This document shows positions 1 through 64,000 of a stretch of DNA of 64,000 nucleotides, piece by piece; the stretch's first letter is position 1; each line of letters opens with the position of its first letter. The translations under genes were made by a program, and so were the position numbers. The stretch comes from a bacterium (GTDB taxonomy: Bacteria; UBA8248; JACPRG01; G963555815), in assembly GCA_965261595.1 (NCBI GenBank), contig CBDHDG010000006.1, positions 1,216,001-1,280,000 of the forward strand. Direction: 5' to 3'. The notes beneath the pieces are model-generated. The model searched no databases. It saw only the letters and a program-made list of their open reading frames with translations, and had not been told where the DNA came from.

Positions 1-502
1 TGACGTTCAGCAGGCCCGACGTCGCCTGCCAAAGCAGCCCGCTCGCGGACTGCCACAGGTTGGGCGGCAGCGACTTCAGGCGCGCCGCCAGGGAGTTGAC
101 GGTGAGACCCAGCTCCGAGGCGTCCATCCCGGTCACCCGCATCACCCAGGGCGCGATCCAGCTCCGCAACTGTTCAACGTATTGCGGGAACCGTTGGATC
201 AAGTCCGTGACGTGGGATTGGATCAGGGGGAACACCAGAACGGACACGGCGGCCGCGAAGAGCAGGAGGAAAACCATCAGCAAAAGGATGCCGACCCACC
301 GCGACAGCCCCACGCGCTCCAGTTGATCGACCACCGGGTCCAACAGGTAAGCCAGCAGGGCCGCCAGGAAAAACGCCGTGAGGACCGACCGGAAGGCATA
401 GACGGTGTAGAGGACGAGGATGACGGCCGCGACGCCCGCAAGATTCAGCCATACAATCCGGCCGGTCCGACTCGCGGGCGTCCGGACCTCCGGTTCGTTC
501 AA
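1..502 (-). CDS. AI-2E (PerM-like) family transporter, runs off window start
   Basis: Manual translation from TTG at 502 (RBS AGGAG upstream): MNEPEV...FRSVLTAFFLAALLAYLLDPVVDQLERVGLSRWVGILLL, the typical AI-2E N-terminus; not in ORF track because the 3' end is outside the window. Confidence 0.8.
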   Translation of the reverse strand, partial: MNEPEVRTPASRTGRIVWLNLAGVAAVILVLYTVYAFRSVLTAFFLAALLAYLLDPVVDQLERVGLSRWVGILLLMVFLLLFAAAVSVLVFPLIQSHVTDLIQRFPQYVEQLRSWIAPWVMRVTGMDASELGLTVNSLAARLKSLPPNLWQSASGLLWQATSGLLNV

Positions 503-512
503 GGAACGCTCC

Positions 513-1145
513 TCAGGAGGACTCGCCCACCCGCCGCATGAATCTCAGGAGATAGTGAATGCCGGAGACAAACGTAACGATCGCGGCCGCGAAGGAAAGA
601 CCCGAAAGGTAGGGGGCCTGCGTTTCTTGGAAAAAATAGAACAGGAGCGCCCAAAAAATGGTGGCCAGCTGGAGGCAGGTGGTGACCTTGCCGAGAAAAC
701 TCGGCGCCATCACGGACTGTCCCTGGATGCTCCGGAGAAACAACGCCCCGCCCACGATCATCGCGTCCCGGCTGACGACCAGGATCGTCAACCAGACCGG
801 CAGGACGCCCATGGAGGAAAGAACCCAGAAAGAAGCGGTGAGCAGGATTTTGTCGGCCAGCGGGTCCAGAAGGGCCCCCAGCTCCGTCGTCAGGTGATAG
901 CGGCGGGCAATCAGGCCGTCCAACGCGTCGGAAATCCCGGACAGGCAAAAAACGAACAGGGCCGGAACCTTCATCCCGTAAACCAGAAACCCGATAAAGA
1001 TCGGGGTCATCAGGAGGCGCAGAATCGTGATTTGGTTCGGGATGCTCCAGTCGATCCCCCGGGCGGCCGTCGCCTCGCCAATCCGCCGGACGACCTCTTC
1101 CCCCCGCGCCCTCTTCGCCGAAGTGAAACCCTTCACGTTATCCAC
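513..1145 (-). CDS. CDP-alcohol phosphatidyltransferase (PgsA-like)
   Basis: IPNQITILR and DALDGLIARR...GALLDPLADK motifs. Confidence 0.9.
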   Translation of the reverse strand: MDNVKGFTSAKRARGEEVVRRIGEATAARGIDWSIPNQITILRLLMTPIFIGFLVYGMKVPALFVFCLSGISDALDGLIARRYHLTTELGALLDPLADKILLTASFWVLSSMGVLPVWLTILVVSRDAMIVGGALFLRSIQGQSVMAPSFLGKVTTCLQLATIFWALLFYFFQETQAPYLSGLSFAAAIVTFVSGIHYLLRFMRRVGESS

Positions 1146-2082
1146 GATATAACCCCAACGGAAACAGGAGCCGCTTCACCCGCTCCAGGGTCTCGATCGC
1201 CTCGAGTCCGGAAACCGAGCCGAGCGGGAAAAAATCTCCCCTTCCGGTCTTCCGCATCAACCCTCTCCCCAGCGTGAACAAAACCGCGCGCAGGGAGAGG
1301 TGCCGAACCCCCATATCGATCGGGCGGCGCGCCCCAAGGTCGTCATCCGCCTTCACGCCCGCGCCTTGAAAAACATTGTACACCACCACCGCGAGCTGCA
1401 CCCGTTGAAAAGGCTCGCCGGGCCCGAAGGTGTGGTCCGGCCGGGAAGCCATCCACCCCTTTCTGACGGCGTTCAGGATGGCGTCCTTCGCCCAATGGGC
1501 GCCGATATCGGTCAAAACCTCGGTGAAGGGACTCTCCCGGAGTCCTTTCAAATCGGCCATGTGCGCGGCCAGGATGCCCGCCATGTCGCCCCGGGTGATC
1601 CGCTGCGAGCGGGCCGCCTGGCCGACTTCTTTCGGCCAGTTCACCGGGACGCCCAGATAGGCCAAAAAGGCCCGGGTCTCGGGGTCGTCCGGGTTTCGGG
1701 TCAGCGCCGCGCGCAGCCTTCGCCGGGCCCCTTCCAGGTCGCCGGTGAAAAAGGACCACTTCGCCAGGCCCACGATGACCCGCACGTCCGAGGGCGAAAG
1801 CGTCAGGGCCTTTCCATAAAACTGTATGCTGCGGGCGTATTCCCGCCGGGAAAAAGAGAGGTCGCCCAGGCCCAGGTACGGGCGGGGGTCCTCCGGACGC
1901 GCCTTGCGCGCGGCCCCCAGGATGGATTCGGCCTCGGCCGTCCGCCCCTGCCGCATGGCGGACCACGCCCGGCGGTACAGGGCCTCTTCATCCTGGGCCC
2001 CGACAAGCGCGGGCGGGAGCGGCGCACACAGGGCCGCCGCCCACAGCGCCAGGGTCATCCGCGCCCGGACCGCGCTCCTCAC
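1138..2082 (-). CDS. Exported TPR + S-layer-homology domain protein
   Basis: Signal-like N-terminus, TPR helices, SLH motifs (ITRGDMA, TDIGAHWAKDAI, FGPGEPFQRVQLA); GTG start overlaps rluB stop (GTGA). Confidence 0.75.
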   Translation of the reverse strand: MRSAVRARMTLALWAAALCAPLPPALVGAQDEEALYRRAWSAMRQGRTAEAESILGAARKARPEDPRPYLGLGDLSFSRREYARSIQFYGKALTLSPSDVRVIVGLAKWSFFTGDLEGARRRLRAALTRNPDDPETRAFLAYLGVPVNWPKEVGQAARSQRITRGDMAGILAAHMADLKGLRESPFTEVLTDIGAHWAKDAILNAVRKGWMASRPDHTFGPGEPFQRVQLAVVVYNVFQGAGVKADDDLGARRPIDMGVRHLSLRAVLFTLGRGLMRKTGRGDFFPLGSVSGLEAIETLERVKRLLFPLGLYRG

Positions 2083-2810
2083 CGCTTCGGTTTCTCCATC
2101 CCCGTCAGCCGGCGCAACCCTTTCACTTCCGGCTCCTTCAAATATCGCCACTCTCCCGACTTGATCCCCGCCAGCGAGAGGCCCCCGAAGCGGACCCGGC
2201 GTAGCTTCAGAACCGGGTGACCCACGGCTTCGCACATCCGTTTCACCAGGTGGCTTCTCCCTTCCCGGACCGTGAGCCGCAGCCAGGCGGCCCGCGCCAG
2301 GCGGGTGTCCAGCCGGACGTTCTCGGCGACCCCCGGACCGTCGTCCAGCTCGACCCCCCGGGCCAGCCGCTTGAGTGTGCGCTCGTCCGGCAATCCCCGC
2401 ACCTTCGCGCGGTAGGTCCGTTCGACGCCGTACCGGGGGTGGGTGAGACGGTTGGCCAACGACCCTTCGGTCGTCAAAAGGAGAACCCCGTCGGTGTCAT
2501 AGTCCAGCCGCCCCACCGGCTGGACGGGGGCCTTGACGCTCGTGAGGCAATCGTACACGGTGGCCCGCCCTTGCGGATCGCGCCGCGTCGTCACGACGCC
2601 GCGCGGCTTGTACAGGAGGAGGGTCACGCCGGGCCGGGGAGGCCGGACGGGCTTGCCGTCCAGGTGCACCCGGTCCGAGGAAGGGTCCACGTCGAGCCAG
2701 GGTTCTTTGATCGGCCGACCGTTGACCTTCACCCGGCCGGCCAGGACCAATTCCCCCGCGCCGCGGCGGGAGGCCGCGCCCGCGCCCGCCAGCCATTTGA
2801 CCAGTCTCAT
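2079..2810 (-). CDS. rluB: rRNA pseudouridine synthase, RsuA/RluB family
   Basis: S4 domain (MRLVKWLA..ASRRGA), GRLD motif, EGRSHLVKRM; follows scpAB with ATGA overlap. Confidence 0.85.
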   Translation of the reverse strand: MRLVKWLAGAGAASRRGAGELVLAGRVKVNGRPIKEPWLDVDPSSDRVHLDGKPVRPPRPGVTLLLYKPRGVVTTRRDPQGRATVYDCLTSVKAPVQPVGRLDYDTDGVLLLTTEGSLANRLTHPRYGVERTYRAKVRGLPDERTLKRLARGVELDDGPGVAENVRLDTRLARAAWLRLTVREGRSHLVKRMCEAVGHPVLKLRRVRFGGLSLAGIKSGEWRYLKEPEVKGLRRLTGMEKPKR

Positions 2811-3340
2811 ACGGCGCTCGACACTTCTCCGGGCTTCGGCAAATCCTGGATGGAATGGAAACCGAAATGTTCCAGAAAGCGGGAGGTGGTTCCGTAGGCC
2901 AGCGGCCGTCCCACAACCTTGCGGCGGCCGACGATGCGGACCAGCTCCCGCTCCATCAGCGTATGCAGGACGCCGCTGCAATCCAGGCCGCGCACTTCTT
3001 CAAGCTCCGCCCGGGTCACGGGTTGGCGGTAGGCCACGACCGCGAGGGTTTCGAGCGCGGCCGGAGACAGGCGCGAGCGCGTCGTCCGCTTCAGGTATCG
3101 CTTCACCCACCCGCCGTATTGGGGCCGCGTCGCCAGCCGGCATCCTCCGCCGGCCCGCCGGAGCTGAAGGGCCCGCCCCTCATACTGGGCGTCGATCTCC
3201 GCCAGGGCGGCCTCCACGCCCTCCGCGTCCAACCGGCCGTCGAACATCTCGACCAGGTCCTTGATCCGGACGGGCTCCTCCGACACGAAGAGCAAGGTCT
3301 CGATGATCGCCTTCACGTCCTGTGGATTCCGATCAGCCAT
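2807..3340 (-). CDS. scpB: SMC-Scp complex subunit ScpB
   Basis: LSPAALETLAVVAYRQPVTRAELEEVRG, YGTTSRFLEHFG. Confidence 0.95.
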   Translation of the reverse strand: MADRNPQDVKAIIETLLFVSEEPVRIKDLVEMFDGRLDAEGVEAALAEIDAQYEGRALQLRRAGGGCRLATRPQYGGWVKRYLKRTTRSRLSPAALETLAVVAYRQPVTRAELEEVRGLDCSGVLHTLMERELVRIVGRRKVVGRPLAYGTTSRFLEHFGFHSIQDLPKPGEVSSAV

Positions 3341-4064
3341 TTCCGGCGGCCTCCGGATAGAGGTAGATGGCGCCGTGGATTTCGTTCTGCCGGATCCGGA
3401 TCAGCCGCTGGCGGATGAGCTCGAGCATCGCCAGGAAGGTGGCCGCGATCTCGATCCGCCGGACCATCCGCTCGAACAGCGCGGGGAAGGTCGTCCCTTC
3501 GGACCGGACGCGATTCAGGACGAACGTCAACCGCTCGGCGAGATCCATCTCGTCCACGTCGATTTCGTGGCGGCCCGCGTCGCCGATCCGGCGCATGACG
3601 CCCTCGTACGCCTTGAGCAGATCGAAAATGCGCACCTCTCCCAGAAAGGTCTCGGCCGGAACCGGCTCGTCCTCCATCGGGACCGAATCCGGCGAAAGGG
3701 CGCGCCGGTAGATCCCTTCATGGATCGCCTCGCGCTCCTGGAGCGCACCGGCGATTTCCTTGAACCGCTGGTATTCGAGCAGGCGGTCCACCAGATCCCG
3801 GCGCGGGTCTTCCTCCTCCACGGCCTCCTCATCCTCACGGGGGAGCAGCATCCGCGACTTGATGTACGTGAGCGTTGCGGCCATCACGAGAAAATCGCCC
3901 GCCACCTCGATGTTCAGTGTCTTCATGAACTTCAGGTAATCGAGATACTGATCGGTGATGCGGGCGATCGGGATGTCACAGATGTTGACCTGGTTCTCAC
4001 GAATCAGGTGGAGGAGAAGATCGAGGGGGCCTTCGAAAATTTCCAGACGGACTTTGTAGGTCAT
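3333..4064 (-). CDS. scpA: Segregation/condensation protein A
   Basis: MTYKVRLEIFEGPLDLLLHLI, FLVMAATLTYIKSRMLLP, FLAMLEL; start set at ATG 4064. Confidence 0.95.
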   Translation of the reverse strand: MTYKVRLEIFEGPLDLLLHLIRENQVNICDIPIARITDQYLDYLKFMKTLNIEVAGDFLVMAATLTYIKSRMLLPREDEEAVEEEDPRRDLVDRLLEYQRFKEIAGALQEREAIHEGIYRRALSPDSVPMEDEPVPAETFLGEVRIFDLLKAYEGVMRRIGDAGRHEIDVDEMDLAERLTFVLNRVRSEGTTFPALFERMVRRIEIAATFLAMLELIRQRLIRIRQNEIHGAIYLYPEAAGNG

Positions 4065-4353
4065 TCTTCCTCTATCGCGCTCGGATGGCCAGCCAGCCAC
4101 CTCCATGGAATGTATCCCGGCCTTCGGGCGGATGTCAACGTAAAGATTCGGGACCCGGCGGAAAATCGTGGCTTCCGCCGCCCCGCGGCGGAAGCCGTCA
4201 CCGGATTCATCCCCCAAAAACCTCCCGGGGAAACAACCGCAAATCGAAGCGCCTTATGTATAATCCATCCATCCTGCTTTTTCCGGCCGCCGGAAGGGGT
4301 CCGCATCTTCCGGTGACGACCTTTCATCCCTTTCGCCGAGGAATCCCCCCGCG

Positions 4354-5346
4354 ATGACAAAACTTCGATTGACCCTTGCCTGCCACATCTCGGACCGGAC
4401 CCGGGCCGTCGCCGACGGCAGCGCGCCCATCGACGGCGTCGATCTGAACTGGCTGAACCTTCACGTGGCCGAGATCTTCTGGCGGATGTGCCAACACCGG
4501 GAGTTCGACGCCTCGGAGATGTCCCTGGGCGCCCACACGACCCTCACCGGCAAAGGGGAATCGCCCTTCATCGGCGTTCCGGTCTTTCCGTCCCGGGTCT
4601 TCCGGCACTCGGGGATCTTCATCTGCGCCAAAAACGGGATCGGGCGCCCGGAAGACCTGAAAGGGCGGCGCATCGGGATTCCCGAATACGCCATGACGGC
4701 CTGCGTCTGGATGCGGGGGCTGCTCCACCACGAATACGGCGTCGCGCCGGAAGACGTCACCTGGGTGGCCGGAGGCCAGGAAGTCCCCGGAAGGAAGGAG
4801 CGCGTCGCCCTCGACCTCCCCGCCTCGATCCGCCTGGAGTCGATTCCCGAACACGACACCCTGAACCGGGCGCTTTGCGAGGGAGAGGTGGACGCCCTGT
4901 TCTGCGCGCATCCCCCTTCCGCCTTCCAGGCCGGAGACCCGCGCGTGAAGCGGCTCTTCCCCGATTTCCGCGCCGCCGAGCAGGACTATTTTCGCCGCAC
5001 GGGCCTGTTCCCCATCATGCACACGCTCGTCCTGCGCCGGGACGTTCACGAGGACAACCCCTGGCTGGCCCAGAGCCTCCTTCAGGCCTTCCAGGCGGCG
5101 AAGCGGGAGGTGGAGCGCGCCCTGGGAGACCCGGGCTGGCTCATCACGATGCTGCCCTGGCAGGTCGCCGAAATGGACGACACCCGCCGGGTCATGGGCG
5201 ACGATTTCTGGCCTTACGGGATCGAGGCCAACCGCAAGACCCTCGAGACTTTCTGCCAATACGCCCTGGAGCAGGGCTTGACGTCGAGGCGGGTCGCCGT
5301 AGAGGAGATCTTCGCCCCCAACACGGCCGAGGCCTGGAAGCTGTAG
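4354..5346 (+). CDS. 4,5-dihydroxyphthalate decarboxylase-like / ABC substrate-binding-fold protein
   Basis: EIFWRM..EFDASEMS, PVFPSRVFRHS, FPIMH, DFWPYGIEANRKTL. Confidence 0.8.
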   Translation: MTKLRLTLACHISDRTRAVADGSAPIDGVDLNWLNLHVAEIFWRMCQHREFDASEMSLGAHTTLTGKGESPFIGVPVFPSRVFRHSGIFICAKNGIGRPEDLKGRRIGIPEYAMTACVWMRGLLHHEYGVAPEDVTWVAGGQEVPGRKERVALDLPASIRLESIPEHDTLNRALCEGEVDALFCAHPPSAFQAGDPRVKRLFPDFRAAEQDYFRRTGLFPIMHTLVLRRDVHEDNPWLAQSLLQAFQAAKREVERALGDPGWLITMLPWQVAEMDDTRRVMGDDFWPYGIEANRKTLETFCQYALEQGLTSRRVAVEEIFAPNTAEAWKL

Positions 5347-5612
5347 AGCCGCGCCGAATGGAAACCCAGCGGAGATTGAGGGTCAACCGACCCGCGCTGC
5401 AACTCACAGATCGTGTGCGCCGACCAAGTTGTGATAAGCACGAGGGCCCTCATCCGCAGCTTGGCCGGCGCGCAAGCGCCCCCCGTTTACAGGACGCGGG
5501 GTTCTCATCCCGGCCCGGCCCTGTTATAAAGGACCCCATACGTAAAAGACCCGTTGGCTCGCCCCATCCGGGAATTTCTCGCGCAACCCGCACGCACCAG
5601 GAGGCGCAATCC

Positions 5613-6788
5613 GTGACCGGACGCTCCTTTCTCTCGGACAGGGTTCAGCAACTCGGCGTTTCGCCCATTCGAGAGATCTTCGAGATCGCCGCCAAGATGA
5701 AAGACGTCGTTCGACTGGAAGTCGGGGAGCCCGACTTCGACACCCCCGCTTACATCGTGGACGCCTGCAAGGCCGCCCTGGACAGCGGGTTCACCCACTA
5801 CACATCGTTCGGGGGGATCCCCGAGCTCCGCAAGGCCCTGGCCGGCAAGCTCCGGCGAGAGAACGGCATCGAGGTCAATCCCGAGAACCAGGTCGTCGTC
5901 ACGCCGGGCGGGACAGGCGCGCTGTATGAGGCCGTCCAGGCCACGGTGAACCCCGGCGAGGAGGTTCTCCTTCCTTCTCCCGGGTGGCCTCAGTACACTT
6001 CCATCGTCCAGCTTGCGGCGGCGACGCCCGCGTACTATCCGATCACGGAATCCGGCGGTTTCATGGCCACGCGGGCCCTCATCGAGCCCCACATCAACGA
6101 CAAGACGAAGGTCCTGCTCATCAACTCGCCCAGCAATCCCACCGGCGGCGTCATCGACCGCGAGGCGCTCGAAGGGATCTGCGACCTGGTCCGGGAAAGG
6201 GACATCCTCCTGTTCTCGGACGAGGTGTACGAGCTCATCCTCTACGAAGGCGAGCACATCAGCCCGGCGGCCCTGCCCGGCATGGCCGAGCGCACGATCA
6301 CGATCAACGCCGCTTCGAAGACCTTCGCCATGACGGGCTGGCGCATCGGCTACGCCGCCGGACCCGCCGACATCATCACGGAGATGACGAAGCTAAACCT
6401 CTACACCAACACCCACCCCAACTCCTTCGTCCAGCTTGCGTGCGTGGAAGGCTATGACAACCAGCAGCAGGACGTTCTGGACGAGATGGTCTCGTCCTAC
6501 CGGCAGCGGCGGGACTTCATGGTGAAGAACTTGAATGAGCTCCCCGGCGTCCGCTGCCCCAACCCGAAAGGGGCCTTTTACCTGTTCCTCAACATCGAGG
6601 GCACGGGGCTGAGCTCGATGGAGTTCGCGAAGACGCTCCTGGAAAAAGGCGGGGTGTCGACGGTCCCCGGAAGCGGCTTCGGCCCCGGCGGGGAGGGCTA
6701 TCTGCGCCTCTGCTTCGCCCAATCGATGGATGAGCTGGAAAAGGCGGTGGACCGGATGGCGAAGGTGACGGGGGAGCTGAAAGGGTAG
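5613..6788 (+). CDS. PLP-dependent aminotransferase class I/II (aspartate aminotransferase-like)
   Basis: GEPDFDTP, NSPSNPTG, SDEVY, SKTFAMTGWRIG; GTG start after GGAGG. Confidence 0.92.
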   Translation: MTGRSFLSDRVQQLGVSPIREIFEIAAKMKDVVRLEVGEPDFDTPAYIVDACKAALDSGFTHYTSFGGIPELRKALAGKLRRENGIEVNPENQVVVTPGGTGALYEAVQATVNPGEEVLLPSPGWPQYTSIVQLAAATPAYYPITESGGFMATRALIEPHINDKTKVLLINSPSNPTGGVIDREALEGICDLVRERDILLFSDEVYELILYEGEHISPAALPGMAERTITINAASKTFAMTGWRIGYAAGPADIITEMTKLNLYTNTHPNSFVQLACVEGYDNQQQDVLDEMVSSYRQRRDFMVKNLNELPGVRCPNPKGAFYLFLNIEGTGLSSMEFAKTLLEKGGVSTVPGSGFGPGGEGYLRLCFAQSMDELEKAVDRMAKVTGELKG

Positions 6789-6848
6789 AGGCGAAAATCG
6801 CGGGGGACGTTTTTTGAACGACGTGCCCTCGCCCCCACCAGTCCCTCC

Positions 6849-7592
6849 TTATACCGGCTTCAACCCTAAACCCATTTCGATCGCGTCTACGTTCAGGTGC
6901 TCCTCGACGGCGTTGATGAGCCGCATGGGGTCCGGGGTGTCGCCGCCGGCAATCGGCAGGTGGGGCAGGACACCCAGGAGGGGAACGTCGGTGAGGGCCG
7001 TCAGGACGTCCGGGTTGGTCTCCTCTGAAACCGTTGAAGGCGGGGCGGCGGCGCTCAGAACGACGCCGAGGACGCGGAGGTCCCGGCGGGCGGCCGCTTC
7101 GAGGGTCAGGAGGGTGTGATTCAGCGTTCCCAACCCCAGCCGCCCGACCACCAGGATCGGCGCGCCGAACCGGACGGCCAGGTCCGAGACCCGGAACCCC
7201 TCCGCAATGGGGACGAGGAACCCGCCGACGCCTTCGATCAGCGTCACATCATGGGCGGCGCGAATCCCCTCGAAGGCCGAGACGATCCGCTCGGGGTCGA
7301 TCCGGCGTCCTTCTCTCTCGGCGGCGACGAACGGCGCCAGGGGCTCGCGGAACCGGTAGGGGCAGATTGCGTCCAGCGGGCCCTCGCACCCGGCCATTGC
7401 TTTGACGAACAGCGCGTCCCGGGGGACCGTTTCTCCCCCCTCCTCCGGGCACCCGCTTTCCGCCGGCTTCATGTTTCCGACCAGACGGCCGCGGCGCCTG
7501 AGCGCCCCCGCCAGCCCCCCGGCCGTCCAGGTCTTCCCGACGCCGGTGTCCGTCCCGGTGATGAACAGGGCCTTGCCTTGGGGACTTCTCAT
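6849..7592 (-). CDS. bioD: Dethiobiotin synthase
   Basis: ITGTDTGVGKT, KPAESG, EGVGG, LGTLNHTLLT. Confidence 0.95.
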   Translation of the reverse strand: MRSPQGKALFITGTDTGVGKTWTAGGLAGALRRRGRLVGNMKPAESGCPEEGGETVPRDALFVKAMAGCEGPLDAICPYRFREPLAPFVAAEREGRRIDPERIVSAFEGIRAAHDVTLIEGVGGFLVPIAEGFRVSDLAVRFGAPILVVGRLGLGTLNHTLLTLEAAARRDLRVLGVVLSAAAPPSTVSEETNPDVLTALTDVPLLGVLPHLPIAGGDTPDPMRLINAVEEHLNVDAIEMGLGLKPV

Positions 7593-7638
7593 GGAGGGAA
7601 TTTCCCGTTGGCGCCATGTCGTTCGCGGAATGCGCTCA

Positions 7639-8481
7639 TCAGGATTGCGTTTGACTTTCCCCCGGCAGGACGATGACCGAATCGTCCCGGTTTCCCCATT
7701 CCCACCAGGACCCCAGGTAGTTCTTCACGTTCGGGTAGCCGAGCAGCTTCAGGGCCAGATACGTGTTGGCCGAGCGGTAGCCTCCCTGGCAATAAGGCAG
7801 GATGTTTTTGTCGGGCGTGACGCCTTTGGATTCGTAGAGCGCCCGGATCTCTTCGGCGGGGCGGAAGGCGCCTTTCCCGTCCAGGTGCTCGCGCCAGAAG
7901 AGGTGGACGGCCCCGGGAATCGTCCCGACCCGCCGCGCGCGCTTCTCGGTCCCGACGTATTCGGACTCCCGCCGTGTGTCGAGGAGGATGGTTTCCGGGT
8001 CTTCGATGGCCGCGTGGACGTCGAACCGCGTCGCCAGGCGGTCCATCCTGCGGCGGTTGCCCTCGAAGGACATCCGCTCCACACCCTCGGCCTTTGCCGT
8101 GACCGAGTGGCCCGCCTCCCGCCACGCCGGAAGGCCGCCGTCCAGGAGCCGGGCGTCCGGGTGGTCGAAGAGATCGAGGAGCCAGACGCCCCGGGCGGCG
8201 CGCTCTCCGGACTCGTGGTCGTAGAAGACGACGGTCCTGTCGCGGTCCACGCCCCGGAAGCCGAAGAGGTTCTCGACCATCCAGAGGAAGGCGTTCAGGG
8301 GGTTTTCGGAGGTGTCGTTGAGACTCACGCCGTAAAAATCGAAATGCAGGGCGGTCTCGATGTGGCCGTTGGCGTAATCCTCCCCCGGCCGGACGTCGAT
8401 GAGGGTGACATCACGAAGCCGCGCGTTCAGCTCGTCGGGTGTGATGAGGCGCCTTGGCTCGGAAAATCCTTTGTACGTCAT
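7639..8481 (-). CDS. Two-domain rhodanese / sulfurtransferase
   Basis: IDVRP..YANGHI, LDGGLPAW, active loop YCQGGYRS, YLGSWWEW. Confidence 0.9.
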   Translation of the reverse strand: MTYKGFSEPRRLITPDELNARLRDVTLIDVRPGEDYANGHIETALHFDFYGVSLNDTSENPLNAFLWMVENLFGFRGVDRDRTVVFYDHESGERAARGVWLLDLFDHPDARLLDGGLPAWREAGHSVTAKAEGVERMSFEGNRRRMDRLATRFDVHAAIEDPETILLDTRRESEYVGTEKRARRVGTIPGAVHLFWREHLDGKGAFRPAEEIRALYESKGVTPDKNILPYCQGGYRSANTYLALKLLGYPNVKNYLGSWWEWGNRDDSVIVLPGESQTQS

Positions 8482-8501
8482 GAAATCCTCCCGGTATTTT
8501 T

Positions 8502-9872
8502 TCAGTTCGTTTCCGTCGCCGCCCGGATGCTCTCAAACGTCGTCCGGACGATCTCCCGCAGCACCTCATCCGGCGTCGCCAACGGCGGCATGAGGACGAT
8601 GACGTTGCCGAGGGGACGGATGAGGAGGCCGAGCTTGCGGGCCTCGATCGCCACTTGATGGCCGACGCGCTCTTCAGGCGGATAGGGCGCTTTCGTCTCG
8701 GTGTCCAGGACCAGCTCGATCCCCGCCATCAGCCCGCGCCGGCGGATCTCCCCCACGTGCGGGCGCGTCTTCATCCGGTCCAGCTCCCCGGCAAAAAGAT
8801 CGATCTTCCCCGGCAGCCGGTCGAGCGTCCTCTCCTCCTCGAAGATGTCCAGGTTGGCCAGGGCGGCCGCGCAGGCGATGGGGTTGCCGGTGTACGTGTG
8901 GCCGTGAAAGAAGGTCCGCATCGAGGCGGCGTCCCCGAGAAAGGCCCCGTAGACCTCCTCGGTTGCCAGCGTGGCGGCGAGGGGGAGCGTCCCCCCGGTG
9001 ATTCCCTTGGCGACAGCCATGAGGTCCGGGACCACGCCTTCGCGCTCGCAGGCCCACATCGTCCCTGTCCGGCCGAAACCCGTGGCGACCTCGTCGGCGA
9101 TGAGGAGGACATCGCATTCGTCGCAAACCTTCCGGACGCGCTTCAGGAATCCCTCCGGGGCGGCGATCATCCCGCCCGCCCCCTGCATGACGGGCTCGAC
9201 GATGAACGCGGCCAGCTCATCGGCGTGCTCGCGGACCCGCGCCTCCATCTCGTCGGCGCAAAAGAGGTCGCACGCCGGATACGTCTTGCCGAACGGGCAC
9301 CGGTAGCAGTAAGGGGCCTCCGCTTTGACCGTATCGAACAACAGGGGCCGGTACACCTCATGGAACAGGTCGATGCCGCCGACGCTCACCGCGCCGATCG
9401 TGTCCCCGTGATAGGCCTCCCGGAGGGAGATGAACCCGCGCTTCTCCGGCCGGGGGGGCGTTCGCTGGACCTGATACTGGAAGGCGATCTTCAGGGCGAC
9501 CTCGACCGCCGTGGCCCCGCTGTCCGAGTAAAAAACGCGCGTCAGGCCCTCGGGCGCGACGGCGGCCAGCCTTTCGGCCAGGCGGACGGCGGCCGGGTGG
9601 GTGAGTCCGAGGAGGGTCGAGTGGTCGAGCGTAGCGGCCTGGCGGGAGATGGCCTCGACGATCTTCGGGTGGCCGTGGCCGTGAACGACGCACCACAGGG
9701 ACGAGACCCCGTCGATGTAGCGGCGGCCCGCCTCGTCGATGAGATGCACCCCTTCGCCCCGGACGATGACGGGAAAATCCTCCTTCTCCCATTCGAGCAT
9801 CTGGGTGAAGGGGTGCCACAGGTGTTCGAGATCGCGGGCGGCGATGTCGGATCGGTTCCGGCGGTCATTCAT
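8502..9872 (-). CDS. bioA: Adenosylmethionine-8-amino-7-oxononanoate transaminase
   Basis: HLWHPFTQM, YSDSGATAVEVALK, YHGDT, DEVATGFGRTG, HGHTYTGNP. Confidence 0.95.
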   Translation of the reverse strand: MNDRRNRSDIAARDLEHLWHPFTQMLEWEKEDFPVIVRGEGVHLIDEAGRRYIDGVSSLWCVVHGHGHPKIVEAISRQAATLDHSTLLGLTHPAAVRLAERLAAVAPEGLTRVFYSDSGATAVEVALKIAFQYQVQRTPPRPEKRGFISLREAYHGDTIGAVSVGGIDLFHEVYRPLLFDTVKAEAPYCYRCPFGKTYPACDLFCADEMEARVREHADELAAFIVEPVMQGAGGMIAAPEGFLKRVRKVCDECDVLLIADEVATGFGRTGTMWACEREGVVPDLMAVAKGITGGTLPLAATLATEEVYGAFLGDAASMRTFFHGHTYTGNPIACAAALANLDIFEEERTLDRLPGKIDLFAGELDRMKTRPHVGEIRRRGLMAGIELVLDTETKAPYPPEERVGHQVAIEARKLGLLIRPLGNVIVLMPPLATPDEVLREIVRTTFESIRAATETN

Positions 9873-11089
9873 CGTGAGACCCCGCGGACGGCGCCGAGAA
9901 GGCCGAGGGATCGGCCGGCGGCCTCAAAGGCGTCGAGGGCCCGCTCCAGGTGGACGCCTTCGTGGGCGGCGGAAACCGTCGCGCGGACCCGCGCCGTCCC
10001 CTCGGGAATAGTGGGGGGGCGGATGGCCCGGGCGAAGACGCCGTGTTCCAACAAACCTTCGGCCAGCTTCATGGCCCTGTCGGCGTCTCCCGCGATGACG
10101 GGGATGATGGGCGTCCCGTCTTGCGGGACGTCGAAGCCGACGGACCGCAGGCCCTCCCGGAAGAAGGCGATGTTTCGGTGGAGGCGGGCGATTCGCTCGG
10201 GCTCCGTCTCGACGATGCGGAGGGCTTCCCGGGCGGCGGCCGCCACAGGGGGCGGGAGCGCCGTCGTGTAGATGAACGACCGGCAGGCGTTGATCAGGTA
10301 ATCGATGAGCGCGCGTGAGCCGCACACGTAGGCCCCGGAGGCCCCGAGGGCCTTGCCCAGGGTCCCCATCTTCACGTCGATGAGGGGGTCCACGCCGAAA
10401 TGGGAGGCGGTCCCCCTCCCCCTCCCCCCTTCGCCCAGGACGCCCGTGCCGTGGGCGTCGTCCACCATGATGGAAGCCCCGAAGCGGCGGGCGATGGGGA
10501 CGATCCGGTCCAGGGGGGAAAGATCGCCGTCCATGCTGAAGACCCCTTCGGTGACGACCAGCCGGGGGGCGGGGAAAAGGGGGGAGGGGGGGTCTTCGAC
10601 GGGCTCGGCGAGGAGCGCTTCCAGGTGGTCCGGGTCGTTGTGCCGGAAGACCCGGACATCGGCCCGGCTCAGTCTCGCCCCGTCGATGAGGGAGGCGTGG
10701 TTGAGGGCGTCGCTGTAGACGACGCATCCCGGTCCGGCCAGGGCGGGGATGACACCGACGTTCGCCGCATATCCCGAGCTGAAGATCAGGCAGGCCTCGG
10801 CGCCCTTGAACCGGGCCAGGGCCTCTTCCAGCTCGTGATGGGACCTCTTGGCGCCCGAGACGAGGCGGGCGCTTCCGGCCCCGAAACCTTCCCTGTCCAT
10901 GGCCTTCTTCGCGGCTTCGGCCAGCCGGGGGTCCGAGGCCAGGCCCAGATAGTCGTTGCCGCACAGGACGACGGCCTCCCGTCCGGCGATCCGCCCGGTG
11001 GGTCCCGTGGGACCTTCGACGGGGAGGATGGACCGCATCAGGCCGGCATGCGCAATCCGTTCCAGGAGGGTTTTGAGGCGCTCTTCCAT
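9869..11089 (-). CDS. bioF: 8-amino-7-oxononanoate synthase
   Basis: NDYLGL, SGYAANVG, NHASLIDG, FSMDGD, DDAHGTG, TLGKALG, AIRPPT. Confidence 0.95.
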   Translation of the reverse strand: MEERLKTLLERIAHAGLMRSILPVEGPTGPTGRIAGREAVVLCGNDYLGLASDPRLAEAAKKAMDREGFGAGSARLVSGAKRSHHELEEALARFKGAEACLIFSSGYAANVGVIPALAGPGCVVYSDALNHASLIDGARLSRADVRVFRHNDPDHLEALLAEPVEDPPSPLFPAPRLVVTEGVFSMDGDLSPLDRIVPIARRFGASIMVDDAHGTGVLGEGGRGRGTASHFGVDPLIDVKMGTLGKALGASGAYVCGSRALIDYLINACRSFIYTTALPPPVAAAAREALRIVETEPERIARLHRNIAFFREGLRSVGFDVPQDGTPIIPVIAGDADRAMKLAEGLLEHGVFARAIRPPTIPEGTARVRATVSAAHEGVHLERALDAFEAAGRSLGLLGAVRGVSR

Positions 11090-11454
11090 CGGGGGGCTAC
11101 ACTTCGCGGTTTATCCGGTCAGGCTCTCCGCCCATATCGAACACGGCCTTCCGCCGAGGTCTTTCCGGCCGATCCGATCACCATTCTTGATCAAGATCGG
11201 ATTGAGAGGAAGGGGTTCGCGGGCATTTCACTGAAAATCGAAGGATGTTTGAGATGAGACCGTGAGCGATCCGCTGGGCGCCCCGTCCCGGTCCATCACA
11301 CGCCCAAGCGCAGAACGGGGTGTTTCTGCCGGGGACTCCCTCGCGTCGGGCAATAAATAGAAAGAAAACCCGTTCACCGGCCCATCCGAAGTTGAAAAAT
11401 CTCTTTGCGAGCCATTCATAACACATTGAAATAAAGTTCTTTAAATAATGGGGA

Positions 11455-12309
11455 TTATAAAGGTTTTGACACCAATTGAGTGAGATGTTGTACCACCAGG
11501 GGAAAGAGATCCTGGTGTCGGTGATTGTAACGGAATTCCATCTCCTTCAGGTAGAGGGGGAACCGCTCTTTGGACACCCCATGATGTTTGATGAGCCTCT
11601 CCTTGGCGTAGGCCCAAAAGCCTTCCAGGCCGTTGATGTGCACTTTGCCCCGACTGAAGCGCCGATCATGATCCACCCGCAAGTGGCGATAGCCGCAGAA
11701 CATCAGGGCGTCATAGACCCGGTAGCGGTCGGTGTAGACCACGCTGCCCCGACGGACCAACTTCACGGTGGAGGCCAAAAGGGTCTGGGCCTTGACGTTG
11801 CCGACCGCCTCCACCTTCACCCGGCCGCCCCGCTCCAATATGCCGAAAACAGGGACTTTACCCGCTGCGCCTCGGCCTCTCTTGCCCTTGCGCTTGCCCC
11901 CGAAGTAGGCCTCGTCCGCCTCCACCTCCCCTCGAAGAAGCTCCTGTCCCCCCGGCGTGCCGGCCACAAGACTGCGCCTGAGCGTCGTCACGGCCCGCAG
12001 CGCTGTCGGATAGCTCACGGCGAGTTGCTGGGCCATCTTGCGGGCCGAGACCTCCAGCTCAAAGAGCTTCACCACCCAAAGCCACTGCCGGGCCGAGAGG
12101 CGAAGTTGGCCCAGCCAGCGGCCCGTGAACGGCCCGAAGGTGTACCGACACCCAGCGCAGCGAAAGCGCCCCCGCGTGCCCAAAACGTAGCGTTTTCGAC
12201 CCTCACAACGAGGGCAGATTTTACGCCCGTTTTTCTGACACGCCATGAGCAGATGGCGTCTCGCTGTAGCTTCCGATTTTACAAGGACTTCAAAGCTCTT
12301 CAGGTCCAC
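11455..12309 (-). CDS. IS1595-family transposase
   Basis: Zn ribbon CPRC..CAGC, EADEAYFGG, KRGRGAAGKVPVFGI, YTD, HINGLEGFW, YLKEMEFRYN. Confidence 0.92.
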   Translation of the reverse strand: MDLKSFEVLVKSEATARRHLLMACQKNGRKICPRCEGRKRYVLGTRGRFRCAGCRYTFGPFTGRWLGQLRLSARQWLWVVKLFELEVSARKMAQQLAVSYPTALRAVTTLRRSLVAGTPGGQELLRGEVEADEAYFGGKRKGKRGRGAAGKVPVFGILERGGRVKVEAVGNVKAQTLLASTVKLVRRGSVVYTDRYRVYDALMFCGYRHLRVDHDRRFSRGKVHINGLEGFWAYAKERLIKHHGVSKERFPLYLKEMEFRYNHRHQDLFPLVVQHLTQLVSKPL

Positions 12310-12362
12310 GACACCAGCCTAATCCGGTGTCATATCTTTTACAATTGCCAAAATAATTATAG
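11455..12362 (-). mobile_element. IS1595-family insertion sequence
   Basis: Transposase flanked by imperfect inverted repeats TTATAAAGGTTTTGACA (11455-11471) and CTATAATTATTTTGGCA (reverse complement of 12346-12362); no clear target duplication, exact ends uncertain. Confidence 0.8.
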
Positions 12363-12414
12363 AGATTCCATCCAGACGGATCTGAAATATTATATATCTT
12401 TATAGTTATATTAC

Positions 12415-12443
12415 TTGATAATAAATCACTCAGGTTATATCTT
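12415..12443 (+). promoter_or_regulatory. Sigma70-like promoter of hsp20 inside an imperfect inverted repeat
   Basis: TTGATA-N17-TATCTT; flanked by CTTGATAAT...ATAATCAAG dyad. Confidence 0.5.
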
Positions 12444-12517
12444 AATAATCAAGAAGAGAGATAAACCCCGAACCCAGGATTGGACGGGTTTCGACAACCT
12501 CAATAAGGAGAAAAACC

Positions 12518-12958
12518 ATGACGCTGGTTAAATGGGGCCCCTTCAGTGAGCTCACGAACCTTCATCGGACTGTGGACCGCGTGTTCGGCGGCCGCAATCT
12601 CCGGAGGCTGGATAGCGGCATCCATGGCGGCTTCTCCCCTTCGGTGGACGTGTACGAGACCGAAAAGGAAATCGTCGTCGAGGCCGAGGTTCCCGGCGCG
12701 ATCGAGAAGGACATCGCCGTCGAGGTGAAGGAGAACATCCTCACGATCAGCGGCGAGCGCAAGAAGGAGGGCGAGGCCAATTACGACGACTACCACCGCA
12801 TCGAGCGGACGTACGGCAAGTTCCGGCGGGCGTTCAAGATTCCCGACACCATCGAGACGGACAAGGTGAAGGCGAAGGTGAAGAACGGCGTCCTCACCAT
12901 CCGCCTGCCCAAGGCCCCCAAGGCCGTCCCCAAGAAGATCGCCGTCAGCGTGGGGTGA
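12518..12958 (+). CDS. Hsp20/alpha-crystallin small heat shock protein
   Basis: PSVDVYET, LTISGERK, ERTYGKFRRAF, KNGVLTIRLPK; RBS AAGGAG. Confidence 0.95.
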   Translation: MTLVKWGPFSELTNLHRTVDRVFGGRNLRRLDSGIHGGFSPSVDVYETEKEIVVEAEVPGAIEKDIAVEVKENILTISGERKKEGEANYDDYHRIERTYGKFRRAFKIPDTIETDKVKAKVKNGVLTIRLPKAPKAVPKKIAVSVG

Positions 12959-12978
12959 TCCGGCGTCCGGGGTAAATG

Positions 12979-13017
12979 AAAAGGGGGAAGACAGCCGGCC
13001 TGTCTTCCCCCTTTTTT
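12979..13017 (+). terminator. Rho-independent terminator after hsp20
   Basis: AAAAGGGGGAAGACAG-ccggc-CTGTCTTCCCCCTTTTTT. Confidence 0.85.
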
Positions 13018-13137
13018 CATGATGACAGCGGAGCGCCGTGGGAGCGCGTATGTTGCCCTCAGCGATCCCCAGTTTTCATCGACCGTGCGGCGCGAGCGAT
13101 CGCAATAACAGGCGTTGTCAAACGTCTACCCCGAGCC

Positions 13138-13164
13138 GTCATTCCCGCGAAGGCGGGAATCCAG
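13138..13164. repeat. REP-like palindrome
   Basis: GTCATTCCCGC-GAAG-GCGGGAATCCAG, a widespread REP-type hairpin. Confidence 0.65.
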
Positions 13165-13364
13165 CGTTCTGCGCTGCGGGTCCATCCTACTGCCCCCGTG
13201 ATCATTGCGTTGAGAAGTATACGAAAGGGGGCAAATGGAGAAATGAGTTTGGTGTCCCCCTAATTCCCGCGGAGGAAGATAATTGGGTCTCATTTCTATC
13301 AACAAAAGACTTGACCCCTTTACCCTTACCGCGAAGGGTAAAAGGGCGAAAGGGCAAAGGGTAA

Positions 13365-15212
13365 TTAAGAAGCCTTGGCGCAACGAAAACCCAGGTGGAA
13401 GTTCCTGTAGTCCCGGCCGGCCCTGTTCCGGAAGGCAGTACGAAACCACGAGGGATTGTTGGCGCTCCACGGGCCGCCGCGAACCACGCGCCCCCTGCCG
13501 GACGCAGGACCCTCCGGGTTCCGGTTCGGGGCATTCCGGTAATAACCCTTCCCGTGCCAGTCCGATACCCACTCATATACGTTACCCGACATGTCCACTG
13601 CCCCATACGGGCTCCGGTGCGTGTTGTAATCCCGGTCCACCGGGTGTGTCTTGCCTCCGCTGTTCTTGTCCCAGATGACCTTCGAGCCGTCTCAAGCGTT
13701 CCCCCAGGGGTACTTCCGCCCATCCACGCCACGCGCCGCCTTCTCCCATTGCGCCTCCGTAGGAAGGTGCTTGCCCACGGACTTACAGTAATCCCGTGCC
13801 TGGAACCAAGTCACGCCAACCACCGGCTGCCGGGCGCCGTTGAATTTTGAGCCGTAATCTCTCTTCGGCTTTCCGAACCTCCGAAACCGGGCGTTCGTCA
13901 CCGGGTACTTGTCCATGTAAAACGCGTCCAGATACACACGGCGCCGGGGCCTCTCGTCGGAAGAGCCGTCGTTGCTCCCCCTAATGAATGAACCGGCAGG
14001 AACCAGGATCATCGTTTCCAGCCCGCTGCCGATCCGGTGCGGAATGCCGGGGCCAACGGCGACGCGGGGGCGGTCGGACTCGCGGGGTGACGGGCGGGGA
14101 CGGGGACCCGCCCCTACATCTTTTTTCAAGGCCGCGAGACGCCTTTTCTCTTCTTCGATTCGCCTGCGCTCCGCCTCCAGTCGCTTTCGCTCGGCATCAA
14201 TTCAGGCCTTCTCCGCCGCGAGGCGCTCGCGCTCCAAACCGGCCTTCTCGACTTCGAGCTTCCTGCGCTCCTCCGCCAGCCGGGCGCGCTCCTTCACCAG
14301 GTCAAATGCCGGCTTCTCCGTCGGGAGGAGGAAAACAAACTGCCCGTCCCCCGAGAGGTTCCCGAACTGGGGATACTGCTGCCTGCCCGATTCGGCGTAC
14401 GCCCGGTCGCGGACGTACTCGCCCAGATGCTCCAGAGACAGCCAGCCCCATCCCCTCCGGTCAGCGGAACCCTGAAGGCCCTTCAAGAGGACCCGGGTGA
14501 ACAGACCGTTCCCCTCCCGTTCCTGGGCGACCTCGCCCGCGCGGCCGGCGGTGATCACCTGGACGGCGGGACGGGATGTCAGGTCGGTCACGAGCTCGGG
14601 GTTCAGGAGTTTCTTGGTCCGGAAAATCGCGTAGCCCGAGTAGCAGGCGTCCACGGCGAACAGGACATGCTGCGCCCTCATCCGCTTTGCGATAACGGTG
14701 AGCTGGCTCATGGAGATCGCCGTCGAAAAGAGGTTCTTGGGATCGGCGTCGTAGGGGATGAGATAGCCTTCTTTCTCTTCGTCCTTGCCGTGGCCCGAGA
14801 AGAAGACGAACACGCGGTCCCCCGGCGAGACGCGCCGCCGTATCTCATCGCCCAGGAGACGCTCGATGTTCCGCTTGGTGGCCTGCCGGTCGAACAGCGT
14901 GAGGATCTGGCTCTTCGGAAACCCCAGGCGGGGAAGGGCGTCTCGGAGGTCCTCCGCGTCTTTGCGGGCGTAACGCAGCGTGGGGATGCTGGGGTGCTGG
15001 TAGCGGTTGACGCCGATGACGACGGCCCAGGAGTTCGAGTAGAGCCGCTTGCCCTTGTAAACGGGAGCGGGTTGGACGGTGATGGATTTGGACGTCTGGG
15101 CGAACCCGGCCGAAGCAACCAGGAAAACCCCTGGAATCAAAAGAACCAGTAGAATGAAAAGAATCGCCGGAATAAAAAAACCAAGCCCCGCCCGAACGCC
15201 TTCATGCCCCAC
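13365..15212 (-). pseudogene. Caspase-like (peptidase C14) + coiled coil + FGE-sulfatase (SUMF1) domain protein with two in-frame TGA stops
   Basis: ORFs 14202-15212, 13692-14129 and 13365-13640 share one frame; FFSGHG and DACYSG dyad; LPTEAQWEKAARG, DMSGNVYEW, RVVRGGPW, LGFRCA; stops at 14202-14204 and 13692-13694. Confidence 0.88.
14092..14117 (-). repeat. GTAG-type REP inside a coding linker
   Basis: Reverse complement GTAG-GGGCGGG-tccccgtc-CCCGCCC. Confidence 0.6.
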
Positions 15213-15542
15213 CCCCTGCCGGCCAACCCCGGCATGTCGGATTAGACAGATGAAATGTTAATGAAGTTCGGGGGAAACGTAAAGACGCCGGCGGCAGGAT
15301 ACAATCCTTGATTCAAAGGAGTGTGCCACTGGCAGCTTGCCTGCCGGCGCCGCCTTTCAAGATCGTCTATTGATTCGGAAACCTCCGCATCGCTCAAATT
15401 GGACCAGAAATTAAATGGAGCCACTGGCGGACCAGCCGCCAGTGGCACACTTTCTTGAAATGCGAGTCGCCTTTCCTCCATCCAACCGTCACCGCGCTTC
15501 AAGGAAGGGCGGAGTCGGGCGAACCGCACCCAGGCCAAAATC

Positions 15543-17927
15543 TCAGCCGGGCGGCTCGGCCTTCGCCAATTCGACGCGGCAGTCGTTGAAGGCGGCGGAC
15601 TCGGAGTAGCCGGTCACGCGGTCGGGCGTGAGGAGGTTCGCGGCCCCCAGCTCGGGCGAGCCGCCCGAATAGACCCGGACCGTCCCCGGGCGGGCGTCCT
15701 CGGTGACCCGGACTTCGATCCGCGTCTCCCCCCGATCGTTGAACAGCCGCACCCGGTCCCCGTCCCGGACGCCCCGGGGCGCGGCGTCGTCCGGATGGAC
15801 CCACGCGCGGTTGTACCCCAGCCGCAAGAGTTTCGGATGGTCGGCGAACGTGGAGTGCGCGCGGAAGATCGACTTGGGCGACACCAGGGTCAGGGGATAT
15901 TCGGGGCCGCCGGCCGCGCTTGCCCCCTGGACCGCCGGGGGGGCGGCTTCGCCGTCATCCGGCCACTCGGGCAGCGGGCTCGCGCCGCGAGAGAGGAGCG
16001 CCTCGCTGTACACCTCGATGCGCCCCGAGGGCGTGTCCAAATCCCAGGTGTCCTCGAGCGGCGGCATGTCCAGGTCCACCACGCCTTCGCGCTCCAGGCG
16101 CTCCATCGTCACATCCCGCATCCAGGGGAAGCGCGGGTCACGCCGGGCCAGGCCGACGACCTCCTCTATCCATTCGTCGGACGTCCTCCAGGGGAACTCC
16201 GCCCCGAACCCCATCCGCCGCGCCAGGTCGCAGATGATCTCGAAATCGTCCCGGCTCTCGCCCAACGGCTCGACCGCGCGGCGGGAGAAGAAAAGCTGAC
16301 GCTTGGGATTCAGGTGGAGAAGGTCCTGGATGTGCGTGGGCGCGACCTCCCCGCCCTCGACGATAGCCGTCCGCTCCATGAGGGTGGAGACCGGAAGGAA
16401 GACGTCCGCATACCGGGCGGTGGGCGTCATGAACAGGTCCGACACGGCGACGAAATCCAGGGCCTTCAGGGCGCGGATGGTCTTCCCGGCGTCCGGGTTC
16501 TGGCTGACCGGATTTCCCCACATCACCAGGAGGGCGCGCAGGTCCGTCCCATAGGCCTCGGGATTCAGGACGGCTTCCGCGAGGCGGTTGACCGGGAATC
16601 GGTCCTTGACAGGGTTGGGGACGACATAGCGCATCGCCGCGTCCGAGATCCCCAGGGTGTAGAACCGCCTGAGCCCGACGGGGTCCTCGGCGCGGGTGAG
16701 GGGCCTTTCGCGCCCCGGGGCCGCCATCCCGCGAATCCGGCCGGTGACGACGTTGAGGAGGGCGGTGGCCTGCACCGCGCCCTCTCCCCCCCGGTTCCGC
16801 TGGTATCCGCCCTGGCTGACCTTGACCTTGGCCTGCCGGGATTTTCCCAAAAGGGCGGCCACCCGCCGAATCGCGTCGGCCGGAACGCCGCAGACCGGTG
16901 CCGCGCGCCCCGCCGGCCAGGCCGCCGCCGTCTCGCGCAGCCTGAGATAAGCCGTGCGGGCGCAAATCCCGCCGGCGGAGACGGAGGCCGTCAGTGAAAC
17001 CCCCGCGTCCCCCGGCGCGTCCGCCCCGCCACCACCATCTCCCATCCCCGGCGAGACCGGATGAAGGACGCCATCCGCGTCGCTCACGAGACAGGCGTCC
17101 GATCCGCCCGAGGCGACGTCCCTTTCACGCAGGAAATTCCCCGTGTCCTCGCGAACCAACAACGGCGCGTTGGTGCGCCGCTTCAGGAAAGACTCATCCA
17201 CCCAGCCGTTGATGAAGATCTCGTTCAGCAGGGAGAGGGCCAGCGGGATGTCCGTTCCCGGCCGGATGGGCAGGTGATGGTCCGCCAGGCGTTGAACGGA
17301 CAGGGTGCGCACCGGGTCCACGAAGATGAGCTTCGTCCCCTTCCACCTGGCCCGTTTCAGGGACTGGGCCGGTCCCCGGACGCCCGTCTCCAGCGGGTTA
17401 TAACCCCAGATGACGACGGCGTCGCACTCCTCGTCCGGAGGAAGGGAGACGTGCCACGACCCGTAAAGCGCGGCGGAGGCCTGGACGTAGGCCCCCCAAC
17501 AGAGGTCCCCCCTCTCAATGGCGGGGACGAACCCTCCCCAGCGATTCAACAGGGCGTGGATCGTGAACTTCGCCCCCTTCACCCCGCCCGGCATGCTGTG
17601 CTGGCCGACGTAGTTGTAGAGCGCGACGGACCGGTTGCCGGAGCGGGCCTTGGCCCTTTCCAATCCTTCGGCCACCAGATCGAGGGCCGCCTCCCAGGAG
17701 ACGCGCTCCCAGTCGCCGGCGCCGCGGGCGCCGACCCGCTTCATGGGATAGAGGATCCGGTCCGGGTGGTTCAGCCGATCGATAAGTTGGAAGCCCTTGA
17801 TGCAGGGCGGGAACCTCAGATGGGGATGGGCCTTGAGCCCGACCGGATTGCCGTCGCGAACCTGGACCTGCAGGGCGCAGGGGTGGTTCCCGCAGTGGGG
17901 GGCGCAAAGTGTATTGCGAAGCTCCAT
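15543..17927 (-). CDS. Molybdopterin-dependent oxidoreductase (DMSO reductase family)
   Basis: N-terminal Cys cluster CAPHCGNHPC..CIKG, PDRILYPMKR, IRPGTDI, TPTARYADVFLP, RAHSTF, HPDDA..RG; start set at ATG 17927. Confidence 0.9.
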   Translation of the reverse strand: MELRNTLCAPHCGNHPCALQVQVRDGNPVGLKAHPHLRFPPCIKGFQLIDRLNHPDRILYPMKRVGARGAGDWERVSWEAALDLVAEGLERAKARSGNRSVALYNYVGQHSMPGGVKGAKFTIHALLNRWGGFVPAIERGDLCWGAYVQASAALYGSWHVSLPPDEECDAVVIWGYNPLETGVRGPAQSLKRARWKGTKLIFVDPVRTLSVQRLADHHLPIRPGTDIPLALSLLNEIFINGWVDESFLKRRTNAPLLVREDTGNFLRERDVASGGSDACLVSDADGVLHPVSPGMGDGGGGADAPGDAGVSLTASVSAGGICARTAYLRLRETAAAWPAGRAAPVCGVPADAIRRVAALLGKSRQAKVKVSQGGYQRNRGGEGAVQATALLNVVTGRIRGMAAPGRERPLTRAEDPVGLRRFYTLGISDAAMRYVVPNPVKDRFPVNRLAEAVLNPEAYGTDLRALLVMWGNPVSQNPDAGKTIRALKALDFVAVSDLFMTPTARYADVFLPVSTLMERTAIVEGGEVAPTHIQDLLHLNPKRQLFFSRRAVEPLGESRDDFEIICDLARRMGFGAEFPWRTSDEWIEEVVGLARRDPRFPWMRDVTMERLEREGVVDLDMPPLEDTWDLDTPSGRIEVYSEALLSRGASPLPEWPDDGEAAPPAVQGASAAGGPEYPLTLVSPKSIFRAHSTFADHPKLLRLGYNRAWVHPDDAAPRGVRDGDRVRLFNDRGETRIEVRVTEDARPGTVRVYSGGSPELGAANLLTPDRVTGYSESAAFNDCRVELAKAEPPG

Positions 17928-18168
17928 CGGCGTTCGCCCGCTCTCCCTTCCGCATCCCGGCTCGGGCCGGGCCGGCCGGCCTTGCCGGCTCCTCACGGCC
18001 GCGAAGGCCGCAGTCACGCTTGATGTGTTGATTCTACCGCAGTGGGCAGCGTCCGTCTCGACCGATCATGATCCGCGTCATGTTCACTGTGGCTCTCGGG
18101 GACTAGGCTTGCAACATGCGAACCGAATTCCGATTCACCGGCGTCCCACAGAATCATGGACCGGGTTG

Positions 18169-18942
18169 ATGGACTGGTTTGTGGGGTTGGGACCCATCGG
18201 GCAGGCGTTTATCGCCACACTCGGCACATATCTTTTAACGGTCGTCGGGACCTTGCCCGTCCTGTTCTTCCGGACCGCCCCGCGGCGGCTGATGGATGGC
18301 CTGATGGGGGCCGCCGGGGGCATCATGGTCGCCGCCTGCTCGTGGTCGCTCCTGGAGCCCGCCATCGAGATCGGGGGCGTCGCGCCCGCCGTGATCGGCC
18401 TGCTCCTCGGGGCGGCCGTCCTCTACGGGATCGATCAGGCGCTCCCCCACCTTCACCCGGAGTTTCCCGACGAGGCCGCACGTGAAGGACCGAAGGTCCC
18501 CTGGCGCCGCTCGGCCCTGCTGATGCTCGCCATCACCATCCACAACTTCCCCGAGGGCATGGCCGTCGGCGTCGGCTACGCCGGCGCGGACATCGGCGCG
18601 GCCACGGCGCTCGCCGTCGGGATCGGCCTTCAGAACATCCTGGAGGGTTTGGCGATCGCGCTGCCGCTGCGGCGCGACGGCATGAACCGGTGGAAGGCGT
18701 TCTTTTTCGGCCAGCTGTCCGCCGTCGTCGAGCCCGTCGCCGGAGTCTTGGGGGCGGCGCTGGCGCTTCTCTCGATCGCCTTCCTCCCCTACGCCATGTC
18801 CGCCGCCGCGGGCGCGATGCTCTACGTGGTGGTGGAAGAGTTGATCCCGGAAACCGTGCGCAGCGGCAATATCGACGTGGCCACGCTCGGTTTCATCGCC
18901 GGGTTCACCGTCATGATGGCGATGGACAACGCCTTCGGATAA
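18169..18942 (+). CDS. ZIP-family metal transporter (GufA/ZupT-like)
   Basis: AITIHNFPEGMAVG, GIGLQNILEG, SAVVEP, EELIPE. Confidence 0.92.
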   Translation: MDWFVGLGPIGQAFIATLGTYLLTVVGTLPVLFFRTAPRRLMDGLMGAAGGIMVAACSWSLLEPAIEIGGVAPAVIGLLLGAAVLYGIDQALPHLHPEFPDEAAREGPKVPWRRSALLMLAITIHNFPEGMAVGVGYAGADIGAATALAVGIGLQNILEGLAIALPLRRDGMNRWKAFFFGQLSAVVEPVAGVLGAALALLSIAFLPYAMSAAAGAMLYVVVEELIPETVRSGNIDVATLGFIAGFTVMMAMDNAFG

Positions 18943-18999
18943 CGGCGCGATGAAGCCGGCCCGCCGTTCTTTCCCCGGGCGTTCCGCTATAATCCCCGC

Positions 19000-19872
19000 A
19001 TGCTTGAATGGACCTTCATCGCCGAGACCTCGGCCCTGCTGTCCACGTTCTTCTTCGGCGTGCGGAACATCTTCATCCGAAAGGCGCTGCCGTACACGAC
19101 CTCCCTGGTCAGCAGCCTGGCGGTGACAGCGTTCACGGTTCTGTTTTTCATTCCCTGGACGTGGATACAGTGGCCGGGTCTTCCAATCACCTGGCTGGGC
19201 CTTTTGTGGCTGATCCTGGCGGGTGTGAGCGCCCCCGGCCTCGCCCTGCTTTTCTACTTCTCGAGCGTGAGCCGAATCGGCGTGGCCCGGTCCACCCCCT
19301 TGGCCAGCGTTCAACCCTTCGTCTCTTTGATCATCGCCGTCCTCTTTTTGGGAGAACGGCCCGATTTCCCCGTGTACATCGGGACCTTCCTTGTGGTCGG
19401 CGGGATAGCCATCGTCACCGGTGAAAAAGAGGAGTTTCGGTGGACGGCGCGGGAGATCGCCCTGCCCCTCCTTGCGGCGACCTTCTGGGGACTGTCGTCG
19501 ATCTTCCGGAAATTGGGGATGAGCGCGATTCCCTGGCCGACCTTCGGCGCGTTGATCATGTCCGCGGCCGGATTAGCAACACACCTTTGCGCCTACAGGA
19601 TTTTCGCCGGGCGGGCCGAACGATCCACGCAGGCGCGCGCGGCGCCTCTTCTGCTGGCCGCCGGGGCCTCCCTCGCCGTGGGCTTTTATCTGAACCTGTT
19701 CGCCTTCATGCGGGGGACCGTCGCGACCATCGGACCCTTGGGCAGCACGTCGCCGATCATGACGCTCCTCCTCGCGGCGATCTTCCTGAGAAGGCTCGAG
19801 AAGGTGACTTGGCGATTGATGATCTGCACTGCGGTCATCGTCGTCGGGTGCGTGCTGATCACCGCGTACTGA
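19000..19872 (+). CDS. DMT/EamA-family transporter
   Basis: Two hydrophobic repeats with AVLFLGE and AIFLRRLE motifs. Confidence 0.85.
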   Translation: MLEWTFIAETSALLSTFFFGVRNIFIRKALPYTTSLVSSLAVTAFTVLFFIPWTWIQWPGLPITWLGLLWLILAGVSAPGLALLFYFSSVSRIGVARSTPLASVQPFVSLIIAVLFLGERPDFPVYIGTFLVVGGIAIVTGEKEEFRWTAREIALPLLAATFWGLSSIFRKLGMSAIPWPTFGALIMSAAGLATHLCAYRIFAGRAERSTQARAAPLLLAAGASLAVGFYLNLFAFMRGTVATIGPLGSTSPIMTLLLAAIFLRRLEKVTWRLMICTAVIVVGCVLITAY

Positions 19873-19960
19873 CACCGGGACGGCCCGGCGGAGAAACCGA
19901 TGTAAGATGGACCGGCGGGGGGCTCGCGTTTTCCCCCCCCGCTTTCAAGGAGACTCCACG

Positions 19961-21136
19961 ATGATCAAGGCCACGAAGGAGATGGTCCTCGCGACAACGA
20001 TCACCGGGTCCCTGCCGCGTCCGGGCTGGTACACGGCCAACCTGGTGGGCAGGCCCTTCCGGCTGGCCATGGCCGACAGCGTTTTCCGCGAGCAGTACAA
20101 CGACGCCGTCTCCTGCTTCCTCCGGGACCAGGAGCGGGCGGGACTCGACATCCTGACGGACGGGGACTGCCGGTTCGACACCGACGTGGGCGGGCGCTCG
20201 TGGGTGACCTATCCCGCCCAGCGCATCCGCGGCATGACGGCCTACGATCACACCACCCGGCACACAAATTGGGGCGGGACGGCGCCCGGGGAGCTGCTCT
20301 ACGAGCTTCTCGAGGCCCGGATGCTGCCCATCGTGACCGACAAGGTCGGCCGGGGGCCGCTGGAATACGGACCGCTCTGGAAGACCGCCCAGAAGATGAC
20401 GCGCAAGCCGGTCAAGTTCGGCGCCATCACGGCGGAATGCATCGAGTCCACCTGCGGGAACGAGTATTACAAAGACCGCAAAGAGCTGATCATGGACCTG
20501 GCGGCTGTCATCAACGAAGAGGTCCTGGATCTGGCCAAGAGCGGCTGCCCCGTCGTTCAGATGGAAGAGCCCTGGGTCCACCGGGTCGAGCATCACGAAG
20601 ACGATAAAGGAATCGGGATCGACTTCTACGTCGAGGCTTTCAACCGCTCCGTCCGGGGGCTGGGGGACCTGACCGAGGTCTGGTGCCACACGTGCTGGGG
20701 AAGCCCGGGAGCCCAGCGGTTCTACGACGAAGGGACGCAGACCTACGCCCGCTCCCTGGAGAAGCTGAACGAGCTCGACGCCGACGTGATCACCTTCGAG
20801 TGCGCCGGCTCGCCCGAGTGGGAGTTCGAGGAGATCGGCCGGGCGATCGCCGAGAAGAAAATCGCCCTCGGCGTCGTGAATCACCGGCTCCTTCAGGTCG
20901 AGACGCCCGAAAAGGTCGCCCGCATGGTGCGCGAGGCCCTGAAGCACATCCCGCCCGAGCGGCTGATCCTGTCGTCGGGTTGCGGATTCGGCCGGGAGGG
21001 GATGAGCCGCCGCCACGCCTTCTACAAGATGGCGGCGATTGTCCGGGGGGGCAACATCGTGCGGAAAGAGCTCGGGATACCGGAGGCCGACTGCGTGGCC
21101 GAAGACCCCCGGTTCAATCTCGTTGACGCGGAATAA
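19961..21136 (+). CDS. Cobalamin-independent methionine synthase II family protein
   Basis: TTITGSLPRP, QERAGLDILTDG, QMEEP, HTCWG, SSGCGF. Confidence 0.85.
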   Translation: MIKATKEMVLATTITGSLPRPGWYTANLVGRPFRLAMADSVFREQYNDAVSCFLRDQERAGLDILTDGDCRFDTDVGGRSWVTYPAQRIRGMTAYDHTTRHTNWGGTAPGELLYELLEARMLPIVTDKVGRGPLEYGPLWKTAQKMTRKPVKFGAITAECIESTCGNEYYKDRKELIMDLAAVINEEVLDLAKSGCPVVQMEEPWVHRVEHHEDDKGIGIDFYVEAFNRSVRGLGDLTEVWCHTCWGSPGAQRFYDEGTQTYARSLEKLNELDADVITFECAGSPEWEFEEIGRAIAEKKIALGVVNHRLLQVETPEKVARMVREALKHIPPERLILSSGCGFGREGMSRRHAFYKMAAIVRGGNIVRKELGIPEADCVAEDPRFNLVDAE

Positions 21137-21181
21137 AATCTTCGCGCGCTGAGGAGATCGCCGACCGGAAATTCGCGCATC

Positions 21182-21281
21182 GGGGCGGGTGCAGAGCCCC
21201 GCCCCTACACCGATTCAGAAGGTAGGGGCTCTGAAATGTAGGGGCGGGGCGAGAGTCGGGTGACTCCTATACCCGCCCCCC
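21182..21281. repeat. Pair of GTAG-type REP elements between convergent genes
   Basis: GGGGCGGG..CCCGCCCCTAC (21182-21208) and GTAGGGGCGGG...CCCGCCCC (from 21237). Confidence 0.65.
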
Positions 21282-21287
21282 TCAAGG

Positions 21288-22046
21288 TCAGGTGAAGACA
21301 ACCCCCCCGTCCACGATGATGAGCTGGCCGGTCATGAAATCGCCGGCGGGCGAGGCGAGGTAGACGATCGTCCCCTGGACGTCTTCGGGGTATTCGGAGC
21401 GCTTGAGGCAGCGGGTGGCGTGGGAGCGCTCCTCGGCCTTCCCGACGAAATCCCCCATCTCCAAGACCTTCTCGCTCAACGTAAAACCCGGGGCCAGCGT
21501 GTTGACGGTGATCCCGTACTCCCCCACTTCCCGGGCCAGGGCGCGCGTGAGGCCGTGGACGGCCCCCTTGGAGGTCACGTAATGCAGGAAGCCGGTAATC
21601 CCGCACTCGGCGGTGGGTGAGCCGATGTTGATTATCTTCCCGGCCCCCTGCGCCTTCATGTGGGGGAAAACCGCCCGGCAGAGCAGGAAGATTCCTTTGA
21701 CGTTGACGCCCAGGACCCGGTCCCACTCCTCCGGGGTCTGCTCCCAGAAGGGCTTGTATTCGAGGTCGGCCCAGAGGGCGGCGTTGTTGATCAGAACGTC
21801 CACGCCGCCATACGCCTCCACCACATCCTGAACCAGCTTCCCGACGGAAGCCTCGTCGGAAACATCTACGTGGAAGGCCCGCCCTTCTCCTCCGGCGGCC
21901 GTGATTTCCGCCGCCGCGGGGCCCGCGTCGAGGATGTCGGCCAACGCCACGCGCGCGCCCTCTCCGGCCAGGGTCTTCGCGTACGCCTTCCCGATGCCGC
22001 GGCCGGCCCCCGTAACGAGAATGCGTCTTCCGTCAAGCCCTCCCAT
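21288..22046 (-). CDS. SDR family oxidoreductase
   Basis: TGAGRGIG, NNA, YVTSK, VDGG. Confidence 0.92.
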   Translation of the reverse strand: MGGLDGRRILVTGAGRGIGKAYAKTLAGEGARVALADILDAGPAAAEITAAGGEGRAFHVDVSDEASVGKLVQDVVEAYGGVDVLINNAALWADLEYKPFWEQTPEEWDRVLGVNVKGIFLLCRAVFPHMKAQGAGKIINIGSPTAECGITGFLHYVTSKGAVHGLTRALAREVGEYGITVNTLAPGFTLSEKVLEMGDFVGKAEERSHATRCLKRSEYPEDVQGTIVYLASPAGDFMTGQLIIVDGGVVFT

Positions 22047-22140
22047 ATCGTCCCCCCTCCCTCCCTACCCGGCGAAATGACCCGCGCCCGATTCAGGTGT
22101 GATGGATGGATCCGGCTTCGGCCGTCCGCCGCCGAACCCC

Positions 22141-23034
22141 TCACCGGAAGAAGGTCTCGGACTCCGGGACCTCGCGCTCTTCTTCCAGGAGACGCCGCTG
22201 CTCCTCCACGGTCGGCACGGCGGTCGATTCGAGATACTCCCGGGTGAACCCGTCCGCCAGCCCCTTCGCCCCCGAGCGGACCTCCCCCCGGACGGAGGCG
22301 TATATCTGGTCGAATTTCAGCGCCATGATCTTCTTCCGGATGTTCCGATACTCCTCCAGATGATAAGGGACCCGGCGCGGCGTGTTCTTCCAGGAGGTCA
22401 GCTCGCCCGTGCTCGGGGAGATCATGATCGTGTCGCCGGGGAAGAGGATCCCCCCGTGACGTCCGTACAACAGACAAAGCCCCCCCTCGAATTGGGCGGG
22501 GATGTGATGGACCCGAATCGCGTCGTCCAGGTCCAGCGATTCGGCGTCGAAGAATTCCACGTTGGGGTAACCGGCGGGCCAAGCCTTGTCCGCTACATGC
22601 ATCCGGATGGGGGCCTCGAATCGCGTGGAGAACTCGTCCATGGCCCCGTAGTAGTGCGGGTGCGAGAGGATGATGGTCTTCAGCCCGCCCCGCGAGGCGA
22701 TCCACGCCTCCAGGTCATCGGTCAGGAGCGGCTGCATGTCCATGAGGACGTTTCCGCCGGGCCGCTCGATGAACCAGGCGTAGTGGCGGATTCCCAGGAC
22801 CGGATGGACGTGGAGCCGCCAGACGTCCTCTTCCAGTTGGACGATGTCCATCGTGTGGTCCGCCCGAGCGGCGTCCGGGTCGGCGAACCGCTCCCGATCG
22901 CCCGTGGGCTCCGGGACATACCGGTTGGCGCAACCCAGACACTCGGGGAGGGGGGGGGATTCACCCGCCCGGACGAACGTCCGGTTGCCGCAGTACGTGC
23001 AGATCAAAGGGGATCGTGACATCAGGGTCGTCAC
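22141..23034 (-). CDS. MBL-fold metallo-hydrolase with N-terminal CxxC pairs
   Basis: ICTYCG..CLGC, ILSHPHYYGAM, LFPGDTI. Confidence 0.75.
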   Translation of the reverse strand: MTTLMSRSPLICTYCGNRTFVRAGESPPLPECLGCANRYVPEPTGDRERFADPDAARADHTMDIVQLEEDVWRLHVHPVLGIRHYAWFIERPGGNVLMDMQPLLTDDLEAWIASRGGLKTIILSHPHYYGAMDEFSTRFEAPIRMHVADKAWPAGYPNVEFFDAESLDLDDAIRVHHIPAQFEGGLCLLYGRHGGILFPGDTIMISPSTGELTSWKNTPRRVPYHLEEYRNIRKKIMALKFDQIYASVRGEVRSGAKGLADGFTREYLESTAVPTVEEQRRLLEEEREVPESETFFR

Positions 23035-23077
23035 CTGGGCCGAGGGCCGAATGGATGCCTCGGTTGGGACGTCGGGC

Positions 23078-25063
23078 CTATGCGGACGCCTCCTCCAAGC
23101 CCTCCCGTTTATATCGAGACCACAGAAGCAGAAAGAGCCCCCCCCCCACGATAGCGCCGGGGATGTGCCAGTAAAGGGTCGGGCCGATCAGGCCGATCCC
23201 CGCGACAAAGAACAAGATCCGCTTGACGGGATCGAGGGGGACGAAGGCGTAGTTCTGAATCGCGATGGCCATGGATACGATCCCGCCCAACGCGAAGATG
23301 ATGCCCACCGTGACCTTCCCCGCCGAGCCGATCAGGAGCAGGGACGGGTCCACGACGAACATGAAGGGGAGGAGAAACGCTGGCAGGGCGAGCTTCATGG
23401 CCTCGATGGCCGTGGGCATGATCAGCGAGCGGGCGATGGCGGCGGCCGCGTAGCTGGTGGGCGCCGTCGGCGGTGTAATGGCCGAAAAAGCGCTGAAGAA
23501 GATCACGAACAGGTGCGCCTGCGGGACGAGGATTTTCTCCGGCATGCCGAGGCTCTGCATCATCGTGATGAGGGCCGGAATCGCGATGCCCACCTGGATG
23601 ATGTACGCGGAGGAGAGAGGGAGCCCCATCCCGAGGACAATCGAGGTGAGCATGATGAAGACAAGCGCGAGGAAGAGGCTCCCCCCCGCGAAGTCCACGA
23701 GGAGGCCCGAGAATTTGACGGCGACGCCCGTGAGATCGAATATCCCGACCATGATGCCCGAGGTGATGATGGCGACGGCCACGATGGTCGCCTGGAGGCT
23801 CCCCTGGACCAAGGCGTCCCAGATGCGCCGTAGACCCATCTGGTTCTCTCTCTTCCAAACCACATAAATCCCCCGGGCGTTCATCCGCCCCGGTTTTTTC
23901 TTCATGGCGACGATGACCTGCATAAGCGCCCAGATCCAACAGACGATAAGAATCCCGCCGATGCACCGGACGACCGCATAACCCGGGCTGTAACCGGCCA
24001 CCAGGAGATAGATCAGGATGATCAGCGGCAGGGCCAGATATCCCCGCCCCTTCACGATCTTCTTGAGATCCGGCAGATCTTCCTTCGGGATGGTCGGAAT
24101 CTTTTCCTTCACCGAGTAGATGTGGACCATGATCCCCACGCTCAGGAAGTAGAGAACCGCCGGCAGGACGATCAGTTTCATGATCCGGGCGTAGGGAATC
24201 CCCGTGTACTCCGCCATCAGGAACCCGACCGACGCCATGACGGGCGGCATGATGAGCCCGCCGGTGGAGGCCGCCGCCTCCACCGCCGCCGCCACGTGGG
24301 CCTTGAAGCCGATCTTCTTCATCATGGGGATGGTGAAAGACCCCGTGATCACGGCGTTCGCGGTGCTGCTGCCCGAGATCGACCCCATCAGCCCGCTGGA
24401 CAGGACAGCCACCTTCGCCGGACCTCCCCGGAACTGGCCCGCGACGGCCGTGGCGAAGTCGATGGTGAACTGCCCGAACCCGGATTTTTCGAGAAACGCC
24501 CCAAACACGATGAACAGGAAGATGAACGTCGCGGAAATGCCCGTAGGCAAGCCGAACAGGCCGTCGGGCAGGAAATACTGGTTGTCCACCACCAGAGAGG
24601 CCGAATAACCCAGGTGGTAGAACAACCAGGGCATCCACGGCCCCACGAAGGCAAAGACGACGACGAGGATGGTGAGGGCCATCAGCGGCCATCCAATGAC
24701 CCGGCGGCAGCACTCCAAGACAACGCCCATGGCGCCGAACGCAAGGATCTTGTCAAAAACCGAGAAGGTGTCGACATGCCCGATGTGTTCGCTGATCCAT
24801 TCGTAGTGATAGAAGATATAGCCCATCGACGTCAGCCAGAAGAGCAGGATCAGGCCGTCATACCAGGGGAATCTGTCCGTATCCCGGTTTTTAAGAACCG
24901 GATAGGCCATCAAGCTGAGGGAAAACATGAAGGTGACATGAATAACGCGGTGGAGATAGGCCTCCGGCTGGCCGAAAACACCCGTCCAGATGTGATAGAT
25001 GGAAGAGCCCGCGGCAATCAGGCTCAACACCATCCAGGCCCGACCCTTCAGTTGTCTCTGCAT
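23078..25063 (-). CDS. TRAP transporter fused 4TM/12TM permease
   Basis: GGPAKVAV, ISGSSTAN, EAAASTGGLIMPPVM, ITPP. Confidence 0.93.
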   Translation of the reverse strand: MQRQLKGRAWMVLSLIAAGSSIYHIWTGVFGQPEAYLHRVIHVTFMFSLSLMAYPVLKNRDTDRFPWYDGLILLFWLTSMGYIFYHYEWISEHIGHVDTFSVFDKILAFGAMGVVLECCRRVIGWPLMALTILVVVFAFVGPWMPWLFYHLGYSASLVVDNQYFLPDGLFGLPTGISATFIFLFIVFGAFLEKSGFGQFTIDFATAVAGQFRGGPAKVAVLSSGLMGSISGSSTANAVITGSFTIPMMKKIGFKAHVAAAVEAAASTGGLIMPPVMASVGFLMAEYTGIPYARIMKLIVLPAVLYFLSVGIMVHIYSVKEKIPTIPKEDLPDLKKIVKGRGYLALPLIILIYLLVAGYSPGYAVVRCIGGILIVCWIWALMQVIVAMKKKPGRMNARGIYVVWKRENQMGLRRIWDALVQGSLQATIVAVAIITSGIMVGIFDLTGVAVKFSGLLVDFAGGSLFLALVFIMLTSIVLGMGLPLSSAYIIQVGIAIPALITMMQSLGMPEKILVPQAHLFVIFFSAFSAITPPTAPTSYAAAAIARSLIMPTAIEAMKLALPAFLLPFMFVVDPSLLLIGSAGKVTVGIIFALGGIVSMAIAIQNYAFVPLDPVKRILFFVAGIGLIGPTLYWHIPGAIVGGGLFLLLWSRYKREGLEEASA

Positions 25064-25278
25064 CTCAGGCCGCCTTGCGAGCGTTCACTGCGGGGGAGAA
25101 GCCTTCAGGAGGGATCAGCGGTCAGCCGCCCCCCCTTCCCCCCCCCGGCCACCGGGCGCGTGGGCGCACACTCCGGCGAGTTTCTCAGATCCGGCAACGG
25201 ACTTCAAACGAAATAAAACGGGGCCGGCGCACGGGCGCCGACCCCGTCGAGGCTGACGGTATCAACCGGAACCAAGCC

Positions 25279-26235
25279 CTACAGGGCGCCTACCTCCTTG
25301 AGATATTTCGTCAAGCCGGGGTGGCGCTTGGCGCCCAGGTCCTGCGTGGCGGATTTCGCGGTCACCCTTTTGAAGTTCGGGTTGACCTTTCTCATGTAAT
25401 CCAGGTTGCCGTACATCGCCTTGGCCATCTTATAGACCAGATTTGTCGAAACCTTCGCGCTGGTGACAACGATCTGGTAGGTCTGCACGACCTGGACGTC
25501 CTTCGCCCGGTTGTAGTACTTCTTCTCCAGCGTCACCGGGACGAGGGCGGGCTGAACCGAGCGGATCTTGCGGACATCCTCGTTGGTGAAGTTGAGGATG
25601 CGGATCGGCTTATGCGCCGCAAGCTGGATGAGCGGGGCGTATCGCTTTTCCCCCGGCCCCATGTAGGCGTCGATGTGGCCGTCTTTCATCTGCGAAACGG
25701 AATCGTTGAACCCCAGGTGAAGCGTCTTGGCGAAATCCTTGTAGGACATCCCGAGACCCTTCAGCATCTGCTTGTTCATGGCCTGGGCGGAGAATCGCTT
25801 GGGCATGGCGCTGACGCGCTTGCCCTTGAGCTGTGACCAATGCGTGATGCCGGAATCGGCCCAAACCACCCAGGTCATCATCTGGTTGTACTGAACGGCG
25901 GCGATTCTCAGGTCCGAGGTGTCCTTTCCCTTGAATGGCCCTCTGCCTTTGAGCGCGTCGGAGACCGTCGAGGCGAAGGTCAAGCCCATCGCAATCTTGC
26001 CGCTCAACGAGTTCAGGGCGTTGGCCACACCGCCGCCGATATCCAGGCTCACCTTGTCGCCGTACTCCTTATCCATCAGCCGCTGGATGGCGGTCCCGAT
26101 GGGATACCACGCGCCGCCCGGCTTCGAGACGCCGAACTTGAAGCTTTCCGCCGAGGCCGACGGGGTGATGGCCAGAGCGCCCACCAACAGGAGCGCGCAG
26201 ACGGCCGCGAGACCAACCTTGAAGTGCTTCATCAT
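25279..26235 (-). CDS. TAXI-family TRAP solute-binding protein
   Basis: Signal peptide, GGAWYPIG, GGGVAN, DGHIDA, HPGLTKY; RBS GAGGAGG. Confidence 0.9.
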   Translation of the reverse strand: MMKHFKVGLAAVCALLLVGALAITPSASAESFKFGVSKPGGAWYPIGTAIQRLMDKEYGDKVSLDIGGGVANALNSLSGKIAMGLTFASTVSDALKGRGPFKGKDTSDLRIAAVQYNQMMTWVVWADSGITHWSQLKGKRVSAMPKRFSAQAMNKQMLKGLGMSYKDFAKTLHLGFNDSVSQMKDGHIDAYMGPGEKRYAPLIQLAAHKPIRILNFTNEDVRKIRSVQPALVPVTLEKKYYNRAKDVQVVQTYQIVVTSAKVSTNLVYKMAKAMYGNLDYMRKVNPNFKRVTAKSATQDLGAKRHPGLTKYLKEVGAL

Positions 26236-26326
26236 CTTTTCCTCCTCCTCGCTTCCAGGAATTGAACCGCGTCCTCCGTTCCAACCACCGATTCCGCGGG
26301 CGTGGAGCCCGCGCCCGGATCCTCCT

Positions 26327-27796
26327 TCAAACAACGACCTTGTTCCGGCCCAGGTCCTCGAAAAGCTCGCGATGCTTTTCCCGTGTCGCTTGACGGACCT
26401 TATCCGAGACCCGGTTCATCACCGGATAGTCCTTGAACCACTTGTAATTCTTGCAGGCGTTGATGATGACCTTGGAGTTGAGGTGCATCTCGGGACCCAA
26501 CTTCAATCTCACCTCGGGCGACAGGCTCGGGTCCAGGGACGAGCCCCAGGTCTCTTTGATGATGTCCATCGATTCTTCGGGGTTGCAGCGCGTAACGACG
26601 GCCCACATGACGTCTTCCAGGCTTGTGATGTCGATGTCGTCATCCACGACCACCACGTACTTGATGAAGTAGGCCGTTCCCCGGGCGCCGGCCGCCACCA
26701 GCGCAGCCGATTTGGCGTGCCCCGCGAAACGCTGGCGGATGGACACGACCGTCATGAGGCGGCTCACCGGCTGCCAGACCCCAACCACTTCGGGAATCCC
26801 GGACTTCTCGAGGGCGTCCCACGTATCCGCCGCCAGCAGGGGTATCCCGGTATAAGGCCCGACCGGCGGCTTGAGCGGGGGGACGCCGAAAATGATCGGG
26901 TCGTTCCGGTGATAAACAGCGTCGATTTTGACGACGGGCTGGGGGTGCGGTCCCGACGCGTAATAGCCGGTGAACTCGCCGAACGGGCCTTCCATGCGAT
27001 TCTCGACTTCCATCGGGGGGATGTGACCCTCGATGACGATCTCCGCCGTGGCCGGAAAGGGGAGACCCGTCAACGGCCCATGAACGACCTCCAACGGCTC
27101 GCCCCGCAGATGCCCGATGTAATCGAATTCGCTGGTCCCGTAAGGGAAGAAAAACCCGGCCGGTATCCACGTCAGGGGCTCCTGGCCGAAGGAGATGACC
27201 ACGGGGAGACTCTCGCCTCGGGCGTGGGCCTTCTGGAGGAAAATCGCCGGGGTCTTGCCGGGCAAGGGGAGGATGCCGATGGTGTCGCGATCGAACACCA
27301 TATTCCGCTGGGCCGCCACGTTGATCCAGTCGCCCTCGGGGTCTTTCATGATGACCATGTTCCCCGTCCCGATGAAGGCACCGGGATCATGCTCATGCCA
27401 GCGGGGGGCCGGAAACTTGAGGATATCGACATCATCCCCACGGAAGACGTTCTCGAAAACCGGACCGTCCTTCACCACCCTCGGCGGAATCGGCTGATAA
27501 GCCGCCACCTTGTTCTTCCAATACCGCAGCGCCTCCATGGGCGGGGTGTCCGGATCGATCCCCAACGCCAGGGCGTTGCGCCGGACGTTGGTCAGGATGT
27601 TGGAGAGAACCCGGTATCCCTTGGGATAACCCTTGACCTGATCGAAGAGCAGGGCCGGATGACCCATGAGGTCTTCCTCCGCAATCATTTCGGTCAGGGC
27701 GCCGATCTCCAGGTCGGTCTCCGCACCATCGATCCGATGGAGCTCTCCAATCCGATCACACTCATCGATGAACTCTCGAAGGTCTTGAAAGATCAC
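26327..27796 (-). CDS. UbiD-family (prFMN-dependent) decarboxylase
   Basis: DLREFI, EIGAL, PALLFD, EGPFGEFTGYY, VVDDDIDI, SSLDPS. Confidence 0.93.
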   Translation of the reverse strand: MIFQDLREFIDECDRIGELHRIDGAETDLEIGALTEMIAEEDLMGHPALLFDQVKGYPKGYRVLSNILTNVRRNALALGIDPDTPPMEALRYWKNKVAAYQPIPPRVVKDGPVFENVFRGDDVDILKFPAPRWHEHDPGAFIGTGNMVIMKDPEGDWINVAAQRNMVFDRDTIGILPLPGKTPAIFLQKAHARGESLPVVISFGQEPLTWIPAGFFFPYGTSEFDYIGHLRGEPLEVVHGPLTGLPFPATAEIVIEGHIPPMEVENRMEGPFGEFTGYYASGPHPQPVVKIDAVYHRNDPIIFGVPPLKPPVGPYTGIPLLAADTWDALEKSGIPEVVGVWQPVSRLMTVVSIRQRFAGHAKSAALVAAGARGTAYFIKYVVVVDDDIDITSLEDVMWAVVTRCNPEESMDIIKETWGSSLDPSLSPEVRLKLGPEMHLNSKVIINACKNYKWFKDYPVMNRVSDKVRQATREKHRELFEDLGRNKVVV

Positions 27797-27952
27797 CCCG
27801 GAAATCTCCCTTCTCGGGTGGGGGACGAGGAAAGGGGCCTCCTCACTGCCGGGTGTGCGGCCCGGAGACGGCCGGACTCAGGTGCGTCCCGCATGTTCGA
27901 ATTCCCTCAACGGTACACAATCCGCCCAATCCGCGTCAACCGAAAATCAATC

Positions 27953-28853
27953 GGGGGTGATGTACCGTTTTGTGTGTAGAAAGTGTTTTCGGGCAAAAAG
28001 AGAGGGTGTACTCTTCCTGGGAGCAAGAAACCCATTTTGGAGGAGCACACCCAATGCAACCGAAGTTGCTTTTTGGGGATAAGGATTTGGGCCGGGCATT
28101 TCAAGAGCTGAATGAGACGTGGGAGGTGGAGTTGCCCATCGAGGCGAGCCTGAAAGGGTTTTTGGAGGGCCTGATGGCCGAGGAGCGGGCCGTCTACCTG
28201 GCGGCCGGGTTCCGGGAGCGCACGCCCAAGCGGCGCGACTGGGCCAACGGCCACTACGTCCGGGACCTGGGGACCGAGGGGGGGCTGATCCGCGCCCTGC
28301 GTGTGCCCCGGGTTCGCGGCGGCGGCTTTCAGAGCCGGGCGTTCGCGCTACCGGCGCCGCCGGGCGGTGGTGGACCGCACGCTTCGCGATTGCTTCCTGG
28401 CCGGGGTGTCCACCCGCCGGGTGGGGGCGTGCGTGAAGGGGTTGTTGGGTGAAGCGGTGAGCGCCTCCACCGTCTCGCGGGTGTGCACGGCGCTCAGCCG
28501 AGACGTTGCGGCGTTCCACGACCGCCCTTTGAGCGACCACTACCGTTGTGTGTTCCTGGATGGCCTGGCTTTCAAGGTGCGCGGGGCGTCGAGAAGCCGG
28601 CGCAAGGTCCTTTTGTGCGCGATGGGCGTCACACTCGCGGGCCGGCGGGAGATCATCGACTTCCGTCTGGCCGACTCGGAGAGCGAGGCCACATGGACGA
28701 AGTTCCTCGACGACCTCTACCACCGGGGGCTTTTGGGTCACTCCCTTCGCCTCATCATCACCGACGGCAACCCGGGGCTGTTGGCGGCGCTGGAGGTGGT
28801 CTACCCCTTCACGCCCCATCAGCGGTGCTGGTTTCACAAGATGGAAAACGTGG
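27953..28853 (+). pseudogene. IS256-family element, frameshifted and 3'-truncated
   Basis: NGHYVRDL..LRVPRVR in one frame, GVSTRR..FLDG..TDG..QRCWFHKMENV in the next; homology stops near 28853. Confidence 0.88.
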
Positions 28854-29067
28854 TTAAAATATCTCACCTCGCCAATGGTGCGACCGAGAACGCTGTGCTG
28901 AGATAAAGTGCTGTAAACATTGAATTTATTTTTCATTATCCCGTCTCTTGCCCCTTGCATTCCCGCCACGCTTGTGCTCAAATACGCACCGATTTGATGC
29001 AGCGTGTGTTCTATTTGATTACGGAATTGCATACCGAATCACCATAGAACAAAGGCAAGGAGCGACC

Positions 29068-29852
29068 ATGCCCAGAAGGAGCGAGCTCAGGATCACCAAA
29101 CGCACCGTGGATGCACTCACCGTCGATGCCACGGATGGCGTCTTCTGGGACCGGGACCTGGCGGGCTTCGGGGTGCGGGTCCATGCCACGGGTCGCAAGG
29201 TCTACGTAGTGCAGTCCCGGGGGCCGGCCGGACCGAAGCGAGTGACCCTCGGACGGCATGGGGACATGTCGACCGAGGAGGCGAGGAAGCGGGCGGCCGT
29301 GGTCATCGACCGCATCAAGCGGGGGGAGGACCCCGTGCCCGCGCCGCCCGAGCCGGAGCTCACGTTGACTGTCCGAACGGTTCCTGCGCACCCATGTCAA
29401 AGCCGAGCACCGTTGCAACGTACCGGAGCGTGCTCGACAAGCACATTCTTCCCACCCTGGGCGCGATGTCAATCAACGAGGTAGGACGAAGAGAGATTTC
29501 CGCGCTGCATCACCGGCTTCGTGACACGCCTGCAATGGCCAACCGGACGGTCAAGGTTCTGTCGAGAATGTTCTCGTTGGCGGAAGCCTGGGAAAGACTG
29601 CCGCCCGGCCGGAATCCGTGCCGGTCGGTGCGCCGCTACAAGGAGAGGTCGTGCGAGCGGTTTCTGACGCCGGAGGAGTTCCGGCGGCTGGGCCGTGTGT
29701 TGAGGGACGCGGAAACGGACGGCTCGGTGTGGCCGCCGGTGATTGCGGCGCTCCGGCTGCTGCTGCTGACCGGATGCCGGAAGAGCGAGATCCTGACGTT
29801 GCGCTGGGAATTTATGGATCGCTTTTTTCCACGCGATGCGGCGGTTGCATAA
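29068..29852 (+). pseudogene. Tyrosine integrase with arm DNA-binding domain, frameshifted, C-terminus missing
   Basis: WDRDLAGFGVRV..G.KVYVVQ; second frame ERFLT..LLLLTGCRKSEILTLRW, then ends without HxxR/Y. Confidence 0.88.
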
Positions 29853-30566
29853 CATATTGATATTATATGTAGATATCTGTTTCTCCATGCTTCCTGACTG
29901 ACGGCTTCCTGCAAAGTTCAACACTATTTCAACACGGGGATCGGGTAGTACCGAGGCGCGCTCCTGACGCCGTGTGCCGCCGCCGATCCGCCGTTTCCGC
30001 CGATTCGAGACCATCGGCCGCGCGAATCGTAGCCGTTCGGACTCCGGCCCGGAGCCGCCCCGAACCCGGAACCCCCCCGCCGGCGAGGGCCGCAATGATG
30101 GCGTTGACCAACGCCCTCGCGTTGCCGGTGCCCGTCCGTGGCCGCGAACCAATGCCGCGGGCGATCCCGTTCCAGGCGGTTCATCTCCATTCCGGAACGA
30201 TACCGTTCTCCCGGAGGAACTCTTCCGCCAACTCCGCAATCTGCTCTTCCCGGGAGGCGCAGAAGGCATGAACCGCACCCTCGTCGCGGACGTCACGCCG
30301 TTCGTGATGGCAATCGCGATGTGTGCGGCGGCGTTGGCAGCTTGGCGCGGAATCGCTCAGACATCAAGCAGATTCCGGGCGAGGTTCGCGGCATCTGCGG
30401 ACGCATCAAGAAACACAACAGTTTCGAGTGCCATCAACCAGGAACGGGCTGCAACCGGGTCTCCTACCCTTGCTTCCGCGACGATTCAGTCTTGAAATTC
30501 GCACCAATTTTGTGCAGTATAGAGCAGACTCATCGACGGCAATGGCCGATAGTTGGAGCAAATCTA

Positions 30567-31853
30567 ATGCTGTACTTGTCACGCGTACAACTGAGCAACG
30601 TCCGATGCTTTGACGCGCTAGATCTTACACTTAGCCGTCCGGATACTGAACCACCGGGGTGGAACCTCATTTTAGGTGATAACGCAACTGGTAAATCGAC
30701 ACTTCTTCGAAGTATCGCAATAGGTCTGTGTGATGAGGCAAGCGCAGCCGGTTTGCTGAAGGAATCGGACGAAGGGTACATCCGGCGAAGGGAAACCAAG
30801 GCGGCTATTGTGATTTCGTTGCACGATCCAAACGCGCCAGGCAAGAAATTTCGTATCAAGACGGAAGTGACCCGTGAAGAGAAAAGACACGGTATCTTTG
30901 CCGATAAAGTACGACAGAGGACCTATCCTTCAGGTAAGGAGTTTCCTTGGGAGACGTTGTTTGTCTCTGCGTACGGCGCTGGGAGAGGGGTGACGGGCAC
31001 GGGCGATATTTCCTCCTATTCCGCAATCGACGCTGTTTACAACATGTTCAATTACAGCGAAGGGCTTCAGAATCCTGAACTGACCATTCGGCGGCTAATG
31101 GAACATACTGCCGGCAACCAGTTGACGCAGCGTCAGATCTTCCAAGTCTTGCAGACCGCTATAGGAACTAAGGAGATCAAGCTTACCAGCAGTGGCATTC
31201 GAGTGTCCGGTCCATGGGGTGAGGGAATGCCCTTAAGGGATCTTGCTGACGGGTACAGATCCGCTTTTTTGTGGTTGACCGATCTAATTGGGTGGGCTCT
31301 AGCCTTTGATCCTAGTCGAAAAAGCACTGAGGGGATACGCGGAATCGTGTTGGTCGATGAAATCGAGCAACACCTGCACGCCCGATGGCAGCGGACAGCA
31401 ATAGACGATCTCCGAAAGCTCTTTCCTAATGTTCAGTTCATTGCTAGCACGCACTCGCCTCTTGTGGCATCTAGCGTTGGTCCACATTTGGCGAGAAATG
31501 TAACTGACAACCTATTTGTACTTGAACCTCATGAAACTGAGGGCGTGAAGGTTTCGGAACACGAATTCATGCGAGGTTGGAAGATGGACCAAGTGCTGGC
31601 TTCCCGTGCTTTCAAATACCAGGTCCAAGAGGCTTCTTCTACCGAGGAAATGTTGCGGAAGGTTTCTCAGATTGGTGACGTGGATGAACGTACTGAGGAG
31701 GAGAAGAAGCTGTTTGAAGAAATCAAAAATAAACTGAAGCATGCCTTTCTCACCGGAACTACGCCTATCGAACGCATCGCTGAAATTGAGGCGGACAAAG
31801 AGTTGATGGAACGGCTCGCTAAACTCAAAGAGCGGAACTCCGGGGAGCAATGA
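30567..31853 (+). CDS. ABC/AAA ATPase, Septu PtuA-like
   Basis: Walker A GDNATGKS, signature LADGYRS, Walker B/D-loop VLVDEIEQHLHARWQR, H-loop FIASTHSP; ATG 30567 after GGAG. Confidence 0.88.
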   Translation: MLYLSRVQLSNVRCFDALDLTLSRPDTEPPGWNLILGDNATGKSTLLRSIAIGLCDEASAAGLLKESDEGYIRRRETKAAIVISLHDPNAPGKKFRIKTEVTREEKRHGIFADKVRQRTYPSGKEFPWETLFVSAYGAGRGVTGTGDISSYSAIDAVYNMFNYSEGLQNPELTIRRLMEHTAGNQLTQRQIFQVLQTAIGTKEIKLTSSGIRVSGPWGEGMPLRDLADGYRSAFLWLTDLIGWALAFDPSRKSTEGIRGIVLVDEIEQHLHARWQRTAIDDLRKLFPNVQFIASTHSPLVASSVGPHLARNVTDNLFVLEPHETEGVKVSEHEFMRGWKMDQVLASRAFKYQVQEASSTEEMLRKVSQIGDVDERTEEEKKLFEEIKNKLKHAFLTGTTPIERIAEIEADKELMERLAKLKERNSGEQ

Positions 31854-32581
31854 AGTTGATCCGAATAAAGCGATCTCGTTGTCCGACTGTACTGAAAAAT
31901 GCCACCGCAGATAGCGACAGATATCGCCATCCCAAAGTGGTAAGTAAACTGTGGAAGATGCAGTCTGGGAAGTGCTGCTATTGCGAACAAAAGATTCCTG
32001 AAAAGGGTCATGCGAAGGCAGTCGAGCATTTTGCGCCGAAGTCAGTATTTGAAGATCGGCGCAACCACTGGCCCAACTTGCTGTTAGCGTGCGCACAATG
32101 CAACGGCAAGAAAGCTGATCAATTTCCAGAGATGCTTACCGATAACCCAGATGAGGTTAAGCTGATTTATGTCAATAGATCCAATAAGAAGGCAACCAGT
32201 AAGAAGGTTTCGGCATTGATCGATCCAACAAAAGAGACGAATCCGGAAGCTCATCTGACCTACCACCTCGACCTACATGACGGTTGCCTTGTTGGTCAAA
32301 TATACCCGCGTAACGGCAGTCCACAGGGAAAAGCAACGATTTCAGTGATTGGATTGGATCAGGCCCATATTCATAGGCTTCGCAGAGACCATTTTAGGAC
32401 CCTTGTGATCAGCTACATTAATCTACAGGAAGCGAGAGATGAGAACAGACGCGAGGTGCTACGGCAAAAGTTTGAAAAACTTATTTCCCGGGACGGAGTA
32501 TTTGCAGGCTTGGCGAGAGAATTCTCCCGAGAATATAAAATCGATGATGAATACGGTCTCGACGTCCTCGACATTACCTAA
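31850..32581 (+). CDS. HNH endonuclease, Septu PtuB-like
   Basis: KCCYCE, VEHFAPKS, WPNLLLACAQCNGKK, LIDPT; ATGA overlap with the ATPase. Confidence 0.88.
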   Translation: MKLIRIKRSRCPTVLKNATADSDRYRHPKVVSKLWKMQSGKCCYCEQKIPEKGHAKAVEHFAPKSVFEDRRNHWPNLLLACAQCNGKKADQFPEMLTDNPDEVKLIYVNRSNKKATSKKVSALIDPTKETNPEAHLTYHLDLHDGCLVGQIYPRNGSPQGKATISVIGLDQAHIHRLRRDHFRTLVISYINLQEARDENRREVLRQKFEKLISRDGVFAGLAREFSREYKIDDEYGLDVLDIT

Positions 32582-32595
32582 GAGAGAGGGAATGG

Positions 32596-32985
32596 ATGAG
32601 TGAAACGGATGCGTCGCTCCACTATGGTCTTGAATTGATTCTGGACCTCCATGAATGTAATGCGTCGCGATTCACTCGACGTGACATTACGACATTCTGC
32701 AGAGAGCTTTGCGATTTGATCGACATGGAGCGCTGTGATCTACATTTTTGGGATGACGTTGGCGTGCCTGAGAATGAGCGGCAGACACATCCCAAAACGA
32801 AAGGGACGAGTGCGGTTCAATTCATTCTTACGAGTACAATCGTAATTCACACTCTTGACTTGATGAAGGCCGCCTACATCAATATTTTCTCCTGCAAAGA
32901 ATTCGATACTGATGAAGCTACTCAGTTTACCGCCAAATGGTTTGGCTCGACCGACTGGACAGCAAACGTGGTAGTTCGTCGCTAA
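32596..32985 (+). CDS. S-adenosylmethionine decarboxylase-like pyruvoyl proenzyme
   Basis: YGLELILDLHEC, GTSAVQFILTSTIVIHT (cf. G.S..x..ESH..IHT), YINIFSCKEFD; 129 aa. Confidence 0.8.
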   Translation: MSETDASLHYGLELILDLHECNASRFTRRDITTFCRELCDLIDMERCDLHFWDDVGVPENERQTHPKTKGTSAVQFILTSTIVIHTLDLMKAAYINIFSCKEFDTDEATQFTAKWFGSTDWTANVVVRR

Positions 32986-32998
32986 AGGAAAGGATCAT

Positions 32999-34375
32999 AT
33001 GGCGGACGTTTTTGAGCGACAGTGTAGTGTCTCTGTTTCAGACAATGTAGTCGGCCTGGTTGCTCATCTAGAACGAGCATGTGCGGAGTCCTTATTGGAC
33101 GCGGTTCCCGTTCGCTTCGTTGTTAGTTCCAGTTCGCTTCGCTCTTATCAATGTGAACTGGCCGTGGTCAAGCGTAAAGTGCTGCGTGGGCGAATCCCTA
33201 TTGCGTCGATTTTTGAATTTAGGCAACGAGTAACGCAGCGCCCAGAGAAATTCAATGTCGTGCTCATAGTGCCAACGGGAATCGGTACTGAAATTGGCGG
33301 CCATGCGGGGGACGCCGGGCCGGTGGCGCGGATGCTTGGCGAGGTGTCCGACACGCTTGTTTTGCACCCCAACGTCGTGAACGCTTCTGATCTTAATGAG
33401 ATGCCTTCGAATGCACTCTATGTCGAGGGCAGCGTCCTAACACGGCTACTGATGGGTACCGTTGGCTTGGAACGGGTACGGTCAAATCGCGTCTTAGTGG
33501 TCGTTGACGATCATAACGATGAGATCTTCGTCAATGCGGCTGTAAATGCTGTTAACGGTGCGAGATCAGCATACGGGTTGTCGTGTCCAGAAGTCGTATG
33601 CCTCGATCCTCCAGTACGATTGAAAACCGGATATTCTCCATCTGGAAGAGCAGCAGGTCAGGTCGAACGGATTGAAGGCCTATGCGATCTCCTTGATAAA
33701 CGGAACGGATTATATGATGCCGTGGCAATCTCATCCGTCATCGATGTGCCAGACCTATATCACCAAGGATATTTTGATGCGGCTGGTACGATGGTGAACC
33801 CCTGGGGGGGTGTAGAGGCAATGCTGACTCATACACTGTCCAGCATGTATAACGTTCCGACCGCGCACTCTCCGATGTTTGAATCTAGAGAAATTGCGAA
33901 CATGGATCCTGGGATCGTTGATCCCCGCATGGCAGCCGAAGCCGTTTCGGCGACATTCCTCCAATGTACGCTAAAGGGTCTCCAGTGGAGTCCACGAATC
34001 GTTACAGACGAGAATGCGATGAACAACTCCGGCATCTTTACAGCAGCCGATGTGTCCTGTCTTGTGCTTCCGGACGGCTGTTTGGGGCTTCCGACAATTG
34101 CGGCTCTTGAACAGAACATTCCGGTTATTGCCGTGTCGGAGAACTCGAATTTAATGCGAAATGATCTTTCGGCGCTTCCATGGAGAGCGGGACAATTTCA
34201 CCGGGTTTGCAACTATTGGGAGGCTGCTGGTGTTATTGCAGCCATGAGGGCTGGAATCGATCCAGCGGCCGTGCGACGTCCACTTTCAGCGACCCACGTT
34301 TCGCGTTTCAAGGCTAAATCTAGTGTCTCTTGCCTAGAGACTGATCTTGCGGCAAAGGTGGATACGCCGAAATAG
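32999..34375 (+). CDS. DUF3326-like protein with N-terminal extension
   Basis: VLIVPTGIGTEIGGHAGDA, HPNVVNA, ALYVEG, NPWGGVEAMLTH, AHSP, DPRMAAE, LKGL, IPVIAVSEN, NYWEAAG. Confidence 0.8.
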   Translation: MADVFERQCSVSVSDNVVGLVAHLERACAESLLDAVPVRFVVSSSSLRSYQCELAVVKRKVLRGRIPIASIFEFRQRVTQRPEKFNVVLIVPTGIGTEIGGHAGDAGPVARMLGEVSDTLVLHPNVVNASDLNEMPSNALYVEGSVLTRLLMGTVGLERVRSNRVLVVVDDHNDEIFVNAAVNAVNGARSAYGLSCPEVVCLDPPVRLKTGYSPSGRAAGQVERIEGLCDLLDKRNGLYDAVAISSVIDVPDLYHQGYFDAAGTMVNPWGGVEAMLTHTLSSMYNVPTAHSPMFESREIANMDPGIVDPRMAAEAVSATFLQCTLKGLQWSPRIVTDENAMNNSGIFTAADVSCLVLPDGCLGLPTIAALEQNIPVIAVSENSNLMRNDLSALPWRAGQFHRVCNYWEAAGVIAAMRAGIDPAAVRRPLSATHVSRFKAKSSVSCLETDLAAKVDTPK

Positions 34376-34549
34376 AAAGCAAGTAGTTCTTCTGTCCTCG
34401 TAACCTTCTTGGCTTATGAATAAGTTGATGGTTTCGGTGAGCCTCCGTCCATAGTGTCGATACCCGAGATGAAGGGTTCGGTATAGAACCTGCCTCCCTA
34501 AATTCGAACCTCCAGATTGGCTACGCAATTGCGGAAGGGGATGATTGTA

Positions 34550-34600
34550 TGACCTGCCCCTCCGTTTAGTACCAAACGTAAAGTTAGAGTCGTAGGCAAA
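34550..34600. mobile_element. IS3-family-like terminal repeat remnant
   Basis: TGACCTGCCCCTCCGTTTAGTACCA resembles IS3-family ends; next to the recQ truncation. Confidence 0.45.
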
Positions 34601-34739
34601 GCTTCAGTTTGGCAAGTTCAGTGGACCGTAGCTCTTTTCGTCTTGACGCGATCTACGACTAGGCCCGCTACGCCGCAGAACCGAGAGTGCCTCATCACGC
34701 CTCCCCGATAACTCACCAAGGTCTGCCATGTCATTTTCT

Positions 34740-36383
34740 CTTCGGTGCGCGGGCGACGGCGCGCCATGTCGATCAGCGAGCGGTCGGGAAACACGATATA
34801 GGCCGGCACGCCGCGCTCCTTGGCGAGTTGCAGCCGCAACGCCTTGAGCACGGCCAGCAGCGCCGCCTGATCGTGGCTGAGCGGATGTTCGGGTTCTTTC
34901 CCGCGCGTCTCGCGCGGCGCCGCGGCCGGCCGTGCAACCACCGTGTCCTCGCGGTAGAGGAACTCGTCCTCGCCCCTCAGCAGGGCGTGGCCCTTGCCGG
35001 TGAGCGCGAGCCCGCCATAGCTCGCGATGTCGAGCCGCAGAAACCCGGTCGCCACCATCTGGCGGATCAGCGAGCGCCATTCGTTCTTGCCGCGCGCCGC
35101 GCCGACCCCGAAGGTCGGCAGCCGGTGATGACCGGCGCGCACGATCTTCTCGGCCTCGGTCCCGCGCAGGATATCGATCACATGCGCCGCGCCGAACCGT
35201 TCGCCCGAGTGGTAGACCGCCGACAGGATCTTCTGCGCATCCTCGGTCCCGTCGACGCGCTCGGCCGGGTCGAGGCAGGCATCGCAATTGCCGCAAGGCT
35301 CGATCCGCTCGCCGAAGTAATCGAGCAGAGCCACCCGGCGGCAGGACGGCGCCTCGCAATAGCCGAGCAAGGCGTCGAGCCGCTTGTGCTCGCGCCGCTT
35401 GCGCTCAGCGCCGGCATCCTCATCCTCGATGAACTGCCGCCGCATGCGGATATCGGCCAGCCCATAGAGCATGTGGGCCTCGGCGGGCGCGCCGTCGCGT
35501 CCGGCCCGGCCGATCTCCTGGTAATAGGCCTCGATGCTGCCCGGCAGATCGGTGTGGAAGACGTAGCGCACGTCCGCCTTGTCGATCCCCATGCCGAAAG
35601 CGATGGTGGCGACGATGACGACGCCCGGATCGGTCATGAAGACGTTCTGGTGCGCCTCCCGGTCCTCCTTCTCCATGCCCGCGTGATAGGGAAACGCCCG
35701 CACTCCGTCTTCTTGCGCGACAGGCAGTAGACGATACCGCTCTCGCCTTCATGGCGCGCGATGAAGCTCAGCAACTGCCGCTTCCACTCGCGTTTCATCT
35801 CCACCGACAGCTTGATGTTCGGACGGTCGAAGCCGAGCACGAACTGCTCGACCTCGTCGGCGGTCGCCGTCAGCGCGGCGACCGGAACCCCGGGAAAGAG
35901 CTCCCTGATCCGGCACAGATCCTCGTATTCCGGACGGAACGCCGGACCCCACTGCGAGATGCAGTGAGCTTCGTCAATGGCGAAGAGCGTTACCGGCAGC
36001 CGCGCCAGCGACGCCAGCATGCGCCCGGTCATCAGGCGCTCCGGGGCCATGTAGAGAAGCCGCGTCTCGCCCGCGGCGGCGCGCTTCCAGGCGGTGACGT
36101 TGCCCTCGCGGCCGTTCGCCGAGTTGATGCTGTCCGCTGCGACGCCCGCGAGCCTGAGCGCCGCGACCTGGTCCTGCATCAGCGACACCAACGGCGACAC
36201 CACCACCGTCAGGCCGTCCATGACCAGCGCCGGGATCTGGAAGCACAGCGACTTCCCCGATCCCGTCGGCATCACGGCGAGCGCGTTGCGGCCCGCCAGC
36301 AGCGCCTCGATCGCCGCCTCCTGGCCCGGCCGGAACCCCTCGAACCCGAACACCTCGCCCAGCACCCGGCGCGCGGCCGCCAT
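34740..36383 (-). pseudogene. recQ: RecQ DNA helicase, degraded
   Basis: MPTGSGKSLCFQIP, IDEAHCISQWG, ATIAFGMGIDK, YYQEIGRAGRDG, HRDC start; internal deletions (TATADEVEQF), frameshift near 35700, truncated HRDC. Confidence 0.9.
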
Positions 36384-36434
36384 CGGCGTCCATCCTGAGC
36401 CCGCGGCGGCAACTCGCCCCGCCATCAGCAACAA

Positions 36435-36557
36435 CCCGAGCGGACCAACTCGACCATCTGGCGCCGGTACTCCGGCACGTACTGCGGATGAGTTTTCGAC
36501 ATCAGGACACCTCCTACGCACAGTCTGAAGGTGTCCACTGAAACGGGTCAACTCCAC
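36435..36557 (-). mobile_element. IS3-family left end with start of OrfA
   Basis: TGGAGTTGACCCGTTTCAGTGGACA then RBS AGGAGG and MSKTHPQYVPEYRRQMVELVRSG. Confidence 0.8.
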
Positions 36558-36899
36558 TAAGTCCAGGCAACGCGAAGGGTTCGTTGACGTTACTCAAGCA
36601 CGCGATGTGCTCGGCCGTGATGGACAACCGCAGGGGTGAGCATCACGATTCCGGCATGGCGATGCTCGTTGTTGTACCAAGGGAAGAACCACCGGCAGAA
36701 GGCGATCACGGCGGTGATGTATTCGAAGCGTCCGGCCCACAGCCAAGGTCAACACCACCGGACCATCCCCGATGCTAGCTGGAGCGGCGAGCCAAAGGGA
36801 AAGACATACCCTCCGGGAGGGGATCCTATCCCCAGCGTATGGGGAAGGCTTTACGTCCACCGGCTATCGTCCGCCTCTGTGATAGGGGCGACAGCATAA

Positions 36900-36926
36900 T
36901 CTGCCCACTGAAACGGGGCAACTCCA
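36900..36926 (+). mobile_element. IS3-family terminal repeat (probable right end)
   Basis: CCCACTGAAACGGGGCAACTCCA, near-identical to the repeat ending at 36557. Confidence 0.65.
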
Positions 36927-37030
36927 CCCAAAGTTGTGGCGGGAATTTCGCGACGGACAGACGCTTTCCTGCTCCCTTGATATACCGCGCCGTATCCGTA
37001 AATACTGAACCCCTCTTCAAGGAGAGTACC

Positions 37031-39646
37031 CTAATTTTTCCGGCGACTCCGAATTCCTTTAACCCAGTCCTCAAGCGCTTCGATGTCCTCTTTAAGCTCG
37101 CTCGGTTCGGGAAGTGATGCATTTTCTGCAGGAGATTGATCGTGACCCGTAAGCCACTTCGAGCATTTTGTCATCCCATCTTCGAGCGCTTTTAAATCAT
37201 CAGTGCAGATGTCAGCTAGTTGGTCTGCTTGCTTGGTCTGGATGGTGGGCCGGTACCGTTCAACGGTTCCGTCCAAGAGCACTTCCTCGAATCCCCGTTC
37301 CCACGCTTCTCGAAGGAGACCGTATATGTTCGATACGTCACGCTCGTACTTCTCCTGGTTTCCGTTCCGATATGTCTTGTCCGCGTCCTGCAATAGATCC
37401 TTCAAGTGACCGATGCGAGCCTTGACCTTCATCGCAGCCCACGGCAGCCGCTGGGAGGACAAGCCCGCGCTCGTCGGGTCTCTGCGCAAGTACTGGTGTT
37501 CGAGGTTGACGCCAAGGGCTTCAGCCTTCTCCACCAGCGCTAGAAGGAAAACGATGTCGTGCGTGAAGACAATTACCTGCCGAGACTGCGACTCGACGAC
37601 TAGACGCTTCGCTACATTCCCACGCCAATTGTGATCGAGCGACGAGACCGGGTCATCAAAGAGGATGGCCGACTGATCGGCGGCAGTACTGAGTTCCGCG
37701 AAGAACGACGCGATTGAAAGACACCGAGCTTCGCCCTCGCTCACGACCTTGGACACATCGGCCCCCGGCGCTCGCCTTAGCTGTAGCTTATGGTAGAGCG
37801 CACCACGAGACCCGCCAGCGTCCACCATTTGAACCTCAACGTGATGGAATTTGAGCGTGTCCAGCTCTTCCGCAAAGCTCCTGGTCAGTTGCTCGGTGAC
37901 TGCGCGTCTCGTAACGTCGCTGCTCTTGAGCGTAACCGCATTTGTCCGTGTTTCGTCAATGCACACTTGGTAGGCAGCAATCTTCTTCTTGCGTTCGATT
38001 GCTTCCAGGACGTCACGCAAGTGGTCTGCTAGCAACTGTCGCGCCTCAAGTTCGTTCAACTCGTTTCTTAGCTCGCCGATCGCCTCTGGTTGGTTCGCCT
38101 CGCGAAGTTGTTTCGCCCGATCTCTCAGATTCTCGATATAACTCGTCAATGTGTGCACGTTGAGCGACTGAGCGGGCAGATTCTTGGGGCACGGTAAGCC
38201 CTTGGTTAGCGCTTCGTTCAATTGCTTTCTTCGGGTCTCCGCTGTGTCCAGACACGCACGAACCGCTTCAGCAAGATCAGAGTTGTCCAGTTGAAGCTCG
38301 TCGAGTGCTTCAGTGGCTGGCTCGTCCAGAACGAGCACGCCGTTGATCTGCGAATGCCTCTCGTGGTATCCGGCCGCCGCGCTATCGTAGTCGCCCTGAA
38401 CGGCTGAAGTGAGGAACTCCTGGAACTTCCGCAATCGACGCATGCCCTCCTCGGTAAGTTCTTGCTGGCATAGGACGCAGCGTGAATCCTCTTCGGTGAA
38501 CGGGAAGGCGTGGTCCGGATACGCATCGGTTTTTGAGAACCGCTCTGCGGCATCCCAGAGTTTTCGCCATGCGTCTGACCCAGTGTTTGGCAACGGTTGC
38601 TCTTTGAAGCTCGCCCTTTGTAATTCCTCCACAACACGCCGAGTCTCGTTCGTTCGGTCGTGCGCCGCGAATAGCCCCTCGATCGCGGTATCAGACAGCA
38701 CTTCGCCAGCAGTCTTGACTCTCGTAAATAATACATTCGCGCGCTCGGCACGGAGCACGATTGCCCGAGCAGTCTTTTCGGGATCGTCTGACTGTAGATC
38801 GCGAATCCTCTTCCGCACTTCCTCGCTGCGCGCCTTCTCAGCTTCGGTCAAGGAAGCGATCTTCTCGACTGACGCCGGATCGGTGAGTGAGGTCAGATCT
38901 GTGATCAAATCGTGGACGGTTGTTCTCTCAGCAACATCGGGGAATTGGAGCTTCTCTGACTCCAGCGCATTTCGTTCCTTTTCCAAGGTTTTCCTGACAG
39001 CTTCGCATGCGTCAGAAAGCTTGTCGAACAAGTCGAGACCCATGGGACGAAACGCGACATCGGTCTGTTGTGAGACATACACGCTCGCGCAATGGTGATC
39101 GAATACGCTAACTCTCGAAAGGAACGCGTTAGGGGGCTGATCATCATCCCATAAATGATCACGCGACTCTTCATCAGCCGTGAACTTTATGGTTGCAGAT
39201 GGACGCCCCGGAATAGCTCCAGACACAACGTTCCCTAGAATCTCTTCGGCACCGCGCGCTCGGCACGCACGTTTCAAGATGCGCGTGTATCCAGACTTGC
39301 CAGCAGCATTTGCGCCATAAACGACTGTCAACTGAGGCCCGAATTCGACCGTCTGATTTTGGGCAAGGGCGTTGACTCCGGCGTGATGTGTGAGCGATTG
39401 CAGTGACACGGGCTTCGTCCGGGCATCAGGCTGAGGGAGGTGGCTTGCGTCGAGTGGCACGGGTTTCGCCCTATCACCCAGTCCGTGTCGGGATTTGCAG
39501 AGATTCGACAGCTCCCTGATGTCTGTCTCGTCGAGTTCACCTCTCGCGATCAATCGTCGTAATGCATCACGTTGCCAGGCCGGACGGCCTAATGACCACT
39601 CAAGGATCTCGTTAAGGACATTAACTCTCACCACGTATTTCTCCAA
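37031..39646 (-). CDS. Rad50/SMC-like ATPase with zinc hook and HEPN-like tail (RloC-like architecture)
   Basis: GANAAGKS, coiled coil with CVLC, VSEGE signature, LFDDPVSSLD, FTHD; C-terminal LREAWE...WLTGHD; true start may be a few codons in. Confidence 0.8.
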   Translation of the reverse strand: MEKYVVRVNVLNEILEWSLGRPAWQRDALRRLIARGELDETDIRELSNLCKSRHGLGDRAKPVPLDASHLPQPDARTKPVSLQSLTHHAGVNALAQNQTVEFGPQLTVVYGANAAGKSGYTRILKRACRARGAEEILGNVVSGAIPGRPSATIKFTADEESRDHLWDDDQPPNAFLSRVSVFDHHCASVYVSQQTDVAFRPMGLDLFDKLSDACEAVRKTLEKERNALESEKLQFPDVAERTTVHDLITDLTSLTDPASVEKIASLTEAEKARSEEVRKRIRDLQSDDPEKTARAIVLRAERANVLFTRVKTAGEVLSDTAIEGLFAAHDRTNETRRVVEELQRASFKEQPLPNTGSDAWRKLWDAAERFSKTDAYPDHAFPFTEEDSRCVLCQQELTEEGMRRLRKFQEFLTSAVQGDYDSAAAGYHERHSQINGVLVLDEPATEALDELQLDNSDLAEAVRACLDTAETRRKQLNEALTKGLPCPKNLPAQSLNVHTLTSYIENLRDRAKQLREANQPEAIGELRNELNELEARQLLADHLRDVLEAIERKKKIAAYQVCIDETRTNAVTLKSSDVTRRAVTEQLTRSFAEELDTLKFHHVEVQMVDAGGSRGALYHKLQLRRAPGADVSKVVSEGEARCLSIASFFAELSTAADQSAILFDDPVSSLDHNWRGNVAKRLVVESQSRQVIVFTHDIVFLLALVEKAEALGVNLEHQYLRRDPTSAGLSSQRLPWAAMKVKARIGHLKDLLQDADKTYRNGNQEKYERDVSNIYGLLREAWERGFEEVLLDGTVERYRPTIQTKQADQLADICTDDLKALEDGMTKCSKWLTGHDQSPAENASLPEPSELKEDIEALEDWVKGIRSRRKN

Positions 39647-40016
39647 ACTTCAGTATTGAGAATCTCAAATGTAGGTTTGCAAACTTCATCTTTTAGTCTG
39701 AGCAGCGCGATCAGCCGATTGCTTTTGAGACACAGCATTACCTGTCGCTTGCGTACTGCACTGCCCGCTGTTTGTCCTTGTGGGACACCAAAGGACACCC
39801 CAGAAGTAAGACGGAAAGGAAACGAGCTTACATCGTACGTCTCGCTTTCGCATTGTTTCCTCGTTCGCACCGTCTCGGCGACGAATGACTGGACAGGTGA
39901 GGCCGATCCTGTTAACCAGATACCGGGCCGGCGAAGAGTAACCTGCCCGTATGGCGCGCGATTTCTGACTCGAAATATTTGGATCGTGCCATATCCGCGG
40001 TCTAAAGACCGGCATC

Positions 40017-40328
40017 TTAGTCATCACTTTCCGGTGATTCGCCGGGCAATTCCGGCACGACTTCTGAGATATTCCTGCTGATTTCCTCGACCTCGTCCCC
40101 CCGTCCGGCCCTTTCCATGTCACATGCCATGGCCTGGGCCGCGAACATCGCCGACCGAAGGAGCCGGATCTCGTGCTCCGTGCGGGGCCACTCCCCGTGG
40201 TCGAGGGCCTCCATCGCGAGCTCGACAACGAGTTGGTTCGGTGAAACACCTCGCTCCTCCGCCTCCTTTTCGATCCGTTTCCATTGCCCGGGCGTGACCC
40301 GGATGTTCTTTTGCAGCGTCTGAACCAT
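40017..40328 (-). CDS. Ribbon-helix-helix (CopG-like) protein
   Basis: KNIRVTPGQWKRIEKEAEERGVSPNQLVVELA...GRGDE; similar to 62972-63355 and 63541-63924. Confidence 0.7.
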   Translation of the reverse strand: MVQTLQKNIRVTPGQWKRIEKEAEERGVSPNQLVVELAMEALDHGEWPRTEHEIRLLRSAMFAAQAMACDMERAGRGDEVEEISRNISEVVPELPGESPESDD

Positions 40329-40477
40329 CAGCTTTACCGATCCTTTTGTGAAGACTTGAATCCAATCCAGTCCCGAAGCGACCGCAAAAACCCTGCTCCC
40401 TTGCACCTGACGCACCCGTTCCGGGCTGAAAACCCTCCCAACGGCCCCGGAGACCGAACTACCAGCTTAGTAGCCGC

Positions 40478-40622
40478 CGTATATCGGTCGTATGTCGCTA
40501 TCGGCCCGGCGCATTCACGCGCACACCCAGTTTGGTAGCCACCGTATATCGATCGTGTATCTGTCCGGGCGAAGTTCATTATATATCAATGGGTTGATGG
40601 CGTATATCGGTGCGATATACGC
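40478..40622 (-). promoter_or_regulatory. Repeated CCGATATACG motif cluster upstream of RHH gene
   Basis: CGTATATCGG 40478, CGTATATCGA 40543, inverted repeat GCGTATATCG-gtg-CGATATACGC 40600-40622. Confidence 0.65.
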
Positions 40623-41289
40623 TCAGTCCAACAAAACCCTAGAGCGGGGGAGAGGCGTCTAAATTCGCTGAATGCGCACAGGAAGGCAGGACAAGCGCGC
40701 GCATGGAGCACAGGGCACCATCGGTGCGTGGGGTGTGAGAGTGAACCGCCGACTGGCGTTCCTACCCCTGCTTCCTCAACCGCCAAACGCTCGGATCTTG
40801 CAAGCCGTTGTGTGATCGGTGGTTAGCCCGAGCGGCGCTTGAGCGGCAGCGTCCACCGCGCATGTGGGGAAACGTCTCCCGCCCCGTTGCGCGACTTCCA
40901 AGCGTCACTATAGGAAGCGCTAGGGAACAAATCAATGCATGGGGATTTGCGCACCGGCGGCGACACATGCTCGGCCCGCACCGCAGAACCGGGCGTTGCA
41001 CACGTTGCCGCTCCGTAAAACCGTTGGCGTTCTTCGCGGCTCGGCTGGGGCACCGCTGATCACTGGATGCGGATGCAGGCGATCTACGAGCTTGCGTTGA
41101 CGCGCCGGAACTGGACTTCTACCGAGCTACCGAACGGCGCGTGGGTGCGATGCACGCATGATGCTGTCTCGTGCCTGCGCCGCGGGACAGGCAGCCGTCC
41201 GTTTACCGGTGCCGCTTCCAGTCAAAGGCACAGTCGGGTGAATGACGTGAGGGTGAATTCGACGGCTGAAACGTATATGTAAGGTGAAG

Positions 41290-42732
41290 GAGCCTGTCCC
41301 ATTCATAGTTGAAGGTTGAGAAAAAGAGGTGGCGGTTCACTCCTGCCGACTCGGTTAGAATCGGGTTGGCAAACATTCAAAGAGGAGGAACCGCCATGAG
41401 TGAAGCTTACCAGATCATCGAGAAGAAAGAGACCCAAAGGTTGGCCGCCTTTGTGGCGGAGCACGGGCAGGCGTTTTTTCCTCTGGTGTCGCTGGTGGAG
41501 CAGTCCCAACTGGCGGTGGAGGACCTGATGGACGTCATGGGCCGGGCGGGCCTGGAGGCCGTGCTTTTGCTGTCGGCCAAGGGCTTGACGGGCGCGCCGC
41601 ATCCAGGCAAGCGGGGTGGCGAGGTCCGCCGGCACGGCAGCCAGGGGGGCCGGGTGACCCTGAAGGGGCGCAAGCTGAAGGTGAGAAAGCCGCGGCTTCG
41701 CCGCCGGGGCCAGGGTCGGGGCGGGGAGGTGGAGGTGCCGGCGTATGCGGCCATGCAGGCCGACCCCGGGCTGGGGGAGCGGATGCTGGATTTGCTGATG
41801 CGAGGGGTCTCGACGCGGAACTACGCGGCCGTTCTTCCCGAGCTGGCCGAGACGGTGGGGGTGTCGAAGTCGGCCGTGAGCCGGGAGAGCATCGAGGCGG
41901 CCGAGGCGAAGCTGCGGCGTCTTTGTGAGCGGCGTTTTGACGACATCGACCTCCTCATCCTCTACCTGGACGGTCTGCGCTTCGGCGCGCATCACGTCAT
42001 CGTGGCCGTTGGGGTGGACACACGGGGCCAAAAGCACGTTCTGGGCCTGAGGTCGGGCGCCACCGAGAACGCCACGGTCGTGACGGCGCTTCTTGAGGAG
42101 TTGGTGGAGCGCGGCGTGCGGCCCGGGCGGCGTCGGCTTTTTGTCATCGACGGCTCGAGGGCGCTTCGTGCGGCGATTGACCGGGTGTACGGGGACGACA
42201 ATCCGGTGCAGCGGTGCCGCAACCACAAGGTGAAGAACGTGATGGACCACCTGCCAGAGGAGTTGAAGGATCCGGTGAAGGCGACGATGAAGGCGGCCTG
42301 GCGGCTGGCGCCGAAGGAGGGGATTGCCCGTCTGCGCAAGCAGGCCCGGTGGCTTCAGATCGAGCATCCGGACGCGGCCGCCAGCCTTTTGGAGGGTCTG
42401 GAGGAGATCTTCACCGTCAACCGCTTGGCTCTTCCGCCCGGCCTTCGGCGCTGCCTGGTGAGCACGAACCTGATCGAGAGTCCCTGTTCGGGGGTGCGGA
42501 TGCGCACCCGGCGCGTCGGCCGCTGGCGGGACGGGGCGATGGTGAAAAGGTGGGCCGCTTCCGCCTTCCTCGCCACCGAGAAGAACTTCCGTCGCCTGGA
42601 CGGCTACCGGGACCTGTGGATCCTGAAGGCCGTTCTGGACGAGCCCCGCTTTGACACCCGAGAGGAGGTCGCATAAGGTGAACCACACACGGACCGCCGC
42701 CTCAAACCTTCAACTGAATTCGGGACACCCTC
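41290..42732 (+). mobile_element. Complete IS256-family element
   Basis: IRs GAGCCTGTCCC..AGTTGAAGGTTGAG and CTCAAACCTTCAACT..GGGACACCCTC; 8-bp target duplication AGGTGAAG at 41282-41289 and 42733-42740. Confidence 0.95.
41396..42676 (+). CDS. IS256-family transposase
   Basis: GVSTRNY, YLDG, VIDGS, QRCRNHK, STNLIES. Confidence 0.95.
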   Translation: MSEAYQIIEKKETQRLAAFVAEHGQAFFPLVSLVEQSQLAVEDLMDVMGRAGLEAVLLLSAKGLTGAPHPGKRGGEVRRHGSQGGRVTLKGRKLKVRKPRLRRRGQGRGGEVEVPAYAAMQADPGLGERMLDLLMRGVSTRNYAAVLPELAETVGVSKSAVSRESIEAAEAKLRRLCERRFDDIDLLILYLDGLRFGAHHVIVAVGVDTRGQKHVLGLRSGATENATVVTALLEELVERGVRPGRRRLFVIDGSRALRAAIDRVYGDDNPVQRCRNHKVKNVMDHLPEELKDPVKATMKAAWRLAPKEGIARLRKQARWLQIEHPDAAASLLEGLEEIFTVNRLALPPGLRRCLVSTNLIESPCSGVRMRTRRVGRWRDGAMVKRWAASAFLATEKNFRRLDGYRDLWILKAVLDEPRFDTREEVA

Positions 42733-42781
42733 AGGTGAAGGCCGACACCTTCACAGTTCGGTTCAAATTTTCAAATTGGAG

Positions 42782-43768
42782 ATGATGATGATTTACGCAT
42801 TGAGGATATCCGACGACGCAGAGGTTGTAGGAAGCGTGTTCAATTCGCTGCAGGGCGGGGAAGGACGATTTGGTTGGAGTTACGTCCAGACAGCCGACCT
42901 TCGGAAGTTGCGCGAGCGGGTCAACGAACGCGGCTGGGAGTCGCTCACCGAGGAAGAGAAGGATTGCTATCAGGCTTTTCTGCTGGATCTGCAAGACGGC
43001 GACCATGTCGTTTACATAAACGTGCCCGAATGGGGCCAATGCACCTTGGCCACAGTGGCGGGGGAATACGAATGGCGGTTCGAAAACGATGACTTCAATC
43101 ACCGGTTCCCGGTGGATCCGCAGTCGGTCAGAACGTTCAAGCGAAAGGCCGACATCGTCGCGGCGGCGCTTAGCCGGCGGCTGAGCCTGCAAGGCAGATG
43201 GTGGAGGGTTTACGCAGAGCAGGAATTCGATCGGTTGCTCGAATCGTTACGCGAGGGCGTCGTACCTGGAGAGCGAACCGCCGAGACAAATGTCAAGGAA
43301 CTGGCGCAGCAACTCCGGCCAAAGCTTATAGAGATTGCAGGGACAATTCAGCACACGCACCCCGGTAAGGATCTCGAAGCACTGATGGAGCGAGTGTTCC
43401 GAAACGTGCCGGGCGTGAGGGAAGTGAGGCGGCAGCAAGGAAGAGCGGATCACGGGGCCGATCTTGTGGTGGAAATGGAATACAGAACGATACCTGGTCT
43501 GGTGGAAGCGAGGACGTTGGTGGTGCAAGTCAAGTCCTTTTGGAACGAGCTCGTGAAAACGAAGGCAGTTAAAGATATAAGGCGAGCATTCGAGCACCAT
43601 AGCGACGCGGATATGGGATTGATAGTTTCGACTGCGAAACGTGCCGATGAGGACTTTGAACGCGCGCTGGAGAAACTGCAGGAAGAAATCAAGAAACCCG
43701 TATCCTTGCTGATCGGGGCGGATCTGGCAGCGTTTGTCTTGCGCTATGGAGAGGCGCTTTTGGAGTAA
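42782..43768 (+). CDS. Mrr-like (type IV) restriction endonuclease with unrecognised N-terminal domain
   Basis: DLEALMERVF..DHGADLVV..LVVQVKS..AVKDI..GLIVST..LLIGADL; start among tandem ATGs 42782-42788. Confidence 0.78.
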   Translation: MMMIYALRISDDAEVVGSVFNSLQGGEGRFGWSYVQTADLRKLRERVNERGWESLTEEEKDCYQAFLLDLQDGDHVVYINVPEWGQCTLATVAGEYEWRFENDDFNHRFPVDPQSVRTFKRKADIVAAALSRRLSLQGRWWRVYAEQEFDRLLESLREGVVPGERTAETNVKELAQQLRPKLIEIAGTIQHTHPGKDLEALMERVFRNVPGVREVRRQQGRADHGADLVVEMEYRTIPGLVEARTLVVQVKSFWNELVKTKAVKDIRRAFEHHSDADMGLIVSTAKRADEDFERALEKLQEEIKKPVSLLIGADLAAFVLRYGEALLE

Positions 43769-43846
43769 ACGGGGAGGCGATCAGGACGACCTATACGCAC
43801 GCACAGGGCGTAAGAAAAAGATGGCCTCAAGTTGGTAAATTTGAGG

Positions 43847-43981
43847 CTACAGCCAGTCCGATGTCAATAGGCGAAGTCGATTCTCGGTCATCGCCTCCGC
43901 AATGATGCTTCCCACCTTTTCCGCCGCTTCGACAAGATGCCCGTCAGCGAGGTGGGCGTAACCCGCCGTGGTCTGGTGCCG
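43847..43981 (-). pseudogene. C-terminal fragment of a tyrosine integrase
   Basis: Manual translation RHQTTAGYAHLADGHLVEAAEKVGSIIAEAM...*, cut off at the IS21 left end. Confidence 0.8.
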
Positions 43982-44109
43982 CTGTAAACGGCGGTGTAAA
44001 ACTGTCCCACTGAGGCGGTCGGACATTCTGGCCGCGGCGGTCTAAAGATGGACCGCTCTTTGGTCTTCCTTCAGGTTGTGCAGGATACGACCTGAAGGGA
44101 GGCTGGAGG

Positions 44110-45609
44110 ATGTACTCAGTGGAACTGTACGCACGGGTTCGGCACGCCTGCCACGTAGAAGGGATGAGCATCCGTGAAGCGGCGCGGGCGTTTGGTTTGC
44201 ACCGGGACACGGTGCGCAAGATGCTGCGGTTTTCGATACCGCCCGGGTATCAGCGGAGTCATCCCCGGGCGAGGCCGAAGCTGGATCCGTTTACGGGTGT
44301 GATCGACCACATCGTGGAGGGGGACCGGAAGTGTGTGAGGAGACAGCGTCACACAGCCAAGCGGATCTTCGAGAGGCTGCGCGATGAGCACGGTTTCACG
44401 GGCGGTTACAGCATCGTGAAGGACTACGTGCGGGAGCGGCGGTTGCGGTCCCAGGAGATGTTCGTTCCCCTGGTCCACCCACCCGGCCATGGCCAGGCGG
44501 ATTTTGGCGAGGCCCTGGCGGAGATTGCCGGGGTGGAGGGGAAGGTATCGTTTTTCACCTTCGATTTGCCCCACAGCGACATGGGTTTCGTGAAGGCCTA
44601 TCCTGCGGAGAGGACCGAATCCTTCTGCGACGGTCATAACGCGGCCTTCGCCTTCATCGGCGGTGTCTCCCACAGCATTCTCTACGACAACACCAAGCTT
44701 GCGGTGGCGCGCATCCTGGGCGCTGGGAAGCGTCAGCGCACCCGGGCCTTTAGTGAGTTGCAGTCCCACTACCTGTTCAAAGAACGTTTTGGCCGTCTGG
44801 GCAAGCCGAATGACAAGGGGAAGGTCGAGAACCTAGTGGGCTATGTCCGGCGGAACTTTTTCGTTCCCATCCCGCGCTTTGAGAGCTTCGAGGCCCTCAA
44901 TGCCCACCTGGAGGAGCAGTGCCGGAAGCGGTGGGGAGCCCGCCTGCGTGGGCACAGAGAGAGCATCGGCGAGCGCTTTGAGCGGGACCGGCAGGTCCTT
45001 TTGCCGTTGCCGCCGGTGCCGTACGACGCCTGTGAGAAGAGCGGTACGCGGGTGAGCTCTCTGTCTTTGGTGCGCTACCGGGGCAACGACTACTCGGTTC
45101 CCGTGGCTTACGGCCACCGTGAGGTGCTGGTTCGGGGCTACGTGCACGAGGTGGTCATCACCTGCGGGACGGAGGAGATTGCCCGTCACCGGCGCTCCTA
45201 CGAGTGGGAGGACCTGGTCTTCAACCCGCTGCATTACCTGGCGCTGATTGAGAAGAAGATCGGTGCACTGGATCAGGCGACGCCCCTGGCCGGGTGGGAG
45301 TTGCCCGAGGCATTCGGCACGCTGCGCAGGCTGCTTGAAGCGCGCATGGGCAAGGCCGGCAAGCGGGAGTACGTCCAGGTCCTGCGGCTGCTCGAGACGT
45401 TCGGGTTGGAGGAAGTTGACGCCGGGGTCCGGGATGCCCTGCGGCTGGGAACCATCGGCTTCGATGCGGTCAAACACCTGATGCTGTGCCGCATCGAGCG
45501 CAGGCCTGCCCGGCTGAACCTGGAGCTCTATCCCTATCTGCCGCGCGCCCGGGTTGGGACAACCTCCGCCCGGGCCTACCTGGACCTGCTCACGGGGGTG
45601 CGGCCGTGA
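44110..45609 (+). CDS. istA: IS21 transposase
   Basis: HTAKRIFERLRDEHGF, QADFG, YDN, KGKVENLVG. Confidence 0.95.
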   Translation: MYSVELYARVRHACHVEGMSIREAARAFGLHRDTVRKMLRFSIPPGYQRSHPRARPKLDPFTGVIDHIVEGDRKCVRRQRHTAKRIFERLRDEHGFTGGYSIVKDYVRERRLRSQEMFVPLVHPPGHGQADFGEALAEIAGVEGKVSFFTFDLPHSDMGFVKAYPAERTESFCDGHNAAFAFIGGVSHSILYDNTKLAVARILGAGKRQRTRAFSELQSHYLFKERFGRLGKPNDKGKVENLVGYVRRNFFVPIPRFESFEALNAHLEEQCRKRWGARLRGHRESIGERFERDRQVLLPLPPVPYDACEKSGTRVSSLSLVRYRGNDYSVPVAYGHREVLVRGYVHEVVITCGTEEIARHRRSYEWEDLVFNPLHYLALIEKKIGALDQATPLAGWELPEAFGTLRRLLEARMGKAGKREYVQVLRLLETFGLEEVDAGVRDALRLGTIGFDAVKHLMLCRIERRPARLNLELYPYLPRARVGTTSARAYLDLLTGVRP

Positions 45610-46397
45610 AGGAGACTCCCCAGGTGCTCCTGGCCCATCACCTCAAGGCGCTCAAGCTGCCCACCTTCGGGAGGGAATACGACAAGGTCGCCCGGCAGTG
45701 CGCCACCGAGGGGGTCGACCCCGTGCGTTTTTTGATGCGCCTGTCCGAGCTGGAGCTGATTGACCGGGAGCGCCGGATGGTGGAGCGGCGAATCAAGGCG
45801 GCGCGCTTCCCGGCGGTCAAGAGCCTGGAGCGCTTCGACTTCCTGGCTCTGCCCTCCCTCAACAAGACGCTGGTTGTGGAACTGGCGAGGTGTGAGTACA
45901 TCGAACGGCGCGAGAACGTGATTGCCCTGGGCAACAGCGGCACAGGCAAGACCCACATCGCTCTGGGTCTCGGGCTTACGGCGTGTCAGAAGGGGTTGTC
46001 CGTCGGCTTCACAACCGCCGCCGCGCTGGTCAACGGGTTGCTCGAAGCGCGTGACGAAAGGCGTCTGCTGCGCCTTCAGAAGCAACGGGCCGCCTACAAG
46101 CTTCTGATCATCGATGAACTGGGCTTCGTGCCCCTGTCCAAGACCGGCGCCGAACTGCTGTTCGAGGTCTTCAGCCAGCGCTATGAGCGCGGCTCTATCC
46201 TGGGGACGAGCAACCTGCCGTTCGACGAGTGGACCGAGATCTTCGGCTCCGAGCGGCTGACCGGCGCCCTGCTCGACCGCCTGACGCATCACGTCCACAT
46301 CCTGGAGATGAACGGCGAAAGCTATCGGCTCAGGCAAAGTAGGAAACGGCGCTCAAACAAACAAGCAAAGCCTCAAGACTCCGTCCCAATGGAGTGA
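45606..46397 (+). CDS. istB: IS21 helper ATPase
   Basis: GNSGTGKTH, IIDELG, LLDRLTHH; GTGA overlap with istA. Confidence 0.95.
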   Translation: MKETPQVLLAHHLKALKLPTFGREYDKVARQCATEGVDPVRFLMRLSELELIDRERRMVERRIKAARFPAVKSLERFDFLALPSLNKTLVVELARCEYIERRENVIALGNSGTGKTHIALGLGLTACQKGLSVGFTTAAALVNGLLEARDERRLLRLQKQRAAYKLLIIDELGFVPLSKTGAELLFEVFSQRYERGSILGTSNLPFDEWTEIFGSERLTGALLDRLTHHVHILEMNGESYRLRQSRKRRSNKQAKPQDSVPME

Positions 46398-46494
46398 GGC
46401 CACAACCCAGGAAGGGGGCCCATGGGCCCCCTTCTTCACACACCAGGTGGGACACTTGCCGCCACGCCGGTACACTTTTACTCCGCCCTTGACA

Positions 46495-47255
46495 AGCGGG
46501 CCGTGATGGGCTCCAACAACTTTCGCCACCCATCGGCGCTGTGAACGTTGCCCGGACGCAACATCGCCCCCTCGCAGTCCCCAAACGGGTTGAAGCAGAA
46601 TAAGGGATGGTAGCAGAGGGAACCGAAGTGACCGTTATAGGCAGTCCCTTCCTGCTGTCCGTGCACCCGGCTTTCCGAGCTATCCATGTCCAGGATGACC
46701 CGCTGATGCGGCGTGCGGCTCATGGCCCGCTCTACCCATTCCGCGTTCAGTTGCCTCAGCCTGCTCAGGTTCTCCTCGCTGCAGAGAACTTCAGTCTCGA
46801 ACCGGCTCCATGTGTTGGTACTGGCCGCCTGCTTCTCAAGTGCCCGCCGGCCAACTACGGCTTGCCTGGCAGGGTCTCTCGCCAATCGCTCGGCATCGTT
46901 GGTGTCCTCGTACCCGGCCAGGCGACTATAGACTGACTGGCGCAATAGCGGCACCAACTCATGCTGGACGTTCCGGTCATGACGGATCTCTTGCAAGTGG
47001 GCTGGCGCTCTCACCGTCAAACCCAGCGCATCATCCAACTCCCGGCAGGCCAGCAATCCTGCATCTGAAGTGATTCTGGCTCCGTGAAAGGCAAGCCTCA
47101 GCCCGCGGTTACAATGGACCCTCAATGCCGTCTTTTTCGCTTCACCCATAGGGTTCCCCCGCGAGAACGTGGCAGGGGGAAGCCAATACGCTGATTTTAC
47201 AAGAGAAAGCGCCTTTCGGTCTGTCGAATCTTATGATCCAAATGGGAAATGCGGG
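46495..47255 (-). pseudogene. IS1380-family element, 5' half only
   Basis: End CCCGCATTTCCCATTTGGATC; ITSDAGLL, GYEDTND, LDMDSS, CYHPL; interrupted at the IS21 right end. Confidence 0.9.
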
Positions 47256-47312
47256 TCCTATTCGTTCACCGCCGAGACCGGAACCTCCGGCGGGAGTCTA
47301 GTTCCGTGGCCG

Positions 47313-47650
47313 TTACTGCCGAACGTCTCGGGTGTATCTGCAATCGGGCCAATTCGTGCATCCTAGGAAGGGGCCGTACTTGCCGCTCCTGCGTTGCAGC
47401 CAGCCGTCGCAGTCCGGGCATCCCTCCATGGCCGACCGCAGTCGCAGCAACGGAACACGCCCTTCGCCTTGACGGGCAATCCCGTCCCGCACAAGCAGGG
47501 CAGGAGGATTGCCTGTGCCCGCAATTGGGCCAGTTCGATCAGCCGTAGAAGGCGCTCCCATCCCGGGCATTCTCGCGTCGCTCAAGCCGTCCCTTGACGC
47601 ATGCCGGACAGGCGACATCGCTTTCCGGTGATCGCCCGAAGACGGTGACA
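47313..47650 (-). pseudogene. Remnant with topoisomerase-type C4 zinc ribbons (3' end of a helicase-like gene)
   Basis: CPDCDGWLQRRSGKYGPFLGCTNWPDCRYTR and, in another frame, CPACVKGRLERR..FYG*SNWPNC. Confidence 0.65.
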
Positions 47651-48081
47651 TCGTACCCAGAGCTGGACCCTTACCGGCTTAGGGATCTCACCGTTCAGCG
47701 CCCCAACTAAGTCTGGGTGGTCGACATCTGTTCTCTCCCGATGACCAAGGGGTTCATGTACTTGAGTTATCCCGTTTTGATGGAAAGGTTATGGTTGTCG
47801 CCCCCGCCCTGAGGTGGGCGACAGCCCGTGGACGTGAGTTTTCCCCAGAATCGGTAGATTTAGGATACCCCCGTCCGAACCACGGGCAGCCCGCGGTGGC
47901 CGAGGGGGTCGAATTCCCACCCACCGAAACATTCACCGCAACGACAACTCACCGCCGCAATTTTCCGACGCGCTCTGCGCCGCGAAGAGGCCGAGCCGGG
48001 CCGTGAGCGGGGCGGCGGACGGATGTCCCGGGGAGGACATCTCCGCCTCTCTCAACCACCGGCCCGTAAGGAGACGGAATC

Positions 48082-48399
48082 ATGCGCACGGTCCAGACCC
48101 ATCCCGGCAACGCAAGCACCTTCCTCACCCACCTGTTCGGCCAAGGTCTCGATGACGACCGCTACGTGGTCGAGCGCTTCCAGTCAATGGCTGACGGCGA
48201 CATCCGGCCCCTGCGCACCGGGGGACCAAGGACCAAGGGCCGGCGCAAGGCGCCGGGGACGGTCGCGTCCCGGCAGGCGGTCCGGAAGATGCGGCCCGTG
48301 CGGGACGAGATCATCATTGCAACCGGAATCAACCTCCGGAACTCCGGGGTCCAGTACTGGGGCTGTAATGTTATCTGGCGGAATATGTTGCAGCGATGA
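48082..48399 (+). CDS. Hypothetical protein (copy 1)
   Basis: RBS AAGGAG; identical translation in copy 2; C-terminal half doubtful. Confidence 0.4.
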   Translation: MRTVQTHPGNASTFLTHLFGQGLDDDRYVVERFQSMADGDIRPLRTGGPRTKGRRKAPGTVASRQAVRKMRPVRDEIIIATGINLRNSGVQYWGCNVIWRNMLQR

Positions 48400-48887
48400 C
48401 AGATTCTTCTGACTGCTATGGAAGAAGTCCGGATCGCCGCAACATAACCTTTTGCAATCATAGGGATTTCAGGAAGGCGAACCGAGCGCAATCGGGTCCC
48501 GGCAATCTTTACAACGCAAGCGGTCTGGTACTGCATTCCGTGCGATGGTGAAGATATCGCCACCCCCGAGCGAGCGGTGCCGCCTGGTATGCCTTGATGG
48601 TGTCCGGTTGTGTGAACAGTTCTTTGGACATAGTCGCGTCTCCCTGTTGGTGGAGGCACGATTACGTGCACAGGTGCCGAAAAATTATGTTGCATGAATT
48701 CTACTCAACCTCCTGCTGGACAGAAGGAATTTTCATCGATGCAACATATGGGCTGGATGGCAACGGGATTGTTCTGCGACCGCAAGCAGAAGCACTGATT
48801 GACGTTCTCTGTCAGGACGTCCTGCCGGCCCGGCGCCGGCCGGGCGTCCGTCGTCCCGATTCCAGCCCCGATGGGAGGCGTCCACAG

Positions 48888-49697
48888 GTGTCCTACAAGA
48901 ACCCCGACAAGGCCCGCGAGCATGACCGGGAACGCTACCGCCGGCTCACCAAAGAGCGCCTCGCCCAAGGCCTGTGCCCCAAATGCGGAAGAGAGCCCCT
49001 TCCTCCCGACTGTAGTCTGTGCCGCTCCTGCGGCGAGAAGCGGCGCAAGGCCGAGCGCGCCCGGTACGCCAAGGGCAAGGCCGCCGGCAGGCTCTACGGA
49101 GGCCGGGATCCCAAGGACTGCCGCAGGCTCGGGCGGGAGAGAAGCAGGAAGCGCCTCCGGGCATGCCGGGCCGCCGGCCTGTGCACGCGATGCGGGAACC
49201 GTCCTCCCGTCCCGGGCGGGGCGACCTGCCGGGCTTGCCGTGACGCCCGGCAAGCGGCCGAACAAGAGCAGTATGCCGCCCGCAGGGCCGAGGGACGGTG
49301 CGGCAGGTGCGGAAGACATGCCCTTGACCGCGCCTCGCGCTGCGGTCCCTGCGCGGCTCTCGAGGCCGGGCGCCATCCACGGAAGAACGCGGCCAGCCGA
49401 AGGCGCTACGCCCATAGGCGTGCGAGGTGGCGTTGCACGGACTGTGGCGAACCCTCTCAGGGAGCGGCGCGGTGCGTGCCGTGCGCGCACCGGTCCTGGG
49501 TGCGGTCGGGCTGGCATCGGGGCCTTCCGATCCTTCCGCCTCGCTACACCGTGATCGAGGTCGCCACGGGCGAGGACCACGGGATCTGGGACAGCTGGGA
49601 GGAGGTGGCCATGTGTCTGGCCTTCGCGCGGCTGTCCCACCAACAGGTGGAGATTATTTCGGATACGTCACCGATGGCGTCTTTTACGGGGCAGTGA
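48888..49697 (+). CDS. Arg-rich tandem CxxC..CxxC (putative zinc-finger) protein, copy 1
   Basis: GTG start after GGAGG; eight CxxC in four repeats. Confidence 0.75.
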   Translation: MSYKNPDKAREHDRERYRRLTKERLAQGLCPKCGREPLPPDCSLCRSCGEKRRKAERARYAKGKAAGRLYGGRDPKDCRRLGRERSRKRLRACRAAGLCTRCGNRPPVPGGATCRACRDARQAAEQEQYAARRAEGRCGRCGRHALDRASRCGPCAALEAGRHPRKNAASRRRYAHRRARWRCTDCGEPSQGAARCVPCAHRSWVRSGWHRGLPILPPRYTVIEVATGEDHGIWDSWEEVAMCLAFARLSHQQVEIISDTSPMASFTGQ

Positions 49698-49810
49698 CCT
49701 CTATGCGCCGGCTCGCCGGGGGTACGTACTGCCGACCTGCCGCCCGCCAGCGGGGGGACCATCACCCGCGCCCCCCGGCGCACCGTCGACCCCTCAAGGG
49801 AGGCCCGCAC

Positions 49811-49993
49811 ATGACCGCGCACACCCTGCCGAAGAACCCCTACTACGCCTTCTCCCCGGCCTACGACCTCGACAACGATCTACAGCAGATCAGAATCGTT
49901 ATCCACGACATGAGCGGCTACATTCCCACCACCCTGGCCGCACGGTCCATGCGCGCCGAGAACGGCACACCGGATAGCAAGACCGTGCAGTGA
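49811..49993 (+). CDS. Small hypothetical protein (copy 1)
   Basis: RBS GGAGG, MTAHTLPKNPYYAFSP. Confidence 0.5.
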   Translation: MTAHTLPKNPYYAFSPAYDLDNDLQQIRIVIHDMSGYIPTTLAARSMRAENGTPDSKTVQ

Positions 49994-50035
49994 GCCGACT
50001 GCATTGCTGCGCAGCCGGCCTGACGTCATCCGGCC

Positions 50036-50302
50036 TCAACCCCGCCGCGCGAGCCACCACCACGCGATCCACACCGGAAGGCTCAAGACCATCGCGTAGT
50101 CGGCGATGACGATTGGGCCAAGCAGTCCCGCCATCAGCGACGCCGTCGACATCAGCAGCATCGATAGCCACATTCGGGGCTCCACCTCCGGCTCCGCCTC
50201 CGGCGCGAAGCGCACCGCCGCCGTCGTGACCACTCCGGCGGGCAGCCACAGGAGCGCCAGCAGCCAGAAGCCGCGCCGCTTGATGAATCCCTGGTCGTCC
50301 AT
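50036..50302 (-). CDS. Small membrane protein (copy 1)
   Basis: MDDQGFIKRRGFWLLALLWLP..., hydrophobic segments; frame kept in both copies. Confidence 0.5.
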   Translation of the reverse strand: MDDQGFIKRRGFWLLALLWLPAGVVTTAAVRFAPEAEPEVEPRMWLSMLLMSTASLMAGLLGPIVIADYAMVLSLPVWIAWWWLARRG

Positions 50303-50564
50303 GCGCCTTATCCGACTCGAAACTCGCACCGCGCGCAAGCCCGAGCGGGTCCGTGTTCGACGACAGCCGGGCGAGGGCGAAGACCGCGCAAGGTCGGCGA
50401 GCGGCTGCCGGCGTCCGTCGCGCCCTCTGAGCTCGCCCCGGGTCCCGTCACCGTCCTTCGAGTCAGAGGGAAGCAAGGGCCGGGCAAACGCCCGGCAGGG
50501 AAGAGGGAGACGGTCTCCCGGTCCCGATGCCGGGAACTGCAATCCCGGAACAGGAGGCCAGCCC

Positions 50565-50705
50565 ATGCTCGACCGTGACCTCGACCTCGAACTCCCCACA
50601 GGTGACGAACTGCTCGCCGAGATCGGCCTCGATTCCCACACCATCCGCAGGATCCTCACCGAAGCGGTCCATGCCGACACCGGCGAAGGAGAGGCGCTTT
50701 CATAG
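50565..50705 (+). CDS. Small acidic protein upstream of ssb (copy 1)
   Basis: RBS AGGAGG, MLDRDLDLELPTGDELLAEIG. Confidence 0.55.
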   Translation: MLDRDLDLELPTGDELLAEIGLDSHTIRRILTEAVHADTGEGEALS

Positions 50706-51065
50706 GGTGAACCGAAGGGGCCGGAGAGAGAGGCTCTCCCCCCTTTTCCGTCACCCGTTGTCTTCCACACCCACACGCAGAAGGAGAACCGTCATGGCAT
50801 TCGGTTTCCGCATGTGGCCCAACCCTACACCGCTCACTGTCCTGTAACATGCTCATATTGAATGTGTTTTAAAGATATTGCCTCGGACAGCGGATACAGC
50901 GTTTCCACGGAGTCAACACTATGCCAACACGGCGCTTCGACCATAGACAGGCGATGGCCTGACGCCGATTGTCGATAGTTATTCGGGAAAACCGCCGTAG
51001 CGGACGAATCCCGCAGATTGTGGAGCGAAAACCCATACCCGAGGTCCGCGGCGGTTGACGGAAGT

Positions 51066-51353
51066 CTATGCGGCGACGATTCGTTCGACTTTGATCTTCT
51101 GTTCCAAATCACGCGAGCGGGCAAGGTCGAAGGCCAACTGCATGCTGAGCCACGTCTCGGGGGTTGAGCCGAACGCCTTCGATAGCCGGTAGGCCATCTC
51201 GATCGAAACGGACGCTTTTTCGTTGACCAGATTGGAAAGTGTCTGACGCCCGACGCCGAGCCGTTTCGCGGCCTCCGAAATCGACAAACCCAAGGGTTTC
51301 AGGCAGTCTTCGCGCACGATGGCGCCGGGATGCACGGGGTTTTTCATGGCCAT
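51066..51353 (-). CDS. higA: HigA-family antitoxin
   Basis: NPVHPGAIVREDCL, HTH, SIEMAYRLSKAFG, WLSMQLAFDL. Confidence 0.95.
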   Translation of the reverse strand: MAMKNPVHPGAIVREDCLKPLGLSISEAAKRLGVGRQTLSNLVNEKASVSIEMAYRLSKAFGSTPETWLSMQLAFDLARSRDLEQKIKVERIVAA

Positions 51354-51364
51354 CTCACGACCTC

Positions 51365-51643
51365 CTAATGGTAATCGATATAGTCGGCATCCACAGCGTG
51401 TCCCTCCTCGAACCGAAACGTCACTCGCCAGTTGGCCGAGACGGAAACCGCGTAGCGACCCTTCATGCGGCCCTTGAGAGCATGGAGGCGAAAACCTGGA
51501 AGGTCCATCCCTTCAGGGCCCTCGCTCCGGTCCAAAGCGGTCAGAATGCGCAAGAGTTTCTCAGCGTGGTCCTGCGCCACTTTCGCAGAGTGTCCACGCT
51601 CGTAGAGCTCTTTCAGGCCGCGATGCCGGAACGTCTTGATCAC
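51365..51643 (-). CDS. higB: HigB (RelE-superfamily) toxin
   Basis: MIKTFRHRGLK, PGFRLHALKG, VSANWRVTFRF, DYH. Confidence 0.95.
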   Translation of the reverse strand: MIKTFRHRGLKELYERGHSAKVAQDHAEKLLRILTALDRSEGPEGMDLPGFRLHALKGRMKGRYAVSVSANWRVTFRFEEGHAVDADYIDYH

Positions 51644-51650
51644 TTGCGTG

Positions 51651-51679
51651 ATTGTACGGTGTCTATCGACAATGGTCAA
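51651..51679 (-). promoter_or_regulatory. higBA promoter with operator-like dyad
   Basis: TTGACC-N17-TACAAT, 7 nt before GTG; TGTC-gata-GACA dyad in the spacer. Confidence 0.8.
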
Positions 51680-52046
51680 TAACCGTTGAACGTCAGGAAA
51701 CTTCCGGTCGAAAGATTTGACAGGTGTGGTCTTGGTTCATGGAACGAACTCGTCGCTCAAAGGGACGGATGTCTACTGGCGGTTAACGAGGCGTGGTTCA
51801 GATAGTCTCGAGCGCATTTCAAAGGACAGGATGGTTCTATAGGCGCGACCACTCCGGGGTTAAGGATGCTCCTGCCTGGGCGGCAATGTCCGCTACGTAT
51901 TTTCCGAGCGTCATGACCAGGAAGTGCGGGGAACAACGCAATGGGGAGACGCGAGCGGCCAGCGGCGGCGCTGTTCAGATGATCCGTTCCCTGTGTGTAT
52001 CGGCCAAGTGGTGCCTGCCCGTCCGCGCGGTTGGATCAGGATTTGA

Positions 52047-53713
52047 CCGGAATTTCCCATATCAACTTGCTTGGGTGGTTTCCGGTCCCCTTTCCCGATG
52101 AAAACCAGTTGACCCCCTTCCGATGGGTTTGTCAAGAGCCTTCCAACCCTCCGCAACAAGGTGTTGACGGCCATCGACTGCCCCAAAAGGCGGACCCTCG
52201 CCCTTCGGTCCCCTTTGTTCGCGGTTCAACCCGTTAACCAATCACCTCATGCTGCCGGGAACCCTCTGCACAAGGTTAGACCGGCACCGGCCGTAATCGG
52301 TTGATTCGGTCCAGGATGATGGCGAACTCTTCCCTGGATACCGCTACTTCGGCCAATTGAAAGATGATCTGCCGGGCGTGCCGCACAATCCTCCCGCCCA
52401 TTTTGATGAGCTTGACCTGGAGGCTTCGGAGCGACCAGTGCTTGAGCCCCCTGGGCAAGGCTAGCCTGCGCAGGAAATTGCCCAGGTTGTACGCCAGGAC
52501 GAAGAGAAGGAGCCGCACCTGGTTGCACACGAACCGGTGACAGGAAAGGCGTGTCCAGTTCAGGGCGTACTTGCCTTCCTTGATCCATTGCTCGGCTGTG
52601 CCTCGCTGGTTGTAGAAGTGCACGACCCCCTCGGGTCGAGCCGTCAGGTTCGTGACAATGAATCCGACGCGAGGGAAGAGTTCGCCTGAGTGCCATTCCA
52701 CCTTCGCCACGACCCGCCGGGAACGGTCCCAGCTTCCAGCCTGATACCGGAAGTCGTAATAGAAGATGATGGGTCTCTTGGGCGGGCGACCGACCGGGCG
52801 GGTGAGGAGGAAGTCGATCTCTCGCTGCACCACGTCGTTGGCGGGAAGGCGGATGGCGTAAAGGAAGCTGTGCGCTTCCAGGCACTCATAGACCTCCGGG
52901 CGCGCAAAGGCGGCATCGGCTCGGAAGTAACGGCGAACACCCGCCCGCTCATACCGGGCCGCGATGGGCGAAAGCAACTCGCGCCAGCCATCGGCGCTGT
53001 GCACGTTGCCGGGGCGCAACATCGCCCCTTCACAGTCCCCGAACTGGTTAAAGCAAAAAAGAGGGTGATAACAGGTGCAACGAAAGTGGCCGTTGTAGGC
53101 CGTACCTTCCTGCTCCCCATGGACGGGGCTTTCCGAGCTGTCCATGTCCAGGATGATTCGCTGATGGGGTGAGTGTGCCATGGCCCGGTCCACCCACTCC
53201 CGGTTCAGCTCGCTCAACCCCTTGAGATTCTCCTCCCTGGTGAGAACCTCGGTCTCGAACCGGCTCAGGGTGTTGGCGCCCGCCGCCTGCTTCTCAAGCG
53301 CTCGGCGGCCGACCACGGCTTGCATCGCGGGGTCCTGGGCCAACCGCTCGGCATCGTTGGTGTCTTCATACCCTGCCAAGCGGCTATAGACCGACTGGCG
53401 CAATAGCGGCGCCAACTCATGCTGGATGTTCCGGCCATGACGGATCTCTTGCAATTGCACTGGCGCTCTCACCGTCAAACCCAGCGCATCATCCAGCTCC
53501 CGGCAGGCCAGCAATCCCGCATCCGAAGTGATTCTGGTTCCGTGAAACTCAAGCCTCAGCCGACGGTCAAAACGGATCTTCAAAGCCCCCTTCTTCGCTT
53601 CACCCATTGGGTCCCCTCGCAAGATGATGGCAGGGGGAGGCCAACACCTTGATCTTACACGAGAAAACGGCATTCGGTCCGACAAAACTTATGATCCATA
53701 TGGGAAATGCGGG
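52047..53713 (-). mobile_element. Complete IS1380-family element
   Basis: Ends CCGGAATTTCCCATAT and ATATGGGAAATGCGGG; 5-bp target duplication TTTGA at 52042-52046 and 53714-53718. Confidence 0.95.
52276..53607 (-). CDS. IS1380-family transposase
   Basis: ITSDAGLL, LDMDSS, FRADAAF, YNQRGTAEQWIKEGK. Confidence 0.95.
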   Translation of the reverse strand: MGEAKKGALKIRFDRRLRLEFHGTRITSDAGLLACRELDDALGLTVRAPVQLQEIRHGRNIQHELAPLLRQSVYSRLAGYEDTNDAERLAQDPAMQAVVGRRALEKQAAGANTLSRFETEVLTREENLKGLSELNREWVDRAMAHSPHQRIILDMDSSESPVHGEQEGTAYNGHFRCTCYHPLFCFNQFGDCEGAMLRPGNVHSADGWRELLSPIAARYERAGVRRYFRADAAFARPEVYECLEAHSFLYAIRLPANDVVQREIDFLLTRPVGRPPKRPIIFYYDFRYQAGSWDRSRRVVAKVEWHSGELFPRVGFIVTNLTARPEGVVHFYNQRGTAEQWIKEGKYALNWTRLSCHRFVCNQVRLLLFVLAYNLGNFLRRLALPRGLKHWSLRSLQVKLIKMGGRIVRHARQIIFQLAEVAVSREEFAIILDRINRLRPVPV

Positions 53714-53889
53714 TTTGATCCCGCGCCCGGCCAGGCAGACGGACTCACGAGGCGGGACACCCGGCGTGCCCCACAGTGGCGCAGCTTGCCGGTCCTTACG
53801 GGTTAAGTGCTTCCTGTTCTTCCTATCTGCCAGACTAACTTTTTGGATCGACAACGGGAACGTGTCACGAGGAACGATTTCTCATATTT

Positions 53890-54582
53890 TTAGCATGCAA
53901 ACAAACTTACGGCGTGACATGCAAAGAATACCTTATTCCTTCTAGACGATTGTCCCCATTTTGGATGGATATCCAGTACCTTCTTTACCTCTGGATAACG
54001 CCTGAGTAAGTCGTCTTCGTCAAACATGCCTGATACGAGATTCATTGCCCTTCGTGAAGGTAACCGCAACCTCTTGATATCCTTTTCATTTCTGCGTGTT
54101 TTCTCGATTACTTTGTATGCAATCTTACCGCTACAGATCACCAACTTTGGATTGAGTATACTAAGCATTTCACACCATAGATCTGACGATAAACGTTGCA
54201 GATCGCTATCCGGATGGGCGTCTTTGTTAGGGTTGTCCGGATCTCGCTGAGACCATAGAACGGCGTTAGAAACAGCCGTTTCTTTTGCCTCTACTCCAAA
54301 CGCTGCTTCAATAGCCAATTTAAGTGAGCCATCATCCCACGGATACACGCCTATTTCATTTCCGAATAGACCAAGACGTCTCATCCTGTCATTTGAATCA
54401 AGTTTCCGTAGCTTTTCGACATATTCCTCGTTGGATGCCGATAGGTTCTGATTTTGTGCAAGCATAAGGATTTGATTCCAATTCCGAGGAATATAGGGAA
54501 TGTATGCTTCTTCGATAACGACCTTTGGGGCGATCGCATAGGTATCGCATTTGTTGCAAAGCCTAAGTAAGTCTTTTTTCAT
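53890..54582 (-). CDS. Hypothetical low-GC protein, possible uracil-DNA-glycosylase-like fold
   Basis: ILMLAQN, VSNAVLW, ILNPKLVICSGKIA, LRLPS in UDG motif order; RBS AAGGAG. Confidence 0.6.
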   Translation of the reverse strand: MKKDLLRLCNKCDTYAIAPKVVIEEAYIPYIPRNWNQILMLAQNQNLSASNEEYVEKLRKLDSNDRMRRLGLFGNEIGVYPWDDGSLKLAIEAAFGVEAKETAVSNAVLWSQRDPDNPNKDAHPDSDLQRLSSDLWCEMLSILNPKLVICSGKIAYKVIEKTRRNEKDIKRLRLPSRRAMNLVSGMFDEDDLLRRYPEVKKVLDIHPKWGQSSRRNKVFFACHAVSLFAC

Positions 54583-54675
54583 AATCTGCTCCTTGAAACG
54601 TTTTGGGAAGCTGAAGTTTGTGCCCTCGATGGTATAACCGGCATGACTCGTGATATCAATTATCGGAGGCTATGT

Positions 54676-55345
54676 TTGGGATTTCCCAGATGCACAATGT
54701 CAAGACTTTTTCAGGGATCTTCAGTTCGTTTGTATGCCTGAGGGCCATCACGGGTCAAAACTCCGTGGAATTCTTGCCCTTAACGCGCCCCGACTACGAG
54801 TCAGCACAGACTGATCCCCCGTCTCCACCACGTCACTTAGCTTCCTGGCTAGCGGCTCCGTTATCCAGTGTCCGGAACCGGAGGCGGCAACCACAACCGT
54901 CGGATTCGCTCAAGAATTGCCCTGAACAGTTGCCGCGACACCGCCACCTCAGCCAACTGGAAGGTGGTGTACCGGGCGTGGGCAACCACCTTGGCCCCAA
55001 TCTTGATCAGCTTCTCCCGAAGTGTCGTCAGCGACCAGTGCTTCACCGCTCTCGGCAATGCCAGCCGCCGCAGGAAGTTGGCCAGGTTGTACACCAAGGC
55101 AAACAGTTGCAAGCGAACCTGGTTTTCTTCAAAGCCGTGGCAGGACAGCCGCGTCCAGTTCAACGCGTGCTTGCCCTCCTTGATCCACTGCTCCGCCGTG
55201 CCTCGATGATTGTAGAAGTGGACCACGCCCTCAGGGCCAACGGTCAGGTTCGTGACATTGCCCCTGGCGCCACTCGACCTTGACGACCACCCGGCGAGGT
55301 TTCTCCCAACTCGCCGCCTGATTAGGAAACGCTGTGGTAGAAGAC
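54676..55345 (-). pseudogene. IS1380-family 3' remnant
   Basis: FYNHRGTAEQWIKEGK..WSLTTLREKLIKIG; end GGGATTTCCCAGATG; upstream part frameshifted. Confidence 0.88.
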
Positions 55346-55999
55346 AATGGGCCTTTTGGGTGGTCGGCCTAGCCCGGAATCACCGTGTCACTCGGACTGC
55401 GATGACCGCAAGTGCGAGAAGTTGAACATCACATCGTCGAGACCCAAGTTTACGTTTTGTTCCCCGCCTGTGTCTCCCATCTATTACGGTTTCAAGCGAT
55501 GTGCACAATTCCTATTCTACCAGTTTCGAGTTAAACTTCTTAAAGATTAGGTCGATCACCGATTAAGTGAGCTTTTGCATCGGAACGATCCGAATGCTGT
55601 GGAAATCTTTCGCGTCGTATGGGACACTATTACTATTCTCAACAATGCCCTGCCGCTCGAATTCCAAATAGAGATTGCAGACCCCAGGAAGGGCTCTTGG
55701 AATGATGGTGGTTTTTGCCCCCGCCCTGAGGTGGGCGACAGCCCGTGGACGTAAGACTTCCCCAAGATTGGTAGATTAGGATACCCCCCGTCCGAACCAC
55801 GGGCAGCCCGGTGGTGGCCGAGGGGGTCGAATTCCCACCCACCGACACATTCACCGCAACGACAACTCTCCGTCGCAATTTCCCGACGCGCTCTGCGCCG
55901 CGAAGAGGCCGAGCCGGGCCGTGAGCGGGGCGGCGGACGGATGTCCCGGGGAGGACATCTCCGCCTCTCTCAACCACCGGCCCGTAAGGAGACGGAATC

Positions 56000-56317
56000 A
56001 TGCGCACGGTCCAGACCCATCCCGGCAACGCAAGCACCTTCCTCACCCACCTGTTCGGCCAAGGTCTCGATGACGACCGCTACGTGGTCGAGCGCTTCCA
56101 GTCAATGGCTGACGGCGACATCCGGCCCCTGCGCACCGGGGGACCAAGGACCAAGGGCCGGCGCAAGGCGCCGGGGACGGTCGCGTCCCGGCAAGCGGTC
56201 CGGAAGATGCGGCCCGTGCGGGACGAAATCATCATTGCAACCGGAATCAACCTCCGGAACTCCGGGGTCCAGTACTGGGGCTGTAATGTTATCTGGCGGA
56301 ATATGTTGCAGCGATGA
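56000..56317 (+). CDS. Hypothetical protein (copy 2)
   Basis: Same as 48082-48399. Confidence 0.4.
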   Translation: MRTVQTHPGNASTFLTHLFGQGLDDDRYVVERFQSMADGDIRPLRTGGPRTKGRRKAPGTVASRQAVRKMRPVRDEIIIATGINLRNSGVQYWGCNVIWRNMLQR

Positions 56318-56849
56318 CAGATTCTTCTGACTGCTATGGAAGAAGTCCGGATCGCCGCAACATAACCTTTTGCAATCATAGGGATTTCAGGAAAGCCATC
56401 AGCCCCTTGTTTTCCTTCCATGGCCGGATCGGGCCCCGTCCCGACCGCAATCGGGTCCGGGCAATCTTTGCAACGCAAGCGGTCTGGTACTGCATTCCGT
56501 GCGATGCTGAAGATATCGCCACCACCCCCGAGCGAGCGTTTCCGCCTGGTATGCCTTGATGGTGTCCGGTTGTGTGAACAGTTCTTTGGACATAGTCGCG
56601 TCTCCCTGTTGGTGGAGGCACGATTACGTGCACAGGCGCCGAAAAATTATGTTGCATGAATTCTACTCAACCTCCTGCTGGACAGAAGGAATTGTCATCG
56701 ATGCAACATATGGGCTGGATGGCAACGGGATTGTTCTGCGACCGCAAGCAGAAGCACTGATTGACGTTCTCTGTCAGGACGTCCTGCCGGCCCGGCGCCG
56801 GCCGGGCGTCCGTCGTCCCGATTCCAGCCCCGATGGGAGGCGTCCACAG

Positions 56850-57659
56850 GTGTCCTACAAGAACCCCGACAAGGCCCGCGAGCATGACCGGGAACGCTAC
56901 CGCCGGCTCACCAAAGAGCGCCTCGCCCAAGGCCTGTGCCCCAAATGCGGAAGAGAGCCCCTTCCTCCCGACTGTAGTCTGTGCCGCTCCTGCGGCGAGA
57001 AGCGGCGCAAGGCCGAGCGCGCCCGGTACGCCAAGGGCAAGGCCGCCGGCAGGCTCTACGGAGGCCGGGATCCCAAGGACTGCCGCAGGCTCGGGCGGGA
57101 GAGAAGCAGGAAGCGCCTCCGGGCATGCCGGGCCGCCGGCCTGTGCACGCGATGCGGGAACCGTCCTCCCGTCCCGGGCGGGGCGACCTGCCGGGCTTGC
57201 CGTGACGCCCGGCAAGCGGCCGAACAAGAGCAGTATGCCGCCCGCAGGGCCGAGGGACGGTGCGGCAGGTGCGGAAGACATATCCTTGACCACGCCTCGC
57301 GCTGCGGTCCCTGCGCGGCTCTCGAGGCCGGGCGCCATCCACGGAAGAACGCGGCCAGCCGAAGGCGCTACGCCCATAGGCGTGCGAGGTGGCGTTGCAC
57401 GGACTGTGGCGAACCCTCTCAGGGAGCGGCGCGGTGCGTGCCGTGCGCGCACCGGTCCTGGGTGCGGTCGGGCTGGCATCGGGGCCTTCCGATCCTTCCG
57501 CCTCGCTACACCGTGATCGAGGTCGCCACGGGCGAGGACCACGGGATCTGGGACAGCTGGGAGGAGGTGGCCATGTGTCTGGCCTTCGCGCGGCTGTCCC
57601 ACCAACAGGTGGAGATTATTTCGGATACGTCACCGATGGCGTCTTTTACGGGGCAGTGA
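56850..57659 (+). CDS. Arg-rich tandem CxxC..CxxC protein, copy 2
   Basis: Same as 48888-49697 except HILDHAS versus HALDRAS. Confidence 0.75.
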   Translation: MSYKNPDKAREHDRERYRRLTKERLAQGLCPKCGREPLPPDCSLCRSCGEKRRKAERARYAKGKAAGRLYGGRDPKDCRRLGRERSRKRLRACRAAGLCTRCGNRPPVPGGATCRACRDARQAAEQEQYAARRAEGRCGRCGRHILDHASRCGPCAALEAGRHPRKNAASRRRYAHRRARWRCTDCGEPSQGAARCVPCAHRSWVRSGWHRGLPILPPRYTVIEVATGEDHGIWDSWEEVAMCLAFARLSHQQVEIISDTSPMASFTGQ

Positions 57660-57772
57660 CCTCTATGCGCCGGCTCGCCGGGGGTACGTACTGCCGACCT
57701 GCCGCCCGCCAGCGGGGGGACCATCACCCGCGCCCCCCGGCGCACCGTCGACCCCTCAAGGGAGGCCCGCAC

Positions 57773-57955
57773 ATGACCGCGCACACCCTGCCGAAGAACC
57801 CCTACTACGCCTTCTCCCCGGCCTACGACCTCGACAACGATCTACAGCAGATCAGAATCGTTATCCACGACATGAGCGGCTACATTCCCACCACCCTGGC
57901 CGCACGGTCCATGCGCGCCGAGAACGGCGCACCGGATAGCAAGACCGTGCAGTGA
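57773..57955 (+). CDS. Small hypothetical protein (copy 2)
   Basis: Same as 49811-49993. Confidence 0.5.
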   Translation: MTAHTLPKNPYYAFSPAYDLDNDLQQIRIVIHDMSGYIPTTLAARSMRAENGAPDSKTVQ

Positions 57956-57997
57956 GCCGACTGCATTGCTGCGCAGCCGGCCTGACGTCATCCGGCC

Positions 57998-58264
57998 TCA
58001 ACCCCGCCGCGCGAGCCACCACCACGCGATCCACACCGGAAGGCTCAAGACCATCGCGTAGTCGGCGATGACGATTGGGCCAAGCAGTCCCGCCATCAGC
58101 GACGCCGTCGACATCAGCAGCATCGACAGCCACATTCGGGGCTCCACCTCCGGCCCCGCCTCCGGCGCGAAGCGCACCGCCGCCGTCGTGACCACTCCAG
58201 CGGGCAGCCACAGGAGCGTCAGCAGCCAGAACCCGCGCCGCTTGATGAGGCCCTGGTCGTCCAT
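57998..58264 (-). CDS. Small membrane protein (copy 2)
   Basis: Same as 50036-50302. Confidence 0.5.
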   Translation of the reverse strand: MDDQGLIKRRGFWLLTLLWLPAGVVTTAAVRFAPEAGPEVEPRMWLSMLLMSTASLMAGLLGPIVIADYAMVLSLPVWIAWWWLARRG

Positions 58265-58526
58265 GCGCCTTATCCGACTCGAAACTCGCACCGCACGCAA
58301 GCCCGAGCGGGTCCGTGTTCGACGACAGCCGGGCGAGGGCGAAGACCGCGCAAGGTCGGCGAGCGGCTGCCGGCGTCCGTCGCGCCCTCTGAGCTCGCCC
58401 CGGGTCCCGTCACCGTCCTTCGAGTCAGCGGGAAGCAAGGGCCGGGCAAACGCCCGGCAGGGAAGAGGGAGACGGTCTCCCGGTCCCGATGCCGGGAACT
58501 GCAATCCCGGAACAGGAGACAAGCCC

Positions 58527-58667
58527 ATGATCGACCAGGACCTCGACCTCGAACTCCCCACAGGTGACGAACTGCTCGCCGAGATCGGCCTCGACTCTTA
58601 CACCATCCGCAGGATCCTCACCGAAGCGGTCCATGCCGACACCGGCGAAGGAGAGGAGCTTTTCTAG
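58527..58667 (+). CDS. Small acidic protein upstream of ssb (copy 2)
   Basis: MIDQDLDLELPTGDELLAEIG; RBS AGGAG. Confidence 0.55.
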   Translation: MIDQDLDLELPTGDELLAEIGLDSYTIRRILTEAVHADTGEGEELF

Positions 58668-58754
58668 GGGGTGAACCAAGGGGCCGGAGAGAGAGGCTCT
58701 CCCCCCTTCCATCACCCGTTGTCTTCCACACCCTCACGCAGAAGGAGAATAATC

Positions 58755-59180
58755 ATGGCCTTCGGACTCAATCGCGCTGAACTGATCGGCCGCCTCGGGG
58801 CCGACGTCACCGTCAACCACCTCACCAGCGGCGGACGCGTGGCCAACCTGTCGATCGCCACCGACGAGGGCTACATCGACAAGCAGACCGGAGACCGGGT
58901 CGACAAGACCGAGTGGCACCGGGTGGTGACCTTCCAGCCCGGGCTGGTCGACATGTTCGAGAAGCACGCGACGAAGGGCCGGCTGGTCTATGTGGCGGGC
59001 AAGCTGCAGACCCGTCGCTGGAAGAAGGACGACGAGGACTCCGACCGGTTCTCGACCGAGATCCTGCTGGTTCCGGGCGGGCGCGTGCAGTTCCTCGACA
59101 AGCCCAACGGCAACGGCGCGCCGGTGTCGGAGGCGGAGACGCCGTCTGCCGATGCGGCGGTGGACGAGATCCCGTTCTGA
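58755..59180 (+). CDS. ssb: Single-stranded DNA-binding protein
   Basis: LNRAELIGRLGAD, TEWHRVV, KGRLVYVAGKLQTRRW, C-terminal DEIPF. Confidence 0.95.
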   Translation: MAFGLNRAELIGRLGADVTVNHLTSGGRVANLSIATDEGYIDKQTGDRVDKTEWHRVVTFQPGLVDMFEKHATKGRLVYVAGKLQTRRWKKDDEDSDRFSTEILLVPGGRVQFLDKPNGNGAPVSEAETPSADAAVDEIPF

Positions 59181-59208
59181 TCGGCCATTCCGTTTCCTCC
59201 CTCTACCT

Positions 59209-59238
59209 GGGCCGGCGCTTCGCGCGTCGGCCCTTTTT
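59209..59238 (+). terminator. Terminator after ssb
   Basis: GGGCCGGCGC-ttcgc-GCGTCGGCCC-TTTTT. Confidence 0.7.
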
Positions 59239-59374
59239 CTTGCTGCCCGTTCCGAGACAGCGCCCGTTCGGGCCTCGCGCCAGCGCTACGCGCGGCGCTT
59301 CGTCCTCCGGCGCCGGCCGGAGGCGGAGGCCGGCCGGTATCGGGCCTTCCCCGTCCATCCAGAGGAGGCCCGTC

Positions 59375-60406
59375 ATGCCGCCCCCATCGTCCCGTTCCGC
59401 ATCTCCCGCCGCCGACATCGCCGCCGCGCTCGGCGCGTGCGCCGAGGCCGTCTGCCGGCGTTACCTGCCCCAGGGCCGCAAGCAGGGCCGGTACTGGGTC
59501 GCCGGCGATCTCGAAGGCGCTCGCGGCCGCTCGCTCTTCGTCCGCCTGCACGGTCCCGGCGTCCCCGGGAAGTGGACCGACGCGGCCACCGGAGAGCACG
59601 GCGACCTGCTCGATCTCGTCCGGCATCGCTCGGGCGCGCCGACGCTGCGCGCGGCGCTCGCCGAGGCCCGCGCCTTCCTCGCCCTGCCGGCTCCGCCGGC
59701 GTCGGGCGAGGGCTACGACGCAACAGAAGCGGCCCGCCGCCTCTGGCGGCGTTGCCGCGCCATCGACGGCACCCATGCCGAGGCCTACCTCCACGCCCGC
59801 GGACTCGCGCGCTGCCGGTTCCCGGCATTGCGCTTCCATCCCGAGCTTCGCTATCGCGAAGGCTCTTCCCTGCGCCGATTTCCGGCGCTGGTCGCCGCCG
59901 TGACCGGCGACGACGGCGCCATCCACGGCGTGCAGCGCACCTGGCTCGATTCGCGCTTGCCCGCCAAGGCGGACGTCGCGGCCCCGCGCAAGGCGCTCGG
60001 CCGCATCCACGGACGCGCCGTGTGCTTCGGCAGGCCCGCCGACGGCGCTTCGCTGCTCGTCGGCGAAGGCATCGAGACGGTGCTGTCGATCGTCACCGCG
60101 GCGCCCGGGGTCATTTCGGCGGCCGCGCTCTCGGCCGGAAGCCTCGGCGCCTTCGCTCCACCTGGCGGGCTCAAACGGCTCGTCATCGCCCGCGACAACG
60201 ATTCCGAGGGGGAGCGGGCCGCCCAACGCCTCGCCCGGCGCTGCGCGCGGGCGGGCGTCGCCGCCCACGTCATCGTCTCCGAATACGGCGACTTCAACGA
60301 CGACCTCGTTACTCTCGGACCCCGGGCCCTGGCCCTTCGGCTCGCCGCCCTGTTCCCCGCGCCGCAGCGGGTCGGAGAGAGGGAGGGAAGAGCGGGGGAG
60401 GGGTGA
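59375..60406 (+). CDS. Toprim-domain primase-like protein of conjugative elements
   Basis: AEAVCRRYLPQG, GKWTDAATGEHGDLLDL, YLHARG, GEGIET, ARDND, GDFNDDL. Confidence 0.88.
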   Translation: MPPPSSRSASPAADIAAALGACAEAVCRRYLPQGRKQGRYWVAGDLEGARGRSLFVRLHGPGVPGKWTDAATGEHGDLLDLVRHRSGAPTLRAALAEARAFLALPAPPASGEGYDATEAARRLWRRCRAIDGTHAEAYLHARGLARCRFPALRFHPELRYREGSSLRRFPALVAAVTGDDGAIHGVQRTWLDSRLPAKADVAAPRKALGRIHGRAVCFGRPADGASLLVGEGIETVLSIVTAAPGVISAAALSAGSLGAFAPPGGLKRLVIARDNDSEGERAAQRLARRCARAGVAAHVIVSEYGDFNDDLVTLGPRALALRLAALFPAPQRVGEREGRAGEG

Positions 60407-60430
60407 ACGGATCGAAAGGAGAAAGGGAGC

Positions 60431-60841
60431 ATGGCGCACATCGTCAATCTCAGGCATGCGCCGGCCCTGCGGGCGGCGCTCGACGGCAAGGCGGAGCACG
60501 GCGGGACCGTGCGGATCGACCGCCGCTCTCAATGGGGAAACCGGTTCCGCATCTGCCCGGACGGACCGCGCGATGAAGTGATCGCGCGCTATCGCGCCGA
60601 TCTCTGGCGCCGCATTCGCGCCGCCAAGGTCGGGCTCGACGAACTCGCCGCCCTTCACGGCAAGCCGCTGCCCTGCCATGGGCAGGTCCTCGCCCGCGCC
60701 GCGCGGCATGGGCGGCCTCCGTTCTGGCGGAACGGAGGGGAGAGTGAAGCGGGAGAGGGGCGAACGCCGCGAGGAGGGAGAGAGAGGGCCCCGGGCATCG
60801 GCAACACGGAAGGAGAACCGAAATGCAATCCGTTACCTTGA
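60431..60841 (+). pseudogene. DUF4326-like protein, probably degenerate
   Basis: VRIDRRSQWGNRF..RDEVIARY..LHGKPLPCHGQVL; the usual CWC-P segment appears deleted and the tail looks frameshifted. Confidence 0.7.
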
Positions 60842-61455
60842 GGAGCATCGCCCCGTACGAGTCGAGGCTCTATCACGATGGTAATCTCGCCTGCGAGGTT
60901 GCGGAGCCACTCGTCGATACGCGTCCGTTGCGGTGACGGGCCATGCCGCCTTCGGGCGATCCCTTCGGGCCGGGCTCTCCGCTGCAATCTCCGCTCCGCT
61001 TCGATTTCCGCTTCTATCCCTATCGTCTCCGCTCGCTGGCGCTCGCTGCGCGCTACGCTTGCCGGGCCGGCGCCCGAGACCCGGGTCTCAATCCCGGAAC
61101 CGCACAGGGCGTCCGGGACAGTGACAAACAATATCCCTCTCGACGTGATGGCCCATTGTCCCACACGTGCTCGCTGCGCCAACCCCGCCTCCGGCGGGGT
61201 CCTCCTCTTCGTTCCGGCCCTGGCTCGCAAGGCTACGGCGCTGCGCGCCTAGGCGCGGCAAGAACCGCGACCGAGGCTCCGCGCTCCCTGCGGTCGCTTG
61301 TGCGCCCGCACCACTCGCGCCCCTCGCCGCGCCAGGCCTTGCGGCCACGGTGACTTTGCTGCGCGCGCGTGGGCCACTCAACCATCACGTTCGGAGACTC
61401 TCTCCGCACAACGAACCGTAACGGTTCTCAACCCTCTACCCGGAAGGAGAGCATC

Positions 61456-62379
61456 ATGCACGATATCGACAACATCTCAGAACAGAACCAGTCCGTCACC
61501 GCCACCGTCTGCGAGCAGGCGGCTCTCTTCGGAGCAACCCCGGAGCGCGACGAATTCGACAACCGGGAGGTCTGGGACCCGGAGAACGCCCTCTCCGCCG
61601 TCACGGAAGCCTTCCGCATCATGGCACACGGCGTCGCGCCCGACGGAACGCAACTCGCCGACGAGCGCGAGAGCCTGCTCTGGGGATTCGTCAACATGCT
61701 CGACGCCCAGACCCAACGCCTCGACCGCGCGGCCGACAGGCTCCTCCCCGACATGCGCGACCTCCAGCGCGAGCAGGACGGCTCGGAGATCCGGTCCCGA
61801 GAACTCGAGCTCGTCACCGACCGAACCAAGAACCTCACGGACCGGCGGGACGCCTTCGAGCAACTCCGCGATGCAGCGGCCGAGGCCTACCGGGTCGAGA
61901 CCGGAGACCTCTGGCGGCCCCGGCGCGGGTCCCACACCTCCCAGACCGGCAAGCTCACTTCGGCCATGATCGATGCCCGCGACTTCCAGCGTGCTCGCAG
62001 GGACCGCGAGAACAAGGCCCTCCTGCCCCAGGGAACGCTCGTCGCGGTGGCAGGCGGCAAGCACGCCGGCGACGCAGGCGCCATCATCCGCACCCTCGAG
62101 AAGCTCAAGGCCAAGTACGACGACGTGGTCCTGGTCCACGGCGGCGGTCCGGGCGTCGAGAAGGTCGCGGCCAAGTGGGCGGACCGCAACGGTGTCCACC
62201 AGATCGTCTGCAAGCCCAACTGGGGCGCACACGGACGCGCGGCGCCCTTCCGGCGCAATGACGAACTGCTCGATCTCCTCCCCAAGGGCGTCATCGCGTT
62301 CCCGGGTTCCGGCATCACCGACAATCTGGTCGACAAGGCGCGCAAGCTCGGTATCCCGGTCCAGTGCGTCGCCGCCTGA
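61456..62379 (+). CDS. DUF2493 (SLOG/YspA-like) domain protein
   Basis: VAVAGG, VLVHGGG, AAKWADRNGV, AAPFRRND, IAFPGSGITDNLVDKA; RBS AAGGAG. Confidence 0.85.
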   Translation: MHDIDNISEQNQSVTATVCEQAALFGATPERDEFDNREVWDPENALSAVTEAFRIMAHGVAPDGTQLADERESLLWGFVNMLDAQTQRLDRAADRLLPDMRDLQREQDGSEIRSRELELVTDRTKNLTDRRDAFEQLRDAAAEAYRVETGDLWRPRRGSHTSQTGKLTSAMIDARDFQRARRDRENKALLPQGTLVAVAGGKHAGDAGAIIRTLEKLKAKYDDVVLVHGGGPGVEKVAAKWADRNGVHQIVCKPNWGAHGRAAPFRRNDELLDLLPKGVIAFPGSGITDNLVDKARKLGIPVQCVAA

Positions 62380-62766
62380 TCCGAACGACCTCGCGGGTCG
62401 CGTCGCCACCCGGCGGCGCGGCCCGTTCCTCTTCCGCGTTGCCCGCTGCCGCACCGCCCGCCGCACTTCGCACCGCACCGGTGCGGACCCCACTGCTGAC
62501 TCCGTCCCGCACCGCTCCATGCACTGTGCTCCGCACGGCCGCCCGCTCAATCGCCGCGGCGGCTCCCCCGCGCGTCCTGCGCCCGCGGAGATCCTCTCTT
62601 CACTCGTTCCTCACATTTTGGTCTGTCGGACGCCGGTCGGCGCTTTTACTCTCACACCCCACGCACCGTTGGTGCCGTTGCAAACCAGCGCGCGCTTGTC
62701 ATGCGGTTTGCTGCGCAAATACCGACAAAAGCAGCCTAAGTGTTGTTGGATCAAGCGTATGCCGTA

Positions 62767-62879
62767 CCGATATACTGATCTAAGACATTGATATTGCTGT
62801 ATTTTGTTTCGGACCGATATACGACCGGCATACGTCCCTGTCGCGGCTGCGACGGCCGTGTATGCTGCACCGATATACG
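62767..62879 (+). promoter_or_regulatory. Repeated CCGATATACG motif cluster upstream of RHH pair (oriT/operator candidate)
   Basis: CCGATATACT 62767, CCGATATACG 62814 and 62870. Confidence 0.65.
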
Positions 62880-62971
62880 GGGAATCGACGCCAACGAGGA
62901 CGGAACCGCTTCCGTTCCCTGGGGAAACCTGTGCATTCCCGAACGAAGACCGCGACTCGGAGAGACAAAAC

Positions 62972-63355
62972 ATGAGCGAAAACGAGCGAACCGACGCCGA
63001 AACCGGCGCGACTCCAGACGAGAAACAGACCGACACGCGTACGCCACGGGCGATCCGGTTCTCGGATTCCGATTGGGATGAGGTAAAGACGGCGGCAGCG
63101 GAGCATAAAATCCCGGCCGCCGAGTTCGTCCGCGATGCCGCGCTGAACCTCGCCCGGAACAAGAACGTCGCGGACTCCGCCGCGATGCCGCCAGGAATCG
63201 TCGCGCTGATCGAGCGCATCTATCGAAGCACCTACATCGTTGCGACGCTCAAACGCGATGAAATGCTCCGCGAAGGGCGCGGCGACGAACTCGACGAGAT
63301 GATAAAATTGGCCCGGGAGACCCAGGCGACGATCCTGGAAGATGCTTCAAAATGA
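62972..63355 (+). CDS. Ribbon-helix-helix protein
   Basis: RTPRAIRFSDSDWDEVKTAAAEHKIPAAEFVRDAAL; 127 aa. Confidence 0.75.
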   Translation: MSENERTDAETGATPDEKQTDTRTPRAIRFSDSDWDEVKTAAAEHKIPAAEFVRDAALNLARNKNVADSAAMPPGIVALIERIYRSTYIVATLKRDEMLREGRGDELDEMIKLARETQATILEDASK

Positions 63356-63540
63356 GGGCCGCGTAAGCCTCGGCGCCCCGGCGAGGCCGCGTGGTATTGC
63401 CGGACGCCATGAAAACCGGCCATCGTATTCCAACGCGCCCGACATTCACGATAGCGGAAACTCAGTTCGCCGATCCGCGCCCGGTCCGGCGCGAAACTGG
63501 CGGTTTCCTGACGAAAACCGAAGCCCACTGGAGCAGAATT

Positions 63541-63924
63541 ATGACGGGAAACCATCTGAGAGACGCCGCTATCGATCCGAATCTGGACGAAAAGAACGCC
63601 GATCTCCGCACGCCGCACTCGATCCGGTTCTCGGATTCAGAATGGTCTCGCAGCGAGCAAGCGGCCAAAGGGCGTGGAATGACGGCTGCCGAGCTTGTGC
63701 GCCATGCCGCAATGAGCCTCGCCGAGGACAAATCTACCACGGGTTCCTCAACGCTCGGACCTGGAATCGCCGCGCAGATCGTGCGTATCTGTCGCGGCGT
63801 CTACTTGCTTTCGACGCTGAAACGCGACGAAATGTTCCGCGATGGACGCCAGGAGGAGCTCGACCGGATTGGGAGGGATGCCCGCGACTCGTGGGCTGCG
63901 ATCCTGAACAGTCAATCTGACTGA
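63541..63924 (+). CDS. Ribbon-helix-helix protein, paralog of the preceding gene
   Basis: RTPHSIRFSDSEW..GMTAAELVRHAAM..TLKRDEM; 127 aa. Confidence 0.75.
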   Translation: MTGNHLRDAAIDPNLDEKNADLRTPHSIRFSDSEWSRSEQAAKGRGMTAAELVRHAAMSLAEDKSTTGSSTLGPGIAAQIVRICRGVYLLSTLKRDEMFRDGRQEELDRIGRDARDSWAAILNSQSD

Positions 63925-64000
63925 GCTAAAATGAACCGCTTGCTTTCGACGGTGTTATGAAGATCTCGGAAATTCGGTTCCCCGATCCGCTTCTAACCGC

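What the first reader, a model, noticed from the sequence alone, without database searches (positions are those of the whole stretch)
30567..34375. Candidate new defence system: Septu-like ATPase + HNH coupled to a SAM-decarboxylase-like enzyme and a DUF3326-like protein
Seen: four co-directional intact genes with an ATGA overlap, then 14-nt and 13-nt gaps with RBSs. They share visibly lower GC than the host genes, sit just behind an integrase remnant, and are intact while their neighbours (IS256, integrase, recQ) are broken. Established: PtuA-like ATPase + PtuB-like HNH form the Septu effector, which also serves as the effector of retron Ec78-type systems, where RT/msDNA controls it. No reverse transcriptase is present here. 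Inference: the two enzyme-like genes take the regulator role, for example by making or monitoring a SAM- or amine-derived metabolite or modification that gates the nuclease. One testable idea is a guard against phage SAM-depleting enzymes such as the T3 SAM lyase. I do not know of a described system with this composition.
Basis: partly seen in the sequence, partly recalled or inferred. Interest (0 to 1): 0.88.

Follow-up and report, generated by a model that had tools for sequence, protein, structure and literature searches.

The report
Septu nuclease pair with polyamine-type enzymes
A Septu-type ATPase and nuclease pair sits in one tight operon with two enzymes that look like a polyamine-making module, and the same combination recurs in at least nine bacterial phyla, which points to an undescribed, possibly metabolite-controlled, variant of a known anti-phage system.

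Summary
Four intact, co-directional genes lie at 30567-34375: PtuA-like ATPase, PtuB-like HNH nuclease, a pyruvoyl decarboxylase with the AdoMetDC fold, and a DUF3326 protein. Junctions are a 4-nt overlap, then 14-nt and 13-nt gaps. GC is 0.46-0.54 against 0.6-0.7 in the flanks. Neighbours are IS256 and integrase remnants, a split recQ and a PDC-S06 candidate defence gene.

The gene set is not unique. Of 80 loci fetched with DUF3326, 22 carry PtuA and PtuB beside it, in nine named phyla, in six places of the DUF3326 tree, and in two gene orders. DUF3326 sits next to a decarboxylase in 76 of 80 loci: the AdoMetDC-like type in 40, a PLP enzyme like carboxynorspermidine decarboxylase in 36. Two fused forms exist. 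A 2026 preprint ties a DUF3326 protein to triamine synthesis. So the enzyme pair is most likely a polyamine-type biosynthetic module, not a SAM sensor.

The 22 linked PtuAs separate (98/98) from six stand-alone plasmid PtuAs, but they do not co-diverge with DUF3326.

Best reading: a Septu variant coupled to a small-molecule module. Defence and gating are inferred. My literature searches found no description.

The parts
30567..31853 (+). PtuA-like ABC/AAA_15-21 ATPase (428 aa)
   Evidence: PADLOC PtuA1 PDLC00304 at 3.8e-55. Pfam AAA_15, AAA_21 and AAA_23. PDB PtuA chains at 1.3e-19 (retron I-A) and 1.1e-16 (stand-alone Septu 8ee4). Walker A (G37, N39, K43), Walker B (D264, E265) and H296 are invariant in 21 sequences.
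31850..32581 (+). PtuB-like HNH nuclease (243 aa), overlapping ptuA by ATGA
   Evidence: PADLOC PtuB1 at 1e-32. Pfam HNH at 1.9e-5. PDB PtuB chains at 3e-4. C42, C45, H60, N76, C81, C84 and N85 are invariant in 22 sequences.
32596..32985 (+). Pyruvoyl-type decarboxylase with the AdoMetDC (class 1b) fold, substrate unknown (129 aa)
   Evidence: Pfam PF02675 at 5.9e-14. AF2 model pLDDT 93.9. Foldseek 1vr7 at E 2e-8, TM 0.77-0.82, rmsd 1.8. T79-S80 and C100 are invariant and H85 nearly invariant in 39 sequences, and they align to S63, H68 and C83 of T. maritima AdoMetDC. NCBIfam SpeD equivalog cut-off not met.
32999..34375 (+). DUF3326 protein (458 aa): an N-terminal alpha/beta domain of about 86 aa plus PF11805. 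Putative polyamine-type synthase.
   Evidence: Pfam PF11805 at 1.1e-91. 6104 relatives with E<=1e-3, and the top 120 are 66-93% identical. Beside a decarboxylase in 76 of 80 loci. Fused to PF00278 in P0125 and P0127. AF2 pLDDT 78.7, with no full-length PDB match.
30500..34560 (.). Low-GC island that carries the four genes
   Evidence: GC 0.46-0.54 against 0.58-0.72 in the flanks. No tRNA and no flanking direct repeats found.
27970..29852 (+). IS256/Mutator transposase fragment and integrase N-terminal fragments (mobile-element remnants upstream)
   Evidence: Pfam Transposase_mut, Arm-DNA-bind_3, Phage_int_SAM_3 and Phage_int_M on separate short ORFs.
34618..36557 (-). recQ split into two overlapping ORFs (downstream flank, host-like GC)
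   Evidence: DEAD on 35634-36557. Helicase_C, RecQ_Zn_bind, RQC and HRDC on 34618-35703.
37031..39646 (-). PDC-S06 candidate single-gene defence ATPase (871 aa). Context only, not part of the operon.
   Evidence: PADLOC PDLC04891 at 5.6e-236, full length. Pfam AAA_13 and AAA_21.

Best explanation
This is a four-gene cassette acquired by horizontal transfer. A dedicated subfamily of the Septu effector (PtuA ABC-type ATPase plus PtuB HNH nuclease) is joined to a two-enzyme small-molecule module. That module is a pyruvoyl decarboxylase with the AdoMetDC fold plus a DUF3326 enzyme.

Shown here:
- The four genes are intact and tightly spaced.
- All catalytic motifs are conserved.
- The combination recurs in many phyla.
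- DUF3326 is almost always paired with, and sometimes fused to, a decarboxylase of one of two unrelated folds.

Inferred:
- The enzyme pair makes a polyamine-type amine, a triamine of the spermidine, norspermidine or homospermidine kind. DUF3326 would do the joining step that carboxy(nor)spermidine dehydrogenase or homospermidine synthase does elsewhere, and the decarboxylase would do the other step.
- The cassette acts in phage defence.
- The amine, or its pool size, sets the activity of PtuAB. This would parallel ATP lowering the nicking activity of stand-alone PtuAB, and msDNA and RT holding PtuAB in retron type I-A. A change in the pool during infection would then release cleavage of nucleic acid (tRNA or DNA, as in known PtuAB) and abort the infection.

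The direction of control (inhibitor or activator) is not known.
For: Anatomy.

Family assignments.

Recurrence:
- PtuA and PtuB lie beside DUF3326 in 22 of 80 loci, and in 17 of the 60 loci with at least 2.5 kb on both sides.
- These loci come from nine named phyla.
- All genes in them are co-directional. Spacing is tight except in L009 and L015, where IS elements sit between the modules, and in L032 and L037, where 400-441 nt separate DUF3326 from a downstream PtuA.
- Linkage appears in six separate places of the DUF3326 tree.
- PtuAB lies upstream in 19 loci and downstream in 3 (L005, L032, L037).
- It occurs with either decarboxylase fold: 19 AdoMetDC-like and 3 PLP (L007, L033, L034).

Dedicated subfamily:
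- The 22 linked PtuAs (21 loci plus the window) sit on one side of a 98/98 branch from six stand-alone plasmid PtuAs.
- The 25 best plasmid hits listed are only 25-30% identical to the window's PtuA.
- The plasmid collection holds no DUF3326.
- 13 of 14 linked PtuAs scanned hit PADLOC models PDLC00292 or PDLC00304 best.

Independent data set: 14 of the 120 listed PtuA relatives share an exact longest-contig length with one of the 120 listed DUF3326 relatives (matched by hand).

The enzyme module makes a polyamine-type product:
- A decarboxylase is adjacent in 76 of 80 loci.
- The six PLP-type decarboxylases scanned (of 36) all match nspC best, at 1e-82 to 1e-95.
- DUF3326 is fused to PF00278 in P0125 and P0127.
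- GSP_synth, DUF350 and DUF1190 neighbours occur in 13 loci.
- L004 has putrescine-type catabolic and Pot-like transport neighbours.
- PavB (DUF3326) with PavA (decarboxylase domain) is required for N-(5-aminopentyl)pentane-1,5-diamine (bioRxiv 10.64898/2026.06.12.731819, passages).

Defence context:
- In the window: PDC-S06 and mobile-element remnants.
- 10 of 22 linked loci have restriction-modification, toxin-antitoxin, Schlafen-like or mobile-element genes within 4 kb.

Precedents:
- Retron co-option of PtuAB with a distinct PtuA clade, and ATP lowering PtuAB nicking (PMC12819146, abstract and passages).
- Polyamine pools matter in phage infection (PMC9992862, abstract; PMC11898732, passages).

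A small molecule rather than a co-evolving interface: pairwise identities of PtuA and DUF3326 are uncorrelated (rho 0.04; Mantel 647 of 2000), and the two trees disagree.
Against: - No experiment bears on this. Defence, the product and the gating are all inferred.
- The enzyme pair is much more conserved than PtuAB. Median pairwise identities are 59% (DUF3326) and 60% (decarboxylase), against 33% (PtuA) and 26% (PtuB).
- The enzyme pair occurs without PtuAB in 58 of 80 loci, often in housekeeping-like contexts. So it may be ordinary metabolism that PtuAB merely accompanies.
- 12 of 22 linked loci show no defence or mobile-element neighbour within 4 kb.
- The lack of co-divergence could also mean that the modules are functionally independent, or that PtuA divergence is saturated.
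- PADLOC has no model for either enzyme.
- DUF3326 has no solved structural relative, so its chemistry is unknown.
- The outgroup for the PtuA tree is only 6 of 52 plasmid hits.
- A PtuA-centred survey could not be run.
- ORFs in the loci were called mechanically (longest ORF), not by a gene finder.
Confidence: 0.45

Rival explanations
1. Two arms with no regulatory link. The enzyme pair raises or alters the cell's polyamine pool, which itself hampers phage genome replication. PtuAB is an ordinary Septu that works independently. The two are kept together because they are useful together and travel as one cassette.
For: High intracellular polyamines inhibit phage genome replication in P. aeruginosa (PMC9992862, abstract). 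The modules do not co-diverge, and the trees show shuffling. The enzyme module works in many loci without PtuAB.
Against: Pure synergy does not explain why a distinct PtuA subfamily (98/98 against stand-alone plasmid PtuAs) is the one found with the module. It also does not explain why the genes are translationally coupled or separated by only 13-14 nt.
Confidence: 0.2
2. Addiction or stabilisation module. PtuAB acts as a selfish toxin-like pair that stabilises a mobile polyamine-biosynthesis cassette, or hitch-hikes on it, with no role for the enzymes in immunity.
For: The cassette is mobile: a low-GC island beside integrase and IS remnants in the window, ISL3 copies on both sides of the enzyme pair in L009, and two identical copies in one genome (L021 and L023). 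PtuAB without its retron restricts the host (PMC12819146, abstract).
Against: The reading needs an antidote. If the antidote is the enzymes' product, this merges with the best explanation. Linkage in six places of the DUF3326 tree and with two decarboxylase folds argues for a functional tie rather than hitch-hiking.
Confidence: 0.1
3. Modification and restriction logic. The enzymes attach an amine-derived group to DNA or tRNA that marks self, and PtuAB attacks the unmarked nucleic acid.
For: It has the general architecture of modification-dependent systems: a conserved 'modifier' beside a faster-evolving nuclease. Known PtuAB targets include tRNA-Tyr (PMC13096335, abstract in the listing).
Against: The same enzyme pair sits with glutathionylspermidine-synthase-like ligases, DUF350/DUF1190 and PspA genes. 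It is also fused to a carboxynorspermidine-decarboxylase-like domain. That fits free-polyamine chemistry. No nucleic-acid-binding or transferase domain was found in either enzyme.
Confidence: 0.07
4. SAM guard. The AdoMetDC-like enzyme uses SAM, and the system fires when a phage SAM lyase depletes it.
For: AdoMetDC fold with the catalytic Ser, His and Cys retained.
Against: The protein is below the SpeD equivalog cut-off. No aminopropyltransferase lies in the operon. A PLP nspC-like decarboxylase takes its place in 3 of the 22 linked loci and 33 others. AdoMetDC homologues that use ornithine or arginine are widespread (PMC10407285).
Confidence: 0.05

Closest known systems
Septu (stand-alone PtuA and PtuB)
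   Same: An ABC-type ATPase followed by an HNH nuclease, overlapping genes, intact catalytic motifs, hits to PADLOC PtuA and PtuB models and to solved PtuA and PtuB chains.
   Different: Two further enzyme genes lie in the same operon. The PtuAs found with them separate from six stand-alone plasmid PtuAs on a 98/98 branch. The ATPase is shorter than the solved stand-alone PtuA (428 against 465 aa).
Retron type I-A (Ec78 / Eco7): PtuAB co-opted by RT, ncRNA and msDNA
   Same: A PtuAB effector joined to an extra module, and a PtuA clade of its own for the co-opted form (PMC12819146, passages).
   Different: No RT and no retron RNA here. The NCBIfam retron PtuA and PtuB equivalog cut-offs are not met (114.8 against 500 and 70.9 against 150). 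The partner is a pair of metabolic enzymes.
Aspartate-semialdehyde route to (nor)spermidine: carboxy(nor)spermidine dehydrogenase plus decarboxylase (CASDH/CANSDH with CASDC/NspC)
   Same: A two-gene module in which one partner is an nspC-like PLP decarboxylase (36 of 80 loci; the six scanned match nspC at 1e-82 to 1e-95). Fused forms exist.
   Different: DUF3326 stands where the dehydrogenase would be and has no detectable similarity to a solved enzyme. In the window the decarboxylase is of the unrelated pyruvoyl AdoMetDC fold. The nspC hits are below the equivalog cut-off of 409 bits.
Neofunctionalised SpeD homologues (pyruvoyl ornithine or arginine decarboxylases) clustered with homospermidine synthases
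   Same: A small AdoMetDC-fold protein without a neighbouring SpeE, next to a polyamine-joining enzyme (PMC10407285, passages).
   Different: The partner is DUF3326, not HSS, SpeY or CASDH. The substrate here is untested. The residue before the processing serine is Thr, not Glu.
PavA and PavB of the pavettamine cluster
   Same: A DUF3326 protein acting with a decarboxylase domain to give a triamine (bioRxiv 10.64898/2026.06.12.731819, passages).
   Different: That cluster belongs to secondary metabolism in a plant endophyte and has no nuclease. I did not measure sequence relatedness to P0004.

Membership tests
Septu (PtuA/PtuB) | ABC/AAA_15-21 ATPase recognised by PtuA models, with intact Walker A, Walker B and H-loop | tested here: met
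   PADLOC PDLC00304 at 3.8e-55. PDB PtuA chains at 1e-16 to 1e-19. Motifs invariant in 21 sequences.
Septu (PtuA/PtuB) | Adjacent HNH nuclease recognised by PtuB models, with catalytic His and Asn and zinc cysteines | tested here: met
   PADLOC PDLC00337 at 1e-32. Pfam HNH. C42, C45, H60, N76, C81, C84 and N85 invariant in 22 sequences.
Septu (PtuA/PtuB) | Two-gene, stand-alone system | tested here: not met
   Two more genes lie in the same operon, 14 and 13 nt apart. The set of four recurs in 22 of 80 loci.
Septu (PtuA/PtuB) | Protects against phage | not testable with these tools
   Needs cloning and a phage challenge.
Retron type I-A (Ec78-like) | Reverse transcriptase and msr/msd RNA next to PtuAB | tested here: not met
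   No RVT_1-like hit in the window at E<=1. No Rfam family at gathering score. Flanking ORFs have other assignments.
Retron type I-A (Ec78-like) | NCBIfam equivalog scores for retron PtuA (NF041760) and PtuB (NF041761) | tested here: not met
   114.8 against a cut-off of 500, and 70.9 against 150.
AdoMetDC / SpeD class 1b | Fold and Pfam domain PF02675 | tested here: met
   52.8 bits against 25. Foldseek 1vr7, 1tlu and 2iii at E 2e-8 to 2e-7, TM 0.73-0.84.
AdoMetDC / SpeD class 1b | Self-processing serine with catalytic His and Cys | tested here: met
   S80, H85 and C100 align to S63, H68 and C83 of 1vr7. The profile match is weak (E 0.069). S80 and C100 are invariant and H85 nearly invariant in 39 sequences. 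The residue before the serine is Thr, not Glu.
AdoMetDC / SpeD class 1b | Equivalog score for SAM decarboxylase (TIGR03330) and a partner aminopropyltransferase | tested here: not met
   22.3 against 75.65 bits. No SpeE-like gene in the operon.
DUF3326 (PF11805) | Full-length match above the gathering score | tested here: met
   307.8 bits against 25, profile positions 2-336 of 337.
Carboxy(nor)spermidine pathway (CASDH plus CASDC) | nspC-type PLP decarboxylase in the module | tested here: inconclusive
   Absent from the window. Present in 36 of 80 related loci; the six scanned score 277-318 bits, below the cut-off of 409. Fused to DUF3326 in P0125 and P0127.
Carboxy(nor)spermidine pathway (CASDH plus CASDC) | Saccharopine-dehydrogenase-like carboxy(nor)spermidine dehydrogenase | tested here: not met
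   No such gene among the recurrent neighbour clusters. DUF3326 takes its place.

The most novel reading that the evidence does not exclude
A nuclease-based immune effector is switched by a polyamine-type metabolite that the system makes for itself. The decarboxylase and DUF3326 pair builds an amine whose pool reports the state of the cell, for example because replicating or packaging phage DNA draws it down or a phage enzyme diverts it. A PtuAB subfamily specialised for this context reads that pool. This would be the first metabolite-synthesising partner for Septu, a second independent co-option of PtuAB after retrons, and the first biochemical role for DUF3326 as a new polyamine synthase family. 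The MfnB-like gene upstream of PtuA in some loci, and the membrane protein that takes the place of PtuAB in a sister locus, would then be further interchangeable parts.
Probability: 0.33. Interest if true: 0.87.

Novelty: new variant of a known kind. Interest (0 to 1): 0.8.

Why it matters
Septu is common, yet how it senses infection is only partly understood. The only co-opted form described in the papers I read is the retron type I-A. A conserved, multi-phylum coupling of a dedicated PtuAB subfamily to a small-molecule module offers a simple four-gene system to test whether a metabolite pool can gate a defence nuclease.

It also gives DUF3326 a testable role. The family had 6104 relatives with E<=1e-3 among 8000 candidates scored and has no solved structure. 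It would be the second enzyme of an alternative polyamine route, with two unrelated decarboxylases serving as interchangeable partners.

Tried and rejected
- Complex prediction of PtuA with DUF3326 (alignments A3 and A1) gave no verdict (score 0.00, controls not run). I do not use it for or against binding.
- Sequence search of solved structures with DUF3326 found nothing meaningful. Foldseek gave only partial lumazine-synthase-like matches (TM to query 0.2).
- The protein atlas gave no usable lead for DUF3326 outside its own family, nor for the 400-aa protein c44.
- A single-sequence PDB search with the decarboxylase returned only chance immunoglobulin hits. The profile search and the fold search were needed.
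- P0015 (611 aa) is not a decarboxylase-DUF3326 fusion.
- No tRNA gene or flanking direct repeat marks the island's ends.
- The promoter scan found no sigma-70-like site in 30000-34800. None of its terminator-like sites lies in the intergenic gaps, so it neither shows nor excludes separate transcription.
- No remnant of the MfnB-like gene or of c44 lies upstream of ptuA in the window.
- The paper search 'Septu' plus 'S-adenosylmethionine decarboxylase' matched 'septum' and was useless.
- Chance adjacency is rejected: 22 of 80 loci, two gene orders, two decarboxylase folds and nine named phyla.

Full report
**The observation**

The window holds four co-directional ORFs on the + strand: 30567-31853, 31850-32581, 32596-32985 and 32999-34375. 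Genes 1 and 2 overlap by ATGA. The next two junctions are gaps of 14 and 13 nt with purine-rich stretches before each ATG. The ATG at 30567 is preceded by GGAG and coincides with the start of homologues. The longer ORF from 30138 runs into GC-rich sequence and is not needed.

GC is 0.46-0.54 across the four genes. It is 0.58-0.72 in the bins from 28000 to 36500 on either side.

Upstream lie a Mutator/IS256 transposase fragment and two integrase N-terminal fragments. Downstream is recQ, split into two overlapping ORFs. At 37031-39646 is an 871-aa ATPase that matches the PADLOC candidate system PDC-S06 over its full length (5.6e-236). I found no tRNA gene or flanking direct repeats.

**The four proteins**

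- P0001 is a PtuA-type ATPase. PADLOC gives 3.8e-55 and Pfam gives AAA_15, AAA_21 and AAA_23. Solved PtuA chains match at 1e-16 to 1e-19.
- P0002 is a PtuB-type HNH nuclease. PADLOC gives 1e-32, Pfam gives HNH, and solved PtuB chains match at 3e-4.
- Both score far below NCBIfam's retron Ec78 equivalog cut-offs. No RT or retron RNA was found.
- P0003 has the AdoMetDC fold. Pfam gives 52.8 bits. The AF2 model has pLDDT 93.9. The best Foldseek hits are the T. maritima and A. aeolicus enzymes, at TM 0.73-0.84. Its S80, H85 and C100 align to the processing serine, His and Cys of 1vr7. S80 and C100 are invariant and H85 nearly invariant in 39 sequences. It fails the SpeD equivalog cut-off (22.3 against 75.65).
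- P0004 is a full-length DUF3326 with an extra N-terminal domain. Its model is fair (pLDDT 78.7, pTM 0.82). It has no full-length relative among solved structures, by sequence or by fold.

**Recurrence**

DUF3326 relatives are very many: 6104 had E<=1e-3 among 8000 candidates scored, and the top 120 are 66-93% identical. One scan of genome contigs with an alignment of 25 of them found 377 encoding stretches, and the best 80 were kept.

- tblastn with the window's proteins finds PtuA and PtuB in 22 of the 80 loci. It finds the AdoMetDC-like protein in 41, one of them a fragment at a contig edge.
- I clustered all mechanical ORFs of at least 70 aa. A decarboxylase sits beside DUF3326 in 76 of 80 loci: the AdoMetDC-like one in 40 and a PLP-dependent one of about 400 aa in 36.
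- Of the other four loci, two are cut at the contig edge (L029, L030) and two lack a decarboxylase (L065, L074).
- Counting only loci with at least 2.5 kb on both sides, 17 of 60 have PtuAB.
- In the 22 linked loci all genes point the same way. Spacing is tight apart from two kinds of exception. In L009 and L015, IS transposases lie between PtuB and the decarboxylase. In L032 and L037, 400-441 nt separate DUF3326 from a downstream PtuA.
- PtuAB lies upstream in 19 loci and downstream of DUF3326 in 3 (L005, L032, L037).
- Three linked loci use the PLP decarboxylase (L007, L033, L034). In L034 PtuA is only partly detected.
- The linked loci come from nine named phyla. By contrast, 0 of 19 Pseudomonadota loci and 1 of 28 Chloroflexota loci are linked.

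**What the enzyme pair is**

- The six PLP decarboxylases scanned (of 36) match nspC (carboxynorspermidine decarboxylase) far better than lysA or any other model. E-values are 1e-82 to 1e-95, though below the equivalog cut-off.
- Two longer proteins fuse DUF3326 to that decarboxylase domain (P0125 and P0127).
- In 13 loci, mostly alphaproteobacterial, the pair is preceded by a glutathionylspermidine-synthase-like ATP-grasp enzyme, usually with DUF350 and DUF1190. In Dehalococcoidia it sits near PspA, PspAA, DUF4178 and DUF350.
- In L004 the whole set lies among class-III aminotransferases, an aldehyde dehydrogenase, and a Pot-like ABC ATPase with its binding protein.
- A 2026 preprint reports that PavB, a DUF3326 protein, and PavA, which carries a decarboxylase domain, are both needed for N-(5-aminopentyl)pentane-1,5-diamine (passages read).
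- AdoMetDC homologues that have become ornithine or arginine decarboxylases and cluster with polyamine-joining enzymes are documented (PMC10407285, passages).

Taken together, the pair is best read as a two-step polyamine-type module in which two unrelated decarboxylases are interchangeable. The substrate and the product remain untested.

**How the two modules relate**

In a quick tree of 81 DUF3326 proteins, the window falls in a 99-supported clade of 12. All 12 carry PtuAB and the AdoMetDC-like gene, and they come from four named phyla besides the window, whose organism I do not know. The grouping does not follow taxonomy. Linkage to PtuAB appears in six separate places of that tree.

In a careful tree, the 22 linked PtuAs (21 loci plus the window) lie on one side of a 98/98 branch from six stand-alone plasmid PtuAs. 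Those six were taken from 52 plasmid records with a match, and the 25 listed are 25-30% identical to P0001. Each is a plain ATPase-plus-partner pair, and the plasmid collection holds no DUF3326.

Thirteen of 14 linked PtuAs scanned hit the same two PADLOC sub-models best.

Within the linked set, however, pairwise identity of PtuA does not track that of DUF3326 (Spearman 0.04; Mantel 647 of 2000), and the two trees disagree. For example, the PtuA of L002 groups with L032 and L037, whose DUF3326 is distant. PtuA and PtuB are also far more diverged (medians 33% and 26%) than the enzymes (59% and 60%).

I read this as a specialised PtuAB lineage that stays with this enzyme module but is reshuffled among its variants. 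That fits a shared small molecule better than a co-evolving protein interface. Saturation of PtuA divergence, or plain functional independence, would give the same numbers.

An independent hint comes from the protein collection. This is a fingerprint, not proof.

**Mechanism**

The following comes from the literature I read. Stand-alone PtuAB nicks DNA less as ATP rises. Retron type I-A holds PtuAB through RT and msDNA, and its PtuA forms a clade of its own (PMC12819146, abstract and passages). Septu and retron PtuAB cleave tRNA-Tyr (abstracts in the listing). Polyamine pools change and matter during phage infection (PMC9992862, abstract; PMC11898732, passages).

By analogy, I think the most likely reading is a Septu variant whose nuclease is set by the amine that the operon makes. 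Infection would disturb that pool. I hold this at about 0.45, counting the defence role and the gating together. The rivals are independent arms, an addiction module, a modification mark and the SAM guard; they are set out in their own section.

**Novelty**

None of my searches found this composition. DUF3326 gave 3 papers, none on defence. PF11805 gave 0. PtuA* with polyamine* gave 0. Septu with spermidine gave 3 papers; in the two I opened the word occurs only in a buffer recipe, and the third I saw only as a listing. Anti-phage or antiphage with polyamine gave listings with no such system.

PADLOC 2.0 has no model for either enzyme. The library lacks most subscription journals, so an existing description cannot be excluded.

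I class this as a new variant of a known kind: a second co-option of PtuAB.

**Limits**

- ORFs in the loci are longest-ORF calls.
- Many loci come from MAGs.
- The DUF3326 tree is a quick one.
- The PtuA outgroup is small.
- The reverse survey, from PtuA outwards, could not be run.
- The complex prediction gave no verdict.

Noticed in passing
window 37031-39646 (-): An 871-aa AAA_13/AAA_21 ATPase matches the PADLOC candidate single-gene system PDC-S06 over its full length (5.6e-236). It lies in a second stretch of lowered GC (0.53-0.57). With the cassette it makes a small defence island.
   Followed up: partly
window 34618-36557 (-): recQ is split into two overlapping ORFs. The DEAD domain is on one. 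Helicase_C, Zn-binding, RQC and HRDC are on the other. This suggests a frameshift.
   Followed up: partly
L004:4833-5609, L011:4676-5440, L012:4694-5428, L018:4543-5277; fragments at L001:203-430 and L033:4501-4650: A gene like 4-HFC-P synthase (MfnB, PF04476) lies directly upstream of PtuA, overlapping it or 2 nt away in three of the four intact cases (125 nt in L018). It occurs in 4 linked loci from three phyla, with fragments in 2 more. None was found in the 58 loci without PtuAB, and none in the window. It may be a fifth member of the system.
   Followed up: partly
L037:6203-7402 and relatives in L013, L021, L022, L023, L027, L075: A protein of about 400 aa with no Pfam, NCBIfam or PADLOC match sits directly upstream of the decarboxylase in 7 loci. 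By eye it has hydrophobic stretches at both ends, which suggests a membrane protein. In L022 it occupies the position that PtuAB holds in the sister locus L033. In L037 both are present.
   Followed up: partly
L021 and L023 (two places on one chromosome, OZ245330.1): The DUF3326 proteins of these two loci are identical, and both loci show the same three-gene order (unknown membrane-like protein, decarboxylase, DUF3326). The two places lie about 373 kb apart in one genome, which suggests a repeated or mobile unit.
   Followed up: no
L009:5910-11118: ISL3-family transposase genes flank the decarboxylase-DUF3326 pair on both sides, in a composite-transposon-like arrangement, and separate it from PtuAB. 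L015 has one ISL3 copy in the same place.
   Followed up: no
P0125, P0127 and P0126 (protein collection): There are fusion proteins of DUF3326 with the Orn/DAP/Arg decarboxylase domain (818 and 831 aa). One fusion (873 aa) joins DUF3326 to an NNMT/PNMT-type methyltransferase and a SET domain.
   Followed up: partly
13 mostly alphaproteobacterial loci (e.g. L063, L069) and Dehalococcoidia loci such as L062 and L073: Without PtuAB, the enzyme pair sits beside glutathionylspermidine-synthase-like, DUF350 and DUF1190 genes, or near PspA, PspAA, DUF4178 and DUF350. This links DUF3326 to envelope-stress and polyamine-conjugate gene sets.
   Followed up: partly
window 48594-49697 and 56556-57659 (+): Two 1104-nt ORFs, 7962 nt apart, are 99.5% identical. 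They probably belong to a repeated element. I did not annotate them.
   Followed up: no
P0004 residues 92-108: The stretch PTGIGTEIGGHAGDAGP is almost invariant among 25 DUF3326 proteins. It is glycine-rich and modelled with low confidence (pLDDT below 50 for residues 93-104). It may be a mobile cofactor- or substrate-binding loop.
   Followed up: no
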